Below, piece by piece: positions 1 through 64,000 of a stretch of 64,000 nt of DNA. Within the stretch, counting starts at the first letter, position 1. Each line of letters begins with the position of its first letter. The position numbers and the translations under genes were made by a program. A model generated the notes under the pieces. That model searched no databases. It saw only the letters and a program-made list of their open reading frames with translations, and had not been told where the DNA came from. The DNA is from Candidatus Aminicenantes bacterium (GTDB taxonomy: Bacteria > Acidobacteriota > Aminicenantia > Aminicenantales > Saccharicenantaceae): assembly GCA_017999365.1 (NCBI GenBank), contig JAGNLW010000002.1, positions 160,530 to 224,529 on the forward strand, read 5' to 3'.

Positions 1-303
1 AGCGGGTCCCGTCCCGGAGCACGACGTTGGGCCCGAGCCGCCCGGGCGAGATGTCGACGATGTCGACGGGGTCGAGGAGGCAGCCCATGTGGACGTACCC
101 CAGGACCATGCCGTTCCGGACGACAGCGGGATCGTCCTCCGGGAAGGCGAAGGACTCCCCGGCGGTCCGGATGCCCACGATCTGGCCTTTCGGGCCCGTC
201 CCAGCCAGGACCTTGGGATCCATCTTCTTGAAGTGGTAGAACGCGCAGGCGTTGCCCAGGAGGACCGCGGCCGCGAGGCCCGCCGCGACGACGCTCTTTC
301 TCA
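1..303 (-). CDS. hypothetical lipoprotein, 5' part only (gene runs off window start)
   Basis: Manual reverse-complement translation from ATG at 303: MRKSVVAAGLAAAVLLGNACAFYHFKK..., signal peptide + Cys; no stop before window edge so absent from ORF track. Confidence 0.45.
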
Positions 304-472
304 TCGCCGTTCCCCTTCCGCCCTTATCATAATGGGCGCCGGGGAAGGACGTGTCAATCCGGGGTGAAGACGCGGTCAAAGTTATGTCAAGACCGGGACG
401 GCGCGGGCGTCGATTTGTAAAGCCCCCGGCCGCGGCCTATACTGGAACCACGGTCGATAAGGAGGAACGGAC

Positions 473-2359
473 ATGACGCGCATCCCCCGATTTGCGGGCG
501 TTCTGGCTTTGGCGGCGGCCCTGGCCGCCTTCGGCTGCGCCGCGAAGGACGGCAACGAGCCCGACCCCGATCTCATCGTCAACTCCCTCGAGGACACGGC
601 CACGCCCGCGGCCGGCACGATCACGCTGCGCTCGGCCCTCGAGGCGGCCGGCTCGGGCGAGGTCATCACCTTCGATCCGTCGCTCGACGGCGGCACGATC
701 GTCCTGACGATCGTCGGCGAGGAGCACTCCGTCCTCAAGGGCGAGGTCTACGTCGCCAACGTCTACTCGGGCTACGCCGAGCGCGACTACGGCAAGTCGG
801 CTCTCTACGCCCGCAAGACCGTTGTCATCGACGCCTCGGACCTGCCCCACGGCATCACCGTCCGGTGGGGCGGCGGCGAGGCCGTTCACGCCCGGGTCAT
901 GGCCGTGTACGGCAACCTGACCATGTCCAACGTGACCGTCGCCGACGGGTATTCCCAGGCCGAGGCCATCACGGGCGGCACCCAGCCCTACACCCTGGCC
1001 CGGGGCGGCGGCCTGGCCGTCTGGGGCATGGCCCGCCTGCGCGACTGCGTCGTCACGGGCAACACCTGCGTCGGGGACACCGCCGCGAGCCGGGACCGCG
1101 GCACCTACGGCGGGGGCATCTACTCCGACGGGCTCGATCTCGAGGACACCGTCGTCAGCGGCAACCGGGCCCTCGGGGCCGGGGCCGGCGGGGGCGGCAT
1201 CTATTCCGTCGGCGGGGCCGACAACGGCTACGGCCGGGGCAACGACACGGCCCTGACGCGGTGCGCCGTCACGGGCAACCGGGTCACGGCCCAGCACGCC
1301 TACGGCGGCGGCATCTTCACCCTGAGCGGCGGGCCCGACAACCTGGCCCGCATGACCCTGACCAACTGCACCGTGGCCCGGAACGTCGTCGAGGACAACC
1401 CGGACATCCCGAACATGGGGCAGTTCTATTACCGGGGGGCCGGGATATACATGGGCGGGGGCTCGCTGACCCTCAAGGCCTGCACCGTGGCCGAGAACGC
1501 CACGACCGGCCAGGCGGCCGTCTTCAGCGGCAAGCCGAACATGGCCGGCGGCATCGCCGCGACCGTCGGCAACGCCCACACCGTGGAGTACGTCGAGGTC
1601 CAGAACTCCATCGTCGTCGGCAACACCCTCAACGGCGAGCCGGAGGACTGGTTCGCCGGGTCCATCCTGTACTTCGACAGCGGCGGCTACAACCTCATCG
1701 GCCGGATCAACTTCAGCCATATCCTCGTCCCCGTCCCCGACTGGATGATGTCGAGCCGCAAGCGCTGGCCCAAGACGGGCGACGTGGAGGGCGTGACGAT
1801 CGGGGAGGTCCTCGACGCCGGCGGGGCCCACTTCCACGCCGCGGCCCTCTCGGCCGGCACGGACGCCGGCGGGCCCGCCCTGCTGTGGTATCCCCCGGCC
1901 GACCTGGCCGTCGACAAGATCGCCAACGCCAGCTACTCCATCACCTACGTCAACGCCGGGTATTCGGGCTTCGGGGTGCCGACGGACGACTTCCTCAACC
2001 ACGTCATCCTGAAGTGCCGCTCCCTCTACAGCGGCATCCTGGGGGCCGACTTCGGGACGGAGTTCGGCGACATGACTGGCGTGACCTGGTACGGGCCGGC
2101 CGTGACCTGGCCGACCAATCCCGAGAACGCGGCTTGGGTGGCCTTCTGGCACGACCTCGACACGGCCATCGGCGACCGCCTCGGACAGGTCTTCCTGGGC
2201 GACGACTTCTGGAACTCGTTCACGAGCGGCCCGGTCGGCGACCATTGCGTCATCACGGTGACCCGGAACCCGAACACGTTCTGGCGCGAGACGGCCGATC
2301 AGCTCGGCACGGCCCGGCCCAAGGGCGCCGGCAACGACATCGGCGCCATCGAGCGGTAG
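473..2359 (+). CDS. secreted lipoprotein with right-handed beta-helix-like Gly/Asn-rich repeats (adhesin/pectate-lyase-like fold)
   Basis: Signal peptide with lipobox (AAFGCA); repeated GGGIYS/GNR/TGN motifs typical of parallel beta-helix repeats; coherent amino-acid composition versus shadow ORFs on other frames. Confidence 0.7.
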   Translation: MTRIPRFAGVLALAAALAAFGCAAKDGNEPDPDLIVNSLEDTATPAAGTITLRSALEAAGSGEVITFDPSLDGGTIVLTIVGEEHSVLKGEVYVANVYSGYAERDYGKSALYARKTVVIDASDLPHGITVRWGGGEAVHARVMAVYGNLTMSNVTVADGYSQAEAITGGTQPYTLARGGGLAVWGMARLRDCVVTGNTCVGDTAASRDRGTYGGGIYSDGLDLEDTVVSGNRALGAGAGGGGIYSVGGADNGYGRGNDTALTRCAVTGNRVTAQHAYGGGIFTLSGGPDNLARMTLTNCTVARNVVEDNPDIPNMGQFYYRGAGIYMGGGSLTLKACTVAENATTGQAAVFSGKPNMAGGIAATVGNAHTVEYVEVQNSIVVGNTLNGEPEDWFAGSILYFDSGGYNLIGRINFSHILVPVPDWMMSSRKRWPKTGDVEGVTIGEVLDAGGAHFHAAALSAGTDAGGPALLWYPPADLAVDKIANASYSITYVNAGYSGFGVPTDDFLNHVILKCRSLYSGILGADFGTEFGDMTGVTWYGPAVTWPTNPENAAWVAFWHDLDTAIGDRLGQVFLGDDFWNSFTSGPVGDHCVITVTRNPNTFWRETADQLGTARPKGAGNDIGAIER

Positions 2360-2402
2360 GAGCGGGGCGAGGGGATCCATCGGTCGAACAGAAAGTCCGG
2401 GA

Positions 2403-3344
2403 ATGCGACGGCACGTGATCCTGGCGCTGGGCGCGGCCGCCGTCCTGGCGGCCTGCCGCGGCGGCGCTCAGGACGCCGCGTCCCTCATGCGGGGCCCCGA
2501 CGGCATCCCCGGTTGGGCCCGGACGGGCGAAACGCAGACCTTCAACCGCGAGGGGCTCTACGGCTACATCGACGGCGGGGCCGAGATCGTCCTGCCCTAC
2601 GGCTTCCGGGAGCTCTCGGTATCGAGATACAGGCCGGCCGGCGGCGGCGAGAAAGAGATCACGCTCGAGATCTACAGGATGGCCACGGGCGAGGACGCCT
2701 TCGGCCTGTACGCGACCAAGCTCGAGGGCGGCGAGGCGCCCGCTCCCGGCGTCCTCTCCGACAGCTGGATCGTTCCCGGCCAAGCCGCCCTGGTCAAGGG
2801 CCCGTTCACGGTCAACGTCCTGGGCCCCGACTGCGGCGAGGGCGAGATCGCCGCCTTCGCCGCGGCCGTCGAGCGCCTCGTCCCGGGAAGCGGCACGATC
2901 CGGCCCGAAGGTCTGGGACGGCTGCCGCGCGACGGCATGGTCCCCTCGAGCGCCCGCTTCCTCAAGGGCGCGGTGGCCGCGGCCAACGAATCGCCGTTCC
3001 TCGAAGGCGAGGCCTGGGGCTTCGGCAAGCCCGGCGCCGGCGGGACCGCGGCCACGGTGGCCTACACCGCGAAATACGCAGCCGAACCCGGCGTCTCGAA
3101 ACTGGCTTTCGTCGCGTTCGCGGCGGCTCCCCCGGACGGCGTTTTGGAAGAAGCCGTCCGGTCCTCGTTCGACTATTATCTCCAGGACGTCCGCGAAGCC
3201 GGGGGGGTCATCGAAGGCCGCAACGCGGCCGGACGCCTGTTCCTCTTCGCCCGCCGGGGCGGGTTCGCGGCCCTCGTTCTCGGCGAACCGGACGAGACCG
3301 CCGCCCGGGCCCGGCTCGAGGCGGTCCTCTCGGCCCGCCGCTAA
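2403..3344 (+). CDS. hypothetical lipoprotein
   Basis: Signal peptide + Cys (LAACRGG); non-low-complexity composition. Confidence 0.55.
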   Translation: MRRHVILALGAAAVLAACRGGAQDAASLMRGPDGIPGWARTGETQTFNREGLYGYIDGGAEIVLPYGFRELSVSRYRPAGGGEKEITLEIYRMATGEDAFGLYATKLEGGEAPAPGVLSDSWIVPGQAALVKGPFTVNVLGPDCGEGEIAAFAAAVERLVPGSGTIRPEGLGRLPRDGMVPSSARFLKGAVAAANESPFLEGEAWGFGKPGAGGTAATVAYTAKYAAEPGVSKLAFVAFAAAPPDGVLEEAVRSSFDYYLQDVREAGGVIEGRNAAGRLFLFARRGGFAALVLGEPDETAARARLEAVLSARR

Positions 3345-3358
3345 CCCCCCCGCTCCGC

Positions 3359-4531
3359 TCAGCGCGCCGCGGTGAACCGGCGGGCCGCCGCGGCGTAGAG
3401 GCGGGCGGCCTGAAGGACTTCGTCGAGGGCGACGCTCTCCTCGGCCGAATGGGCCAGGGCCAGCTCGCCCGGCCCCCACACCAATGTCGGGATGCCGGCC
3501 TCGCGCGCGAGCAGGGCCCCGTCGGTCCAGGCCGGGAAGACGTCGAGCGGCGGCGCCGCGAGCCCCAGGTCGGAGAAGGCCCCCAGCGCCGCCCCGACCA
3601 GCGGATGCCCCTTGTCGATGACGAGCGGCCCGTGGAGCATGGTGGCCATCCCCCCGGGCATCCGCGCCAGGCTCGTCGCGAGGCCTGGGCGGGCGGCCCG
3701 GACCTTGGCCAGCAGGGCCTCGAGGTCGCCCATGACCTGGTCGATGGTCTCCGTCGTGACCCAGCGCCGATCGAGCTGCACGACGCAGTCGGCCGCGACC
3801 ATGCTCGGCTGCTGGCCCCCGGCGATGGTGCCCAAGTTGATGACGGGCAAGCCAAGGACCGGATCGCCCCGGCGTCCAAAGGCCGGCACGAGCTCGGATT
3901 CGACGAGCGAGGCGAAATGGGCCGCCGCGGCGATGGCGCTGATGCCCGCTTCGGGCGTGCTGCCGTGGGCCGCCCGGCCCCGGAAACGGACCTCGAGCCA
4001 CTCCAGGCCCTTGTGACCGATCGCCACGCGGTTCGACGTCGGCTCGCCGACGACCGCGCCCTCGGCCCGTAGGCCGCCGCGGATGAGGGCCTCGGCGCCG
4101 AGGCTCTCCATCTCCTCGTCGACGACGGCCGCGAGCGTGACTTTCCCGGACGCAAGCCCGCCCTCGTCGCGGATGTCGACGAGGGCCCCGGCCATGGCGG
4201 CCAGGGCGCCCTTCATGTCGACGGTGCCTCGGCCGAACATCCGGCCGTCACGGATCGCGCCCGAAAAAAAGTCGACCGGCGAGCCGTCGTTGGGCGATAC
4301 GGTATCGAGGTGGCCGCAGAGGACGAGATGGGGCCCGGGCTTCGGCCCGGCGACCGACGCGAGGACGTTCGGCCTCCCGGGCCGAACCTCGACGAGCTCG
4401 GCCGGGACGCCGCGCCCGCCGAGATAGGCCGCCAGCGCCCGGGCGGCGGCCTCTTCCTGCCGGTCGACGCCGGGATGGCTGGGGGCCTTGACCATTTCCA
4501 ACAGAAGCTCGAGGATGCCGCGGTCGTCCAT
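3359..4531 (-). CDS. M20 family metallopeptidase (ArgE/DapE-like deacylase)
   Basis: Motifs HLVLCGHLDTV, DMKG, HGSTPEAG characteristic of peptidase M20/acetylornithine deacetylase family. Confidence 0.85.
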   Translation of the reverse strand: MDDRGILELLLEMVKAPSHPGVDRQEEAAARALAAYLGGRGVPAELVEVRPGRPNVLASVAGPKPGPHLVLCGHLDTVSPNDGSPVDFFSGAIRDGRMFGRGTVDMKGALAAMAGALVDIRDEGGLASGKVTLAAVVDEEMESLGAEALIRGGLRAEGAVVGEPTSNRVAIGHKGLEWLEVRFRGRAAHGSTPEAGISAIAAAAHFASLVESELVPAFGRRGDPVLGLPVINLGTIAGGQQPSMVAADCVVQLDRRWVTTETIDQVMGDLEALLAKVRAARPGLATSLARMPGGMATMLHGPLVIDKGHPLVGAALGAFSDLGLAAPPLDVFPAWTDGALLAREAGIPTLVWGPGELALAHSAEESVALDEVLQAARLYAAAARRFTAAR

Positions 4532-4688
4532 TTCGCCTCCTTGCGGCGCGCTTTCTCCCGAACTATATTGGAAGTCGGGGACGGGTTCAACCGGACCGGC
4601 GGATCTCCGGCCCCCTATGGTAAAATATTAGCATCGAAAGGCAACCGGCGCCGCGCCCGAGGCGTTTTCTAAACAAGGAGATCCGCCC

Positions 4689-5897
4689 ATGAACCGCAAA
4701 CGCACCCTGATCCCGCTCGTCATCGTCCTCGCCCTGGCCTCGCCCGTCCTGGCCGGCCAGAAGATCGAGACCGATAACGGCGTCCGCGTCGTCCACAACT
4801 CCGGGCCCGGGACCTGGGGCAAGACGCCCCAGGTCGCCCTCGAGCCCGTGCGCACCCTCGGAGACGTCGACACGGCCGACGAGAACCTGGCTTTTTACAT
4901 GCCTTCGGCCATCGCCGTCGACGGCGCCGGGAACCTCTACGTCGTCGACACGGGCAACCACCGCATCCAGAAGTTCGGCCCGGACGCGAAGTACCTGGCC
5001 ACGTTCGGCCGGCAGGGCCAGGGCCCCGGCGAGTTCCAGTACCCCGCCTGGCTGGCCATCGACGCCAAGGGCCTCATCTATGTCACCGACCCGTTCAACC
5101 AGCGCATCCAGGTCCTGACGCCCGACGGCAAGGACCACAAGGTCATCAAGGGCCTCGAGCAGGGGGCCGGCCCGGTCTTCCTGGGAGCCGGCGGCGAGTT
5201 CGTCACCGGCGCGCCCCGGATGCGCTTCATGATCAACCGGGAGAACGAAAAGCCCGCGCCCCTGCCCAAGCTCGTCCAGGTCCTCGACGCCGAGGGCAAG
5301 CCCGTCCGCGCTTTCGGCGAGCCCCGCGACTTCGGTTCCGAGCTGGTCAACAACGCCGGCAACGAGGTCCTCATGACGGTCGACGCGGCCGGCCAGGTCT
5401 ACCTGGCCTACACCGTCCAGAACCGGATCGAGAAATACGCGGCCGACGGCAAGCTCCTCTGGCGGGCCGACCGGGAGCTCCCCTACTCCATGGAGATCAA
5501 GGACAAGGGAGAGATCAAGAGGGAGGGCGGCAGCGTCTCCATCCGCGGGCCGGAGCTGAACCGCTGCGCGGCCGGCATCGCCGTCGACGGCCGGGGCCGC
5601 GTCTGGGTCGTCACCCAGACCCGCCAGCTCAGGAAGGAGGAGCAGGTCGGGATGGCGATGACCATGAGCATGGGCGCCTCGGGCGGACAGACCATCGGCA
5701 TGAAGCCCCAGGGCGAGGGCCAGGAGCTGAGGACGACCGACGCCTACAAGCTCGAGGTCTTCGGCCCGGACGGCGTCCTGCTCGGGTCGATGCCGCTCGA
5801 CTCCTTCGTCAACGGCGTCTTCGTCTTCGGCGACCGCCTCTTCCTCCTGGACAAGCTCCGCGGCACCCAGTTCAGGGAGTTCCGCATCAAGGGCTGA
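4689..5897 (+). CDS. NHL repeat-containing secreted protein (beta-propeller)
   Basis: Signal peptide; repeated YVVDTGNHRIQKF / YVTDPFNQRIQVL NHL-repeat signatures. Confidence 0.8.
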   Translation: MNRKRTLIPLVIVLALASPVLAGQKIETDNGVRVVHNSGPGTWGKTPQVALEPVRTLGDVDTADENLAFYMPSAIAVDGAGNLYVVDTGNHRIQKFGPDAKYLATFGRQGQGPGEFQYPAWLAIDAKGLIYVTDPFNQRIQVLTPDGKDHKVIKGLEQGAGPVFLGAGGEFVTGAPRMRFMINRENEKPAPLPKLVQVLDAEGKPVRAFGEPRDFGSELVNNAGNEVLMTVDAAGQVYLAYTVQNRIEKYAADGKLLWRADRELPYSMEIKDKGEIKREGGSVSIRGPELNRCAAGIAVDGRGRVWVVTQTRQLRKEEQVGMAMTMSMGASGGQTIGMKPQGEGQELRTTDAYKLEVFGPDGVLLGSMPLDSFVNGVFVFGDRLFLLDKLRGTQFREFRIKG

Positions 5898-5978
5898 CCG
5901 CGCGCACCCGGATTCCGTAATCGCCCTCCCCCGGCCGACTAAAGGCTGATCGTATTCATAATACCGGGAGGTATCTTC

Positions 5979-6971
5979 ATGCACACACGGTCCAAGAACA
6001 TCGCCATCGCGCTGGCCGCCCTGTTCGTCGCCTGGCTCGCCGCCACGCCGGCGACGGCCGCGGCTTCCGGTGTCCCCGGCTCCGAGACCGGGAAGGCCAA
6101 GGCGGCCGTCAAGCCCCTGGATTTCCTTAGCGTCCAGGACGACGAGGAGGACGCCGACACCCCGGCCGCCTTCTCCAGGCTCAGCCTCCGGCTCTACGGG
6201 GGCTACAGCCACATGCTCGCCAACGATGTGAACAAGGGCTCGAGCTATTATTTCCAGCTCGTCGAGGCCTACGCGGCCGAGGGGTACGGGACCGCCACCG
6301 GAGGCTACTCGCCTCTCCACGGCGGCTACGACTTCGGGGCCGACCTCGTCTACCAGATCACCCCGTCCTTCGGGATCGGCGTGGGCGCCGGCTACATCCG
6401 CAGCTCGGCCGATTCGCTGGCCACGTTCACCGGCGAGGGGACGGTCGACCTGCTCGCCTCGACGATGCTCTCCGCCGTCCCGATCCGGCTGGGCCTGTTC
6501 CTGGACGTCCCCCTGGGCGGGAAGCTGGCCCTGACGGCCAACGCCGGAGCGGCCTATTACCTGGGCCTCAAGTTCACGGGTATGCAGGGCCTGGAGTTCG
6601 CGGCCGACGACTGGATGAGGATGTCCCTCGAAGCCACCGAGAGAAGCGGCCTCGATATCGGCTTCCACGGCAGCCTGGGCTTCGAGTACAAGTTCACCCC
6701 CAAGCTCGGCTTTTTCGTCGAGGGCCTGGGCCGGTACGCCAAGCTCAAGAACTTCGAGTCGGTCACGGGAACGCAGGAGTCCTCCGGCGGCCTGTCGGAG
6801 GATACCGAGGGCAAGCTCTATCTCGTCACCGGCAGCATCGGGGACTCCGAGATCAGCATGTTCACGATCTCGGAGACCGAGCCCTTGCCGGATCCCGGCA
6901 CGACCGTCCGCGAGCCCAAGTTCGACCTCAGCGGCTTCAGCCTGCAGGCGGGCTTCCGGATCCGGTTCTGA
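5979..6971 (+). CDS. putative outer-membrane beta-barrel protein
   Basis: Signal peptide, alternating aromatic/Gly-rich strands, C-terminal ...GFRIRF (terminal Phe typical of OMPs). Confidence 0.55.
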   Translation: MHTRSKNIAIALAALFVAWLAATPATAAASGVPGSETGKAKAAVKPLDFLSVQDDEEDADTPAAFSRLSLRLYGGYSHMLANDVNKGSSYYFQLVEAYAAEGYGTATGGYSPLHGGYDFGADLVYQITPSFGIGVGAGYIRSSADSLATFTGEGTVDLLASTMLSAVPIRLGLFLDVPLGGKLALTANAGAAYYLGLKFTGMQGLEFAADDWMRMSLEATERSGLDIGFHGSLGFEYKFTPKLGFFVEGLGRYAKLKNFESVTGTQESSGGLSEDTEGKLYLVTGSIGDSEISMFTISETEPLPDPGTTVREPKFDLSGFSLQAGFRIRF

Positions 6972-7091
6972 TCGCCGGAACGAACGCACGCGAAAGGCCC
7001 GGGTCGGGCTCCGAAGGGCCCGGTCCGGGCGCTTGACTCGGCGGCGCGGCTCGTCTCTAATAGAGGCATTCCAGGATAAGGAGACCCGCCC

Positions 7092-7871
7092 GTGATCGAC
7101 AAGAAAAAAGCCGCCGTCCTGGCCATCGCCCTGACCCTCCTGGCCGTGGCCGCGATGATCGTCCTCTTCAAGGGCCAGGCCCGGGGACAGCAGCCCGCTC
7201 CGGCGCCCCAGCCCCCGGCCGCCCCCCGGCCCCAGCCGGCCGTCGTCGGCCAGCCCATGCCCGATTTCACCCTGCCCGTCTTCCAGGGCGGGACGCTGAC
7301 CCTGTCGTCGCTCCGGGGCAAGAACGTCCTGCTTCTCTTCCCCCGCGGCTACGCGGCCGAGAACTACTGGTGCACGATCTGCAACTACCGCTACGTCGAA
7401 CTGGCCGAGCTCGAGAAGGCCGAGAAGATCCGCGCCAAGTACAACCTCGAGATCGTCGTCGTCTTCCCCTACGCCCAGGACGTCGTCAAGACCTGGCTCG
7501 AGGCCCTGCCCGGCCAGATGGAGTCCATCAAGGCCCGCAAGTACCCCGAGGACGCGGCCAAGCTCGACGAAGCGGGCAAGGCCCGCATGGAACGCTCGCG
7601 CCAGATCTATCCGAACGACTACGCCCTCGAGAAAGGCGCGGTCCTGGCCCCCTTCCCCATCCTCGTCGACGGCGAGCGGACGCTGTCGTCCAAGCTCGAC
7701 CTCTTCCGGCACGAGTGGACGGGCAGCAAGGTCGACCAGAACATCCCGGCCGTCTTCATCGTCGACGCCGCCGGCACGCTCCAGTTCAAGTACGTCAGCC
7801 AGAACACGGTCGACCGCCCCGGCTACGACTATCTCCTGAAGGTCCTCGAGGTCATCAACGCCGGGAAGTGA
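7092..7871 (+). CDS. membrane-anchored redoxin (AhpC/TSA/thioredoxin-fold, CxxC)
   Basis: N-terminal TM helix; PDFTLPVFQGG...RGKNVLLLFPRGY...WCTIC motif typical of peroxiredoxin-like redoxin domain. Confidence 0.65.
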   Translation: MIDKKKAAVLAIALTLLAVAAMIVLFKGQARGQQPAPAPQPPAAPRPQPAVVGQPMPDFTLPVFQGGTLTLSSLRGKNVLLLFPRGYAAENYWCTICNYRYVELAELEKAEKIRAKYNLEIVVVFPYAQDVVKTWLEALPGQMESIKARKYPEDAAKLDEAGKARMERSRQIYPNDYALEKGAVLAPFPILVDGERTLSSKLDLFRHEWTGSKVDQNIPAVFIVDAAGTLQFKYVSQNTVDRPGYDYLLKVLEVINAGK

Positions 7872-7919
7872 GGCCGGACTTTCCCTCCCCTCCGCCGACT
7901 AAACGGGCGGAGGACTCCG

Positions 7920-8255
7920 ATGAGGAAGACCGCCCTATTCGCCCTGGCCGCCGTCTGCCTGGCGGCCGTCGCGGGCCTGGCCGCGGAGCAGCCGCGCGTC
8001 GGACCGCCGCCCGTCCGGGTCGAGTCCCCGACCCTCCGGCCGAGCGAGGCCCACGTCTGGGTGCCCGGCTTCTGGAAATGGAAGGACGTCAACTACGAGT
8101 GGGTCGAGGGCCGCTGGGTCAAGGCCAAGAAGGGCCGGGAATGGGTCCCCGGCACGTGGGAACAGGTCGGCAGCCGCTGGGTCTGGAAGCCCGGCAAGTG
8201 GCAGAAGGCCGGGGCCGGCGCGCCCAAGCCGGCCAAGGCCAAGAAGAAGAAATAG
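7920..8255 (+). CDS. small secreted WXXGXW-repeat protein
   Basis: Signal peptide; repeated W-x2-G-x-W units (WVPGFWKW, WVEGRWV, WVPGTWEQ, WKPGKW); Lys-rich tail. Confidence 0.7.
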   Translation: MRKTALFALAAVCLAAVAGLAAEQPRVGPPPVRVESPTLRPSEAHVWVPGFWKWKDVNYEWVEGRWVKAKKGREWVPGTWEQVGSRWVWKPGKWQKAGAGAPKPAKAKKKK

Positions 8256-8271
8256 AGCCCGTCCCGCCCGC

Positions 8272-8746
8272 TCAGTCCGGCGACGTCAGCGCCGTGTAGC
8301 AGAACCCCGTGTAGTGCTTGACGACGTCGGCGATGACCTCTTCCTTGTCCATCCGCAGGACCTTGAACGGGAACAGCTCCGGCATGAAGTCCTCGTCCGT
8401 CGTCTGATACTCGGCCTTGGGCGTGCGCCGGGCCTTGATCTGGAGCTTGAGCCTCAGCTCGACGGCGTTCTTGGGCAGCGAGATGCGGTAGTGGAACTGC
8501 TCGTCCTTGAGCCCCGGGAAGCAGATGTCGAAGCGGATGCTCCGGCCCTTGGTCTTCTGCTGCTCGCACTTGATGCGGAAGTTCCCCAGCTCGTCGGACA
8601 GCGCCTCGAACGCGGGCTCGGCGATGAACTCGCAGAACTGATCGAACTGGGCCACGGTCTCGGCCTGGCAGAGCTCGATGACCCGCACGTTCTCGAAGTG
8701 GTTGGCCAGCTCTTTCTTCCAGTCGATCTTGCCCATCGCGACTCCG
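8272..8746 (-). CDS. hypothetical protein (lower GC than surroundings)
   Basis: Complex K/E/F-rich composition, GGAG RBS 8 nt upstream of ATG (MGKIDWKK); start at 8746 preferred over 8823. Confidence 0.55.
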
Positions 8747-8804
8747 CTCTCGTGAACTGCCCGCATGATAGCACAAACGTCCGGCCGGGAGAAGCGGGAG
8801 GAAG

Positions 8805-9075
8805 TGCCGGCTGAGGTCAGCAAAAGGGGGGTGATGATTGTTGATTGAGGGAGCCCTCTCCAGCCGGCGAAAGAGAGCCAAGGCCATTATAGCGGGACGG
8901 CGCGGAAAAGCAAAGATTTTTTTTCGCCGCGGGGCGGGGGAAAGTGCCGGCTGTTCTTTAACAGCAGATAAGGGGGAAAATGATGTATTTCGTTGGGTGG
9001 AAGTTTTCTCCAGCCGGCCCAAGAAAACTTGACTTCATTATACCCCGTCCGCAAAAAAAATCAAGGGCCGGCCCC
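8805..9075. repeat. two tandem ~135-bp copies of a structured element (GTGCCGGCTG ... CTCCAGCCGGC stem arms, conserved AAGGGGG...TGATG loop, CATTATA + homopolymer tail)
   Basis: Direct comparison of unit A (8805-8938) and unit B (8939-9075); arms GCCGGCTG/CAGCCGGC are reverse complements in each unit. Confidence 0.5.
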
Positions 9076-9131
9076 ATTTCCTAAACGGCGTCCCGATGGC
9101 GTATGATGGGGCGAGCGAGGAGGCGAACGAC

Positions 9132-9956
9132 ATGAGAAAAGCCCTGACGGCCCTGGCGGCGGCGCTCGCGGCGGCGGTCCTCCCGGCCGCGGCCCAGACC
9201 AGGATTCCGACGACGCGCGAGATGGCCCTGCTCTGCTGGCAGGAGTTCGGCGAGCTCGTGCCGGCCCGGGTCCGGACGGTCCTCGTCCCCTTCGGCTCGC
9301 TCGAGCCCCACGGCGTCATCCCCAGCGGCACCGACAGCCTGGCCCCCGAGGCCATGGCCCGCGACATCGCCGGACGGGTCGACGCCCTGATCGCCCCGAC
9401 CCTCAATTACGGCCAGACCGAGGCCATGAAGGCCTACCCGGGGGCCGTGTCCATACCGGCCGAGGCCTACGGGCCCTTCGCCGAGGCCGTCCTCGACAAC
9501 CTGGCCCTGCAGGGCTTCAAGAACCTCATCGTCCTCAACGGGCACGGCGGCAACACGGCCGTGCTCAACGCGGCCGCGACCAAGGTGGCCAACGCCCGCC
9601 GGGTCCGGGTCCTGGTCGTCAACTGGTGGACGCTGGCCGACGACATCACCAAGTCCGTCTTCAAGCAGAACGGCGGCCACGCCGGCAACAACGAGACGGC
9701 CTACGTCCAGGCCATCGTCCCGGCCCACATCCATCCCGAGCGCTACAAACCGGAGATGGCCGAACCCATCGCCCCGGCCGGGGCCTACGCGGCCGTCCCG
9801 GTGTCCTCGACCATCCTCCTCTACGAGAAGGGCCAGGGCTACCCGACCTTCGACGCGGCCCAGGCCAAGGAGTACTTCCGCAAGGTCAACGACCGCGTGG
9901 CCGAGCTCGTCCTCGACACCGTCAAGCGCTGGGACGCGGCCGGCGTTTACGAGTAG
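9132..9956 (+). CDS. creatininase-family amidohydrolase with signal peptide
   Basis: VLNGHGGN motif and overall creatinine amidohydrolase family similarity; strong GAGGAGG RBS 7 nt before ATG at 9132 (upstream ATG 9096 lacks RBS). Confidence 0.8.
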   Translation: MRKALTALAAALAAAVLPAAAQTRIPTTREMALLCWQEFGELVPARVRTVLVPFGSLEPHGVIPSGTDSLAPEAMARDIAGRVDALIAPTLNYGQTEAMKAYPGAVSIPAEAYGPFAEAVLDNLALQGFKNLIVLNGHGGNTAVLNAAATKVANARRVRVLVVNWWTLADDITKSVFKQNGGHAGNNETAYVQAIVPAHIHPERYKPEMAEPIAPAGAYAAVPVSSTILLYEKGQGYPTFDAAQAKEYFRKVNDRVAELVLDTVKRWDAAGVYE

Positions 9957-9984
9957 GCGGGCGCCGGGTCGAAGGCGGGGCGGC

Positions 9985-11343
9985 TCAGGCCGCCCGGAGC
10001 AGGAAAACGCGCAGGTCCATGACGTTCGTCCCGGTCGGTCCGGTGACGACGAGGTTCCCGGTCTGCTTGAACAGGCCGTAGGAGTCGTTGTCGTCGAGGG
10101 ACGCGGCCGGATCGAGCCCCAGGGCCCGGGCCCGGCCGAAGGTCGCGGCGTCGGCCCAGGCCCCGGCGGCGTCGGTCGGTCCGTCGATGCCGTCCGTCCC
10201 CAGGCTGAGGATGAGCCAGTCGAGCCCGCGGACGCCGGCCCTCTCCATCTCCACGACCGCGGCCAGCACGAACTCCGTGTTGCGGCCGCCCCGTCCCCGG
10301 CCCGTGACCGTGACCGTCAGCTCCCCGCCGGCCAGGAGGCAGAGCGGCCGGGGCAGGGCGGCGGCGGAGCAGGCCAGCTCGGCCAGGAACGCGGCGTAGC
10401 CGGCGGCCGTCCGGCGGGCCTCGCCGCCGTCGCTCGACGACAGGAAGATGGGCTCGAAACCGCGTTTCTCGGCTTCGCGCTTGGCCGCCCGCAGGGCCGT
10501 CATGTTGTCCCCGATGACGAAGGACCGGACCCGCCCGAAGACGGGATCGCCTTCCTTGAGCGTCTCCTCGACCAGGCCGCGCTCACCTTCCTCGATGCGG
10601 GCCCGGACCAAGGCCGAGGCCCCGTCCCACAGGCTGTACTTCTCGAGCACGGCCCGGGCCTCGGCGAAGGTCGAGGCGTCCCAGTGGGTCGGGCCCGAGG
10701 CGATCGTGCCGAGGTCGTCGCCGACGACGTCCGAGATAGCCAGGGTTACGACCTCGGCCGGGAAGGCCGCCCGGGCCAGGCGCCCGCCCTTGACGGCCGA
10801 GAGGTGCTTGCGGACGACGTTGAGCTCCCGGATGTCCGCCCCGGCCCGCATCAGGTCGTCGGCCAGGCGGCGCTTCTTGTCCAGGGCGATGCCCTCGGCG
10901 GGGAGGGACAGGAGCGACGAGCCGCCGCCGGAGATGCAGACGAAGAGGAGGTCCCGCTCCCCGGCGCCGGAGGCGATCTCGAGGGCCCGGCGGGCGGCCT
11001 CGACGCTGCGCGCGTCGGGCACGGGATGAGAGGCCTCGAGGTACTCGAGCCGGGAGCCTTCGCGCCCGGCCGGGCCGGGCACGACGACCAGGCCCGAGGT
11101 CAGCCGGTCGTCGAGGACGGCGGCCAGGGCCTCGCCCATGGCCGCCGCGGCCTTGCCGAACGAGATGACGAAGACGCGGTCGCGGGCGGCCAGGTCGATC
11201 TCGAGGCCTCGGACCCGGACGACATCGCCCTCGCGGACGACGTTCTGGCGGACGAGCTCCCAGGGGTCGACGGCGGCGACCGCGGCGCGCCAGATGGCGT
11301 CCGCGTCGGTGACGAAACCCGTCCTCCCCCGCTCGAGGTCCAT
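9985..11343 (-). CDS. glycerate kinase (MOFRL family, glycerate 2-kinase/TtuD-like)
   Basis: Full-length similarity to MOFRL glycerate kinases (FVISFGKAA, LLFVCISGGGSSLL, GTDGIDGPTDAAGA); upstream 5' extension of the 945-aa ORF is a low-complexity shadow overlapping envC. Confidence 0.85.
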   Translation of the reverse strand: MDLERGRTGFVTDADAIWRAAVAAVDPWELVRQNVVREGDVVRVRGLEIDLAARDRVFVISFGKAAAAMGEALAAVLDDRLTSGLVVVPGPAGREGSRLEYLEASHPVPDARSVEAARRALEIASGAGERDLLFVCISGGGSSLLSLPAEGIALDKKRRLADDLMRAGADIRELNVVRKHLSAVKGGRLARAAFPAEVVTLAISDVVGDDLGTIASGPTHWDASTFAEARAVLEKYSLWDGASALVRARIEEGERGLVEETLKEGDPVFGRVRSFVIGDNMTALRAAKREAEKRGFEPIFLSSSDGGEARRTAAGYAAFLAELACSAAALPRPLCLLAGGELTVTVTGRGRGGRNTEFVLAAVVEMERAGVRGLDWLILSLGTDGIDGPTDAAGAWADAATFGRARALGLDPAASLDDNDSYGLFKQTGNLVVTGPTGTNVMDLRVFLLRAA

Positions 11344-11433
11344 GGCGTCTCTACTATAAACCAGAACCCCCGCCAAAGGGAAACCCGCCGCCGCGACTAA
11401 TCGGAAAGAGCGTTCTGTGCTATAAAATAAGGG

Positions 11434-12648
11434 ATGTTCCGCATGCGCCCGGCGGCTTCCGCCCTCGTCCTCGCCCTCGCGGCGGTCATCATCTATCCGG
11501 CGTCCGGCCGCCCCCAGACCGCGCCCGCCGGTAAGCCCGCCGCCAAGGCCGCCGCCCAGGACCCTCACGTCGCCGACTTCGAGCGGCGCCTGGACCGCCT
11601 CAACGGCGAGATCAAGGACCTGCGGGCCCGGCTCGAGTCCGAGGCCCGCAAGGAGACCTCGGTCCTGTCGTCGCTCGCCCGCATCAACCTGACCCGGACC
11701 ATCGTCGGGAGGGAGCTGGCGGCGCAGAACGTCGAGCTCGAGCGCGGCCGGGCCGAGCTCGCCGCCATCCAGGCGAACGTCAAGGACCTGCGGGCCGGAA
11801 TCGACCGCGAGCGCGAGTCCATCGAACGGACCCTGGTAACGCTTTATAAGTTCGGCCGCGTCGACTTCTTCCAGTTCCTGCTCCAGGCCCGCGACATCGA
11901 GACCTACGCCGCCGAGAGCAAGCACCTGGCCCTGCTGGCCCGCAACCAGGACGAGGTCGTCGCCGGCTATCTGGCCTCGCTCGAGGAGCTCCGGGCGGCC
12001 CAGTCCGCGCTCGAGAGCAAACAGCGGGACCTGGCCGCGATGGCCCGGGCCGCGGCCCTCAAACGCCAGGAGCTCGAGACCGAGGCCCGCAAGAACGCGG
12101 CCCTGGTCCAGGACATCCGCCGCAACCGTGAGACTTACCGGAAGACCCTGGCCGAGCTGGCCGAGAGCGCCGAGGAGCTCCAGAAGCTCATGGCCAAGAT
12201 CGTCGCCCAGGAGTGGGTCCTGCCCGCGGCCTTCGTCCCCCTGGCCGAACGGCGGGGCCGGCTCGACTGGCCCATCGAGGGCCGCGTCATCACGGCTTTC
12301 GGCCTCGAGCGGCACCCCGACTTCAAGACCGCGGTCCAGAACAAGGGCGTCGAGATCGCCCCGGCCAAGGGCCGGACCCTCGTCCAGGCCGTCCATGCCG
12401 GCAAGGTCGTCTACGCCGACTACTTCCAGGGCTACGGCAACCTCCTCATCGTCGACCACGGCATGGGCTATTACACCCTCTACGGCCACTGCGCCGAGTT
12501 CGTGGCCGCCGTCGGCGACATGGTCCGGAGCGGCCAGCCCGTGGCCGTCGTCGGCGACAGCGGCTCCCTCAAGGGCGAATGCCTCTACTTCGAGCTCCGG
12601 CAGAAGACCCGGGCCCTCGATCCCTTGCAATGGCTGAAGCGGAGGTGA
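11434..12648 (+). CDS. envC: EnvC-like murein hydrolase activator (coiled-coil + degenerate LytM/M23 domain)
   Basis: Signal peptide, long coiled-coil, C-terminal M23 domain with HxxxD but HLH replaced (ECLYFE), as in non-catalytic EnvC. Confidence 0.8.
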   Translation: MFRMRPAASALVLALAAVIIYPASGRPQTAPAGKPAAKAAAQDPHVADFERRLDRLNGEIKDLRARLESEARKETSVLSSLARINLTRTIVGRELAAQNVELERGRAELAAIQANVKDLRAGIDRERESIERTLVTLYKFGRVDFFQFLLQARDIETYAAESKHLALLARNQDEVVAGYLASLEELRAAQSALESKQRDLAAMARAAALKRQELETEARKNAALVQDIRRNRETYRKTLAELAESAEELQKLMAKIVAQEWVLPAAFVPLAERRGRLDWPIEGRVITAFGLERHPDFKTAVQNKGVEIAPAKGRTLVQAVHAGKVVYADYFQGYGNLLIVDHGMGYYTLYGHCAEFVAAVGDMVRSGQPVAVVGDSGSLKGECLYFELRQKTRALDPLQWLKRR

Positions 12649-12652
12649 TAGA

Positions 12653-13813
12653 ATGGACATCCGTTCCGCCATGAAAAAGGTCCCGAGATACCGCTGGTTC
12701 CTGTGGGCGGCCGCCCTGGCCGCGGCCCTGTTCTTCGTCATCCAGATGGACTTTTTGCGGGGCAAGCCGGGGGCCCAGGTGTCCAAGGGCTTCGAGCTCC
12801 TCGACTCCCTGATGAGCCACATCCGCCGGGACTACCTCGAGGAACGGGACCCCGTCCAGACGGCCGAGGGGACCTACCGCGGCCTGGTCAATTCCCTCGA
12901 TCCCCTGTCGGCCTACCTGTCCAAGGACCTCGTCGACCGGTACCGGGCCCTGACGGGCCGCGAGACGGGGCCGGGCGCCGTCGTCCTCAAGCGCTACGCC
13001 GCCTTTCCCCAGGTCGTGGGCGTGACCCCCAAGTCGCCCGCGGAAGCGGCCGGCGTCCGGCTGGGGGACCTCCTCAGCGCCGTCGAGGGCCGCAGCACGC
13101 TGAGCATGAGCCTGACCGAGGTCAAGCTCCTGCTCGCCGGTTCGGACGGAAAGCCCGTCCGGATGCGGCTGCTGCGCGGCAACGAGACCCTCGACCTCGA
13201 CGTGCCGCGGGCCCTCCTGGCCGCCGAGCCCTTCGCCTTCGCCGCGGCCGCGGCGGGCCGGCCGGCCGTCCTGGCCGTGCGCCGGATCGACGCCCCGCTC
13301 CTGGCCGGGCTCCGCGAGTCGGTCCTGCCCGCCCTCAAGTCCGCCAAGACGCCGCTGGTCCTCGACCTGCGCGGCTGCCAGGACGGCGAGCCCGGGGAGG
13401 CCTTGAAGCTGGCCAATCTGTTCGTCAAGGCCGCGGACGCCGGCCGGATCGAGGGCCGCGACGGGGCCAAGGAGCCTCTCTCGTGCCCCGACGCGCCCGC
13501 GCTCGGAGCCCTGCCGCTCGTCGTCTGGACGGACGCCGGCACGGCCGGGCCGGCCGAGATCGTCGCCGGCCTGCTTCAGGAAGTCCGCAAAGCCAAGGTC
13601 GTCGGCTTCGCCACCTCCGGGCTGGCCGGGCGGACGGCCCTGTACCCCCTCAAGGACGGCAGCGGCGTCGTCCTGACCTCGGGCGTCTACGCCCTGCCCT
13701 CGGGCCGCAAGCTCTGGGACGAGGGCCTCAAGCCCGACGTCGCCCTCCCCGTGGACAAGCTCGACGACAAGACCTATTTCGAGAAGAGCGCCTCTCTCCT
13801 GCCCAAGCTCTGA
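12653..13813 (+). CDS. C-terminal processing protease homolog (S41 family, PDZ domain), catalytic dyad apparently substituted
   Basis: TM anchor, PDZ region (GVRLGDLLSAVEG), S41 core; GSASASEI-equivalent reads AGTAGPAEI and TFGKG-equivalent reads TSGLAG. Confidence 0.75.
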   Translation: MDIRSAMKKVPRYRWFLWAAALAAALFFVIQMDFLRGKPGAQVSKGFELLDSLMSHIRRDYLEERDPVQTAEGTYRGLVNSLDPLSAYLSKDLVDRYRALTGRETGPGAVVLKRYAAFPQVVGVTPKSPAEAAGVRLGDLLSAVEGRSTLSMSLTEVKLLLAGSDGKPVRMRLLRGNETLDLDVPRALLAAEPFAFAAAAAGRPAVLAVRRIDAPLLAGLRESVLPALKSAKTPLVLDLRGCQDGEPGEALKLANLFVKAADAGRIEGRDGAKEPLSCPDAPALGALPLVVWTDAGTAGPAEIVAGLLQEVRKAKVVGFATSGLAGRTALYPLKDGSGVVLTSGVYALPSGRKLWDEGLKPDVALPVDKLDDKTYFEKSASLLPKL

Positions 13814-13816
13814 CGG

Positions 13817-15082
13817 ATGAGGAAGAGGCTCAAGCCCAAAGGTCGCCCGCTCGGCCCGACCTTCACCCGACTGACCATCGCCCTGGCCGCCTGCGCGCTG
13901 GCTTCGGCCGTCCTGCTCGACTACATCGGGGCCCGGCGGGGCGAGCGGTCGTACCTCTTCGCGGTGGCCGCGGCCGTCCGCGAGGCGGCCGGGCGGCCGG
14001 CGACTCCCGAGCCGGCGGCGCCCTACCGGACCGGCGTCCCTTCCGAGAAACCCGCCCCCGAAGGTCCGTCCGGACCGGCCCCCCGCACTTTCGATGAGGT
14101 CATGGCCTCGAGCCTGGCCGCGGCCGGCGTCTCCGAGGACTCCGTCCTCCGGCTCAAGGGGCCCAAAGGCCGCCCGCTCTTCGAGGTCGAGATCCCGGCC
14201 GAGCTCTACGAGTCGGTCGGCCCGGCGGTCGAGAAGGCCCTCAAGGCCGAAGGCGTCCGGGTCCTGGAGAAGAAAAGGAAGCCGGGCGAGGAGAGGACCG
14301 AGGTCCTGTGGACCCTGCGCCGTCCCGCCAAGCAGGAAGCGGCCATCTCCTTCGTCCTGCCGGTCGAGCCGCTCGTCGCGGTCGCGGCGGCGCCGGCGGC
14401 CGGCAAACGGGGCCCGCGCGGCCTGGTCGCCCTGATCATGGACGACATGGGCCAGAGCCTCGAGACGCTCGACGAGCTCATCGCCTTGGAACGCCCGGTC
14501 ACGGTCTCGGTCCTGCCCTACAGCGCCTACGCCGCGGAGACGGCCCGCCGGGCCCACGAGCGCGGCCTCGAGGTCCTGCTCCACCTGCCGCTCGAGTCGG
14601 TCAACAACCACGAGGCCATGGCCGGCACGGAGGGGCTGATCATGACCATGATGACCGAGCCGGCCATCGTGGCCGCGTTCGAGGCCGGCTACGACCGGGT
14701 CCCCTTCGCCGCGGGGACGAACAACCACATGGGCTCGCGCTTCACGGCCGACCGCGACCTCATGCGCGTCCTGCTCAAGCCCGTCAAGGACAGGGGCCTG
14801 TTCTTCGTCGACAGCCGGACGACGGCCAAGACGGTGGCCCTCGAGGAAGCCCGCCGGATGGGCATCCCGGCGGCGCAGAGGGACGTCTTCCTCGACGCCG
14901 ACGAGGACCGCGGCCGCATCCGGGGCCGGCTCATCGAGCTCTTCCAGAAGGCCCGCAAAAGGGGCCGGGCCGTCGGCATCTGCCACCCCTTCCCCGAGAC
15001 GCTGGCCGTCCTGAAGTCGACCTATCGGCTCCTCGACGCCTACGGCCTCGAGGCCGTGCCGGTCTCCCGGCTCGTCCGCTGA
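13817..15082 (+). CDS. divergent polysaccharide deacetylase family protein (YibQ-like)
   Basis: Similarity to YibQ/DUF610 family (LIMDDMGQS, VLPYSAYA, LHLPLE); conserved envC-ctp-yibQ synteny. Confidence 0.8.
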   Translation: MRKRLKPKGRPLGPTFTRLTIALAACALASAVLLDYIGARRGERSYLFAVAAAVREAAGRPATPEPAAPYRTGVPSEKPAPEGPSGPAPRTFDEVMASSLAAAGVSEDSVLRLKGPKGRPLFEVEIPAELYESVGPAVEKALKAEGVRVLEKKRKPGEERTEVLWTLRRPAKQEAAISFVLPVEPLVAVAAAPAAGKRGPRGLVALIMDDMGQSLETLDELIALERPVTVSVLPYSAYAAETARRAHERGLEVLLHLPLESVNNHEAMAGTEGLIMTMMTEPAIVAAFEAGYDRVPFAAGTNNHMGSRFTADRDLMRVLLKPVKDRGLFFVDSRTTAKTVALEEARRMGIPAAQRDVFLDADEDRGRIRGRLIELFQKARKRGRAVGICHPFPETLAVLKSTYRLLDAYGLEAVPVSRLVR

Positions 15083-15144
15083 CGGGCTGTTGCCTAAAGG
15101 CCCCCTGTCCGTTATCATACAGGCGAGTGAGAGAGGAGGAGCCC

Positions 15145-15672
15145 ATGAAAAGATCCCTATCCGCCGTCCTGGCCTGCGCCGCCCTGGCCCTGGCCGTCCT
15201 GCCGGCGTGCAAGACCATGTCGAGCGACGAGCTCAAGGGCTCGATCGAGATCGTCGACTACGTCTCGGTCTGGGTCGACAAGTACTACCAGCCCTGGCCG
15301 CAACGGCTCATCCTCGTCCCCCAGATCTCGTTCCGGGTCAAGAACGTCGGGGCCAAACCCCTGACCTACGTCAACTTCAACGCCGTCTACCAGTTCAAGG
15401 GCGATCCCGAGAACTTCGGCGACGCATTCATGGCCGCCATCCGCGGCAAGGCCATCCCGCCCGGCGGCACGAGCGACGTCATCGTCCTGAAGAGCAACCT
15501 CGGCGTCGAGGGCAAGAACCTGGCCGGCATCCGCGACAACCCGGAGTGGAAGCAGGCCTTCGTCCGCCTCTTCGCCATCTCCAAGGGCTCGACGCCGGTC
15601 CTGCTGGGCGTCTACGACGTCTCCCGGGACATCGCCTTCAAGGAGCCGGAGCCGGTGGAGCCGAAGAAGTAG
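15145..15672 (+). CDS. hypothetical lipoprotein
   Basis: Signal peptide + lipobox (LPACK); ATG at 15145 after AGGAGGAG RBS; stop overlaps pdaD start. Confidence 0.6.
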   Translation: MKRSLSAVLACAALALAVLPACKTMSSDELKGSIEIVDYVSVWVDKYYQPWPQRLILVPQISFRVKNVGAKPLTYVNFNAVYQFKGDPENFGDAFMAAIRGKAIPPGGTSDVIVLKSNLGVEGKNLAGIRDNPEWKQAFVRLFAISKGSTPVLLGVYDVSRDIAFKEPEPVEPKK

Positions 15673-15673
15673 G

Positions 15674-16237
15674 ATGGGCGCCCTCGTCCCCTCGAAGGTG
15701 TTCCTCGTCCGCGGCGCCGGGCGGCACAAGGAGAAGCTGGTCAGCTTCGAGAAGGCCCTGCGCGAGGCCGGCATCGCCCCGTTCAACCTGGTCCGGGTCT
15801 CCAGCATCTTCCCGCCGCGGGCGACGTTCGTCCCCAAGGCGGCCGGCCTTGAGCTCCTCGATCCCGGACAGGTCCTGTTCGTCGTCCTCAGCGAGAACGC
15901 CACGGACGAGCCGGGGGCCCTCATCTCGGCCTCGATCGGCGTCGCCGTCCCCGACGACCCGGCCCGGTACGGCTACCTGGCCGAGCACTCGGACACGGGC
16001 AAGACCCATCGCGAGACCTCGCTCCACACCGAGTACCTGGCCGCCGAGATGCTGGCCACCAAGCTCGGGCACACGCTCAAGGAGCCGGGCCCGGGCGCCC
16101 GGTCGTTCCGCATCTCGAACGGCGTGTCGCTCAAGACGCGCAGCGCGACGCAGACGGCGCGGGGGGAAAAGGGCGTCTGGACGACGGCCGTCGCCGCCGC
16201 CGTGCTCATCCTGCCGGAAGGGACCAGGTCTTCGTAA
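15674..16237 (+). CDS. pdaD: pyruvoyl-dependent arginine decarboxylase
   Basis: PvlArgDC family similarity including the Ser-Ser self-processing site (VRVSS|IFPP). Confidence 0.8.
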   Translation: MGALVPSKVFLVRGAGRHKEKLVSFEKALREAGIAPFNLVRVSSIFPPRATFVPKAAGLELLDPGQVLFVVLSENATDEPGALISASIGVAVPDDPARYGYLAEHSDTGKTHRETSLHTEYLAAEMLATKLGHTLKEPGPGARSFRISNGVSLKTRSATQTARGEKGVWTTAVAAAVLILPEGTRSS

Positions 16238-16304
16238 AAGAGGGGACCAGGTCTTCGCGCGTATTGGCTATTCGCCGGTCTGGCGCGAAGACTTGGTCCC
16301 TTCT

Positions 16305-17291
16305 TTATTTATCGAGCCCGAGGGGGTCGGGCTTGAGGATCTTGACGTAGCTCCGCTCCCGGAGCGTCTTGATGTAGGCCTCGCCCTTGACGGCCCGTTT
16401 CTGGCCGTAGAGCTTCTCCTCGACCCGGCCCCGGGCCTCGTCGAACGGCAGCAGGTGGCTGTCCTTCCTCTCGACGAGCTGGAGCAGGTACCAGCCGTTC
16501 TTGGTGTTGATCCAGGCGGCGGTCTGGCCGGACTTGAGCTTCTCGACGGGCGTCTCGAGGTCCTTGTCGAGCTCGCCGGCCTTGAACGTGCCCAGGTCGC
16601 CCTTGGCGTCCTTCATCGGCGGGTCGGACAGCTCCGCGGCCACGTCCCCGAACGCGGCGCCGCCCGCGAGCTTGGCGTCGATCGCGGCCTTGAGCCCGTC
16701 CAGGTCCTCCGGCGTCCGGTCCGTGGCGGCGAGGTAGATGGCGTTCAGCCGGTACTCGGTCGGCACCGTGAACTCGGCCGGGTTCTTCTTGTAGTACTGG
16801 ACGATCTCGGAGTCCTCGAGGGCGATGGACCGCTCGACCTCCGTGTACAGGACGCCCTGCCGCATCATGCCTTCCTCGTACTGCTTGAGCCAGCCCTCGT
16901 AGGACATGCCCGACTGCTGGACGGCCCGGCGCAGGTCCTGGTCGGAGGCGAAGTTGTTCTCCTTCTTGATGTTCTCGATCATGCCCTTGAGCTGCTCCTG
17001 GACGTTCAGCCCGAGCTCCTTGGCCTTCTGCAGGAGGAGCATCTCGGTGATCATGAGGTCGAGCATCTGGGCCTTGAGGTTGGCGTACTGCCTCTCGTAC
17101 TCCCCCGGCGGCATCTGCTGGGACCGCAGCTGGGCGGCGGCCGCCTCGAACTGCTCCCGGTACTCGGTCAGGGTGATGACGTCGTCGTTGACGACGGCGA
17201 CGATCTCCTCGACGACCTCCTGGCCGAAGGCGGGCAGGGCGGCGGGGCCGAGGGCGGCGGCGGCGATGAGACAGGCGATGATCTTTTTCAT
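16305..17291 (-). CDS. SurA-like periplasmic chaperone / PpiC-type peptidyl-prolyl isomerase
   Basis: Signal peptide MKKIIACLIAAAAL; SurA N-domain-like region and parvulin domain; start at MKKII (17291). Confidence 0.75.
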   Translation of the reverse strand: MKKIIACLIAAAALGPAALPAFGQEVVEEIVAVVNDDVITLTEYREQFEAAAAQLRSQQMPPGEYERQYANLKAQMLDLMITEMLLLQKAKELGLNVQEQLKGMIENIKKENNFASDQDLRRAVQQSGMSYEGWLKQYEEGMMRQGVLYTEVERSIALEDSEIVQYYKKNPAEFTVPTEYRLNAIYLAATDRTPEDLDGLKAAIDAKLAGGAAFGDVAAELSDPPMKDAKGDLGTFKAGELDKDLETPVEKLKSGQTAAWINTKNGWYLLQLVERKDSHLLPFDEARGRVEEKLYGQKRAVKGEAYIKTLRERSYVKILKPDPLGLDK

Positions 17292-18277
17292 TCGTCCGAC
17301 CTCTGATAGGCGAAGAATAGGTTCTCGGTCAGGGCCCGCCACTCCAGGGTGTCCTTGAGCCCGGCCAGATGGGAGGCCAGGGCCTCCTTCATCTTCTGGG
17401 CCAGGAGGCGCCTCCGGATCTCCGGCGCGGCCTCCTCTTCGGTCCGCAGGGCGGGCGGGAACTTCCGGTCCAGCCGGAAGATGTGATAGCCGTAGGAGGA
17501 CTCGACGACCTGGCTCGTCCGGCCCTCGTCCAGGGCGAAGATGACCTTCTCCATGTCCGCCGGCAGATCGCCCTGCTCGAAGACGCCCATGACGCCCTCG
17601 CGGGCCGACTCGGGCCCCAGGGACTCCTCGGCCGCGATGCGGCGGAACTCCGGCTCGCCCGTGCGTTGGAGCCGGCGCAGGACGCCGACGGCCTTCTCCT
17701 CGGTCGCCACCAGGATCTGGCTGACCTGGGCCCGGCCCTGATGGAGGAAGTCCCTCTTGTTCCGCTCGTAGTAGTCGCGGACCTCGGCCGGCTCGACCCG
17801 GACGTCCTTGACGGCGAGATAGGTGTACTTCTCGACCAGGAGCCGGTCGAAGGCCGCTTCGCCCGGGTCGGGCGCCGGTCCGGCCGGCGCGTCCGGCCCG
17901 AGCCCGGTCACGGCCAGCCGGGCCAGGTACTCCCGCTTCTCGTCCTCGCCGAGGACGATGCCCCGCTCGCGGGCGGCCCGGAGCAGGATCATCTCGTCGA
18001 CGAAGCGGTCGAAGAGCCGGCTCAGCGATTCGGCCGGCAGGCCCTTGGCGTCGGCCCCGGTCGCCTCGAGGTAGGCCCGGAAGTCGGCGTTGAAGTACTC
18101 GCGGTCCTCGACCTCGAGGACGGGGCGGCCGCGGAGCTTGCTCTGGACCAGGCCGGCCACGCGGGAGACCGGCCCGCGCCCCTCGTCGCGGCCGCAGGCC
18201 GCGGCGGCCAGCAGGACGGACGCGAGGGCCAGGGCCAGGGCGGGAGCGAAAGCGGCGGTCCGGCGGGGCGTGTCCAT
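17288..18277 (-). CDS. SurA-like PpiC-type peptidyl-prolyl isomerase (second tandem paralog)
   Basis: Lipoprotein-type signal (LLAAAACG), parvulin domain (SYGYHIFRL); upstream part of the 1173-aa ORF is a shadow of mfd. Confidence 0.7.
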   Translation of the reverse strand: MDTPRRTAAFAPALALALASVLLAAAACGRDEGRGPVSRVAGLVQSKLRGRPVLEVEDREYFNADFRAYLEATGADAKGLPAESLSRLFDRFVDEMILLRAARERGIVLGEDEKREYLARLAVTGLGPDAPAGPAPDPGEAAFDRLLVEKYTYLAVKDVRVEPAEVRDYYERNKRDFLHQGRAQVSQILVATEEKAVGVLRRLQRTGEPEFRRIAAEESLGPESAREGVMGVFEQGDLPADMEKVIFALDEGRTSQVVESSYGYHIFRLDRKFPPALRTEEEAAPEIRRRLLAQKMKEALASHLAGLKDTLEWRALTENLFFAYQRSDE

Positions 18278-18303
18278 CTTTTTTAGTATCAATTCATTGT
18301 ATT

Positions 18304-21726
<3,423 letters not shown>

Positions 21727-21869
21727 CGGGCTATTCTAACGGCCGCGCCGGGCCCGGTCAAACCGCCCCCGGACGGTACCTGGCATTCACAAACGCCGAT
21801 CTTCCCCTGGAGATGTGAAGACCTGGCACCGGGGCGCCGAAGCGTCTCCGTTCGTTATATAATAGCGGC

Positions 21870-23240
21870 ATGAAAAGAACCGCCGCAGTCCTGTCCGCTC
21901 TCCTGCTCTTCGCCCTCGCCCCGGCCCTCATGGCCCAAGGCCCCAAGACGGGCGACGACGCCCTGACCATCAAGGCCCGGGCCTTCATCGCCGCCCTGGC
22001 CAAGGGCGACTTCGCCCAGGCCGCGCTCGACTTCGACGACACGATGGCCAAGGTCTCGGGCCCGGACAAGCTCGAGACGATGTGGACCAAGCAGCTCCCG
22101 GCCCAGCTCGGCCCCTTCGGCAAGCAGGGCGCCGCGCGTCGCGAGCAGATGCAGGGCTACGAGATCGTCCTCGTGACCTGCTCGTTCGCGAAGTCCGACA
22201 TCGACATCCGGGTCGTCTTCGACAAGGCCGGCAAGATCGCCGGCTTCGGCTTCGTGCCCACGGCCCCGCCGGTGAAATACGAGCCGCCCGCCTACGCCGA
22301 CCCGGCCAAGTTCGAGGAGCGCGAGGTCACGGTCGGCTCCGGCGAATGGGCCCTGCCCGGGACGCTGACCCTGCCGAAAGGCGTCGGGCCTTTCCCCGGC
22401 CTCGTCCTCGTCCACGGCTCGGGCGCCAACAACCGGGACGAAGAGCTCGGCCCGAACAAGCCGTTCAAGGACCTGGCCTGGGGCCTGGCCTCGCGCGGCG
22501 TCGCCGTCCTGCGCTACGACAAGCGCAGCAAGGTCCACGGCAAGAAGATCGTGGCCGACCCCAAGCTCGAAGCGACCATGACGGTCAAGGACGAGACCGT
22601 GGACGACGCCGTGACCGCGGCGGCGCTCCTCCAAAAAACGAAGGGCGTCGACCCGAAGCGCGTCTTCATCCTCGGCCACAGCCTGGGCGGCTTCCTATTG
22701 CCGCGCCTCGCGCTGGCGGCCGAGCCCCTCGGCGTCGCCGGTTACATCTCGATGGCCGGGCTGACCCGGCCCCTCGACGACACCATCCTCCGCCAGATGA
22801 ACTTCATCCGCATGCTGAGCGGCGCGGCGGCCACGTCGGAGGCGGAGATGAAGAAGGTCCAGGACGTCGAGGCCGCGATCGCCAAGATCAAGGCCCTGAC
22901 CGACGCCGACCGGGGCTCGACGGTCAAGCTCCTCGGGGCCATGCCGGCCTACTGGCTCGACCTGCGCGGCTACGACCCGCCCGCACTGGCCAAGACGGTC
23001 AAGCGGCCGATGCTCTTCCTCCAGGGCGGCCGCGACTACCAGGTCCAGACCGTCGACCTGGACAACTGGAAGAAAGCCCTGGCGTCGCGCCCCGACGTCG
23101 CCTTCAAGCTCTACCCGAGGCTCAACCACCTCTTCTTCGCCGGCGAGGGCCTCATCACGCCGCTCGAGTACGTCCAGAAGCACGGCAGCGTCGCCGAGGA
23201 GGTCGTAGCGGACATCGCCGCCTGGATCGGGGAGCGCTGA
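21870..23240 (+). CDS. secreted alpha/beta hydrolase (DUF3887-like N-domain + hydrolase)
   Basis: Signal peptide; GHSLGG nucleophile elbow, HGSGANNRDE; C-terminal acid/His region. Confidence 0.8.
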   Translation: MKRTAAVLSALLLFALAPALMAQGPKTGDDALTIKARAFIAALAKGDFAQAALDFDDTMAKVSGPDKLETMWTKQLPAQLGPFGKQGAARREQMQGYEIVLVTCSFAKSDIDIRVVFDKAGKIAGFGFVPTAPPVKYEPPAYADPAKFEEREVTVGSGEWALPGTLTLPKGVGPFPGLVLVHGSGANNRDEELGPNKPFKDLAWGLASRGVAVLRYDKRSKVHGKKIVADPKLEATMTVKDETVDDAVTAAALLQKTKGVDPKRVFILGHSLGGFLLPRLALAAEPLGVAGYISMAGLTRPLDDTILRQMNFIRMLSGAAATSEAEMKKVQDVEAAIAKIKALTDADRGSTVKLLGAMPAYWLDLRGYDPPALAKTVKRPMLFLQGGRDYQVQTVDLDNWKKALASRPDVAFKLYPRLNHLFFAGEGLITPLEYVQKHGSVAEEVVADIAAWIGER

Positions 23241-23256
23241 AGGGGCCGGCGCCGGC

Positions 23257-23595
23257 TCAATCGCCGACGATCTCGATCAATCCTTCGATGGCCCGGGCCA
23301 GCTCTTCCGGGGAGAGCACGGCCGCGACCTCGCCGAGACGGTCGACCGAAAGCGTGCGGACCTGGCCGATCTTGAGCCAGGACCTCTTGGGCAAATCTCC
23401 GGGCCCGATCTCTATGGTCAACGGGAATCCGGCCCGTTGAGGCCGGCCGGTGAGGGCCATGGCGATGACGGTCCCGGACCGTTCGTTGAAGACGTCGTGA
23501 CTGATGACGAGGACCGGGCGGCGGCCCGACTGCTCATGGCCGCGCACAGGGCTCAGGTCAGCCCAGCGGACCTCTCCCCTCAATATTCGGGCCAT
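23257..23595 (-). CDS. mazF: MazF/PemK-family endoribonuclease toxin
   Basis: RGEVRWADLSPVRGHEQSGRRPVLVIS signature of MazF/PemK; start at MARILRGE. Confidence 0.8.
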   Translation of the reverse strand: MARILRGEVRWADLSPVRGHEQSGRRPVLVISHDVFNERSGTVIAMALTGRPQRAGFPLTIEIGPGDLPKRSWLKIGQVRTLSVDRLGEVAAVLSPEELARAIEGLIEIVGD

Positions 23596-23822
23596 TCGGC
23601 CGCCTCCGCGGAGAGCCCTTCCTCCGCGAGCTCCTTCTCGTGGGCCCGGTCGAGTTTGGCGCATTCGGCGGCCAGGCGGATACGGGCCAGCCGGTCGAGC
23701 TTCTCGGCGACCGCGATCTCGATGGCCTGGCTCCGATTGGAAAAGTCCCCGCCACGGACCAGCGCGTCGATGCGCGCCAGGGCCTGTTCGTCGATGGATA
23801 TGGCGATCTTGGCTTTGGGCAT
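23580..23822 (-). CDS. ribbon-helix-helix (CopG/MazE-like) antitoxin
   Basis: MPKAKIAISIDEQALARIDALV... RHH pattern; overlaps mazF start by 16 nt. Confidence 0.7.
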   Translation of the reverse strand: MPKAKIAISIDEQALARIDALVRGGDFSNRSQAIEIAVAEKLDRLARIRLAAECAKLDRAHEKELAEEGLSAEAAEWPEY

Positions 23823-23971
23823 GTTCGCGGACTCGGTATTACGATATGTCATACCTTCGGTCTCTGTCAAGGCCGACGGATCGCCTGCCAAATTCCAAGA
23901 GACGTTCGGGCAACCCTGACTTTCTCATGAGCTCTCAGGGACCCGACACCTAGGCAGGTCGGGAGCCGGGC

Positions 23972-25378
23972 TCAGGCGTGGGGGATGGAGGTGTGGGCCG
24001 AGATCTCGGAGTTCGTCGTGACCAGGTCGGCGACCGAGAGCTCGCGGACGGCGCCGTGGCCCGTGAGCCGGACGAAAGCCTGCAGTTCCTCGGTCGAGAC
24101 GCGCAGGAAGTTGGCCAGCCCGCGGGCCGCCTCCTCGACGTCGAGCCGGGCCCGCAGGCCCGGGTCCTGGGTGGCGATGCCGACCGGGCAGCGCCCCGAA
24201 TCGCAAATGCGGTACTGCTGGCAGCCGATGGCCATGAGCGCCGCCGTCCCGATGGCTACGGCATCGGCGCCTAGGGCCAAGGCCTTGGCGAAATCGGACG
24301 AGACGCGCAGGCCGCCCGTGACGATAAGCGACACGCCCTCGACGCCGCGGGCCTCGAGCCAGCGGCGGGCCCGGTCGAGGGCGTAGACCGTCGGCACGGA
24401 CGTGGCGTCCTTGACGACCTTGATGGCCGCCCCGGTGGACCCGGCCCGGCCGTCGATGGTGACGAAGTCGGGGCCGCCGGCCAGGGCGAAATCGAGATCG
24501 GCCTCGACGTCCCCGGCGGCGAACTTGACCCCGACGGGCCGCCCTCCGGAGATCTCGCGCAGCTCGTCGATCTTGCGCCGCAGGTCCTCCCGGGTGACGA
24601 TGTCCGCGAAGCGCGACGGGCTGACGATGTCCACGCCCTCGGGGAAGCCGCGCGCGGCGGCGATCTCGGCCGTGACCTTGCTACCGGGCAGGTGGCCGCC
24701 CATGCCGGGCTTGGCCGACTGGCCGAACTTGATCTCGACGGCGTCGACGCGCTTCAGGTTCTCGGGCGTGGCGCCGTAGCGGTTGGGGACGTACTCGAAG
24801 ATGAACTTTTGGGCCTGCCCCAAGGCGTCCTCGAGGATGCCGCCCTCGCCCGAGCCCAGCGCGGTGCCGGCGGCGGCGCTGCCGAGGGCCAGGGCCGAGA
24901 GGGCCTCCTTCGACAGGGCCCCGAACGACATGTGGCTGACGAGGATGGGCGTGCCCAGGACGAGCGGCTTGGCCGCCCGCGGCCCGATGACCGTCCGCGT
25001 GTCGACCGGGTCGTCGCGGTCGAGCGGCCGGCGGGCCAGCTGGGCGCCCTTGATGAGGACGTCGTCCCAGGACACGACCGGCTTGCGCGTCCGCATGGGC
25101 TCGACGACGGACTCGCCGGTCAGGGCTACGCGGTGGATGTCGGCCATGCGCGTCTCGAGCTCGTCGGAGGCCCGGCGGAGGTCGTCGACGGTCTTGGGTT
25201 CGCGCGCGGGCTCGGCCGGCGGCGGGGCCAGCTCCGGCTCGTCCTCGACCCGCTCGAACTCCGACTTGGCCGCGCCGCAGACGGGGCAGACCCAATCGGG
25301 GGGCAGGGCGGCGAAGGAGATGCCCTCGGTCCTCTCGTCGTAGACGTACTGGCAGATGCGGCAGCGGTACTTGCCCAT
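23972..25378 (-). CDS. rubredoxin-fused glutamate synthase-related FMN-binding (GltS domain 2-like) protein
   Basis: N-terminal CxxC...CPxCG rubredoxin motif (CRICQYVY...CPVCGAAK), then GltB FMN-domain similarity (ILVSHMSFGALS, GSGEGG, KFGQSAKPGMGGHLPG, C-terminal CxxxxxGRC cluster). Confidence 0.8.
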   Translation of the reverse strand: MGKYRCRICQYVYDERTEGISFAALPPDWVCPVCGAAKSEFERVEDEPELAPPPAEPAREPKTVDDLRRASDELETRMADIHRVALTGESVVEPMRTRKPVVSWDDVLIKGAQLARRPLDRDDPVDTRTVIGPRAAKPLVLGTPILVSHMSFGALSKEALSALALGSAAAGTALGSGEGGILEDALGQAQKFIFEYVPNRYGATPENLKRVDAVEIKFGQSAKPGMGGHLPGSKVTAEIAAARGFPEGVDIVSPSRFADIVTREDLRRKIDELREISGGRPVGVKFAAGDVEADLDFALAGGPDFVTIDGRAGSTGAAIKVVKDATSVPTVYALDRARRWLEARGVEGVSLIVTGGLRVSSDFAKALALGADAVAIGTAALMAIGCQQYRICDSGRCPVGIATQDPGLRARLDVEEAARGLANFLRVSTEELQAFVRLTGHGAVRELSVADLVTTNSEISAHTSIPHA

Positions 25379-25456
25379 GGTCTCCCCGGCGCCGGGTATC
25401 TTAGCATCGAACACAGGGCTAGACAACTGGCTCCTCAGCTTGCTTCCGCGGGGGCT

Positions 25457-25646
25457 TGGCGCTTATCCCAAGAACGGGTGGCCGGGGGCCAGTCCCCGGC
25501 CGCCTGGAGGCGGAAGGGGTTCCCCACGGGAGCTTCTTCTTAAGATACTTCCCAGATGCGCCGCTTCGAGCCGCTCCGCGACGCATCTGGTCCTCCGCTT
25601 CGCTCCGGGTAGGCCCCCCGGACAGGACCCGTTCGGGGATAAGCGC
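25457..25646. ncRNA. candidate structured RNA / cis-regulatory leader (~190 nt) closed by a 20-bp long-range helix
   Basis: GGCGCTTATCCC-AA-GAACGGGT (25457-25478) pairs with ACCCGTTC-G-GGGATAAGCGCC (25626-25646); internal hairpins GGCCGGGG/CCCCGGCC, GGGGTTCCCC, CCAGATGCG/CGCATCTGG. Confidence 0.3.
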
Positions 25647-25675
25647 CCCGACCGCCTAGTGTGGCTCCGAAGGGC

Positions 25676-27844
25676 CTACAAACGCCACCAGTAGGAGAAC
25701 TTGACGAAGACGTTGTAGTTGTCGCGGATGAGCTTGCCGAACTCGTCGCGCAGGTAGTTGTTGTCGAAGCCCAGGAAGAAGACCGTGCCGGGCCGCAGGA
25801 CCCAGCTCGCCAGGAGGCTGCCGAAGGCCTGCTTGTAGAAGAAGTTGTAGTCGACGATGGCCCGGAAGGACAGCGTCTTGCTGACCTGATAGGTGACCTT
25901 CTCGCGGACGACGTTGTAGTCCCAGTTCCCGGCCCCGCCGTCCCGGTCCCAGAAGGTCTGCTTGCTGAAGTCCGTGCCGAGCTGGAGGCGCTTGTCGGGC
26001 TTGAAGGTCGCCGAGATGCCATAGGTGTTGCTGTAGCCGAGGTAGGGATCGTCGGGGTCGTAATTGATGCTGTCGCCGGTCTCGAAGAACAGGAACAGGG
26101 GCATCCAGCTGATGTACGTGAACTGGGCCTCGACCGACAGGTTCTGCTTCTTGAAATCGATCCCGGCGAAGCGCTCCATCCCGGCTTCGTACGAGACGAA
26201 GACCTGGTTGAACTCGGTCATGCGGAACTGGACCGAGGGCCGGATCCAGGTGTCCTGCTTGACGCTGTCGGCGTAACCGAAGCGTTCCCCGGCCTGGAGC
26301 CGGAAGCGGACCTGGTTGAGGTACTTCTTGTCGGTATAGACGACGTAGGAGGCGAACCCCCCGGCGCTCCGGTAGTCCGCCCGGTTGACGAAGCCCAGGG
26401 CGGCCTGGAAATCGGGGTGGATGGCCTTGTAGAAGCCGCCCAGGGTCCAGTGCTTGGTCGTGTAGTAGAGCTCGCCGTACAAGCCCGGGGCGAAGTCCGT
26501 CCGGTCGCCCTCCAGGCTCGAGCTCGAGGCCAGGGCCTGGAAGTTGAAGAAGACCCGGTCCTTGAACCGCAGCTGGCCGTCCAGGCCGCCCAGCCGGCTC
26601 CAGGTGCCGCCGCCGAGCTCCTTGTCGGTCAGGGTGAAGCCGATGTAGGACCCCGTGCCGACGTCGGCCTTGGTCCGGAAGACGTTGGAGAACGCCTTGG
26701 CGTCGGCGAGACCCGTCCCGCCGGAGATGTCCCACAGGCTCTCGACGGGGTGCGTGTCGTAGGCCGAGAGCAGGCCGTAGGTGAACCGCCCGGCCTTGCC
26801 TGAGGCCTTGGCCCCGAAGATGGGGTCGTTGATCTGGCGGGTGTAGACGGTCTCGATCTCGGGCGAGTTGAAGATCTCCATGCCCTCGAGGAAGAAGGGC
26901 CGCTTCTCGTTGTAGCGCAGGGCGTAGCGGAGGTTGTAGTCGATCTTGGGCTCGTCGGCCTCGATCTGGCTGAAGTCGGGGTTGGCCGTCAGGTCCAGGG
27001 TCGTATTGGAGGACAGGCCGAGCTTGAAGTTGGCGCCCGGCTCGAAGTCCAGCTTCCGCCCCTCGACCGCCGGGCCGCCGCGGGCGAGCGAGGTCACGAA
27101 GGGCATGACCTCGACGTTGCGGCTGCGCTCGACGGCCCCCTGCAGGAGGTAGGGCCGGCCGTTGGAGAGCAGGCCCGGGATGTCGCGGGAGAAGTTCGGG
27201 TACAGGATGACCTCGCCGGTCCGGGGCAGGTTCCGGCCGAGGACGATGTTCCAGGTCTTCGGATCGACGTTCGGGAAGCGCAGGCTCTTGAACGGGATGG
27301 CCATCTCGACGGTGTAACCCTCGGCGTCGATCTTGCCGTCGGACGCGAAGACCGTGTCCCAGCTGTCGTCCATGTTGTCGCTGCCGCCCTCCTCGATCCG
27401 CATCATGTCCATCTGGACCCCGGCCGGATTGATGAGGAAGGAGAAGGCCCGGCGCTTCTCGTTGAAGGTGTCGAGCATGATGAAGACCCAATCGTCCTCC
27501 ATGCAGCCGTCGCGCTTGGTGATCGAGCAGCGGACCCTGCCGGCCTGGGAGTCGAAGGCCCGGAAGGCGACGTAGAGGTTCTTCTCGTCGAAGGCCAGGT
27601 AGGCCACCGTCCTCTCGGTCGGGACGCCGTTCTCCTTGGGCGCCAGCTGGATGAAGTCCTCGACCTTGAGGGCCTGGGTCTCCCAGATGGGATTGTCCAG
27701 GACGCCGTCGATCTTGGGGGCCTCCGTCAACCGCGGGATGCGCAGAGGCTCCTTGGGGACGGGCGTCTGGGCGGAGGGGAAGGCCGCGGCCGAGGCCGCG
27801 GCCAAAGCTATCGTCAACGCCGCGAGGGCTGTTCGGTATCTCAT
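25676..27844 (-). CDS. outer-membrane protein of DUF5916 / carbohydrate-binding family 9-like type
   Basis: Signal peptide MRYRTALAALTIALAAASAAA; N-terminal CBM9-like region; long beta-rich C-terminal domain ending ...FSYWWRL. Confidence 0.7.
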   Translation of the reverse strand: MRYRTALAALTIALAAASAAAFPSAQTPVPKEPLRIPRLTEAPKIDGVLDNPIWETQALKVEDFIQLAPKENGVPTERTVAYLAFDEKNLYVAFRAFDSQAGRVRCSITKRDGCMEDDWVFIMLDTFNEKRRAFSFLINPAGVQMDMMRIEEGGSDNMDDSWDTVFASDGKIDAEGYTVEMAIPFKSLRFPNVDPKTWNIVLGRNLPRTGEVILYPNFSRDIPGLLSNGRPYLLQGAVERSRNVEVMPFVTSLARGGPAVEGRKLDFEPGANFKLGLSSNTTLDLTANPDFSQIEADEPKIDYNLRYALRYNEKRPFFLEGMEIFNSPEIETVYTRQINDPIFGAKASGKAGRFTYGLLSAYDTHPVESLWDISGGTGLADAKAFSNVFRTKADVGTGSYIGFTLTDKELGGGTWSRLGGLDGQLRFKDRVFFNFQALASSSSLEGDRTDFAPGLYGELYYTTKHWTLGGFYKAIHPDFQAALGFVNRADYRSAGGFASYVVYTDKKYLNQVRFRLQAGERFGYADSVKQDTWIRPSVQFRMTEFNQVFVSYEAGMERFAGIDFKKQNLSVEAQFTYISWMPLFLFFETGDSINYDPDDPYLGYSNTYGISATFKPDKRLQLGTDFSKQTFWDRDGGAGNWDYNVVREKVTYQVSKTLSFRAIVDYNFFYKQAFGSLLASWVLRPGTVFFLGFDNNYLRDEFGKLIRDNYNVFVKFSYWWRL

Positions 27845-27981
27845 GCCTGCCTGCCTTGGACCGGAATAGGAACCGGCGGGGATCTCGTTCCCCGCGCTAA
27901 CAATGACGGAGGCGCGGTCCAAAAGGTTCCCCTGAGGGCCGGCCGCGAGTATAATGGCGGCTCGAGCCCGCGCACGGAGGT

Positions 27982-29178
27982 ATGCCCATGACGAAGTCCC
28001 GGTCCTCACGGTCCTTCCGGTCCCCCGCCCCTCTCCTCGCCCTGTCCCTGGCCATGGCCCTCGCCCTGGCCGCGGCGGCCCCCCTGGCCGGCCAGGCGCC
28101 CGCCCCGCGCCCGCCCGTCGACCGCTGGCTCGACACCGCGCCCGACCGGGGCGACGGCGTCCGCCTGGTCGTCTTCAACCCCGAGACCTTCAACCTCCGC
28201 TGCCTCGAGGCCCTGCGGAAGAACGGGGCCCTGGACGTGCCCGGGCTGACGGTCGTCGGCGTCTACCACGTCCGCCAGACCGACACGTTCGCCGAGGCCC
28301 GTAAATTCGTCGCCGACAACGGACTCGACTGGATCAAGTTCCACGCCGTCGAAGCCGAGATCAGCGAGCCCGTCCTGTTCAAGAGGAACGCCTGCACGCC
28401 CGAGTTCGAGACGATCGTCAGGAAGGCCGACGGCGTCATCTTCTTCGGCGGCCCCGACATCCCGCCCTCGGTCTTCGGCGAGAAGACCCTCCTGCTGACC
28501 TCGATCACCGATCCCTTCCGCCATTATCTCGAGGCCTCGGCCGTCTTCCATCTGCTCGGCGGCTCCCAAGACCCCAAGTTCACCCCGCTCCTCGAGGCCC
28601 GCCCGGGCTTCCCGGTCCTGGGCATCTGCCTGGGCTTCCAGACCCTCAACGTCGGCGCGGGCGGCACGCTCGTCCAGGACATCTGGACCGAGACCTACGG
28701 CAAGACGGCCGTCGAGGACATCGTCGCCCTCGGCCCGGAGCAGTGGCACAACAATCCCTACCGCTTCCTCTTCCCGCTCGACCGGGTCATGGGCGTCAAC
28801 TACCACACCCTCCAGCTCGGCGACAACAGCCTGTTCGTCAAGGCCATGGGCTTCAAGTCCTCCGACCACCCCCGCATCCGCAGCTCGCACCACCAGGCCC
28901 TCGAGAAGATGGGGCGCGACCTCGTCGCCGTGGCCTCCTCGCGCGACGGCCGCGTCGTCGAGGCCGTCGAGCACAAGCGCTTCCCCCACGTCCTCGGGGT
29001 GCAGTTCCACCCCGAACACTACCTCCACTTCGACGCCGAGCCGCGCTTCCGCATGAAGCCCGGCGACCCGCCGACGAGCCTCAAGGCCATCCTGGAGGAG
29101 GCCCCGCCGAGCGCCGCCTTCAACAAGGCCATCTGGACCTGGTTCGGGTCCAAGCTCGTCGAGAGCCGCGGCCGCTAG
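27982..29178 (+). CDS. secreted class-I glutamine amidotransferase-like / peptidase C26 (gamma-glutamyl hydrolase PuuD-like) protein
   Basis: Signal peptide; GICLGFQ (Cys), SSHHQAL, VQFHPE catalytic signature of C26/GATase1. Confidence 0.75.
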   Translation: MPMTKSRSSRSFRSPAPLLALSLAMALALAAAAPLAGQAPAPRPPVDRWLDTAPDRGDGVRLVVFNPETFNLRCLEALRKNGALDVPGLTVVGVYHVRQTDTFAEARKFVADNGLDWIKFHAVEAEISEPVLFKRNACTPEFETIVRKADGVIFFGGPDIPPSVFGEKTLLLTSITDPFRHYLEASAVFHLLGGSQDPKFTPLLEARPGFPVLGICLGFQTLNVGAGGTLVQDIWTETYGKTAVEDIVALGPEQWHNNPYRFLFPLDRVMGVNYHTLQLGDNSLFVKAMGFKSSDHPRIRSSHHQALEKMGRDLVAVASSRDGRVVEAVEHKRFPHVLGVQFHPEHYLHFDAEPRFRMKPGDPPTSLKAILEEAPPSAAFNKAIWTWFGSKLVESRGR

Positions 29179-29183
29179 ACCGT

Positions 29184-29212
29184 TTGACACCCCTCCGGGC
29201 GGCCGTTATCAT
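29184..29212 (+). promoter_or_regulatory. sigma70-like promoter TTGACA-N17-TATCAT upstream of LuxR-family regulator
   Basis: Consensus -35 at 29184-29189, 17-nt spacer, TATCAT at 29207-29212. Confidence 0.4.
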
Positions 29213-29267
29213 GGACAGGTCGTCCACGTCGTGACCGCGCCGCCGCCGGGCGCGAGGTGAATCCGGG

Positions 29268-31700
29268 ATGTCGGTGCTCCGTCGGCTCTTCCGCCGTGAT
29301 GATCCGCCCCCCGCGCTCCGTCTCCGCGGCGGCGACGCCTTCGAGGCCTCGGCCGCCGAGGCCGGTCTCACGGCCCGCGAGGCCGAGATCGTCCGCCTCC
29401 TCATCGAGGGACGGGACAACCGGGCCATCACCGAGGCCCTGTTCATCGCCGACCACACCGTCAAGAACCACATCCACAACATCTACCGCAAGCTCGACAT
29501 CCGCAACCGGGTCCAACTCGTGCGCCGCTTCCAGGCCGTTCTCGAGGAGCCCGGCCGGGCGGCGGCCGCCGCGGCGCCCCCGGCCACGGTGCGCCGGCCG
29601 CGCCTCCTACGGGCCGCCCTGGCCGCCGTCCTCGTCTTCGGCCTCGCCGCGGCCCTCGTCGCCTGGAAGCCCTGGCACCGGCGGGCCGGGCGGGGCGTGT
29701 CGGCGCCGCCCCCGGCCCTGGCCGTGCTCGATTTCGAGAACGCTTCGGGCGACGCCGACCTCGGCAAGTGGGCCACGGGGCTCCCGGCCCTGCTGACGAC
29801 CGACCTCCAGCAATCCCAACGCTTCCGCACGGTGGGGACCGACCTCGTCTTCGGCGCCCTCAGGAAGCACGGCCTGGCCGCGGCCGGCCGCTTCTCCCGC
29901 GAGGAGCTCCGCCGCCTGGCCCGCGAGCTCAAGGCCGACTACCTCCTCTGCGGCCGGCTGATGAAGGCCGGCCCGGCCATCGTCGTGACGACCACCCTCC
30001 AGGACGCCCGGACCGGCGACGCCGTCCGGACCGACCGGATCGTCTGCGCCGACGAGCAGGCCCTGCTCGGCGAGGCCGACGCGCTCTGCCGGCTGATCAG
30101 GTCCGGCCTCGAGCGGAAGGCGGCCGCCGCGAGGGACGAGGTCGACCACGACGTCGAGGAGCTGACCACGTCGTACGCTCTGGCCTACCGCTACTACGCC
30201 GAAGCCCTGCGCTACCATGCCACCGGCGACTACGAGCAGAGCCTGCTGATGCTGAAGAAAGCCGTCGATCTCGACCCCCAGTTCGCCCTGGCTTACCGGC
30301 TGATGTCCGTCGATGCCCGCAACCTCGGCTACTTCGCCCAGGAAGCCGAGTACATGCGGACGGCTTTCGAGCTGAGCGGGCGCCTGCCCGAGAGCTCCCG
30401 GGAGCGCCATCTCATCCGGGGCGATTACTACAGCCTCCAGGAAGCCACCTTCCCCCTGGCCGTCGAGGCCTTCCGTCTGGTTCTCGAAGGCCACCCGGAC
30501 GACCTCGTCGCCAACAACAACCTGGGCATGCTCTACTACGACCTCGAGGACTACGAGGCCGCCGCCCGTTCGGCCGAGGTCCCCATCCGGAGCGGGACGG
30601 ACAACCCCTTCCCCTACCACACCCGGGCCATCGCCCTGAGGGCCCTGGGCCGGAGCGCCGAGGCCGCGCGCCTGCTCGAGTCCTACCATGCCGTGCACCC
30701 GGCCAACCGGCTCGTCTACGAAACGCTGCTCGATGTCCTGATCGACGGCGGCGATTTCACGGCGGCCGAGGCCGCGTTGGCCAAGGCCGAAGCCGTGTTC
30801 CCCGACCCCGCCTGGTCCTATTGGCGGGGCGCCGTGCTCTTCCATACCCGGGGCGCCGCCGCGGCCCGCGAGGAGTTCCGCCGCCTCTTCCTCATGGAGG
30901 AGGCGCCCTGGTTCCTGAGGGCCCACGAACAGCTCGGCGCCGTGGCCGAGGCCGGCGGCCGGTTCCGCGAAGCCGCCGAGGAGTACGGCAAGGGCGCCGG
31001 CATGGCCGAGACGACCGGCCAGACCGATTGGGTGACGGTCCTCCGTCTCGGCCGGGGCCGGGTTTTCCTCGAACTGGGGAACGCGGCGGCCGCGGCCGTC
31101 GAAGCGGACAAAGCCGTCGCGGCCGCCCGGAAGGCCAGCCAGAGCTACCGGCTGGCCGCGGCGCTGACGTTCCTGGCCGAAGCCCGCCTCGGGTCCGGGG
31201 ATGCGGCCGGGGCCGAAACGGCCGCCGCCGAATCGCGGGCCCTGGCCGCCACCGGCAAGACGGCGCGGCTGGCGCGGGAACACGAGTTCCTTCTGGGGCT
31301 GATCGATCTCGCGGCGGGCCGGACCGCCGAAGCCGTCATTCGCCTGGAAAAGGCCCGCTCGCTCGTCTCCCGGCGGGACCGCCTCGACGGCCGCAACGTC
31401 CTCTATTCGCTGGCGCTGGCCGAGGCCCGGGACCGGGCGGGCGACGCGGCCGGCGCGGCCGGGGTCTTACGGCCTTACATCGCCGCCCCGGGCAACACCC
31501 TGCGGGCGGGCGGATCCTACGGCCGGGCCCTCCTGGCTTTGGCCCGCTTGGACGCGAAGCTCGGCCGGACGGACGCGGCCGGGGCCGGGTACCGCGCCTT
31601 CCTCGAACTGTGGAAGGACGCCGAGCCGGGCCGGCCGGAGATAGAAGAGGCCCGGAACCGCCTGTCGGCCGCGCCGGCCAAAGCCGGCCAAGACCGCTGA
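29268..31700 (+). CDS. membrane-anchored LuxR/GerE-type HTH regulator with periplasmic sensor-like + TPR domain
   Basis: N-terminal LuxR HTH (LTAREAEIVRLLIEGRDNRAITEALFIADHTVKNHIHNIYRKL), single TM (LLRAALAAVLVFGLAAALVAW), motif ALAVLDFENASGD...LTTDL, multiple TPR-like repeats. Confidence 0.75.
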   Translation: MSVLRRLFRRDDPPPALRLRGGDAFEASAAEAGLTAREAEIVRLLIEGRDNRAITEALFIADHTVKNHIHNIYRKLDIRNRVQLVRRFQAVLEEPGRAAAAAAPPATVRRPRLLRAALAAVLVFGLAAALVAWKPWHRRAGRGVSAPPPALAVLDFENASGDADLGKWATGLPALLTTDLQQSQRFRTVGTDLVFGALRKHGLAAAGRFSREELRRLARELKADYLLCGRLMKAGPAIVVTTTLQDARTGDAVRTDRIVCADEQALLGEADALCRLIRSGLERKAAAARDEVDHDVEELTTSYALAYRYYAEALRYHATGDYEQSLLMLKKAVDLDPQFALAYRLMSVDARNLGYFAQEAEYMRTAFELSGRLPESSRERHLIRGDYYSLQEATFPLAVEAFRLVLEGHPDDLVANNNLGMLYYDLEDYEAAARSAEVPIRSGTDNPFPYHTRAIALRALGRSAEAARLLESYHAVHPANRLVYETLLDVLIDGGDFTAAEAALAKAEAVFPDPAWSYWRGAVLFHTRGAAAAREEFRRLFLMEEAPWFLRAHEQLGAVAEAGGRFREAAEEYGKGAGMAETTGQTDWVTVLRLGRGRVFLELGNAAAAAVEADKAVAAARKASQSYRLAAALTFLAEARLGSGDAAGAETAAAESRALAATGKTARLAREHEFLLGLIDLAAGRTAEAVIRLEKARSLVSRRDRLDGRNVLYSLALAEARDRAGDAAGAAGVLRPYIAAPGNTLRAGGSYGRALLALARLDAKLGRTDAAGAGYRAFLELWKDAEPGRPEIEEARNRLSAAPAKAGQDR

Positions 31701-31799
31701 CGGCCCCGGGCCCCGGGGGAAAGAAAAGGAGGGGTGGCCCGCCCCTCCGGGAAAGGGGCGGACCGTGACGGGCTCCGCGTCACTCCCCTCGCGAATGCA

Positions 31800-34700
31800 T
31801 CAGAACACGAACCTCACGCCGACGCGCCCGGAAATGGGGGCCATGAAGTTGTAGGACATCCCGAACCGCGGATCGAGGGGCTCGTCCGGGGACGGCGCCC
31901 AGTCGGTCGACAGGAGCGCCGCGTCGCCGGGCGAGATGTTGTAGCGGTATTTGAGCGAATAGATCCGCTGGGCCGTCCGGGCGTTGAAGATGTTGTCGAC
32001 GTTGACGTTGAAACGGACGGCCTTGCGGCCGCCGAGCCGGACCTCGTACTCGGCGTAGGCGTTGGCGAAGAAGACGAACGGCGTCCGGCCCATGTTGCCC
32101 CGGTTGAAGGGGAAGTAGCCGACCGAATCGACGTTCCATTCCTCGGTGACCGGAGTGCCGCTGTAGGCGTTGGCGACCATGCCGACAGTCAGGCCGAAGG
32201 GCAGGGCGTAGCTGCCGTAAGCCTTGAGGGAGTGGGTCCGGTCGGTCGGCAGGACCCCGTCGATGGGATTGAGCTCCTTGTCGTAGGACAGGTGCCACAT
32301 GTCGAAGTACCGCTCGCCGTTCGCCGAGTTGCGGCCGTCCTCGTCGGACGAGGCCAGGCCGCTGTAGTTGCCCTCGAGGCGACTGAGGGTGTAGGACAGG
32401 CCGCCCTGCCAGCTGTGGCTGAAGCGCTTCTCGAGCGACAGGTTCATGGCGTAATAGTCCCGCTTGGCCTTGGGCGAATCGGGCGTCCCGGGCAGGAGCA
32501 GGCCGCTCTCGCGGCACTCCTCGAAGATGTTGTGCATGTATTCGCCGCCGGGGTTGCCGTAGTAGAAGTTCTCGATGGGGACGCCGACGTCCTCGATGGC
32601 CCAGAGGACCTTCTTGTTGACCAGGCGCAGGGAGAGCGAGGTGTCCTCGGCCAGCTTCTTCTCGGCCCCGAAGGAGATCTCGCGCTGGGTGAAGGGCTTC
32701 ATGTCGGGGTCGATGACGTCGAACAGGGGCGGCCGGAAATCGATCGTGGTCAGGAGCGTACCGGGGAAATTGCCGTCGATGCCGATCTGGGTGTAGTCCC
32801 AGTCGTCGAGCGTGTAATAGGCGCTCCGCCACTTGAAGCCGCCCAGGCCGTTGGCGCCCATGTTGAGCTTCATGACGTCCGTGAAGATGCCGAAGCTGCC
32901 GTAGATCTTGAGGTTCGAGTCGCCGAAGACGTCGTAGGCGAAGCCGACGCGGGGCGCCAGCTTGTCGGCGAAGGAGAAATTGATCGGCTTCTGGCCGGCG
33001 TAGAGCGGATCGGTCGTGTAGCTCGGCAGGTACTCCGATTCGGCGCGCAGGCCGAGGTTGAGGGTCAGCCGGCCGGCGATCGTCCAGCTGTCCTGGAGGT
33101 AGAGGGACCAGCTGTTCATGTTGACGAGGTAGTTGTCGCCGTAGGGACCGGCGTCGGCGAAGCCGCGGACGGCGTAGTACCCGTAAGTGCCGCGGCCGTA
33201 GTTCGTGCCGTAGGCGTCGAGCTCCTGGTCCCAGCCGAGGAAGACGATGGGCAGTTGGGCCGTCTCGTTGACGTTCTGGGTGCGGCGCATGAACTGGACG
33301 CCGGCCTTGAAGGCGTGCTCGCCGCCGAGGGCGAGGTAGTAGGTGAAGTCGGCGTTGGCGCTGAGGCGGCCGTCCATCCGCTGGACGAGGCCCAGGGTGT
33401 TGGCCCGGGGGAAGTTCTGCCAGCTCGCCGGATGGACGAGCTCGGCCGGGATCTCGGGGAACATGCTGTTCGTGACGCCGGCGTAGCCGCCGGGCTGCTC
33501 GAGGCGGAAGCCGTAATACGGGGTCGCGGGAAGGGGCGCGATGCGGTTGTTCATGTTGCTGTAGAAGTAGCCGCCGCGGACGCTGAGCAGGGCGTTGTTG
33601 CTGAGGGTCAGGTCGGCGTAGGCCGTGACCGAATAGTTCGGGTAGGAGTAGCCGAGGTTGTTGTAGTCGCCCGTGGCGTTGGAGGTGGCGGCGTAGGTCT
33701 GGTCGGACGGGTAGACCATGGGATCGCTGCCGCCCTTGTACTTGAACAGGTTCATGACGAAGCTGGCCCCGGCCCGCAGGTTCTTGAGGGGCTGGGCGGT
33801 CATCTTGAAGGAGGCGTTCCAGCTCGTCTCGGTCCGGTCGTAGGTGTTGACGGCATCGACGCTCTGGATGGCCATGTCCATGACCCGGTTCCGCTTGAAG
33901 ATGCTCGGCGTGAAGGCCCCGAAGAACCACAGGCGGTCCTTGACGACGTAGCCGCCGAGCAGGAACCCGGCCTCGTAGGCGTGCTCGGTGTCCTTGCCGA
34001 CGTACTCGTCGTAGGGGTAGTAGCGGGCCAGGGTGTCGTCGGAGAGGTCGAGCGACAACCGGTCGCGGCGCTTCCCTTCCAGGCCCGTGCCCGAATAGTA
34101 GCCGATGAGCTCGCCGTGGAAGGCGTTGCCGCCGGAGCGGGTGATGACGTTGACGACGCCGCCGACCGAGCCGCCGTACTCGGCGTTATAGCCGGAGGCC
34201 TTGAACTGGACCTCCTCGGCGAAATCGAAGACCACGTTCTGCTTGCGCGTCCCGCCGTTGAGGTCCGAGGTGTCCGTGCCGTCGACGAAAAAAACGTTCT
34301 CGGCCCCCGAGGCGCCGTCGACGGAGATGCCGTCGAGGAGGTCGTCCTCGCCCTGGACCCCCGGCAGGATGGTCACCAGGGAGTCGAAGCTGCGGCCCTT
34401 GGGCAGGGCGTTGAAGGTCTCGGCCGTCAGGACCTGGCCGCGGGCCGTGTTCTTGACGTCGATGAGGGGGGACTGGCCGACGACGACGACCTCGTTCTCG
34501 ATGGCGCTGGGCTTCATGGCGATGTCCACGACCAGGGCCTGCTCGACGGACAGGACGATGTCGTTGCGGACGACGGCGCTGAAGCCGTTCAGGCTATAAG
34601 TGATGGTGTAGGCCCCCGGCGGGAGGGCCAGGAGGCGGTAGCTGCCGTTCGTGTCCGAGACGGTCGCCGCCGTGCCCACGAGGCGCGGGCTCTTGGCCTC

Positions 34701-34844
34701 CACCGAGACCCCGGGGAGCGGGGCTCCCTGGTCGTCCTTGATCGAACCGATGATCCTGCCGGCTGTCGGAGCCTGGGCGGAGAGGACCCCGGCCAGGAGA
34801 AGCACGGCGACCGCGAGGGCGCCGAATGATCTGAGAGACTTCAT
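31800..34844 (-). CDS. TonB-dependent receptor with N-terminal carboxypeptidase-regulatory-like domain
   Basis: Signal peptide, CarboxypepD_reg-like N-domain, TonB-plug region, 22-strand-barrel-length beta-rich body, C-terminal ...GVRFVF. Confidence 0.9.
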   Translation of the reverse strand: MKSLRSFGALAVAVLLLAGVLSAQAPTAGRIIGSIKDDQGAPLPGVSVEAKSPRLVGTAATVSDTNGSYRLLALPPGAYTITYSLNGFSAVVRNDIVLSVEQALVVDIAMKPSAIENEVVVVGQSPLIDVKNTARGQVLTAETFNALPKGRSFDSLVTILPGVQGEDDLLDGISVDGASGAENVFFVDGTDTSDLNGGTRKQNVVFDFAEEVQFKASGYNAEYGGSVGGVVNVITRSGGNAFHGELIGYYSGTGLEGKRRDRLSLDLSDDTLARYYPYDEYVGKDTEHAYEAGFLLGGYVVKDRLWFFGAFTPSIFKRNRVMDMAIQSVDAVNTYDRTETSWNASFKMTAQPLKNLRAGASFVMNLFKYKGGSDPMVYPSDQTYAATSNATGDYNNLGYSYPNYSVTAYADLTLSNNALLSVRGGYFYSNMNNRIAPLPATPYYGFRLEQPGGYAGVTNSMFPEIPAELVHPASWQNFPRANTLGLVQRMDGRLSANADFTYYLALGGEHAFKAGVQFMRRTQNVNETAQLPIVFLGWDQELDAYGTNYGRGTYGYYAVRGFADAGPYGDNYLVNMNSWSLYLQDSWTIAGRLTLNLGLRAESEYLPSYTTDPLYAGQKPINFSFADKLAPRVGFAYDVFGDSNLKIYGSFGIFTDVMKLNMGANGLGGFKWRSAYYTLDDWDYTQIGIDGNFPGTLLTTIDFRPPLFDVIDPDMKPFTQREISFGAEKKLAEDTSLSLRLVNKKVLWAIEDVGVPIENFYYGNPGGEYMHNIFEECRESGLLLPGTPDSPKAKRDYYAMNLSLEKRFSHSWQGGLSYTLSRLEGNYSGLASSDEDGRNSANGERYFDMWHLSYDKELNPIDGVLPTDRTHSLKAYGSYALPFGLTVGMVANAYSGTPVTEEWNVDSVGYFPFNRGNMGRTPFVFFANAYAEYEVRLGGRKAVRFNVNVDNIFNARTAQRIYSLKYRYNISPGDAALLSTDWAPSPDEPLDPRFGMSYNFMAPISGRVGVRFVF

Positions 34845-35169
34845 GGTTTCTCCTTATCCCGGACCGTAACCCATCGAGGGCCGGCCGGGCTGTTCTCTCT
34901 GTCCGCGCGCCGGGCTGGGGAGCCGGCGCGTCCGGATGTCTTCGCTCGGAGCGACCCTGCGGATCGCCCCCGACCCTGGGGAATGCGTGCGTCTTCGAGC
35001 GGAGTGGCCACCACCTCCTTATTCGCGAGGATAGATGCGTCCATGGTCGTCCCGGTCTTTTTCGTCACGCTTCCACGATAGGCCGGGCGCGGCGGGAGTA
35101 AATGGGTAAAGCGGCCCATTCCCCCATATGAACCGATAGGCCTAGATCCGAATTCGACCGGCTTTCTCC

Positions 35170-35340
35170 GGATTCCGGGAATCCCTCTCTCGGGCTTTGG
35201 CTCGGGGATATCCTCTGGCTCCCCGGCCCCCCGGGGAATCCGTTCGCACGGTTCCCCCCCGCTGCGCGGGTCCCCTCCTCCAGCAACGGGGATCTGCGAG
35301 GACAATCCCCTTCGCCGCCTCGAGAGGGATCGCATCCCTC
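35170..35340. promoter_or_regulatory. cluster of short palindromes sharing GGGAT/ATCCC or GGAATCC half-sites in divergent promoter region
   Basis: GGATTCC-G-GGAATCC (35173-35187), GGGGATATCC (35205-35214), CCCCGG-ccc-CCGGGG (35226-35240), GGGGAT-N-ATCCCC (35289-35317), GAGGGAT-CGC-ATCCCTC (35321-35337). Confidence 0.35.
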
Positions 35341-35442
35341 AGATGTCTCGTGTATTCAACAAACCTGGATGGACTAGAGAATAGGTAATGTGCCTCCGAT
35401 TTGGTATAAAATGAGGGCTCGAACCTGCGGATGGAGGCGGAC

Positions 35443-36675
35443 ATGAGATACGGAGTCGGAGCGGCGATCCTGATCGTGGTCCTGGCGGCGGCCTGCGCCA
35501 AGCCGGCCAAGGCCCCGGAGGGCGTCCTGTTCAAGGACGACCTGGCCTTTCTCGAACGGCACACCAAGCCGGTCGTCCTCGGCGACGCGGCCGGCCAGGC
35601 CCTGGTCGCGGTCAGCCCCGACCTCCAGGGCCGGGTCATGACCAGCACGGCCGGCGGCCCGGACGGGTTGAGCTTCGGCTGGATCGGGCGCGAGGCCATC
35701 GCCTCGGGCGTCAACAACGCGCACATGAACTCGTTCGGCGGCGAGGACCGTTTCTGGCTCGGCCCGGAGGGCGGCCAGTTCTCGATCTTCTTCAAGCCGG
35801 GCGAGCCGTTCGACCTCGACCACTGGTGGACGCCGGCCCCGGTCAACGAGGGGGCCTTCGACGTCGCGGCCGTGGAGAAGGACCGCGTCCTCTTCCGCAA
35901 GGTCCTGGGCCTTCTGAACTACTCGGGAACGCGGTTCGACCTCGCGGTCGACCGGGAGGTCCGCCTGCTCGGCGAAGCCGAGGTCGAGGCCCTGGGCGTG
36001 CCCGTCCCGGACGGCGTCAGGATGGTCGCCTACGCCTCCCGCAACACCGTCACCAACACGGGCGCCGACGCCTGGGCCAGGGAGACGGGGCTGCTGTCGG
36101 TCTGGATCCTGGGCATGTTCAACCCCTCCCCGGAGACCACCATCGTCGTCCCCTTCAAGCCCGGGCCGGAGTCGGAGCTCGGGCCGGCCGTCAACGACGC
36201 CTATTTCGGCAAGGTCCCGGCCGACCGGCTGGTCGTCCGGGAGAGCGAGGGCGTGCTCTTCTTCAGCGGCGACGGCCGCTACCGCAGCAAGATCGGCATC
36301 TCGCCGCGCCGGGCCAGGCCTTTCGCCGGGAGCTACGACGCCGGGAGCGGCGCGCTCACGGTCGTCCACCTGACGCTCCCCGAGGGGGCGACGGACTACG
36401 TCAACTCGATGTGGGAGATCCAGAAGGAGCCCTTCGCCGGGGACGCCGTCAACAGCTACAACGACGGGCCGGCCGCGCCCGGGGCCAAGCCGCTCGGGCC
36501 GTTCTACGAGCTCGAGTCGTCGTCGCCGGCCGCGGCCCTGGCGCCCGGCGGGTCTCTGACCCACGTCCACACGACCGTGCACTTCACGGGCCCGGAGAAG
36601 GACCTCGACGCCATCGCCCGGAAGGTCTTCGGCGTCGGAGTGGCGGACATCGAGAGCGCCCTGAAGAAGAAGTAG
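35443..36675 (+). CDS. hypothetical lipoprotein
   Basis: Signal peptide + lipobox (VLAAACAK); complex composition; no recognizable catalytic motif. Confidence 0.6.
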   Translation: MRYGVGAAILIVVLAAACAKPAKAPEGVLFKDDLAFLERHTKPVVLGDAAGQALVAVSPDLQGRVMTSTAGGPDGLSFGWIGREAIASGVNNAHMNSFGGEDRFWLGPEGGQFSIFFKPGEPFDLDHWWTPAPVNEGAFDVAAVEKDRVLFRKVLGLLNYSGTRFDLAVDREVRLLGEAEVEALGVPVPDGVRMVAYASRNTVTNTGADAWARETGLLSVWILGMFNPSPETTIVVPFKPGPESELGPAVNDAYFGKVPADRLVVRESEGVLFFSGDGRYRSKIGISPRRARPFAGSYDAGSGALTVVHLTLPEGATDYVNSMWEIQKEPFAGDAVNSYNDGPAAPGAKPLGPFYELESSSPAAALAPGGSLTHVHTTVHFTGPEKDLDAIARKVFGVGVADIESALKKK

Positions 36676-36722
36676 GGCGGCCCGGCCGCCGGACGCCCCG
36701 CAAGCCCTCGGAAACCGGCTCT

Positions 36723-36763
36723 TGACATCTGTTCCTTACGAATTGTATCTTCTTTGTAGATAC
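36723..36763 (+). promoter_or_regulatory. promoter (TTGACA-N17-TATCTT) overlapped by inverted repeat GTATCT-N7-AGATAC, probable MazE autoregulatory operator
   Basis: -35 at 36723-36728, -10 at 36746-36751, IR at 36745-36763, 15 nt before mazE ATG. Confidence 0.4.
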
Positions 36764-36777
36764 ACTGAAGAGCAACC

Positions 36778-37002
36778 ATGAAGACGCGCATCCTCAAATG
36801 GGGCAACAGCCTGGCCGTGCGCATCCCCAAGTCGTTCGCCGCCGAGCTCGGCTGGCGGGAGGGCACCCCGGTGGAGATGGCCGTCGACGGCGGCGCCCTC
36901 GTCGTCCGCACCGACACCGAGAGGACCTGGGACCTCGGCGAGCTCCTGGACAAGGTGACCGACGAGAACGTCCATCCGGCCTGGGAGACCGAGGTCCCGT
37001 GA
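36778..37002 (+). CDS. mazE: MazE/AbrB-fold antitoxin
   Basis: MKTRILKWGNSLAVRIPK signature of MazE/SpoVT-AbrB antitoxins. Confidence 0.85.
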   Translation: MKTRILKWGNSLAVRIPKSFAAELGWREGTPVEMAVDGGALVVRTDTERTWDLGELLDKVTDENVHPAWETEVP

Positions 37003-37340
37003 AGACCGTCTTCTACGTCCCCGAGCGCGGCGACCTGGTCCTCGTCACGTTCGCGCCGAGAAGCGGCCGGGGGGCGGCCGGCCGGAGGCCGGCCGCCGTC
37101 CTGTCGCCGCAAGCCTATAACGGCCGCGTCGGGCTGGCCCTGCTCTGCCCCGTCGTCACCGAGGTCACGGGCTATCCGTTCGAGGTGCCCCTGCCGCCGG
37201 GCCTTCCCGTCCAGGGCGTCCTGCTGGCCGATCAGGCCGAGTGCTTCGACTGGCGGGCCCTCAGGGCCGAACGCCTCGCCTCCCTCCCCGTGGATGTCGT
37301 CGAGGAAGCCCTCGGCAAGCTCCGGGCCCTCCTCGCCTGA
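36999..37340 (+). CDS. mazF: MazF/PemK-family toxin
   Basis: GTG start overlapping mazE stop (GTGA); VPERGDLVLVTF...PAAVLSP...LLCPVVT PemK-like pattern. Confidence 0.75.
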   Translation: MKTVFYVPERGDLVLVTFAPRSGRGAAGRRPAAVLSPQAYNGRVGLALLCPVVTEVTGYPFEVPLPPGLPVQGVLLADQAECFDWRALRAERLASLPVDVVEEALGKLRALLA

Positions 37341-37532
37341 GCGGGGCGGCCGCAAGCCGCCTGTCAAGAATCTTTACGCCGGCGATGATGGGACACCGTG
37401 CGACATCGTGGCGCAACGTGCGCAAAGATGCGCATCCCTGTTGACAGTAATCCGGCCCGGTCCCATTTTGTGGATGGGTCCGAGATCGGATAGGCCGTCC
37501 GGCGCCGATCCGGGCACAGATGAGAACGGTCC

Positions 37533-37850
37533 ATGCGGAACTTCCAGAAGCCCCCGTCCTCGGACATGGGATTCGGGGGCAGGGCCTTGAGGGAGGCCAA
37601 GCTCCAGCGGCATTTCGACCACGCCGCCTACGGGTTCTACGTCAGGTATTGCGGCGATCCGCCCGAGCTCGGCCTCCAGGAATTCCTGGCCCGGTTCGAG
37701 CGGGCCGTCGTATTCGAAACCCTGCTCCGGTCCAACGGCTGCCAGAAGGACACGGCGGCCTTTCTCGGGCTGAAGAAGCAGACCCTGAACTGGAAGGTCA
37801 AGCGGCAGCACATCCTGATCACCAAGCGGATCGTCAAGCAGCCGATGTAG
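37533..37850 (+). CDS. small Fis-family HTH DNA-binding protein
   Basis: C-terminal FERAVVFETLLRSNGCQKDTAAFLGLKKQTLNWKVKRQ matches Fis/NtrC-type HTH; lower local GC; competes with overlapping N-terminal extension of 37520 ORF. Confidence 0.55.
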   Translation: MRNFQKPPSSDMGFGGRALREAKLQRHFDHAAYGFYVRYCGDPPELGLQEFLARFERAVVFETLLRSNGCQKDTAAFLGLKKQTLNWKVKRQHILITKRIVKQPM

Positions 37851-37879
37851 CGATAGAGAGCTTTTCCGTCACGGAGGGG

Positions 37880-38701
37880 GTGACCGTGGGGAAAGGGCGG
37901 AAGAGGGAGCCCGCGGCCCGCGCGATCGCCGTCCTCGCTGCGGCCGTCTTGGCCGTCCTGGGCTTGGCGGCCTCGACCCCGGCCGGGGACGAAGGGAGAG
38001 GCCCGGACGCCAAAAGCCCGCCGACCGGGAACCGGATCGTCCTGGGCGATTCCCCGGGAGCGCGGGCGGCCGCTCCCCTGCTGGCCCGATTGTGGGCCTC
38101 GGGCTTCTTCAAGCGGAACGAGGCCGTCCTGCGGGAACTGGCCAACAACGACTACGCGTTCTTCGGCCGGGGCGCTCCCCGGGCTCCGGCCGGGGTCCGC
38201 GGCCTGGCCTGCTTCTCCCGGACGGCGGGGAAACGGGACGCCGTCTATCTGAACAAGGACCTGTTCGCCCATTTCGACGTCGGCCTGGACGGGGTCGTCG
38301 AGCGCGTCGACGTCGGCGACCGCGTCATGCCGGTCCTCGTCCACGAGATCTGCCACGACCTGTGGGCCAACGTCCTCGACGAGCGGGAGCGGGCCGCGTT
38401 CTCCCGCGAGGGCGAGGCCTTCATGCGCGATTACCGGAGGGCCCTGACCGCGGACGAGGTCCGCCGGTTCCTGGCCGGGGCCGGGGACGACGCCGCCGAC
38501 CCCCGCTGTCTGCGCTCGTACGCCGGCATCGGCGACATCCTGGCGGCCAATCCGACCAGGGCCATGTGCGGGCACGAGATGTTCGCCTGGCTCGCCGAGA
38601 GGCTGTTCACGACCCGGGCCCTCATCCCCTGCCCTCTGCGCAAGTACTACGCCTGCGTCCTCGCCGGGGTGCCGCCGGCGGACGGGACCTCCCCGAGATA
38701 G
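37880..38701 (+). CDS. secreted putative zinc metallopeptidase (HExxH)
   Basis: GTG start after GGAGGGGG RBS; signal peptide; VLVHEICHDLW HExxH motif plus downstream GHEMFAW. Confidence 0.55.
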   Translation: MTVGKGRKREPAARAIAVLAAAVLAVLGLAASTPAGDEGRGPDAKSPPTGNRIVLGDSPGARAAAPLLARLWASGFFKRNEAVLRELANNDYAFFGRGAPRAPAGVRGLACFSRTAGKRDAVYLNKDLFAHFDVGLDGVVERVDVGDRVMPVLVHEICHDLWANVLDERERAAFSREGEAFMRDYRRALTADEVRRFLAGAGDDAADPRCLRSYAGIGDILAANPTRAMCGHEMFAWLAERLFTTRALIPCPLRKYYACVLAGVPPADGTSPR

Positions 38702-38726
38702 CGGGGCGACGAAGGGATACCAGGCG

Positions 38727-39638
38727 ATGACCGGACATGGGCGCCGGCGTTTTCCCGTCGCCTTGGCGTTGGCCCTGTCCGCGAACCTCGCCGCGGCCGG
38801 CGCTGCGGCACGGCCCCCGGAGGACGCCGCCAAGCGGCTCTGCCGGGCGGCCCGCGAAGGCGACGTCCCCACGGTCGTCAAGGTCCTCCGCGTCTCGCCC
38901 GATGCGGTGGCCGAGGCCGACCAGTTCGGGTACACGGCCCTCCACTGGGCCGCCCTGTGCGGCCGCCGGGAAGTCCTCGACCTCCTGCTCGCCGCCGGGG
39001 CCTAGACCGGCGTCCCGGCCGGCGACGAGGGGCGCACGCCCCTCTATCTGGCCTCGCTGCGAGGGCGGGACGAGATCGTCGGGGCCCTGCTGGGCGCGGG
39101 CGCGGCAGTGAACGGCCGGGATCGGACGGGGCGGACGGCGGTCCACGCCGCCGCCGATCAGGGACAGGCCCAGGTCTTGGAGCGGCTCATCGGCCAAGGG
39201 GGCATGGTCGACGTCCGCGACGACGAGGGCTTGACGCCTCTCCACTTGGCCTGCCAGGGCGGCCACGAGCTCGCCGCCCGCCTGCTCGCGGAGCACGGGG
39301 CCGCCGTCGATCCCGTCGACGGCTTCGGGGAAACGCCGCTCCATTTGGCGTCGCTGACCGGGAACTGCCGCCTGGCGGCCCTTCTCCTCGAACGGGGCGC
39401 CGCGCTCGAGACCCGGGACGGCGGCGGCTCGACGCCGCTCCTCCGGGCCGCCCGGAGCGGCCATGTCGCGTTCGCCCGGGACCTCATCGCCGCCGGCGCC
39501 GACATCGACGCCAAGGACGCCTCGGGCCGGACGGCCCTCGATTACGCCCGCCTGTTCGCCTTCGACGACCTCGTCGCCCTGCTCCAAAAACGGGGCAAAA
39601 ATGGGGGACATGATACCTATTTCCCAATTATTAATTAG
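38727..39638 (+). pseudogene. secreted ankyrin-repeat protein interrupted by a single in-frame TAG (39003-39005)
   Basis: ORFs 38727-39005 and 39108-39638 are in the same frame; the codons between them translate as continuous ankyrin repeats (TGVPAGDEGRTPLYLASLRGRDEIVGALLGAGAAVNGRDRTGRTAVH...). Confidence 0.5.
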
Positions 39639-39658
39639 GAAATAGGTATCATGTCCCC
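39604..39658 (-). terminator. rho-independent terminator: perfect 21-bp inverted repeat + 13-nt AT loop, T5 tract on minus strand
   Basis: GGGGACATGATACCTATTTCC caattattaatta GGAAATAGGTATCATGTCCCC; on minus strand followed by TTTTT (39596-39600); directly after trmN6-like gene stop; overlaps ankyrin gene 3' end. Confidence 0.65.
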
Positions 39659-40385
39659 GAATTAGCCGGAGAAGACGGCCTCGGCCGCGGCCGTGTAATG
39701 GCCGTCGGGGCCGAAGAGGACGAGGGGCGGCATGACTTCCGGCCCGGCGCCTGCCGGTTCCCCCGCCCCCCCCTTCGCCAGCTCGACGAGGATCAGGTTG
39801 GCCGGCGCGCCTTCGCGGGGATGGACGAAGCGCAGGCGCCGCGGGCCGAGCCCCGCCTCCTGCGCCGCGGCCAGCAGGTCGGCCCGCCGTCTCTCCGGAT
39901 AGACGAAGCAAGCCCGTCCGCCGGGCGCGAGCCACTCGGCGGTCCGCTCCGTGATCTCGGCGATCGTGCCGTGGAGTTCGTGCTTGGCCGCGGACCTTTC
40001 GGCCGACGGGCCGAGGAAGCCGGTCGCGCCCTTGATGTAGGGCGGGTTCGAGAAGACGAGGTCGAAAGTCCTCCCAGGGTCGTAGGTCCTGAGGTCCCCT
40101 TCGACGACCTCGATCCGGCCGCCCAGGCCGTTCAGCTCGACGTTGCGCCGGGCCAGGTCGGCCAGCCCCGGTTGGATCTCGAGCGCCGTGACGCGTCTGA
40201 ACGGCTTAACGCTCAGGAGCAGGGCCACGACGCCGCTCCCCGTCCCGATCTCGAGGGCCTCGTCGCCCTCCCGCGTCCGGATGAAGTCCGCGAGAAGCGG
40301 CGCGTCGACGGAGAACCGGTAGCCCTTCTTCCGCTGGAGGACGCGGACGCGCCCGTGGTAGAAGGCGTCGAGGGTCTCGCCGCCG

Positions 40386-42985
<2,600 letters not shown>

Positions 42986-44503
42986 CTACTTCAGGCCCTC
43001 CCGGTACTCGGCGGTGAAGGCCTTCAGGGCGGCGGCGATCTCGCCGTCGAGGGCCGTGTCGATGTGCTTCTTCTCGCGCAGGCGCGTCAGGATGTCGGCG
43101 TGCCGGCGCTCGAAGCGCTCGTAGAGCTTCTTCTCGTAGTTCCGGATCTCGGCCACGGGCAGGGTGTCGAGGTAGCCGCGGTTGGCGGCGTAGATGACCA
43201 GGACCTGCTTCTCGACCGGGATGGGCGCGAACTGGCCCTGCTTGAGGATCTCGGTCAGCCGCTCGCCGCGGTCGAGCTGGGCCTGGCTGGTCTTGTCGAG
43301 TTCGGTGCCGAACTGGGCGAAGGTGACGAGCTCGCGGTACTGGGCCAGGTCGAGCTTGAGCTTGCCGGCGACCTGCTTCATGGCCTTGACCTGGGCGTTG
43401 CCGCCGACGCGCGAGACGGAGATGCCGACGTTGATGGCCGGCCGGACGCCGGCGTTGAACAGGTCGGGCTGGAGGTAGATCTGCCCGTCCGTGATGGAGA
43501 TGACGTTGGTCGGGATGTAGCCGGAGACGTCGCCGGCCTGGGTCTCGATGATGGGCAGGGCCGTCAGCGAGCCGCCGCCGAGCTCGTCGCTGAGCTTGGC
43601 GGCCCGTTCGAGGAGGCGCGAGTGGAGGTAGAAGACGTCGCCGGGGAAGGCCTCCCGGCCCGGCGGCCGCCGCAGGAGGAGCGAGATCTCGCGGTAGGCC
43701 GCGGCGTGCTTGGACAGGTCGTCGTAGACGACCAGGGCGTGGCGCTTGGTGTCGCGGAAGTACTCGCCGATGGCGCAGCCGGCGTAGGGCGCCAGGTACT
43801 GCAGGGGCGAGGGGTCGCTGGCCGAGGAGGCCACGACGATGGTGTAGTCCATGGCCCCGAAGTCCTCGAGGGTCTTGACGGTCTGGGCGATGGTCGAGTT
43901 CTTCTGGCCGATGGCGACGTAGATGCAGACGACGCCGGAGCCCTTGAGGTTGATGATGGTGTCGAGGACGATGACGGTTTTGCCGGTCTGGCGGTCGCCG
44001 ATGATGAGCTCGCGCTGGCCGCGGCCGATGGGGATCATGCTGTCGATGGCCTTGATGCCGGTCTGGAGCGGCTCGCGGACGGGCTGGCGGTCGACGACGC
44101 CCGGGGCCAGGCGCTCGACGTGCATGAAGGTGTCGGTCTGGATGGGGCCCTTGCCGTCGAGGGGCTGGCCGAGGGGGTTGACGACGCGGCCGATCATGGC
44201 CTCGCCGGCCGGAACCTGCATGATGCGCCGGGTCCGCTTGACGACGTCGCCCTCGCGGACGAGGTGGCTCTCGCCGAGCAGGACGGCGCCGACGTTCTCC
44301 TCCTCGAGGTTGAGGGCCAGGCCGAAGACGCCCCGGGGGAACTCCAGGAGCTCGTTGGACATGACCCGGTCCAGGCCGTAGACGCGGGCGATGCCGTCGC
44401 CGACCGAGGTGACCGTGCCGACCTCGCGGATGTCGACCTCCTGGGCGAAGCCCTCGATCTGCTGCTGGATGATCTTGGTGATCTCGTCGGCTTTGATGCT
44501 CAT
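42986..44503 (-). CDS. atpA: F1Fo ATP synthase alpha subunit
   Basis: Walker A GDRQTGKT, full-length alpha similarity. Confidence 0.95.
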
Positions 44504-44511
44504 GGCAACCT

Positions 44512-45060
44512 CTATCTCTCTTCGTGGCCGAGCCGTTCCTGGAGGGCGCGGAGCTCCCCTTCGACGGACGCGTCATAGACGATGTGGCCCTTGCGCAGGG
44601 CCAGGCCGCCGACGAGGCCGGGGTCGTCCTCGAGGACGAGGCGGACGGGCCGGCCCTCGGCCGACTCGAGGGAGGCGGCCAGCCGGTCGCGCTGGGCGGC
44701 GGACAGGGGCGCGGCCGAGGCCACGCGGTAGGTGACGACGCCCTGTTTCTCGCTCCAGGCCTCGGGGAGCGTCGCGACGATGTCCGGCAGGAGGGCCATG
44801 CGCTTGTGCTGGTGGAGGAGCTTGAAGAAGCGGGTCGCCTTCGGGCCGGTGCCTAGGCGGGCCAGGACCTCGTCGAGGATGGCCTCGCGGCGGCGGGCGT
44901 TGACGAAGGGGCTGACAAGGGCCCGCCGCAGGTCGGCGTGGGCGGCCAGGGCGTCGGCGAGGGCGCGGACCTCGGCCCCGACGGCGGCGTACTCCGCCTC
45001 GCCCTCGAGGGCCCGGGCCAGGCCCTCGGCGTACTTCTTAACGAGGGGCAGGTTTCTCAT
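44512..45060 (-). CDS. atpH: F1Fo ATP synthase delta subunit (OSCP)
   Basis: Position between atpF and atpA, OSCP-like length and C-terminal GGLxxRxGxxxxDxS pattern. Confidence 0.8.
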
Positions 45061-45634
45061 GGATGCGGGACAGCCTGTCGATGGATCGGTCGATGAGCGC
45101 GGCCTGGCGCTCGGGCGTCAGGCGCCGGCGGATGCGCTCGCGGGCCAGGGCCGTGGCCCGGGCGGCGGCGTAGGCCTTGAGCTCGCCGACGCTCTGGCGG
45201 ACCTGGGCCTCGAGCTCCTGGCGGGTCAGCTTCTTGAGGCGCTCGGCCTCGTCGCGGGCGGCCCGGGCGATGCGCTCGCTCTCGCGCTTCCCTTCCGCCT
45301 CGGCTTGGGCCTTGAGGGCGGCGACCTCGCCGGCCAACCCGTCCGCTTTGGCCCGGGAGGCGGCAGCGCGGGACTCGGCCGCGGTCCGGCCGCTCTCGGC
45401 CTCGCGGATGGAATCCCCGACGGCCGCGGTCTGCTTGATGAGCAGGGCTTTGGCCGGCTTGCGCAGGAGGAAGGTCAGGCCGCCGAAGAGGATGAGGAAG
45501 TTGACGACCTTGCCGACGAAGTCCATGGTCGCCGAGGCGTGGCCGCCTTCTTCGGTGGACGCTCCTAAAAGGAGAGGCAGGATCAGGATGATGAGCGGGA
45601 CGAGGACGGGGGCCGGGGCGGGGCGGCGGCGCAT
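45038..45634 (-). CDS. atpF2: F1Fo ATP synthase subunit b' (second b-type subunit); start uncertain
   Basis: N-terminal TM helix (VNFLILFGGLTFLL) followed by long charged coiled-coil; upstream part of 352-aa ORF is low-complexity; candidate starts MRRRPAP or MDFVGKV. Confidence 0.65.
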   Translation of the reverse strand: MRRRPAPAPVLVPLIILILPLLLGASTEEGGHASATMDFVGKVVNFLILFGGLTFLLRKPAKALLIKQTAAVGDSIREAESGRTAAESRAAASRAKADGLAGEVAALKAQAEAEGKRESERIARAARDEAERLKKLTRQELEAQVRQSVGELKAYAAARATALARERIRRRLTPERQAALIDRSIDRLSRIHEKPAPR

Positions 45635-46053
45635 CAGTCCCCCAGGACCCGCTTCTCGATGGACTCGGCGATCTCCTCGGTACGCTTGTCGAGGTCCTTC
45701 TTGAGGGCCTCCGTCTCCCGGCGGAGCTCCTCCTTGGCCTTCTCGACCTCGGCCCGGCCCTCGGCCTGGACCTCGCGGACGAGCCGGCTCTTGTCCTTGA
45801 GGGCTTCGGTCTCGGCGGCGGCCCGGATGGCGTCGGCCGCGGCCCGGGCCTCCTTGAGGCCGTCCTCGATGCGCTTGAGGTCGCCCTCGGCGGCCTTGAG
45901 GGCCTCTTCGGCGGCGGCCTTGTCCCTGGCGATGCGCGAGGCCCGCTCGTCGAGGACCTTCAGGATGGGCTTGAAGAAGATCCGGGTGAGGATCAACACC
46001 AGGACCCAGACGATGGCGAAGACGACCAAGGCCGTCGCGTCGATTTGAAGCAT
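45634..46053 (-). CDS. atpF: F1Fo ATP synthase subunit b
   Basis: MLQIDATALVVFAIVWVLVLILTRIFFKPILKVLDER... TM + coiled-coil b-subunit pattern. Confidence 0.75.
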   Translation of the reverse strand: MLQIDATALVVFAIVWVLVLILTRIFFKPILKVLDERASRIARDKAAAEEALKAAEGDLKRIEDGLKEARAAADAIRAAAETEALKDKSRLVREVQAEGRAEVEKAKEELRRETEALKKDLDKRTEEIAESIEKRVLGD

Positions 46054-46224
46054 CAGGCGACTTTCCCAGAGGGAAAAGTAAAGGAAAATGTACCACGATT
46101 GGGGTCGAAAAGCAATCGCTCAGAACCTCTCACGACATGTTCCGGCATGGCCGTCGCCGGATCGCCCGACCTCGCCTTTGAGGACGGCCGGGACGACGTT
46201 CTGCGGGTTCTTTCGTGAGGGGAC

Positions 46225-46253
46225 TTGACAAATAGACATTTGAATATTACAAT
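46225..46253 (+). promoter_or_regulatory. near-consensus sigma70 promoter TTGACA-N17-TACAAT upstream of vapBC
   Basis: TTGACA 46225-46230, 17-nt spacer, TACAAT 46248-46253; 33 nt before vapB ATG. Confidence 0.45.
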
Positions 46254-46286
46254 GCATTTGAACCAAGGAACGAATAGGGTTACCTG

Positions 46287-46529
46287 ATGAGAACGACCAT
46301 CGAATTGTCGGACGACCTGATCGCCGCCCTCCACGCCCTGGCGGTGAGGAAAGGGCACCGGGGCTATTCCCGGATCATGGAGGAGGCAGTCAAGCACTAT
46401 CTCCGCGATCTCGAGAAAAAAGAGGGGACTTGGAGCGTCCTTATGAAGATGAGGGGGAGCTGGACCGCCGAAGAAGCCGAAGAGACGAGAAAGAAACTCG
46501 AGGAGCTACGGACAAATTGGCCCGCCTAG
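46287..46529 (+). CDS. vapB: VapB-type (RHH/MetJ-Arc) antitoxin
   Basis: MRTTIELSDDLIAALHALAVRKGH... RHH N-terminus; immediately precedes PIN-domain gene. Confidence 0.75.
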   Translation: MRTTIELSDDLIAALHALAVRKGHRGYSRIMEEAVKHYLRDLEKKEGTWSVLMKMRGSWTAEEAEETRKKLEELRTNWPA

Positions 46530-46903
46530 TGGTCGCGGACACCGACGTCGTCATCGATTTCTTCACCGACGAGGCCCCACGGGCCCGGGTCGTGGCGGAG
46601 CTGCTGACAGAGAAGCGCTTGGCCGTCGCGGCCATTTCAGTCTTCGAGCTCTATGCGGGGATCCGGGGTGCCAAGAGACTGAAACAGCTGGAATCGTTCT
46701 TCACGCACGTGCCTGTCTTGCCGCTCGACGTCCTGGCGGCCGCCTATGCGGGCCGGATCTATACGGATCTCCGGTCGGCGGGAGTGACCGTCGGCAACCA
46801 GGACATCCTCATCGCCGGGACCTGCCTGGCGAACGGCCTTCCCCTCTTCACCGGGAACACATCCCACTTCGCCTCCATCAAGGGCCTAACCCTCTTCCCC
46901 TGA
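46529..46903 (+). CDS. vapC: VapC PIN-domain ribonuclease toxin
   Basis: GTG start overlapping vapB stop (TAGTG); LVVADTDVVIDFF... PIN acidic residues, C-terminal LPLFTGNTSHF. Confidence 0.75.
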   Translation: MVADTDVVIDFFTDEAPRARVVAELLTEKRLAVAAISVFELYAGIRGAKRLKQLESFFTHVPVLPLDVLAAAYAGRIYTDLRSAGVTVGNQDILIAGTCLANGLPLFTGNTSHFASIKGLTLFP

Positions 46904-47017
46904 ATTGAGCGGAGGTGCGCAAGGCCGGCCGGCCAACGTTGGTGGCGTCGACCCGCCCGCCCATTTCGGCTTGACTTAGCCTTTTCGCTTGAATATCCTC
47001 AGATCGAGGGCGAGTCG

Positions 47018-47191
47018 ATGATGGGCGCAACGCCTGATTATTGGCTTTGGGATTCCGCCTATGAATGGTCAAAGGTGATGGAAATGGCTCAGCTGACACT
47101 CGATCTCATGAAGGCTTTTCAGGAGCGCCTAGAAGCGTTTGCTACATCAGTTTCAGTATCAATTGGTTTTGCCCTCTCCGGGGCCATCTAA
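47018..47191 (+). CDS. small hypothetical ORF (57 aa) in low-GC island
   Basis: Manual translation MMGATPDYWLWDSAYEWSKVMEMAQLTLDLMKAFQERLEAFATSVSVSIGFALSGAI; too short for ORF track. Confidence 0.2.
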   Translation: MMGATPDYWLWDSAYEWSKVMEMAQLTLDLMKAFQERLEAFATSVSVSIGFALSGAI

Positions 47192-47198
47192 CAACAAC

Positions 47199-47510
47199 AT
47201 GAAGATCCGGAGCACTGTTTCCTGGGGCGCAATTGGCGCTGCGATCTTTATTGCCGTGGGCATTTTGACTGTGCTTCTCGGTGAGGACGGAGGCTTCTGG
47301 GGAAATTTCTTTATGATATTAAGTATTCCTGCAGTCCATATCTGGGCGATGCTGCTAAGCCTATTCTTCGGTACTGTTGAGGGGCCGCCCAGCGGTTATC
47401 GGATATATTTCTTGATCTATATGGGTACGCTTGGCTTCTTCGTAGGCAGTCTGTCAAGAGCTCTGCGTATGAGATGGAGGAGGCGTCGGGGGGATCAGAA
47501 CGATGGATGA
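47199..47510 (+). CDS. small membrane protein (3 predicted TM helices) in low-GC island
   Basis: MKIRSTVSWGAIGAAIFIAVGILTVLLGE...; hydrophobic segments; low GC. Confidence 0.4.
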   Translation: MKIRSTVSWGAIGAAIFIAVGILTVLLGEDGGFWGNFFMILSIPAVHIWAMLLSLFFGTVEGPPSGYRIYFLIYMGTLGFFVGSLSRALRMRWRRRRGDQNDG

Positions 47511-47612
47511 TCTGCATGCTAATTGGCTAATAGCCGGTCGAGAACGGTAAAATGCGGTGTCAAAGAATGGCAATGGACTGATTGATCTGGAATCGTCTCC
47601 CGGAGCCGGCTC

Positions 47613-48731
47613 TTGGACGAGCAGAGGCGAGAGCGGGAGGGGAAGGAAGCCGATAAAGACTCAGACCGAGCCCGGGAGAGGAGGACCGATGCCGCCGGGC
47701 CGGCCGATAGAACAGATAGGTCTGGCGATTGCTCATCCGGTACGGCCAAAATGATGTCCGCTTCCCCCGTCGGAAACTTCTACATCTACTCCTCTGACGG
47801 CAAGCTGCTCCAGGTGTACGATGTTTATGGGGCGCTGCTAAAGGACTTCATCTATATGGGAAGCCGGCTTATCGCCGAGTACGACCATGTCGGTGCGCGC
47901 CTTCTCTACTACACGCCGGACCAGATCAATTCCACCCGCGTCGTGACGGACCAGAGCGGAAATGTCGTCTATTCGGCGACCTATGCTCCCTATGGCGAGA
48001 TCAGGACTGAGCAGGGTACCGTGGACCCGTTGCCGAAGTTCTCGGGCAAGGAGCGCGACGCCGAATCGCAGCTCGATTACTTCGGGGCGAGGTACTTCGA
48101 CAGGAATATCTATAGGTTCATTTCGGTGGACCCCGGTGCTACTTCGAGTGACGCGGCGATAAACCAACAATACTTGAATCTTTACTCATATTGCCTAAAT
48201 AACCCCGCCCTTGGTATGGACCCAGATGGAAGAGATGTAATTATCAGCGTATTCCGGACAAGCTCGACCCCTAACAGCACGACAGGCATTATGTTCCTTT
48301 GCGATAAGTCGTTATATCCGACCGAATCTCTGGGGCCGACCTGGGAGCTCGGCTATAACAATAATGCTCAAAATATTAGCTGCATTGAGTCCGGCATTTA
48401 TACGGGACATGCCGTGCTCCGCCTAGACCTAGGATACGATGTCATTCAATTGGATAATGTTAAGGGAAGGATGTCTATTCAGATTCACCCTCATGGAAGG
48501 CGCAATTACGGATGTATTGGAATGAAACGGGGGTGGGCCTTTCAGTCGCTCATGGGCAAGCTTGGTATCATGGGTAATTTCCCGTATTTTGGTCCGAACG
48601 GGGGGATTAATATTGATGTCCCGATTAGCAATGGTCCGATAATTGTCTACGTCTTTTGGTGGGACTTTCCCAAAATTAAAGAGCTAATACCTATCGTGAC
48701 ATATACATACAAGGTAACCAAGGTCTTCTAA
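47613..48731 (+). CDS. orphan Rhs/YD-repeat C-terminal fragment with variable toxin tip (likely real start ~47751 MMSASPVG)
   Basis: YD repeats (YYTPDQINSTRVVTDQSGNVV, YAPYGE), RHS core end FSGKERDAESQLDYFGARYFDRNIYRFISVDPG...NLYSYCLNNPALGMDPDGR, then ~185-aa unrelated C-terminal domain; low GC. Confidence 0.7.
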   Translation: MDEQRREREGKEADKDSDRARERRTDAAGPADRTDRSGDCSSGTAKMMSASPVGNFYIYSSDGKLLQVYDVYGALLKDFIYMGSRLIAEYDHVGARLLYYTPDQINSTRVVTDQSGNVVYSATYAPYGEIRTEQGTVDPLPKFSGKERDAESQLDYFGARYFDRNIYRFISVDPGATSSDAAINQQYLNLYSYCLNNPALGMDPDGRDVIISVFRTSSTPNSTTGIMFLCDKSLYPTESLGPTWELGYNNNAQNISCIESGIYTGHAVLRLDLGYDVIQLDNVKGRMSIQIHPHGRRNYGCIGMKRGWAFQSLMGKLGIMGNFPYFGPNGGINIDVPISNGPIIVYVFWWDFPKIKELIPIVTYTYKVTKVF

Positions 48732-49399
48732 TGAAAAAAAGAATGCATCCGCAGTTCTGCTTGAAGGTGGGCGGTCTTTCGCTCTTTTCCTTGCTGATAT
48801 TATTTCTTTTCTATGGCCCATTATTGGCATCGCACCAGGAAACGGGAATAGACTGGAATAAAGTGCAAGAAGCTTTCAAGTCCTATATAAACGATCCATC
48901 ACAAATTCACGGCCACGAACTCGTGAGAGTGCTTCCGACAACAAGACATGTCCTCGGTGAAATGGAAGCTGCATATAAAGACCGTCTGGCGACCCTTAGC
49001 CTGATCTTCGCCGCCGATTATTTTAGTCAGTTCATCGAAAGGGTTCGTGGGGGGGATAGATACGCGATAGAAGCCGCTTTTAGGATCTTCAATTTCACCG
49101 ACGGGGGAGCGTCAGAGGAGATAATGATAATATTAGGAGATTCGTTGCGGGAAAACCCGCTTGATTTTCTCATTGTCGCAAAAAAGCACAAAAAACTGTC
49201 AAACTCCGAGGATTATCTTGCCCCAGCAATCATGACAAGATATGAAGTTGGCTCTGATCTCGAGACAAGTGAATTGAGGTTACGGCTAAAAGCCCTTGAG
49301 AGTGTAGATGAGCCTGGTCTTTTCGAGGTTAGAAGAGCTTTAATTGAAGAGATATCGAAGGCACTACGGGACGACCTCCCGGAAAAAGTGGGCGCTTGA
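48731..49399 (+). CDS. candidate cognate immunity protein (signal peptide/TM anchor)
   Basis: Start overlaps toxin stop (TAATG); N-terminal hydrophobic segment; AT-rich codon usage matching toxin gene. Confidence 0.5.
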   Translation: MKKRMHPQFCLKVGGLSLFSLLILFLFYGPLLASHQETGIDWNKVQEAFKSYINDPSQIHGHELVRVLPTTRHVLGEMEAAYKDRLATLSLIFAADYFSQFIERVRGGDRYAIEAAFRIFNFTDGGASEEIMIILGDSLRENPLDFLIVAKKHKKLSNSEDYLAPAIMTRYEVGSDLETSELRLRLKALESVDEPGLFEVRRALIEEISKALRDDLPEKVGA

Positions 49400-49492
49400 A
49401 ATGGGACACGCCACTCGAAGCTCGAGACTGCCCGTTACAGCGGCACCAGAATTACAAGTCCCCTTTCTTTCCGAGGGATCTGGGCGTAGGGA

Positions 49493-50803
49493 CTAGAACA
49501 ACCGCAGACGCTTGACCTCGCCGATGAGGAAGAGCGAGCCGGCGATGACGACCGGCGTTCGGGGACATGTCCCTCGGGTACGTGTCCCCAAAGACAAGGC
49601 CAGCTCGACGGCCTTGCGGGTGTCGGGCTCGAGGAAGATCGGGCCTTTGAAGGACGGCGGCGCGGCGGCCAGGAGCTCCTCGGGCGAGGCCGAGCGCTTG
49701 TAGGGGACGCGGGTCAGGACGACCGCGGCGGCCCGCGGGAAGAGGACCCGGGTCATGGCCGCGAGGTCCTTGTCCTTCATGGCCGCGAAAACGAGGACGA
49801 CCGGGCGGCGGATCACGTCCTCGAGGTGGACGGCCAGCGCTTCGGCGCCTTCGGGATTGTGGGCCCCGTCGAGGAGGACGAGGGGACGGCGCCGAACCGT
49901 CTCGAGCCGGCCTTCCCAACGCGCCTCTCGAATAGCCCCGAGGACCTTATTCTTACCGAACGGCTTCCAGGTCCGGGACAGGACTTCCGTCACGGCGATG
50001 GCCACGGCGGCGTTGGCGCCCTGGTGGCGGCCGGCGAGCCCGGGCGTGAAGGCGTAGCGGCCGTTCTCGCCCGCGTAGACGAACCGGTATCCGTCGCGGG
50101 TCTTGACCGTCTCGAGCCCCCTCCCCTTCCCGAAGACCTCGGTCAGGGCCGCTCCCCGTTCGCGCGCCGCCTGCCGGATGACGCGCAGGGCCGGCCCGCC
50201 GGCGACGCCGCAGACGACGGGCACCCCCGGCTTGACAATGCCGGCCTTCTCGAAGGCGATCTTCGCGAGCGTCGCGCCGAGGTGCTCCTCGTGGTCCTTG
50301 GCGATGGTCGTGACGACGGAGACGAGGGGCCGGACGACGTTGGTGGCGTCGAACCGGCCGCCCATGCCGACCTCGAGCACGGCCGCGTCGACCCCGCGCT
50401 CGGCGAACTCGAGGAAGGCCAGGGCCGTCAGGACCTCGAAATAGGTCGGGTGATAGACGAGCCGGCCCTCGGCCATGAGGGCGTCGATGACGCCCTTGAG
50501 CCGGGCCACGAGCTCGCGGAAGCGCGCCGGGGCGATGGCCTTCCCGTCGATACGGACCCGCTCCTCCACCCGGGCCAGGTGCGGCGAGGTGTAGAGGCCC
50601 GTCCTCAGCCCGTGGGCCCGTATGATCCCGGCCAGCATGGCCGAGACCGAGCCCTTGCCGTTCGTCCCGGCCACGTGGACCGACAGGAATTGGTTCTGGG
50701 GATTGCCGAGGGCGGCGCACAGTGTCGTGACGTTCTCGAGGCCGAGCTTGATGCCGAAGTGCTGGAGGCGGCCGAGATAGTCCCGGCACTCGGACGGGGT
50801 CAT
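49493..50803 (-). CDS. folC: bifunctional folylpolyglutamate synthase / dihydrofolate synthase
   Basis: HVAGTNGKGS P-loop, Mur-ligase family similarity throughout; start MTPSECRDYLGRLQ. Confidence 0.85.
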   Translation of the reverse strand: MTPSECRDYLGRLQHFGIKLGLENVTTLCAALGNPQNQFLSVHVAGTNGKGSVSAMLAGIIRAHGLRTGLYTSPHLARVEERVRIDGKAIAPARFRELVARLKGVIDALMAEGRLVYHPTYFEVLTALAFLEFAERGVDAAVLEVGMGGRFDATNVVRPLVSVVTTIAKDHEEHLGATLAKIAFEKAGIVKPGVPVVCGVAGGPALRVIRQAARERGAALTEVFGKGRGLETVKTRDGYRFVYAGENGRYAFTPGLAGRHQGANAAVAIAVTEVLSRTWKPFGKNKVLGAIREARWEGRLETVRRRPLVLLDGAHNPEGAEALAVHLEDVIRRPVVLVFAAMKDKDLAAMTRVLFPRAAAVVLTRVPYKRSASPEELLAAAPPSFKGPIFLEPDTRKAVELALSLGTRTRGTCPRTPVVIAGSLFLIGEVKRLRLF

Positions 50804-51591
50804 TGCGGGCGGTTGAGGAACAGCCGCAGCGCCTTGACCAGGTAGGGCTTGAGGGCCTTCCTCTCGACGACGTCGTCGAGCATGCCGTGGGCCAGCAGGA
50901 ACTCGGAGCGCTGGAAGCCCTTGGGCAGCTTCTCCTTGATGGTCTGCTCGATGACCCGCGGCCCGGCGAAGCCGATGAGGGCCTGGGGCTCGCCGACGTT
51001 GATGTCGCCGAGCATGGCGAAGCTGGCCGTCGTGCCGCCCGTCGTCGGGTCGGCCAGGACGGAGATGAACGGGATGCGGGCCTGGCCCAGGCGGGCCACG
51101 GCCGCGCTCGACTTGGCCATCTGCATGAGCGAGAGCATGCCTTCCTGCATGCGCATGCCGCCGGAGCAGGAGACGACGACGACCGGCCGGCCGTCCTCGA
51201 GGGCCCGCTCGCAGGCCCGGGCGATCTTCTCGCCGACGACCGAGGCCACGCTGCCGCCGAGGAAGCCGAAGTCCATGGCCAGGATGTAGACGGGGAGGCC
51301 GCCCATCAGGCCCCGGGCGGTGACGATGGCCTCGGAGAGGCCGGTCTTCCGCTCGTTGTCCTTGATGCGGTCGGCGTAGGCCTTGATGTCGACGAAGTGG
51401 AGGGCGTCGACGGAATGGATGTGGGCGTCGAGGACCTCGTAGGCGCCGTCGTCGAAGAGCATCTGGAGGCGTTCCTCGGCCGAGACGCGGAAGTGGAAGC
51501 CGCAGGCGGGGCACACGGCCAGGTTGTCCAGGATGTCCTGCTTGTAGAGGATCCGCTGGCAGTTGTTGCAACGGGTCCAGAGGCTCGTCAT
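50800..51591 (-). CDS. accD: acetyl-CoA carboxylase carboxyltransferase beta subunit
   Basis: N-terminal Zn-ribbon CNNCQ...CPACGFH, carboxyltransferase domain. Confidence 0.9.
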   Translation of the reverse strand: MTSLWTRCNNCQRILYKQDILDNLAVCPACGFHFRVSAEERLQMLFDDGAYEVLDAHIHSVDALHFVDIKAYADRIKDNERKTGLSEAIVTARGLMGGLPVYILAMDFGFLGGSVASVVGEKIARACERALEDGRPVVVVSCSGGMRMQEGMLSLMQMAKSSAAVARLGQARIPFISVLADPTTGGTTASFAMLGDINVGEPQALIGFAGPRVIEQTIKEKLPKGFQRSEFLLAHGMLDDVVERKALKPYLVKALRLFLNRPQ

Positions 51592-51596
51592 GGGCG

Positions 51597-52085
51597 TTAT
51601 CCTTTCCGGGCCGGTTTCCCCTCCCCCTTGGGAGCGGCGGGCCCGCGGCCGCGGCGGCTGAGGGCCTCGATGACGGAGTTCGGATCGGGCAGCTCGTCCT
51701 CGAAATCGTCCTCGTCGTGGAGCAGGCGCTTGACGGCGGCCAAGAAGGCGGCCGGGTCGAGGGGCTTCTCGAAGAAGTCCGAGGCGCCCAGGCCGTTGAG
51801 GGCCTCCTGGCGGTACTTGGGACCCTTGTAGAGGCCGGTGATGACGATGATGGGGACCCGCCCCTTGGAGTCCTTGCAGATCTTCTGGCAGAGGTCGAAG
51901 CCGTGGAGCTTGGGCAGCATGGCCTCGAGGACGACCAGGTCGGGCTTCTCGGTGATGTAGGCGTCGTAGCCGGCCTTGCCGTCGACGGCCTTGACGACGT
52001 GGTATTTGTTCGTTTTCAGCAGCTTGGAGAGCTTCTCCAGGCTCGGGGCGTCGTAATCGATGAGCAGGACCTTCTTCTCGGACAT
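51597..52085 (-). CDS. stand-alone CheY-like receiver domain protein with Glu at phospho-acceptor position
   Basis: KKVLLIDYD...DLVVLEAMLP...IIVITG...FFEKP aligns to REC D12/D13, D57 (here E), T87, K109. Confidence 0.7.
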   Translation of the reverse strand: MSEKKVLLIDYDAPSLEKLSKLLKTNKYHVVKAVDGKAGYDAYITEKPDLVVLEAMLPKLHGFDLCQKICKDSKGRVPIIVITGLYKGPKYRQEALNGLGASDFFEKPLDPAAFLAAVKRLLHDEDDFEDELPDPNSVIEALSRRGRGPAAPKGEGKPARKG

Positions 52086-52172
52086 GGCACAGGTACCCCC
52101 TAAGATAGGCAAACGGGCGAACCTTGTCAAACGCCCGGGGGCCCGGCCGGGGGGAGAGCCGCGGGCCAGGGG

Positions 52173-52259
52173 CCTATTTCTGCCGCTTGTTCAGGGCCAG
52201 GACGCCGGCCACGACGACGGCCACGCCCAGGGCGAAGAGCAGGATCTTCTTGAGCTTCA
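52173..52259 (-). CDS. possible 28-aa single-TM peptide
   Basis: MKLKKILLFALGVAVVVAGVLALNKRQK with GAAGGA RBS-like sequence upstream; very short. Confidence 0.15.
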
Positions 52260-52317
52260 TCTCGCGCGTTCCTTCGATTGGTTCCCGGGAACGATTATTA
52301 TATGATGGCTCCGTCCC

Positions 52318-53115
52318 ATGTACAAGTCCCGCCGCCAGGCCCTCGGCCAGCACTTCCTGGCCAACGAGGGCGTCCTGCGCAAGATCGCCGCGGCCATCGG
52401 CCCGCGGCCCGGCGAGGTCATCGTCGAGATCGGCCCCGGCAAGGGGGCCCTGACCAGGCTCCTGGCCGCGGTGGCGGGACGCGTCGTCGCGGTCGAGAAG
52501 GACGAGCGCCTCGTCCCGGAGCTCCGGGAGGCCGTGCCCGCCAACGTCGAGATCGTTCCCGGCGACATCCTGAGGACCGACCTGGGGGCCATCCGGGCCA
52601 AGACCGGCGCGGTGGCGCTCCGCCTGGTCGGCAACGTCCCCTATTCGATCTCCTCGCCTCTCCTTTTTCTGGTCCTCGACGAGCGCGCCCACCTTGCGGA
52701 CTGCGCCTTCCTCCTCCAGAAGGAGGTCGCCGAGCGGGTCACGGCCGGTCCGGGGACGAAGGATTACGCCCCCCTGGGCATCCTGCTCCGGAACGAGTTC
52801 GAGGCCCGCATCGCGTTCACCGTGGCCCCGGGCTCGTTCGCGCCGCCGCCCAAGGTCCAGTCGGCCCTGCTCCTGCTCAAGCGGCGGGCGGCGCCGCTCC
52901 TCCCCGGCGCGGCCGACGAACCCTTCCGCGCTTTCCTGCGGGCCGCTTTCGCCGAGCGGCGCAAGATGCTCTGGAAGAACCTGGCGCGGCGGGCCACCCC
53001 GGCCGCGCTCGAACGGGCCTATGCCGGGCTCGGGATCGCCAGGGGCGCGAGAGCGGAGGAACTGGCCCCTGAGGCCCTGTACGCCCTATTCTCGGCTCTC
53101 AAGAAGGCCGACTAG
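52318..53115 (+). CDS. rsmA: 16S rRNA (adenine1518/1519-N6)-dimethyltransferase
   Basis: LGQHFL, EIGPGKGALT SAM motif, full KsgA/RsmA similarity. Confidence 0.9.
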   Translation: MYKSRRQALGQHFLANEGVLRKIAAAIGPRPGEVIVEIGPGKGALTRLLAAVAGRVVAVEKDERLVPELREAVPANVEIVPGDILRTDLGAIRAKTGAVALRLVGNVPYSISSPLLFLVLDERAHLADCAFLLQKEVAERVTAGPGTKDYAPLGILLRNEFEARIAFTVAPGSFAPPPKVQSALLLLKRRAAPLLPGAADEPFRAFLRAAFAERRKMLWKNLARRATPAALERAYAGLGIARGARAEELAPEALYALFSALKKAD

Positions 53116-53137
53116 CGGGAGAGGGGCTTCATCCTCC

Positions 53138-54076
53138 TCATTTCCCGCCGAAGTGGATCTTCGCCCCCGTCGGCGGCCAGGCGCAACGGCCGGGGAAGGC
53201 CGCGGCCAACTGGGCGTAGGAGTTCACCCCCGTACAGTGTCCGAGCAGGATCCTCTCGATCCCCATCGCGCGGAAGGCCTCGATCGTCGCCTCCATCCTC
53301 TGAGGCGACGCGCTGAGGAGATGGGTGCCGCCCATGACGGCGTGGATCCTGTCGGCCCCGGTGAGCTTCATGACGTAGCGGGCCGTGTTGACCACGCCGG
53401 CGTGGGCGCAGCCGAGCAGGACGACCACGCCCTCGGGGACCCGGAAGAAGATGGCCTGGTCGTCCGGGACGAGGTCGGGCGTCTTCAAGTCCTGGTCGAG
53501 GAAAATGAACCCGCCCACGCCGGTGTCCTCGTAGGCCGTCGTCCGCGGGACCTCGCCGGTGACCATCACGCCTTCGCCGACGAGCGTGGGCCCGGTCGTC
53601 TCTCGGAAGCCGCGGGACTTGCCCCGCAGGACATCGCGGGAGATGCCGTTCTCCTCCCGGAGGACGCGCTCGCGGCCCTTGAAATACCTCGGGGCGAAGG
53701 CGGCCGGATGGATGAACAGGTCGACCGGGCCGCTGAAGTCGAGCGCCTTCTCGAGCCCGCCGGTGTGGTCGAAGTGGCCGTGACTGACGACGACGGCGTC
53801 GAGCTTGGCCAGATCGACCTTCATGGCCCGGGCGTTCTCGAGCAGGGTCCGGCCGCCGCCGGCGTCGAACAGGATCCGGTGCTTGCCCGTCTCGACGAGG
53901 AAGGCCAACCCCCATTCGCCGAGCAGCGACGGGTCCCCGGCCATGTTCTCCACGAGCACGGTGACGTCCACGCCCGGCAATACGGGAAGAGAGGCCGGGG
54001 CGGCGGCCGGCGCCTGGGCGAAGAGCGCCGAGATCGCGAGGCAGGCCATAGCGAAGATGAAGACGGCGCGTTTCAT
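53138..54076 (-). CDS. secreted MBL-fold metallo-hydrolase
   Basis: Signal peptide; HGHFDHTGG metallo-beta-lactamase zinc motif. Confidence 0.8.
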   Translation of the reverse strand: MKRAVFIFAMACLAISALFAQAPAAAPASLPVLPGVDVTVLVENMAGDPSLLGEWGLAFLVETGKHRILFDAGGGRTLLENARAMKVDLAKLDAVVVSHGHFDHTGGLEKALDFSGPVDLFIHPAAFAPRYFKGRERVLREENGISRDVLRGKSRGFRETTGPTLVGEGVMVTGEVPRTTAYEDTGVGGFIFLDQDLKTPDLVPDDQAIFFRVPEGVVVLLGCAHAGVVNTARYVMKLTGADRIHAVMGGTHLLSASPQRMEATIEAFRAMGIERILLGHCTGVNSYAQLAAAFPGRCAWPPTGAKIHFGGK

Positions 54077-54259
54077 GTCATCCCTCCGATGATCCTTTTT
54101 GCCGATCCTTAGGATAGCCCCCTTACGGACCCATGGTCAAATGCCGCCGTTCGACGTCGTCTCCTCTCATCGCCGACGGGACGGCGGGCGCCCGGGCCGA
54201 AAGGGACCGGCCGCGGTGACGAAGGCGGTGACGGCCGAGAGTATGCTATAATTCCCGCC

Positions 54260-56659
54260 GTGAAAAAGCGGAAGAAGGGCGCCGCGGCGGCCCGGAACGG
54301 CAAGAACGGGAAGGCCGGCAAGTCCGCGGCCAAGAAGAGCGCGCTGGCCGTCGAGATCGCCGGCGTCCTGCTCGTCTTCCTGGCCCTGTTCGCCTTCATC
54401 GCCGTCGTCAGCTTCGACGCCAAGGACCCGTCGTTCAATACCCGGCCCGTGGAAGGCCACGCCACGCGCAATTGGGCCGGCGGCGCCGGATCGTACTTCG
54501 CGGAGTTGGTCCTGTCCCTGCTGGGCCTGGCCGCCTTCGTGCTCCCGTTCGTCCTCGGCTACGCCGCGCTCAAGGCCGTCCTCCGCGGCACGGCCGCCCA
54601 CCTCCTCAAGCGGCTGGGCACGATCGCCCTGGGCCTGCTCATCGCCTGCCCGCTCCTGGCCTTCCTCGAGCATTTCCCCCTCCGCGGCGGCGACTTCCCG
54701 GCCGGCGGCCTTCTGGGCCAGCTGCTCCACACCTTTCTGTCGAGTTTCTTGAGCGAGATCGGCACGTTCTTCTTCCTGCTGGCCGCTCTGGCCGTCTTTC
54801 TCCTCTTCTCGACCCGCTGGTCGCTGGCCAAGTCCCTCCATTTCGCCAAGGGGGCCTTCGAGTCGACGGCCAAGGAGGTCCGCATCCAGGTCACGGACCG
54901 GCAGAAGGCCAAGGCCAAGGAGAAGATGCGCGAGCGGGTCCAGGACAAGTACGCCGCGCCGCCCGACAAGCCCGATCCCAAGGCCGAGAAGGCCGCCCGC
55001 AAGGCCGAGCTGAAGGCCGAGAAGGAACGGGAGCGGGAGGAGCGCCGGCTCGAGAAGGAGGCCGCCCGCCGGCCCGTCTTCAAGGCCCCGGCGCCCCCGG
55101 CCAAGCCGGCCGCGCCGCCGCCCCAGCCCCTGCTCTTCCCCGACCCGGGCAAGAAGGGCGACTACCGCTATCCGCCCTTCACCCTGCTCGAGCCGGGCCT
55201 GCCGGCCGAGAAGATCAGCCCGGCCGAGCTGTCCGACAAGAAGCGCCGCATCGAGGAGAAGCTGCGCGAGTTCGGCATCGAGGGCGAGGTCCGCGAGTAC
55301 CACCCCGGCCCCGTCATCACGACCTACGAGTACTTCCCGGCCCCGGGCATCAAGGTCTCGCAGGTCCAGAGCCGGACCGAGGACCTGGCCCTGGCCCTGG
55401 AGACGGTGTCCGTGCGCATCCAGCGCATCGCCGGCAAGTCCACCCTGGGCATCGAGATCCCCAACAACAAGCGCGAGATCATCAAGCTCCGGGACATCAT
55501 CGAGTCGCCGCATTTTCAGGACTCGCCCTCCAAGCTGACCTTCGCCCTGGGCAAGGACGTCCACGGCGGCGTCGTCGTGACCGACCTGGCCATCATGCCC
55601 CACCTGCTCATCGCCGGCTCGACCGGCACGGGCAAGAGCGTGGCCCTCAACGCCCTCATCGCCAGCCTCCTCTACAAGGCCACCCCGGAGGAGGTCAAGA
55701 TCGTCCTCATCGATCCCAAGCGGCTCGAGTTCACGCTCTTCGAGGACATCCCCCACCTGCTCTGTCCGGTCATCAACGACCCCAAGAAGGCCCACGTCGT
55801 CCTCAACGACATCGTCCGGAAGATGGACGAGCGCTACAAGAAGCTCCAGGGGGTCAAGGTCCGCAACATCGACCAGTACAACACCCAGATGCGGCAGTTC
55901 CTGGCCGAGAAGAAGGGGCCCCTGACGGAGGAGGAGAAGCAGCAGTTCCAGCCCCTGCCCTACATCGTCATCATCATCGACGAGCTGGCCGAGCTGATGA
56001 TGGTCGGGGCCCAGGAGGTCGAGTTCCTGATCGGCCGGCTGGCCCAGCTGGCCCGGGCCGTCGGCATCCACCTGGTCATGGCCACCCAGCGGCCGTCCAT
56101 CGACGTCATCACCGGGACCATCAAGAACAACTTCGCCTGCCGCATCGCCTTCCGCGTCCCGTCCAAGGTCGACTCGCGGGTCATCATCGACACCTCCGGC
56201 GCCGACCAGCTCCTGGGCATGGGCGACATGCTGTTCATGCCGCCCCTCAACCCCCGCCTCGTCCGCCATCACTGCTCCTTCGTTTCCGCGGGCGAGATCA
56301 AGCGCCTGGTCAAGCACGTCAAGAGCCAGGGCACGCCGACCTACGACACGCGCATCCTCCACGTCGTCAAGGGCGACGCCGACCCCGCGGCCGACGCGGA
56401 CGGCGAGAAGGACGAGCTGTTCGACAAGGCCGTCGAGACCGTCCTCCAGAGCGGCCAGGCCTCGGCCTCCCACCTCCAGCGCCGCCTCGAGCTCGGCTAC
56501 GCCCGGGCGGCCCGGATCATCGACCAGATGGAGGACGCGGGCCTCATCGGTCCCAAGGACGGCAGCAAGCCCCGCGAGATCCTCATCGACCGCAAGGAGT
56601 ACTTCCAGGAGCTGGCCCGCAAGCGGGCCGCCGGCGCGGACCGGGACCGGGAGGACTGA
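54260..56659 (+). CDS. ftsK: DNA translocase FtsK
   Basis: N-terminal TM segments, Pro/Lys-rich linker, motor domain Walker A GSTGTGKSV, C-terminal gamma winged-helix domain. Confidence 0.95.
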   Translation: MKKRKKGAAAARNGKNGKAGKSAAKKSALAVEIAGVLLVFLALFAFIAVVSFDAKDPSFNTRPVEGHATRNWAGGAGSYFAELVLSLLGLAAFVLPFVLGYAALKAVLRGTAAHLLKRLGTIALGLLIACPLLAFLEHFPLRGGDFPAGGLLGQLLHTFLSSFLSEIGTFFFLLAALAVFLLFSTRWSLAKSLHFAKGAFESTAKEVRIQVTDRQKAKAKEKMRERVQDKYAAPPDKPDPKAEKAARKAELKAEKEREREERRLEKEAARRPVFKAPAPPAKPAAPPPQPLLFPDPGKKGDYRYPPFTLLEPGLPAEKISPAELSDKKRRIEEKLREFGIEGEVREYHPGPVITTYEYFPAPGIKVSQVQSRTEDLALALETVSVRIQRIAGKSTLGIEIPNNKREIIKLRDIIESPHFQDSPSKLTFALGKDVHGGVVVTDLAIMPHLLIAGSTGTGKSVALNALIASLLYKATPEEVKIVLIDPKRLEFTLFEDIPHLLCPVINDPKKAHVVLNDIVRKMDERYKKLQGVKVRNIDQYNTQMRQFLAEKKGPLTEEEKQQFQPLPYIVIIIDELAELMMVGAQEVEFLIGRLAQLARAVGIHLVMATQRPSIDVITGTIKNNFACRIAFRVPSKVDSRVIIDTSGADQLLGMGDMLFMPPLNPRLVRHHCSFVSAGEIKRLVKHVKSQGTPTYDTRILHVVKGDADPAADADGEKDELFDKAVETVLQSGQASASHLQRRLELGYARAARIIDQMEDAGLIGPKDGSKPREILIDRKEYFQELARKRAAGADRDRED

Positions 56660-56665
56660 CCGGCA

Positions 56666-57165
56666 TGACGCCCCCCCGGAAAGCCGCCCCGCCCGAGGAC
56701 GCCGTCCTTCCGTACCGGGCCGTCATCTCCTTCCGGGTCCGCAAGGCCCTCGGCAGCTCCAACCCCGACTGGGAGGACGTCGTCAACGAGATCCTGACCC
56801 AGGCCGTGGCCAAGATCAAGAGCGGCGAGTTCCGCGGCGACTCCTCGATCGGGACCTTCCTCTACACCATCACCAGCCGGCGGATCATCGACTACATCCG
56901 GCAGAAGACCCGGGTCCTCAAACACGCCCCGGAGCCCGCCCCCTACCCCGACCCCCACGAGGAGATGGAGAAGAGCGAACGGGCCCGCCAGGTCGAGCGG
57001 GTCGTCGGCGGCCTCAAGCCCAAGTTCCGCGACGTCCTCTACCTCTATTACTACAAGGAGCTGTCCCGGGAGGAGGTGGCCCGGACCCTGGACATCTCCC
57101 CCCGCCGGGTCTCGGAGCGCGTCAACTACGCCCTCAAGCTCATCCAGAAGGCCGTCCGGAAATAG
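56666..57165 (+). CDS. ECF-type RNA polymerase sigma-70 family factor
   Basis: Sigma70 region 2 and region 4 HTH (YKELSREEVARTLDISPRRVSERVNYALKLI). Confidence 0.8.
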
Positions 57166-57231
57166 GCCGGGGAAGTCCGTCTTGTCACCCCTTCGAGCGA
57201 CTAAAATACCGAAGCCCGAAAAGGCTCCGGC

Positions 57232-57490
57232 CATGAAGAAGTGCAAGTACGAACACTGGATCGACGGCTATCTCCTCGATAAGCTCAAGCCCGAGGACCA
57301 GGCCGAGTTCGAGGAGCACTACTTCATCTGCCCCCACTGCTTCGCCAAGATGGACCAGCAGAGCGAGATCGTCCAGATCCTCAAGAAGGAAGGGGTCCTC
57401 GAGACCGGCGAGGGCGGGGGCTGCGAACACGTTCCCAAGCCGGCCTCCCTCTGGCGCCGCCTGCTCAGGCGGCTCGGCCTCGGCCGCTAA
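57232..57490 (+). CDS. putative zinc-finger (zf-HC2-like) anti-sigma factor, no TM segment
   Basis: H-x3-C-x2-C pattern (EEHYFICPHCF), immediately downstream of sigma factor. Confidence 0.55.
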
Positions 57491-58164
57491 TCCTCGATCG
57501 GACGGTCGTCGGCGAACATCCGCCCGCGCGTCGTCTCCTCGAACCCCAGGCAGCACATCAGCCGCCCGCACAGGCCCGAGATCTTGGTCGGGTTGATGAC
57601 GATCTGCTGCTTGCGGGCCTTCTGGATGGTCACCGGCTCGAAGTTGGTCATGAAGCTCGAGCAGCACAGGCAGCGGCCGCAGACGCCCAGGCCGCCGATC
57701 ATCTTGGCCTCGTCGCGGACGCCGACCTGGCGCATCTCGATGCGCATGCGCAGCTCCTTGGCCAGGTCCTTGACCAGCTGGCGGAAGTCGATGCGGCCGT
57801 CGGCCGTGTAATAGAAGATGCCCTTCTTCTCGCTGAAGAAGTAGCGCACGGCGACGAGCTTCATGGCCAGGCCGTGGGCGGCGATGCGCTGCAGGCAGAG
57901 GTCGTAGGCCCGGGCCTCGCGCTCGCGCAGCCACTCGAACTTGCGGACGTCTTCGGGCGTGGCCTTGCGCAGGGCCTGGACGGCCAGCCGCGAGGCCTTG
58001 GGGTTGTGGCAGTAGGTGCTCGTCCCGTCGACGACGACGGCCAGGTCGCCGCCGAGCTCGGACTCGATGAGGACGCGGTCGCCGACCTGGAGGTCCAGCT
58101 CCCCCTTATGGATGCGGACCAGGCGGCTCGTGGTTTCCGATCTCACGCAGACGATGTCAGACAT
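57487..58164 (-). CDS. PSP1 domain protein (RicT/YaaT-like)
   Basis: PSP1 C-terminal region with Cys cluster (GVCGRCLCCSSF, CGRLMCCLGF); classic position downstream of holB. Confidence 0.85.
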   Translation of the reverse strand: MSDIVCVRSETTSRLVRIHKGELDLQVGDRVLIESELGGDLAVVVDGTSTYCHNPKASRLAVQALRKATPEDVRKFEWLREREARAYDLCLQRIAAHGLAMKLVAVRYFFSEKKGIFYYTADGRIDFRQLVKDLAKELRMRIEMRQVGVRDEAKMIGGLGVCGRCLCCSSFMTNFEPVTIQKARKQQIVINPTKISGLCGRLMCCLGFEETTRGRMFADDRPIED

Positions 58165-59146
58165 GTCTCAACTCCCCAAAATTGGAGAAGAAGGTCGTCG
58201 CCAGCAGCCCCTTGTTGAGGTTGCCGGCGAGCTGGGCCAACACGAAATCGAGCTCCTCCAGGACGCCGAGCAGGCGCGGCGTCGTCCAGCCGTCCGCGGC
58301 CGGCCGCAGCCGGTCCTCGAGGTCCGGGTTGAGGAGAAGGGCCGGCGGGGCCCCGGTCCGCAGGGCCAGGATATCGCGGACGAAGGAGGCCAGGACCTCC
58401 AGGACGCCGCCGAACTCCTCCTGCACGGCCTTGGTCACCGTCCCGAAGCGCTCCAGGAACAGGCCGGACCGGTCGGCCGAGACGAGGGCCTCGAAGAGCG
58501 CCCAGGCCTCGTCCTTGAGGGCCCGGACCTCATCCCACTCGAGCTCCCGGGCCCGGTCGAGGTTGCCCCCGACGACGAGGGCCAGGACGCGGGCCTGCTC
58601 GCGGCTGAAACCGCGGGCCAGGAAAGCGGACTCGATCTCCTCGCGTCCGACGAGAGAGAAGGACAGCAGGCGGCAGCGCGAGCGGATGGTCGGCAGGAGG
58701 CGGTCGGGGCTGTCGGTCAGCAGGACGATGTGGCAGAAGGCCGGCGGCTCCTCGAGGACCTTGAGCAGGGAGTTGGCCGCCGTGTCCGTCATGTCCTTGG
58801 CGTCGTCGATGATGAAGACGCGCCGGCGCCCGGACATGGGCCGCAGATAGGCCATCTGCTTGACGAGCTCGGTTTGCTCGACCTTGAGCTTCTGGACCTC
58901 GACGGCGAAGGTCATGACGTCGGGGTGGTTGCCGGCATCGATGGCCAGGCAGGACGGGCAGGCGTCGCAGGAATCGGTCGTCAGGTCGCGGCAGTTGAGG
59001 GCCTTGGCCAGGGTCAGGGCCACGGTCGACTTGCCGACGCCGTCGGGACCGGCGAAGATGAGCGAGTGCGGGGCCTGCCCGCGCTCGAGGGCCAGCTGGA
59101 GGATGCGCTTGATCCCCGTGTTGCCCGCGATGTCCTTGAAGGCCAC
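58157..59146 (-). CDS. holB: DNA polymerase III delta' subunit
   Basis: AAA+ clamp-loader motifs (GPDGVGKS, zinc module CRDLTTDSCDACPSC, SRC motif TIRSRC). Confidence 0.85.
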   Translation of the reverse strand: MAFKDIAGNTGIKRILQLALERGQAPHSLIFAGPDGVGKSTVALTLAKALNCRDLTTDSCDACPSCLAIDAGNHPDVMTFAVEVQKLKVEQTELVKQMAYLRPMSGRRRVFIIDDAKDMTDTAANSLLKVLEEPPAFCHIVLLTDSPDRLLPTIRSRCRLLSFSLVGREEIESAFLARGFSREQARVLALVVGGNLDRARELEWDEVRALKDEAWALFEALVSADRSGLFLERFGTVTKAVQEEFGGVLEVLASFVRDILALRTGAPPALLLNPDLEDRLRPAADGWTTPRLLGVLEELDFVLAQLAGNLNKGLLATTFFSNFGELRHV

Positions 59147-59150
59147 GACC

Positions 59151-61712
<2,562 letters not shown>

Positions 61713-61842
61713 AACCTATCCATCTTAGCACAGATTTCCGGGGACGGCCTAAGGGATAGTCCGATTTTCGAGACAACTGAGAATCCGCAGCTTCGTGAGG
61801 CGTCGAATATGACGGCTGGGCCCGACGGCCCGATCCGCGGGG

Positions 61843-62169
61843 ATGTTGACATTGTATATATATTGTAATAAACTGATCACGTGGGATGAGAAGAAGAACG
61901 CCCTCCTTAGAGAGCGCCGGGGCATCTCGTTCGAAGATGTCGCCGAGATCCTCGTCCGGAGCGGACCCGTATGGGCGAGAGAGCATCAACGGCCCGACAA
62001 GTACCCGGGCCAGCGCCAACTTGGCGTGGTGATCGCGGGTTATGTCTTCATCGTCCCCTATGAGGAAACGGATGAAACCATCCACTTCAAAACCGTCTAT
62101 CCGAGCCGGCGAGCAACCGGAGAGTATTTCGGAATTGGAGCGAAGAATAAAAGGAAAGGCCCGCCATAA
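61843..62169 (+). CDS. brnT: BrnT-family (RelE/ParE superfamily, DUF497) toxin; start codon uncertain (ATG 61843 / TTG 61852 / CTG 61873)
   Basis: ITWDEKKNALLRERRGISFEDVAE matches BrnT N-terminus; low GC; TTGACA at 61846-61851 inside annotated 5' end. Confidence 0.7.
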   Translation: MLTLYIYCNKLITWDEKKNALLRERRGISFEDVAEILVRSGPVWAREHQRPDKYPGQRQLGVVIAGYVFIVPYEETDETIHFKTVYPSRRATGEYFGIGAKNKRKGPP

Positions 62170-62449
62170 GGGCTTTTTCGAGCCTTTGGACGATCAGGAG
62201 CGAGATCTCCGCGAAGCGATCGAAGGAGGCGAGCTCGCCCCCGTCCCGGATGAGGAGGCCGAAAAGGAAAAGCTGGTCCGAGCGGCGCGGGCGACGCTCG
62301 CTAAGAACAGGCACATCAGCATCAGGCTCTCCGAAAAGGACCTCTTCCGCCTCCGGGCCAAGGCCGGCGAGTTGGGTATCCCCTATCAAACCTTGATCGG
62401 CTCCATCCTCCATCAGTACGCCGAGGGTAAGGTCAAAGCGTCGTTCTGA
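62042..62449 (+). CDS. brnA: BrnA-family antitoxin (C-terminal RHH); start uncertain (possible TTG ~62133)
   Basis: C-terminus HISIRLSEKDLFRLRAKAGELGIPYQTLIGSILHQY matches BrnA; annotated ATG would overlap brnT by >100 nt. Confidence 0.6.
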   Translation: MSSSSPMRKRMKPSTSKPSIRAGEQPESISELERRIKGKARHKGFFEPLDDQERDLREAIEGGELAPVPDEEAEKEKLVRAARATLAKNRHISIRLSEKDLFRLRAKAGELGIPYQTLIGSILHQYAEGKVKASF

Positions 62450-62540
62450 AATCCCGGCTCGCCCGCCGGTTTTCCTTCGGCGAAATGGGTGAATGGGTAT
62501 TGTGTCCCCGTTTTGTTTTCGCTAGGATGGGAGGGCCCCC

Positions 62541-64000
62541 ATGTCCAACGAAGAGAAGATCCTGCGGTCGCTCGACATCCTCAAGGACATCGGCTACAAG
62601 AGCGACTCCATCAAGGCCATCAAGCACCTGCCGGCCCAGGAGGGCTCGTACCGGGACTACCCCGACGGCGTCCACCCGGCCCTGCGCGAGGCCCTGGCGG
62701 CCAAGGGCTTCCACCGGCTCTACTCCCACCAGCGCTCGAGCTGGGAGGCCCTGGCGGAGGGCAAGAACATCGTCGTCGTGACGCCGACGGCCTCGGGCAA
62801 GACCCTCTGCTACAACCTGCCCGTCCTCGACGCCATCATGAAGGACCCCTCGGCCCGGGCCCTGTACCTCTTCCCGACCAAGGCCCTGTCCCAGGACCAG
62901 CAGGCCGAGCTCGACGACGTCAACAAGCGGCTCCCCGAGGAGGTCCGGGTCTTCACCTACGACGGCGACACCCCCCAGGACGCCCGACGGGCCATCCGGG
63001 CCCGCGGCCACATCGTCCTGACCAACCCGGACATGCTCCACGCCGGCATCCTGCCCCACCACACGAAGTGGATCAAGCTGTTCGAGAACCTCAAGTACAT
63101 CGTCATCGACGAGCTCCACAACTACCGCGGCATCTTCGGCAGCCACCTGGCCAACGTCCTGAGGCGGCTCAAGCGCATCGCCGCCTTCTACGGCGCCCGC
63201 CCCCAGTTCATCCTGTGCACGGCGACGATCGCCAACCCGGCCGAGATGGCCGAGAAGATGATCGAGGCCCCGGTGGCCCTGGTCGACGACAACGGCGCGC
63301 CGCGGGGCGGCAAGTACTTCGTCTTCTACACGCCGCCCGTGGTCAACGCGGCCCTGGGCATCCGCCGGTCCTATGTGAACGAGTCGCGGCGGGTGGCCTC
63401 GATCTTCCTCAAGAACGGCCTGCAGACCATCGTCTTCGCCGGCAGCCGCCTCATCACCGAGGTCCTCCTGACCTACCTCAAGGAGGACATCGAGACGAAC
63501 ATCCGGAAGGAGGGGCTGATACGGGGCTACCGGGGCGGCTACCTGCCGCTGAAACGGCGCGAGATCGAGAAGGGCCTGCGGACGGGCGACATCCTGGGCG
63601 TCGTCTCGACCAACGCCCTGGAGCTCGGCATCGACATCGGCACGCTCGACGTGGCCGTGCTGGCGGGCTACCCGGGCACGATCGCCAGCACCTGGCAGCG
63701 GGCCGGCCGGGCCGGGCGCAAGTCGGGGCTGTCGGCGGCCGTGCTGGTGGCCACGAGCTCGCCGCTCGACCAGTTCATCATCAACAACCCCGACTACTTC
63801 TTCTCCAAGTCGCCGGAGATGGCCCTCATCAACCCCGACAACCTGTCCATCCTGGTCAGCCACGTCGGCTGCGCGGCCTTCGAACTGCCCTTCGGGGACG
63901 GCGAGACCTTCGGCCGGGCCGAGATCGGGCCCATCCTCAGCTACCTCGAGGAGGACAAGCTCCTCCACCACTCCAAGGACAAGTGGTTCTACACGTCCGA
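62541..64000 (+). CDS. DEXH-box helicase of MrfA/YprA (DUF1998) family, N-terminal part; gene continues beyond window
   Basis: Manual translation from ATG 62541: MSNEEKILRSLDILKDIGYKSDSIKAIKHLPAQEGSYRDYPDGV...VVVTPTASGKTLCYNLPVL...YLFPTKALSQDQ...DELHNYRGIFGSH; not in ORF track because no stop within window. Confidence 0.8.
   Translation, partial: MSNEEKILRSLDILKDIGYKSDSIKAIKHLPAQEGSYRDYPDGVHPALREALAAKGFHRLYSHQRSSWEALAEGKNIVVVTPTASGKTLCYNLPVLDAIMKDPSARALYLFPTKALSQDQQAELDDVNKRLPEEVRVFTYDGDTPQDARRAIRARGHIVLTNPDMLHAGILPHHTKWIKLFENLKYIVIDELHNYRGIFGSHLANVLRRLKRIAAFYGARPQFILCTATIANPAEMAEKMIEAPVALVDDNGAPRGGKYFVFYTPPVVNAALGIRRSYVNESRRVASIFLKNGLQTIVFAGSRLITEVLLTYLKEDIETNIRKEGLIRGYRGGYLPLKRREIEKGLRTGDILGVVSTNALELGIDIGTLDVAVLAGYPGTIASTWQRAGRAGRKSGLSAAVLVATSSPLDQFIINNPDYFFSKSPEMALINPDNLSILVSHVGCAAFELPFGDGETFGRAEIGPILSYLEEDKLLHHSKDKWFYTS

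Follow-up and report, generated by a model that had tools for sequence, protein, structure and literature searches.

A modular, imperfectly palindromic repeat family in the intergenic regions of Aminicenantes, with one copy upstream of a rubredoxin–glutamate synthase gene

A structured element of 190 nt lies between a DUF5916 gene and a rubredoxin–glutamate synthase (GltS) gene in the 64-kb stretch of DNA analysed here (the window). We find that it belongs to a family of modular, imperfectly palindromic repeats that are dispersed through the intergenic regions of Aminicenantes (Acidobacteriota), with related copies in about 15 unrelated contexts and with orthologous sites that are occupied in some relatives and empty in others. 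Our preferred reading, which we hold with a probability of roughly 0.7, is that the window element is one copy of a non-autonomous family of the ERIC/REPIN/MITE kind that is mobile now or was so formerly. The initial annotation had proposed a riboswitch or leader, a stable small RNA or a REP-like structured repeat. The last of these proposals is the one borne out, by the dispersed copies that the same annotation had named as speaking against its RNA readings.

Results

Structure of the window copy

The window copy, a middle-size form of the family, extends from the first base of its 5' arm to the last base of its 3' arm (25458–25647) and is matched by the family profile HMM with E = 2e-46. Neither the element nor its parts are assigned to a strand; by convention the + strand of the window corresponds to the A-to-F orientation of the family. 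An element of ~190 nt closed by a long helix had been described at this place, and it is indeed present as an inverted repeat of 12 + 8 bp, displaced by one base from the coordinates first given (25457–25646). The outer arms, GGCGCTTATCCC (25458–25469) and GGGATAAGCGCC (25636–25647), are 12 nt long and 100% complementary, as are the 8-nt inner arms, GAACGGGT (25472–25479) and ACCCGTTC (25627–25634). The enclosed local hairpins listed at the outset are all present, and the interior contains a hairpin formed by GGCCGGGG..CCCCGGCC (25480–25501), a local hairpin at GGGGTTCCCC (25516–25525) and a hairpin formed by CCAGATGCGCCGC/GCGACGCATCTGG (25552–25590).

Compared with dinucleotide shuffles, a 221-nt region containing the element folded with z = -5.2 on the + strand and z = -3.5 on the - strand, and 0 of 200 shuffles folded as well. 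The arm alone would be weak evidence, because 12-mer inverted repeats within 300 nt are not rare in this GC-rich window (68% G+C), which holds 18 seed pairs of perfect 12-mer inverted repeats at most 300 nt apart versus ~5 in Markov simulations. We judge the element to be real because dozens of copies elsewhere repeat both its arms and its interior. At the same locus in close relatives (L023 and L057; compared loci carry L numbers) the copy is identical to that of the window.

Alignment of the copies (alignments A1, A2 and A4) resolves the window element into conserved termini and interior modules. The A-end arm, GGCGCTTATCCC-AA-GAACGGGT (25458–25479), is the conserved 5' terminus of the family; it is nearly invariant in all three alignments and in most copies is extended outward by GGGAnCAAGG. 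The F-end arm, ACCCGTTC-G-GGGATAAGCGCC (25627–25647), is the conserved 3' terminus and is followed in most copies by TTGATCCC. Immediately inside it lies CCGGACAGG (25618–25626), an unpaired segment whose columns are invariant in A1, A2 and A4. Module B (25480–25532) consists of the hairpin GGCCGGGG/CCCCGGCC, CCGCCTGGAGGCGG and GGGGTTCCCC; it is held in common with the short form of the family and aligns to positions 4–78 of the short-form HMM. Module D (25533–25617), common to the middle and long forms (A1, A4), consists of CTTCTTAAGATAC, a 13-bp hairpin (25552–25590) and the tail TCCTCCGCTTCGCTCCGGGTAGGCC. It also occurs alone, at L034 (4746–4828) and L037 (621–703), with a compensated change in its stem (CAGATGCGC to CAGAAGCGC). 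The module D stem CCAGATGCGCCGC resembles CCGGATGCGGCG, which we take to be the E. coli REP sequence, a likeness that we treat only as a lead.

A family with common ends and interchangeable interiors

Exact-pattern scans and HMM searches yielded over 45 related copies. These occupy about 15 unrelated intergenic contexts and come from metagenome-assembled genomes (MAGs) of Aminicenantes/Acidobacteria and from metagenomes. The pattern GGCGCTTATCCCN{1,2}GAACGGGT, representing the 20-base arm, matched 10 stretches in six Aminicenantes/Acidobacteria MAGs, with matches on two contigs each in three of them. The 22-base pattern of the 3' end, GACAGGACCCGTTCNGGGANNAGCG, matched in 31 metagenome contigs and had no match in viral contigs; nor did the element match anything in the plasmid and phage collections. 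Profile HMMs revealed further copies within the same contigs, giving two copies in L039 and two plus the lone module D in L034. These copy counts are lower bounds, as only about half of the metagenome copies match the arm pattern and a sub-family with altered arms, TCAAGACGCT...AGCGTCTTGA (AAGACGC/GCGTCTT), matches neither pattern. No other family copy was found in the 64-kb window; a weak HMM match at 62330–62388 (E = 0.33) was dismissed, its position reading as a toxin–antitoxin coding region. The density is one copy in the window and roughly one per 60–100 kb in the DNA examined.

All copies have in common a 5' end of (GGGAnCAAG)GCGCTTATCCC-AA-GAACGGGT, also written ...-AA-GAACGGGTGGCCGGGG, and a 3' end of ACCCGTTC-G-GGGATAAGCGC(CTTGATCCC), also written CCGGACAGGACCCGTTC-G-GGGATAAGCGC(CTTGATCCC). 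The two ends are nearly invariant inverted repeats of each other, and in the sub-family with AAGACGC/GCGTCTT arms both have changed together. Mini-hairpins of the type GGGAT-N10-ATCCC are possible at the ends only where the outer flank is kept. Between these ends (A1, A2, A4) the family ranges from 138 to 255 nt in short, middle and long forms. The short form (~138 nt) is 95% identical, in loops as well as stems, among 15 copies taken from different loci and folds as one near-perfect 146-nt rod in which the left arm resembles the reverse complement of the right arm. In the middle forms (~165–190 nt, the window copy among them) module B is kept and module D replaces the right half of the short form, while the long form (~250 nt) contains three successive hairpins inside closing helices. 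Different forms can occupy the same orthologous locus, as in L001 versus L011 and in the window versus L016.

Since copies differ in length by amounts not divisible by three, a reading frame is not kept. An 18-aa ORF of the short form (ATGGGTGGAGCC... to TAA) was rejected on this ground and because its module is absent from the window copy. Truncated copies were also observed, with only the 3' part retained in L008 and only the 5' part in L009. Other copies are arranged head-to-head around another palindrome (L032, L058) or are nested centrally in larger unrelated palindromes (L022, L034, L038).

Copies lie just beyond stop codons in unrelated contexts

The 600-nt flanks of the copies fall into about 15 unrelated locus classes. 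All copies are intergenic, and every copy for which both flanks are known lies 6–60 nt from at least one stop codon. The adjacent genes are convergent in about 9 of the 15 classes and tandem in the rest, with no divergent arrangement. They include genes for a sortilin/BNR protein, a beta-lactamase-fold protein, aminotransferases, peptidases, a PfkB kinase and a sodium:solute symporter; no theme unites them, and there is no transposase among them.

At the window locus the upstream neighbour is the DUF5916/CBM9 gene (25676–27853, - strand; Pfam DUF5916 1.4e-18, CBM9_1), whose stop codon (25678–25676) is separated from the repeat by 28 nt. The downstream neighbour encodes rubredoxin together with a glutamate-synthase FMN domain (23972–25378, - strand; Pfam Glu_synthase 2.5e-98, Rubredoxin 6e-10). 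Its ATG at 25378 has GGGGAG ahead of it, and the protein is 100% identical to a protein of a Candidatus Aminicenantes MAG. Both genes are on the minus strand, as had been described; the gap between them measures 297 nt (25379–25675), where ~250 nt had been given.

The spacers of relatives, gathered through homologues of the rubredoxin protein, were aligned (A3); orthologous loci that carry the repeat and others that lack it are both represented. A single block, TGCTAAGATA, is invariant throughout. It lies 19 nt upstream of the ATG, and 17 nt upstream of this block, where there is room, the sequence reads TTGACC or TTGTCT; in L044/L045 the full arrangement is TTGACC-17-TAAGAT. We infer that the conserved TGnTAAGAT block is the extended -10 element of the rubredoxin–GltS promoter. 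In the window this putative promoter occupies 25398–25426 on the - strand, with a -35 TTGTCT at 25426–25421, a 17-nt spacer and the extended -10 TGC TAAGAT at 25406–25398. It was recognised only through comparison of orthologues: a generic promoter scan of the region returned nothing and missed this site, which matches at only 8 of 12 positions. On the transcribed strand the predicted promoter follows the repeat and precedes the ATG, and if it is the one used, the element would lie outside the rubredoxin–GltS transcript.

The same DUF5916–rubredoxin spacer is variously occupied among relatives. It is empty in L050-54 (35 nt; protein 84% identical) and in L044/L045 (65 nt), contains a different palindrome (TTCGGTGACACACAACT...) in L055 and a third palindrome (GGGGACCTGGTCTTCGCA...) in L042, L043 and L056, and holds the element as its middle form in the window, L023 and L057 and as its short form in L016 and L006. 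The relatives in which the element is missing from this site have rubredoxin proteins 78–84% identical to that of the window. Presence and absence were also observed at the symporter locus, which is empty in L061-63, carries the long form in L064 and a composite in L058. Protein P0002 is 99% identical to the window's rubredoxin protein and P0139 is the symporter; the comparison suggests that, in the lineage of the window itself, both loci may hold a copy.

Tests of an RNA function

The strong predicted structure with its long closing helix, and the position upstream of the rubredoxin–GltS gene, are what one would expect of a riboswitch or leader controlling that gene, or of an independent small RNA gene, 6S-like or other. 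The observations above weigh heavily against both. A leader is contradicted by the conserved putative promoter downstream of the element, by orthologous loci that do without it and by the recurrence of the same element in about 15 unrelated contexts, mostly at gene 3' ends. As for an independent small RNA, the flanks of the element contain no conserved promoter or terminator. The Rfam search recommended at the outset gave no match at the gathering score, for the element or for the whole window (Rfam 15). At E ≤ 10 the element region yielded stem-only chance matches (sRNA-Xcc1, BjrC80) far below threshold, and at E ≤ 1 the short and long forms yielded none.

Selection on RNA pairing would also be expected to tolerate G·U in preference to A·C. 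Counted over the arm pairs of 26 distinct copies, departures from the consensus in the closing helix comprised 18 G·T, 14 A·C and 24 other mismatches together with 6 compensated cells, and the G·U and A·C counts do not favour either strand. The RNAalifold pair tables of the short and long forms are likewise roughly balanced. Conservation in the closing helix is mainly of sequence and not of pairing. Taken with this lack of asymmetry, the results leave the riboswitch and small RNA readings so improbable that we set them aside.

The inner helices behave otherwise. Compensated changes were found in L015 at three pairs, in L026/L027 (G-C to A-U) and in the long-form hairpins of L036 and L010, with further cases in the lone module D and in the AAGACGC/GCGTCTT arms of the sub-family. 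Because of the compensated inner changes, we conclude that palindromic symmetry is maintained, whether in RNA, in DNA when single-stranded or through repair of one arm by the other.

We also considered whether these are domesticated RNA elements, serving as 3'-UTR stabilisers, as factor-independent terminators or insulators between tandem and convergent genes, or as substrates of a double-strand RNase, with selection acting on RNA hairpins and not on a DNA replicator. Such a role would suit the constant location 6–60 nt from a stop codon, often between convergent genes, the very stable folding on both strands, the compensated changes in the inner helices and the conservation of the element above flanking coding sequence (see below). 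Moreover, one palindrome family takes the place of another at a given post-stop site, as though a hairpin had to be present. Nevertheless, several relatives with intact genes have an empty site, truncated copies persist, and the loops and bulges are as invariant as the stems, which a plain hairpin function would not need. The changes in the closing helix are mostly uncompensated and without strand bias. Nor is the hairpin a canonical intrinsic terminator, since it has no U-tract: in the window region a hairpin and a post-stop position are present but a T-run is not, and a scan found no terminator-like site. We regard selection on RNA hairpins alone as an unlikely account of the family.

Repeat-like behaviour and the evidence for mobility

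Metagenome assemblies tend to break at the element. Among 23 metagenome contigs with full-length sequence, 10 end within 100 nt of it, versus 1.5 expected (P < 1e-5, simulation), and 9 of 10 independent Logan contigs carrying the symporter protein P0137 begin at the same base inside it. L017 and L036 have one flank in common and differ in the other, and the element is turned the opposite way round with respect to the common flank, as would be expected if a rearrangement had its breakpoint in a repeat. At orthologous symporter loci, too, the element occurs either way round between the same neighbours.

These last observations raise the question of inversion. Invertons are invertible promoters flanked by inverted repeats, for example the capsule promoters of Bacteroides fragilis; here the terminal inverted repeats would be invertase sites, and flipping would turn an internal promoter toward or away from a downstream gene. 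The family resembles invertons in its size (138–255 bp), its inverted repeats of 20–30 bp, its multiple copies with the same repeats and its two orientations, including those at the symporter locus and in L017/L036; assembly breaks at the element would fit as well, and module D contains TAAGAT, the same hexamer as the neighbouring -10. However, the oppositely oriented loci also differ in form (183 versus 231, 173 and 138 nt), so that no pair of loci is related by inversion alone. Loss of one copy from a head-to-head composite (L032, L058) accounts for both orientations, and the inverton reading was weakened by further symporter-locus orthologues, which showed such composites. A promoter switch would have no target between convergent genes, which is where most copies are found. 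An internal promoter could not be made out convincingly: the short form contains nothing resembling a -10 box, the TAAGAT of module D has no upstream -35, and TAAGATAC, common to module D and the rubredoxin -10 region, was judged a chance 8-mer of the sort expected in a 300-nt region. There is also no invertase or other recombinase gene within ±10 kb of the window copy. We consider an inverton very unlikely.

Direct signs of transposition were also sought. A search for target-site duplications, as direct repeats of 2–8 bp at outward offsets of 0–13 in 26 copies, gave counts at or near chance. The ORFs scanned in ~400 kb of window and compared loci included no transposase, RAYT or recombinase and gave no Y1_Tnp match. 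Close to the window copy, neither a transposase nor a recombinase was present in the 28 window ORFs, 8 neighbour ORFs or the annotation of ±10 kb, and no parent insertion sequence with matching ends was found in the window or the compared loci. The case for mobility is therefore one of distribution.

Comparison of orthologous pairs showed that the element is 95–99% identical, versus 75–92% in the mostly coding flanks and 60–90% in the adjacent spacer. Plain selfish decay does not predict such conservation, which points to selection and/or homogenisation between copies. Purifying selection on the sequence of the element would reflect its recognition by a protein.

Discussion

The element found between the DUF5916 and rubredoxin–GltS genes is best classed as belonging to a new family of the general ERIC/MITE/REPIN kind and not to any named family. 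In the favoured model its interior is assembled from interchangeable hairpin modules, the window copy being a combination of modules B and D, and copies would land, or be kept, in short spacers just past stop codons that often already hold other palindromes. Given the palindromic post-stop sites and the lack of target-site duplication, recombination between copies, or a HUH/RAYT-like mechanism acting on hairpins or single-stranded DNA, would fit better than classical DDE cut-and-paste. Four observations sit less easily with a mobile repeat: the lack of target-site duplication at any boundary offset together with the lack of a visible enzyme; a copy number that is low to moderate, below the hundreds typical of REP/REPIN; conservation above that of flanking coding DNA; and compensated changes in inner helices, by which pairing is maintained in RNA or DNA.

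Several known systems resemble the family in part. ERIC (IRU) sequences of Enterobacteriaceae are 127-bp imperfect palindromes classed as MITEs, and terminal inverted repeats, target duplications and a flanking TA have been reported for elements of this type (PMC3184786). As in ERIC, the Aminicenantes repeat can be an imperfect palindrome of ~130 bp that folds into a long stem-loop, it lies, either way round, near the 3' ends of genes in intergenic regions that are transcribed, and its consensus is highly conserved across species. Longer and shorter variants are a further point in common; those of ERIC, arising by internal insertions or deletions at fixed points, were reportedly described by Hulton in 1991 and by Wilson and Sharp in 2006. 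In contrast to ERIC, the present family belongs to a different phylum, has no sequence similarity and shows no target duplication, and its internal modules are separate hairpin units of which at least one occurs alone.

Classical MITEs, such as Correia of Neisseria, Nezha and Chunjie (PMC3184786), are also similar in having terminal inverted repeats of 20–30 bp around a non-coding core of 100–250 bp, dispersed copies with presence and absence between relatives, and a stable RNA stem-loop if co-transcribed at gene 3' ends. Terminal inverted repeats, a non-coding core, dispersal and presence/absence are defining features of MITEs that the Aminicenantes family has; it differs in its lack of a target-site duplication, in having no known parent insertion sequence and in having an interior as conserved as its ends. 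Modular construction recalls BOX of Streptococcus pneumoniae and the BIMEs of E. coli, in which a few modules likewise occur in variable combinations between conserved end modules. BOX, however, consists of tandem modules (A-Bn-C) and BIMEs are REP clusters, whereas the Aminicenantes modules are hairpins nested in one closing helix.

REPINs are doublets of REP sequences that form hairpins and are mobilised by RAYT transposases, and their populations are vertically inherited and long-lived, remaining near a master sequence (PMC3337134; bioRxiv 10.1101/2021.07.10.451892). REPIN populations are the closest published parallel to the conservation of the Aminicenantes family. In both, two inverted units make one long hairpin that is strictly extragenic and lacks a target duplication, which are features that define REPINs. 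Both are also retained at orthologous sites and keep to a conserved 'master' sequence, enter complex nested arrangements and include a sub-family in which the two ends change together. They differ in that REPINs are ~100 bp long, are built of REP units of ~14-bp palindromes and number hundreds per genome, whereas the Aminicenantes elements are 138–255 nt, are conserved throughout their interior, occur at an apparently far lower density and show no RAYT among the ORFs scanned.

This parallel leads us to a further, tentative proposal: that the family is a long-lived, vertically inherited replicator under selection, REPIN-like but with large modular units of 138–255 nt and a putative HUH/RAYT-type enzyme, or else a repeat since domesticated as a 3'-end RNA element. 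We think this possible rather than probable. If true, it would explain the conservation of the element above neighbouring coding sequence, the covariation of both ends in sub-families, and the presence of at least four palindrome families competing for, and nesting in, the same post-stop sites. Locally, the effect of the window copy is likeliest to be passive: read-through transcripts of DUF5916 would end in a very stable 3' hairpin, which could stop 3' exonucleases or impede transcription running on into the next promoter.

For annotation, the results remove a false lead, in that the element is not a regulator of the nitrogen/redox enzyme downstream, and comparable 'structured leaders' in genomes of Aminicenantes should be treated as repeats and masked ahead of riboswitch searches. 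A limited literature search turned up no description of such elements in Aminicenantes; for this acidobacterial lineage, which is uncultivated, the present work adds a well-delimited modular palindromic family, accompanied by three or more other palindrome families. The family also explains recurrent contig breaks in Aminicenantes assemblies and marks points of rearrangement. Finally, a repeat that is conserved above its adjacent genes offers a reasonable test case for the persistence of bacterial repeats as vertically inherited sequence populations.

Genes and open reading frames in the window

Directly downstream of the rubredoxin-GltS gene, on the minus strand, lies a gene for a MazF/PemK toxin (23257-23664), with a small open reading frame (ORF) upstream of it. 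The partner of this toxin is an RHH antitoxin in an annotated relative. Among orthologous loci from relatives, the MazF/PemK-RHH pair is present at L042, L044 and L057 and absent from L045, L050 and L055. Elsewhere in the window, a region of lower G+C content (61860-62450) contains two small ORFs, whose translations, judged by eye, resemble a BrnT/BrnA-type toxin-antitoxin pair.

The ORF list filtered by GC3 contained no accepted ORF across 4.7 kb (46053-50800). The filter was probably too strict here, and a real gap in coding is unlikely. Two other perfect 14-nt inverted-repeat pairs, each within 300 nt (31448-31668 and 60865-61049), probably lie inside coding regions.

Palindromic repeats and variation within the element

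At 39599-39663, two 32-nt arms (AAATGGGGGACATGATACCTATTTCCCAATTA and TAATTAGGAAATAGGTATCATGTCCCCGAATT) form an AT-rich palindrome that is almost perfect. It lies between an ORF encoding ankyrin repeats (39108-39638) and a gene for a methyltransferase (39662-40417), which converge on it. The motif family of this palindrome also borders copies of the intergenic repeat in the contigs L022 and L033, and in L018 the motif is again present in palindrome form. Upstream of the DEAD-box helicase gene, at 62492-62509, this motif recurs as a half-site, AATGGGTATTGTGTCCCC; together with a downstream TAGGAT the half-site reads TTGTGT-17-TAGGAT, an arrangement that looks like a promoter. Similar GTCCCC...TAGAAT arrangements were found upstream of the sodium:solute symporter gene in L058, L061 and L064.

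At least two further palindromic repeat families were observed, TTCGGTGACACACAACTnAATAC... and GGGGACCTGGTCTTCGCA...TGCGAAGACCTGGTCCC, distributed over L055 (1394-1490), the flanks of L034 and L038, and the spacers of L042, L043, L056 and L003. In different lineages these families occupy the same sites after stop codons as the element, and they either host it or stand in its place.

Comparison of L022 with L033 revealed an adjacent GG/AA change within the element (TTTCCCGGATGCG versus TTTCCCAAATGCG; L022 4660-4675 and the same position in L033), while the flanks of the element are 100% identical between the two contigs. Therefore, the repeat varies where its flanks do not.

Follow-up and report, generated by a model that had tools for sequence, protein, structure and literature searches.

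A candidate orphan Rhs toxin/immunity cassette with a DUF5675-type tip in an Aminicenantes genome

Results

Organization of the locus

The window analysed here is a 64,000-nucleotide stretch of an Aminicenantes-type Acidobacteriota genome. Between vapBC and folC, adjoining the ATP synthase operon, it carries an array of Rhs-derived toxin and immunity genes, the features of which are as follows.

46225–46253, + strand: promoter-like site TTGACA-17-TACAAT upstream of vapB, matching 11 of 12 consensus positions
47018–47191, + strand: C-terminal remnant (~40 aa) of a second Rhs toxin tip, of another type (weakly DUF6765/Zn-phospholipase-C-like); the remaining gene is deleted
47199–47510, + strand: small multi-pass membrane protein, candidate orphan immunity gene for the deleted phospholipase-like tip
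47586–48233, + strand: 5′-truncated rhs fragment, comprising a charged linker (SRSRLLDEQRRE...), the last YD repeats and the Rhs-associated core
48234–48731, + strand: toxin tip of 165 aa, a divergent DUF5675 member predicted to adopt the YkuD (L,D-transpeptidase/carboxypeptidase) fold
48731–49399, + strand: candidate cognate immunity protein of 222 aa, with a signal-peptide-like or anchor N-terminus followed by an all-alpha solenoid

The GC content is 45–57% across the region and about 70% in the flanks, in line with the low GC that a preliminary description of this DNA noted for the toxin and the gene behind it. The window and locus L002 alike combine low-GC tips with GC-rich bodies. As island boundaries, the window offers no tRNA, and its flanking repeats are short and chance-like. 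A scan of the region for promoters and terminators gave site counts not above shuffled expectation, with the vapB site as the sole strong one; judged from its sequence, this site is a possible source of read-through transcription for the whole + strand block, vapBC and cassettes included. We rejected vapBC as part of the mobile island, vapBC being conserved together with its flanks in the syntenic genome L008 (86% DNA identity).

The rhs fragment lacks a shell and a resident rhs gene

The preliminary description placed the toxin in an ORF at 47613–48731. This ORF is present (372 aa, TTG start), but the open frame actually begins at 47586, behind a stop codon at 47583–47585. All of the Rhs motifs attributed to it are in the sequence, including FSGKERD (aa 143), DYFGARYFD (aa 155) and ISVDPG (aa 170), followed by NLYSYCLNNP (aa 189), DPDGR (aa 203–207) and IQIHPHGRRNYGCIGM (aa 289–304). 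The demarcation motif GMDPDGR closes the rhs fragment at 48213–48233, and the PxxxxDPxG-type boundary before the variable tip is present as NNPALGMDPDGR; the tip behind DPDGR is 165 aa long, rather than the ~185 aa first given. TIGR03696 (Rhs_assc_core) matches aa 124–206 with an E-value of 1.4e-18 (67.2 bits versus a cut-off of 32.5), establishing significant Rhs homology for the YD/core segment.

Homology to full-length relatives begins at about 47595, just past the stop codon, and at residue 620 of the full-length L002 protein (tblastn). Specifically, the fragment aligns to residues 620–932 of the L002 main protein (at least 1002 aa), with the rhs portion, 47586–48233, corresponding to residues 620–837, while window positions 47754–48094 are 92.7% identical in DNA to the main-gene core at 2072–2412 of L002. 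Upstream of the core domain there are only about 130 aa of linker and terminal YD repeats; the large YD-repeat shell and the N-terminal trafficking element (signal peptide, PAAR, DUF6531) are absent. Because these parts are absent here and present in the relatives, the locus is a fragment of an Rhs gene and not a complete member, and the designation as an orphan Rhs tip stands. The in-frame ATG proposed as an independent start does lie at 47751; in the full-length proteins the matching residue is an internal Met, and no recognisable ribosome-binding site precedes the codon.

A tblastn search found no Rhs body elsewhere in the 64-kb window, and there is no main rhs gene at the site in the window, in the independent assembly L001 (99.4% identical) or in L008, in agreement with the earlier remark that no Rhs N-terminal body is nearby. 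Since the body is missing from all three, an assembly artefact is an unlikely source of the fragment, and we rejected it, the independent assembly and the syntenic genome both agreeing with the window. In addition, the ten large window ORFs gave housekeeping or unrelated Pfam families, or no match, with no T6SS components among them, which bears out the reported lack of PAAR and VgrG genes nearby. No near-identical full-length partner was found among GTDB species representatives, a set that does not include the window's own genome (best match 73%), or in the protein database (best core match 82%, the returned matches all being short).

The full-length relatives are Rhs proteins of 2095–2269 aa in which a Sec-type signal peptide leads into DUF6531, RHS repeats and Ig-like inserts. 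The full-length Rhs protein of L017 carries a C-terminal DUF5675 domain (E 8e-21), and the main Rhs protein of L081 also ends in a DUF5675-type tip. The closest relative of the window toxin, P0004 (74% identical), occupies the classical orphan position, behind a main rhs gene of 2150 aa.

A second, degraded cassette lies upstream

The upstream neighbours had been listed as vapBC and small membrane ORFs. Both are there, but the small ORFs belong to the same array, as a tip remnant (47018–47191) and a membrane immunity gene (47199–47510). Residues 203–241 of the second orphan toxin of L002 (orphan-2) align to window positions 47048–47164 with 62% identity (tblastn), and window positions 47061–47214 are 92.9% identical in DNA to L008 positions 4868–5021, where an intact tip of 259 aa ends. 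The intact L008 tip protein gives weak matches to DUF6765 (E 8.9e-5) and Zn_dep_PLPC (E 0.017). The product of 47199–47510 reaches no Pfam family at threshold and is 60% identical to the membrane ORF at 4461–4850 of L002, which follows the intact orphan-2 toxin; the membrane-gene position is also occupied in L008. The vapC–folC site is conserved between genomes that are ~86–89% identical in DNA, yet the cassettes differ, those of L008 between vapC and folC not being those of the window.

A divergent DUF5675 tip with a predicted YkuD fold

A HMMER search of 1.8 billion representative proteins with the tip returned 18 matches, whereas a word-indexed homologue search with the 165-aa tip returned none. 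DUF5675 (PF18925) is matched by 17 of the 18 relatives, these being the 17 scanned, and by the L002 tip, with a best E-value of 6e-30; one relative that matches DUF5675 also matches Tlde1_dom weakly. The window tip itself matches DUF5675 over profile positions 3–74 of 114 with 24.6 bits (E 2.4e-5), below the gathering threshold of 26.7 bits. A local family profile gives it 6.9e-36, a circular value, the window being in that profile. The tip and its DUF5675 relatives have the motifs ELPW.NN..N.SCIP.G.Y and GR..IQIH.......GCI in common, and residues E38, S49, C50, R79, H85, G93 and C94 are invariant across the tip alignment. On these sequence grounds the tip is a divergent DUF5675 domain, and the suggestion that it may be a new toxin family finds no support.

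The preliminary description had also seen a weak resemblance to YkuD-type L,D-transpeptidases. Pfam YkuD (PF03734) and YkuD_2 gave no match to the window tip at E ≤ 10, the window protein itself has no Tlde1 Pfam match, PDB sequence searches with the tip and its profile returned chance-level matches and no L,D-transpeptidase, and a PHROGs search gave nothing significant. When the family profile was aligned to Bacillus subtilis YkuD with hhalign, the 9-residue GCI motif alone was aligned (to GCIRM), with a probability of 1.2%, so the link between the tip and YkuD rests on structure rather than on sequence. The predicted structure of the tip shows the YkuD beta-sandwich catalytic fold, and the targets of the model's strong structural neighbours are, without exception, stem peptides of peptidoglycan or the attachments of these peptides. 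Predicted structures of phage DUF5675 proteins match the tip model as well; the C-terminal ~55 aa of the tip form an extension that is poorly modelled. The candidate catalytic residues, His292 (48486–48488) and Cys301 (48513–48515), are both invariant in the family. The window tip has NYGC in place of (S/T)HGC and thus lacks the second His of canonical L,D-transpeptidases.

The downstream gene is a candidate exported immunity protein

The stop codon of the toxin and the start codon of the next gene overlap by one nucleotide, as reported (TAATG, 48729–48733), an arrangement compatible with translational coupling of tip and immunity gene. The protein encoded by 48731–49399 opens with MKKRMHPQFCLKVGGLSLFSLLILFLFYGPLLA and has a Kyte-Doolittle 19-mer maximum of 2.25, which confirms the hydrophobic signal or anchor start; the signal-like stretch covers aa 1–34 (48731–48832). 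An AF2 model contains 12 helices (pTM 0.70), and neither Pfam nor NCBIfam holds a family for the protein.

Homologues of this protein, with 26–76% identity, lie directly 3′ of DUF5675-type Rhs tips in seven cassettes at five other loci:

L002 (two), L003, L006, L080, L081 (two)

Because of this recurrent linkage, 48731–49399 very probably encodes the cognate, periplasm-exposed immunity protein. The N-termini of the homologues are hydrophobic in all cases inspected; together with the conserved linkage to the tip, they favour the periplasm-facing role assigned to the gene at the outset. Furthermore, immunity identity tracks toxin identity, a tip identity of 67% going with an immunity identity of 45%, and 60% with 43.5%. 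Comparison of the window cassette with its relatives gave saturated synonymous sites in both tip and immunity gene and pN far below pS, a result uninformative on selection in the orphan state.

Discussion

The locus is an ordinary orphan toxin/immunity island: the cassette type is well known, the phylum is poorly studied and the toxin domain was previously unassigned. Specifically, 47586–48731 represents what is left of an rhs gene at its 3′ end: the Sec signal, DUF6531, YD-repeat shell and Ig-like inserts are gone, and the linker, terminal YD repeats and core up to DPDGR are retained, fused to the 165-aa DUF5675 tip. For the tip, the prediction is a cysteine L,D-peptidase acting in the periplasm of a target cell, where, by analogy with Tlde1, it would cut or exchange peptidoglycan stem peptides; the helical immunity protein, exported or membrane-anchored, is predicted to bind and block it there. 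Lacking a shell and an export signal, the orphan fragment is probably not deliverable, so the toxin/immunity pair most likely guards against kin armed with this tip on a full-length Rhs protein. The orphan may also be a spare tip that recombination at the conserved core could place on a full-length rhs gene; we keep this role as a proposal because no full-length rhs partner from the window's genome was found and the best core match elsewhere is 82%. We put the probability of the whole explanation, including tip activity and immunity, at roughly three in four.

The closest competitor, an immunity-only island, would make the toxin fragment an untranslated relic, with selection acting on 47199–47510 and 48731–49399 alone, against the toxins of neighbours. 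The upstream cassette, which kept its immunity gene and lost almost the whole toxin, points that way, as does the reverse case in L002, where the homologue of the window toxin is down to its last ~31 codons and its immunity gene P0003 is intact; a fragment without shell, signal peptide or recognisable ribosome-binding site before ATG 47751 fits too. Nevertheless, the 381-codon frame is intact in DNA of 45–55% GC and keeps every invariant family residue, and the closest orphan-position relatives (P0004) are intact as well. We consider this reading somewhat unlikely; it largely overlaps with the explanation that we prefer, the sole difference being whether the toxin part keeps any use. The fully intact toxin frame, and the 5′ boundary motif that it has in common with a solitary module in L006 (SRSRLMDEQRREREGKEAD), would also fit autonomous function. 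A mini-Rhs gene of ~326–381 aa (linker, terminal YD repeats, core and tip) would then rely on an internal or vapBC promoter for its expression and on an unspecified export or loading route, with the core as adaptor. Short RHS-core proteins are indeed very common in these lineages (a core search gave 86 proteins, all of 91–282 aa), L009 and L066 contain five to six of these ORFs in tandem, and the vapC–folC site carries such modules in two genomes without a main gene. Their 5′ ends vary, however: module A of L008 begins ~10 codons inside the conserved block, and many array members begin at negative offsets into the core, the pattern that random truncation generates. Moreover, fragmented metagenome contigs are expected to yield short gene calls, ATG 47751 is an internal Met in the full-length proteins, and the module has no signal peptide or other trafficking domain, which makes autonomy very unlikely.

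The predicted target of the tip could also differ from that in our preferred explanation. A YkuD-like fold may have been recruited elsewhere, for example to lipoprotein-peptidoglycan links (as in DpaA) or to a protein or lipid target, in keeping with an SHGC motif that lacks its second His and with the family-specific ELPW-NN-N-SCIP motif (invariant Glu, Ser-Cys), for which no counterpart was mapped on YkuD. We regard this as improbable, given that the strong structural neighbours share a peptidoglycan-directed activity, that phage DUF5675 proteins are found in lysin and virion contexts, and that the export signals on the immunity proteins fit a periplasmic target. A broader and equally doubtful extension of the orphan-cassette explanation would see in the vapC–folC site a dedicated, long-lived store of tips and immunity genes without a resident rhs gene, the cassettes of which swap with a distant Sec-type rhs gene through linker and core, or are deployed alone as short core-plus-tip proteins. 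DUF5675 would then be a second, Tlde1-independent L,D-peptidase lineage of bacterial warfare, with a new alpha-solenoid immunity family, in diderms possibly without T6SS.

The orphan-cassette explanation suggests a likely role and ecology for DUF5675, a Pfam family without experimentally established function: besides its occurrence in phage proteins, it would act as an L,D-peptidase-type cell-wall toxin in bacterial competition, and an uncharacterised immunity family of helical, exported proteins is tied to it here. The Rhs repertoire of Aminicenantes and other Acidobacteriota, little-studied lineages with few cultured members, includes large Sec-type toxins and extensive arrays of spare tips, several of which appear peptidoglycan-directed (DUF5675, Tlde1_dom, VanY/M15). 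The general picture of polymorphic toxin systems is unchanged, and is extended to a new lineage and a new domain–immunity pair.

Several known systems resemble the cassette in part. Among the polymorphic toxin systems of Zhang et al. 2012, some RHS toxins carry the Tox-LD-peptidase domain. As there, a domain with a predicted L,D-peptidase fold stands C-terminally on an RHS-repeat toxin with a dedicated downstream immunity gene, but the immunity families of Tox-LD-peptidase, Imm16 and Imm57, were not detected in the window, and Acidobacteriota are not among the lineages listed in Zhang et al. 2012. Tlde1/Tae5 (DUF2778, PF10908) comprises T6SS L,D-carboxypeptidase/transpeptidase effectors, with catalytic residues H121 and C131 in Tlde1 and Tldi1 as immunity protein; some genomes carry Rhs-fused DUF2778, the His-Cys spacing of the family is short, and its immunity proteins have Sec signals. 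The window tip, by contrast, is DUF5675 (Tlde1_dom is weakly matched in one of 19 relatives), has NYGC for SHGC and no T6SS context, and its immunity protein is an unrelated, all-alpha one rather than DUF2195. DUF5675 itself, termed 'C82-like' in a 2026 lysin preprint, consists mostly of small phage and bacterial proteins. The window tip has the motifs of this family but, unlike its typical members, scores below threshold, lacks two residues between His and Cys, runs on for an extra ~55 aa at its C-terminus and, unlike the standalone proteins, is joined to an Rhs core.

In Enterobacteria, orphan rhs-CT/immunity modules lie behind rhs genes as C-terminal displacement arrays (Jackson 2009, Poole 2011, Koskiniemi 2014). 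Unlike these modules, the window cassette has no main rhs gene at its site in any of three assemblies (window, L001, L008), and the related full-length proteins are Sec-signal Rhs proteins with Ig-like inserts, not PAAR/T6SS-linked ones. Like them, it is 5′-truncated, keeps part of the core and has a variable tip, with a GC content below that of the host, and an immunity gene; its core is close to a full-length gene (92.7% DNA identity, L002), and a tip-specific immunity gene follows.

A truncated rhs 3′ end outside any resident rhs gene

The fragment in the window is a truncated rhs 3′ end. Re-examination of the window sequence bore out the ORF, motifs and coordinates of the preliminary description, including the in-frame ATG at 47751. 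The features of the locus are as follows.

46225–46253: promoter-like site, near-consensus σ70-like, in front of vapB
46287–46903: vapBC (vapB, RHH antitoxin, 46287–46529; vapC, PIN toxin, 46517–46903), with the ATP synthase operon on one side and the cassette island on the other
47018–47191: remnant of another Rhs tip (last ~40 aa)
47199–47510: membrane-protein partner of the remnant tip
47613–48731: toxin ORF, TTG start, 372 aa; DPDGR boundary at aa 203–207, IQIHPHGRRNYGCIGM at aa 289–304
48731–49399: candidate immunity gene, 222-aa product

The toxin ORF contains the motifs FSGKERD, DYFGARYFD, ISVDPG and NLYSYCLNNP and matches the Rhs-associated core (NCBIfam TIGR03696) over aa 124–206 (E = 1.4e-18; score 67 bits, where the cut-off is 32.5), so its Rhs identity is no chance resemblance. 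The tip extends 165 aa beyond DPDGR. The open frame starts at 47586, with a stop codon immediately 5′. Residues 620–932 of a protein of at least 1002 aa encoded on L002, a related metagenomic contig, align to window positions 47595–48533, and positions 47754–48094 are 92.7% identical in DNA to the core of this protein, in which the Met at 47751 is an internal Met (KLMSASPVGNFYIYS versus KMMSASPVGNFYIYS). The GC content falls to 45–57% over about 46.0–49.45 kb, compared with about 70% for the genome; in the window and in L002, low-GC tips are joined to GC-rich gene bodies.

In Aminicenantes and other MAGs, full-length relatives measure 2095–2269 aa. A Sec-type signal peptide and DUF6531 open these proteins; RHS repeats and then Ig-like inserts (Kre9_KNH, HYDIN/ASH) follow, and the C-terminal part consists of the terminal YD/core block shared with the window fragment and a tip. 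In four Aminicenantes-type MAGs (L017, 4619–10903; L010, 2723–9076; L014, 4232–11038; L081, 2577–9029), the Ig-like domains are inserted after the RHS-repeat region and ahead of the terminal YD/core block, an architecture unusual for Rhs, and no PAAR domain was seen in these four proteins. As had been described, no Rhs body is present nearby, nor anywhere within the 64-kb window. Ten large window ORFs were scanned; they either lack a match or fall into families with housekeeping or unrelated functions, among them Mfd, FtsK and a TonB-dependent receptor, and none is a T6SS component. An independent NCBI assembly labelled ‘Acidobacteria bacterium’ (L001, GCA_012516875.1; 99.4% identical) has an identical arrangement with 14 differences over 46.9–49.45 kb, and an assembly artefact, the alternative raised in the preliminary description, is therefore unlikely.

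The MAGs behind several of the closest loci (L004, L006, L010 and L017) bear the labels Eubacteriales, Clostridia, Saccharibacteria or Omnitrophota. The Rhs cores of these loci share 52–73% identity with Aminicenantes sequences, and L006 has GC-rich DNA and diderm-type neighbours (TonB-dependent receptor), suggesting that these contigs are mis-binned or mislabelled.

The tip is a DUF5675 domain

The sole Pfam match of the tip is a sub-threshold match to DUF5675 (24.6 bits, E = 2.4e-5; threshold 26.7 bits). A word-indexed homologue search with the tip returned zero matches, and HMMER, run exhaustively over 1.8 billion representative proteins, returned 18, five of them linked to Rhs cores and most others stand-alone proteins of 116–158 aa. 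We aligned 17 of these matches with the L002 main tip and the window tip. All 19 aligned tips match DUF5675 (best E = 6e-30; the window's own match being sub-threshold), one also matches Tlde1_dom, and bona fide DUF5675 domains end the main proteins of L002 and L017 (E = 7e-16 and 8e-21). The alignment contains the motifs ELPW.NN..N.SCIP.G.Y and GR..IQIH...GCI, with E38, S49, C50, R79, H85, G93 and C94 (tip numbering) invariant; H85 and C94 are His292 and Cys301 of the 372-aa ORF.

An AlphaFold model built from the tip alignment is confident for residues 1–110 (pLDDT 83–95), and a Foldseek search with it against viral models retrieved phage DUF5675 proteins and a phage ‘L,D-carboxypeptidase/transpeptidase’. 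The tip is a DUF5675 domain with a predicted YkuD fold, and its His/Cys pair is intact. Sequence profiles found no connection between the tip family and YkuD, and the motif that ends in Cys301 reads NYGC instead of SHGC. The tip is not the new toxin family that had been considered. The last ~55 tip residues (~111–165; window 48564–48731), which read FPYFGPNGG...WWDFPKIKE...VTYTYKVTKVF, are poorly modelled; they are conserved in the Rhs-linked DUF5675 subfamily and absent in stand-alone and phage DUF5675 proteins.

Short RHS-core proteins of related metagenomes (P0022–P0107) carry many different tips, including DUF5675, Tlde1_dom (P0102) and VanY/Peptidase_M15_4 (P0106), suggesting a lineage bias to peptidoglycan-targeting tips. 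Oddly, P0093 is annotated as thioredoxin, yet is 83% identical over 40% of the core query.

The tip is linked to a probably exported partner

The partner of the tip is a linked helical protein that is probably exported. Its gene starts inside the toxin stop codon (TAATG), and the 222-aa product matched no Pfam or NCBIfam family. Homologues lie directly 3′ of DUF5675-type tips in the related loci L002 (two copies, 35% and 76% identical to the window protein), L003, L006 (27%), L080 (43.5%) and L081 (two copies, 45% and 26%); none of these proteins matched Imm16, Imm57 or DUF2195. Across linked pairs, immunity identity rises and falls with toxin identity. We propose an immunity role for 48731–49399 mainly because this linkage is conserved. 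Together with the hydrophobic N terminus of every homologue inspected, the linkage supports the periplasm-facing immunity gene of the preliminary description, and an exported partner is in keeping with a toxin acting in the periplasm.

Cassette content varies at the site between vapC and folC

The upstream ‘small membrane ORFs’ described previously are present, but they are members of the same cassette array. The counterpart of the remnant tip at 47018–47191 is intact in L002 (3740–4489) and L008 (4219–4998), with weak likeness to DUF6765 and Zn-phospholipase C. L002 is the mirror image of the window: of the homologue of the window toxin, the final ~31 codons are left, whereas the immunity gene of that homologue, P0003, is intact and shares 76% identity with its window counterpart.

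L008, from a related genome, is syntenic with the window at 86–89% DNA identity: the site is flanked at one end by vapBC and the ATP synthase operon and at the other by folC and accD. The cassettes between vapC and folC differ. As vapBC is conserved along with the flanks, it is ruled out as part of the variable island, which therefore spans about 46912–49496.

L008 (CAWDSL010000021.1) 2698–5737: variable stretch, syntenic with window 46912–49496
L008 cassette 1: core and M15/VanY-like tip (SLHELGLAID motif), then a 153-aa signal-peptide protein
L008 cassette 2: intact DUF6765/Zn-PLC-like tip, then a membrane protein
L006 (CAZIQR010000031.1) 4292–6152: solitary core-plus-DUF5675 tip and immunity homologue, between purF and a TonB-dependent receptor gene

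The cassette content of the site varies between related genomes, marking it as a hot spot of cassette turnover, and the site in L008 is likewise without a main rhs gene. In these lineages, a main rhs gene is commonly followed by an array of short core-plus-tip ORFs (five in L009, six in L066, also in L010, L037 and L049); P0004, the closest relative of the window toxin (74% identical), is such a classical orphan, behind a 2150-aa Rhs and that protein's immunity gene. No rhs body is present at the L006 locus, and the 5′ boundary motif SRSRLMDEQRREREGKEAD common to L006 and the window suggests that a defined module may be able to relocate.

Proposed role of the cassette

The tip is predicted to be a cysteine L,D-peptidase that attacks the stem peptides of peptidoglycan, and the product of 48731–49399 would neutralise this enzyme in the periplasm; alternatively, the substrate could be other than peptidoglycan. 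Because the fragment lacks a shell and signal peptide, it is probably not delivered. It would instead provide a reserve of immunity and a spare tip that could be recombined by way of the conserved core, and the site in front of vapB might possibly drive the + strand block. The fragment could also be an immunity-only relic or an autonomous mini-Rhs; the latter is favoured by the abundance of short RHS-core proteins and by the same 5′ motif in the solitary L006 module, but the variable truncation points count against it.

Published parallels argue for the YkuD/Tlde1 assignment ventured in the preliminary description, on the basis of fold rather than sequence profile: DUF5675 has been named ‘C82-like’ (2026 preprint), Tox-LD-peptidase is listed on RHS toxins (Zhang et al. 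2012), and for Tlde1/Tae5 there are reports of fusions to Rhs, of a His–Cys spacing shorter than that of YkuD, and of immunity proteins bearing a Sec signal. The short His–Cys spacing noted in the tip is real, yet such spacing is already known from this branch of the YkuD fold. Orphan Rhs tips are established, as are L,D-peptidase toxin tips carried by Rhs and immunity proteins of the periplasm; new here are DUF5675 serving as an Rhs tip, an immunity family without earlier description, the occurrence in Aminicenantes with Sec-type Rhs proteins, and a cassette island without a resident rhs gene.
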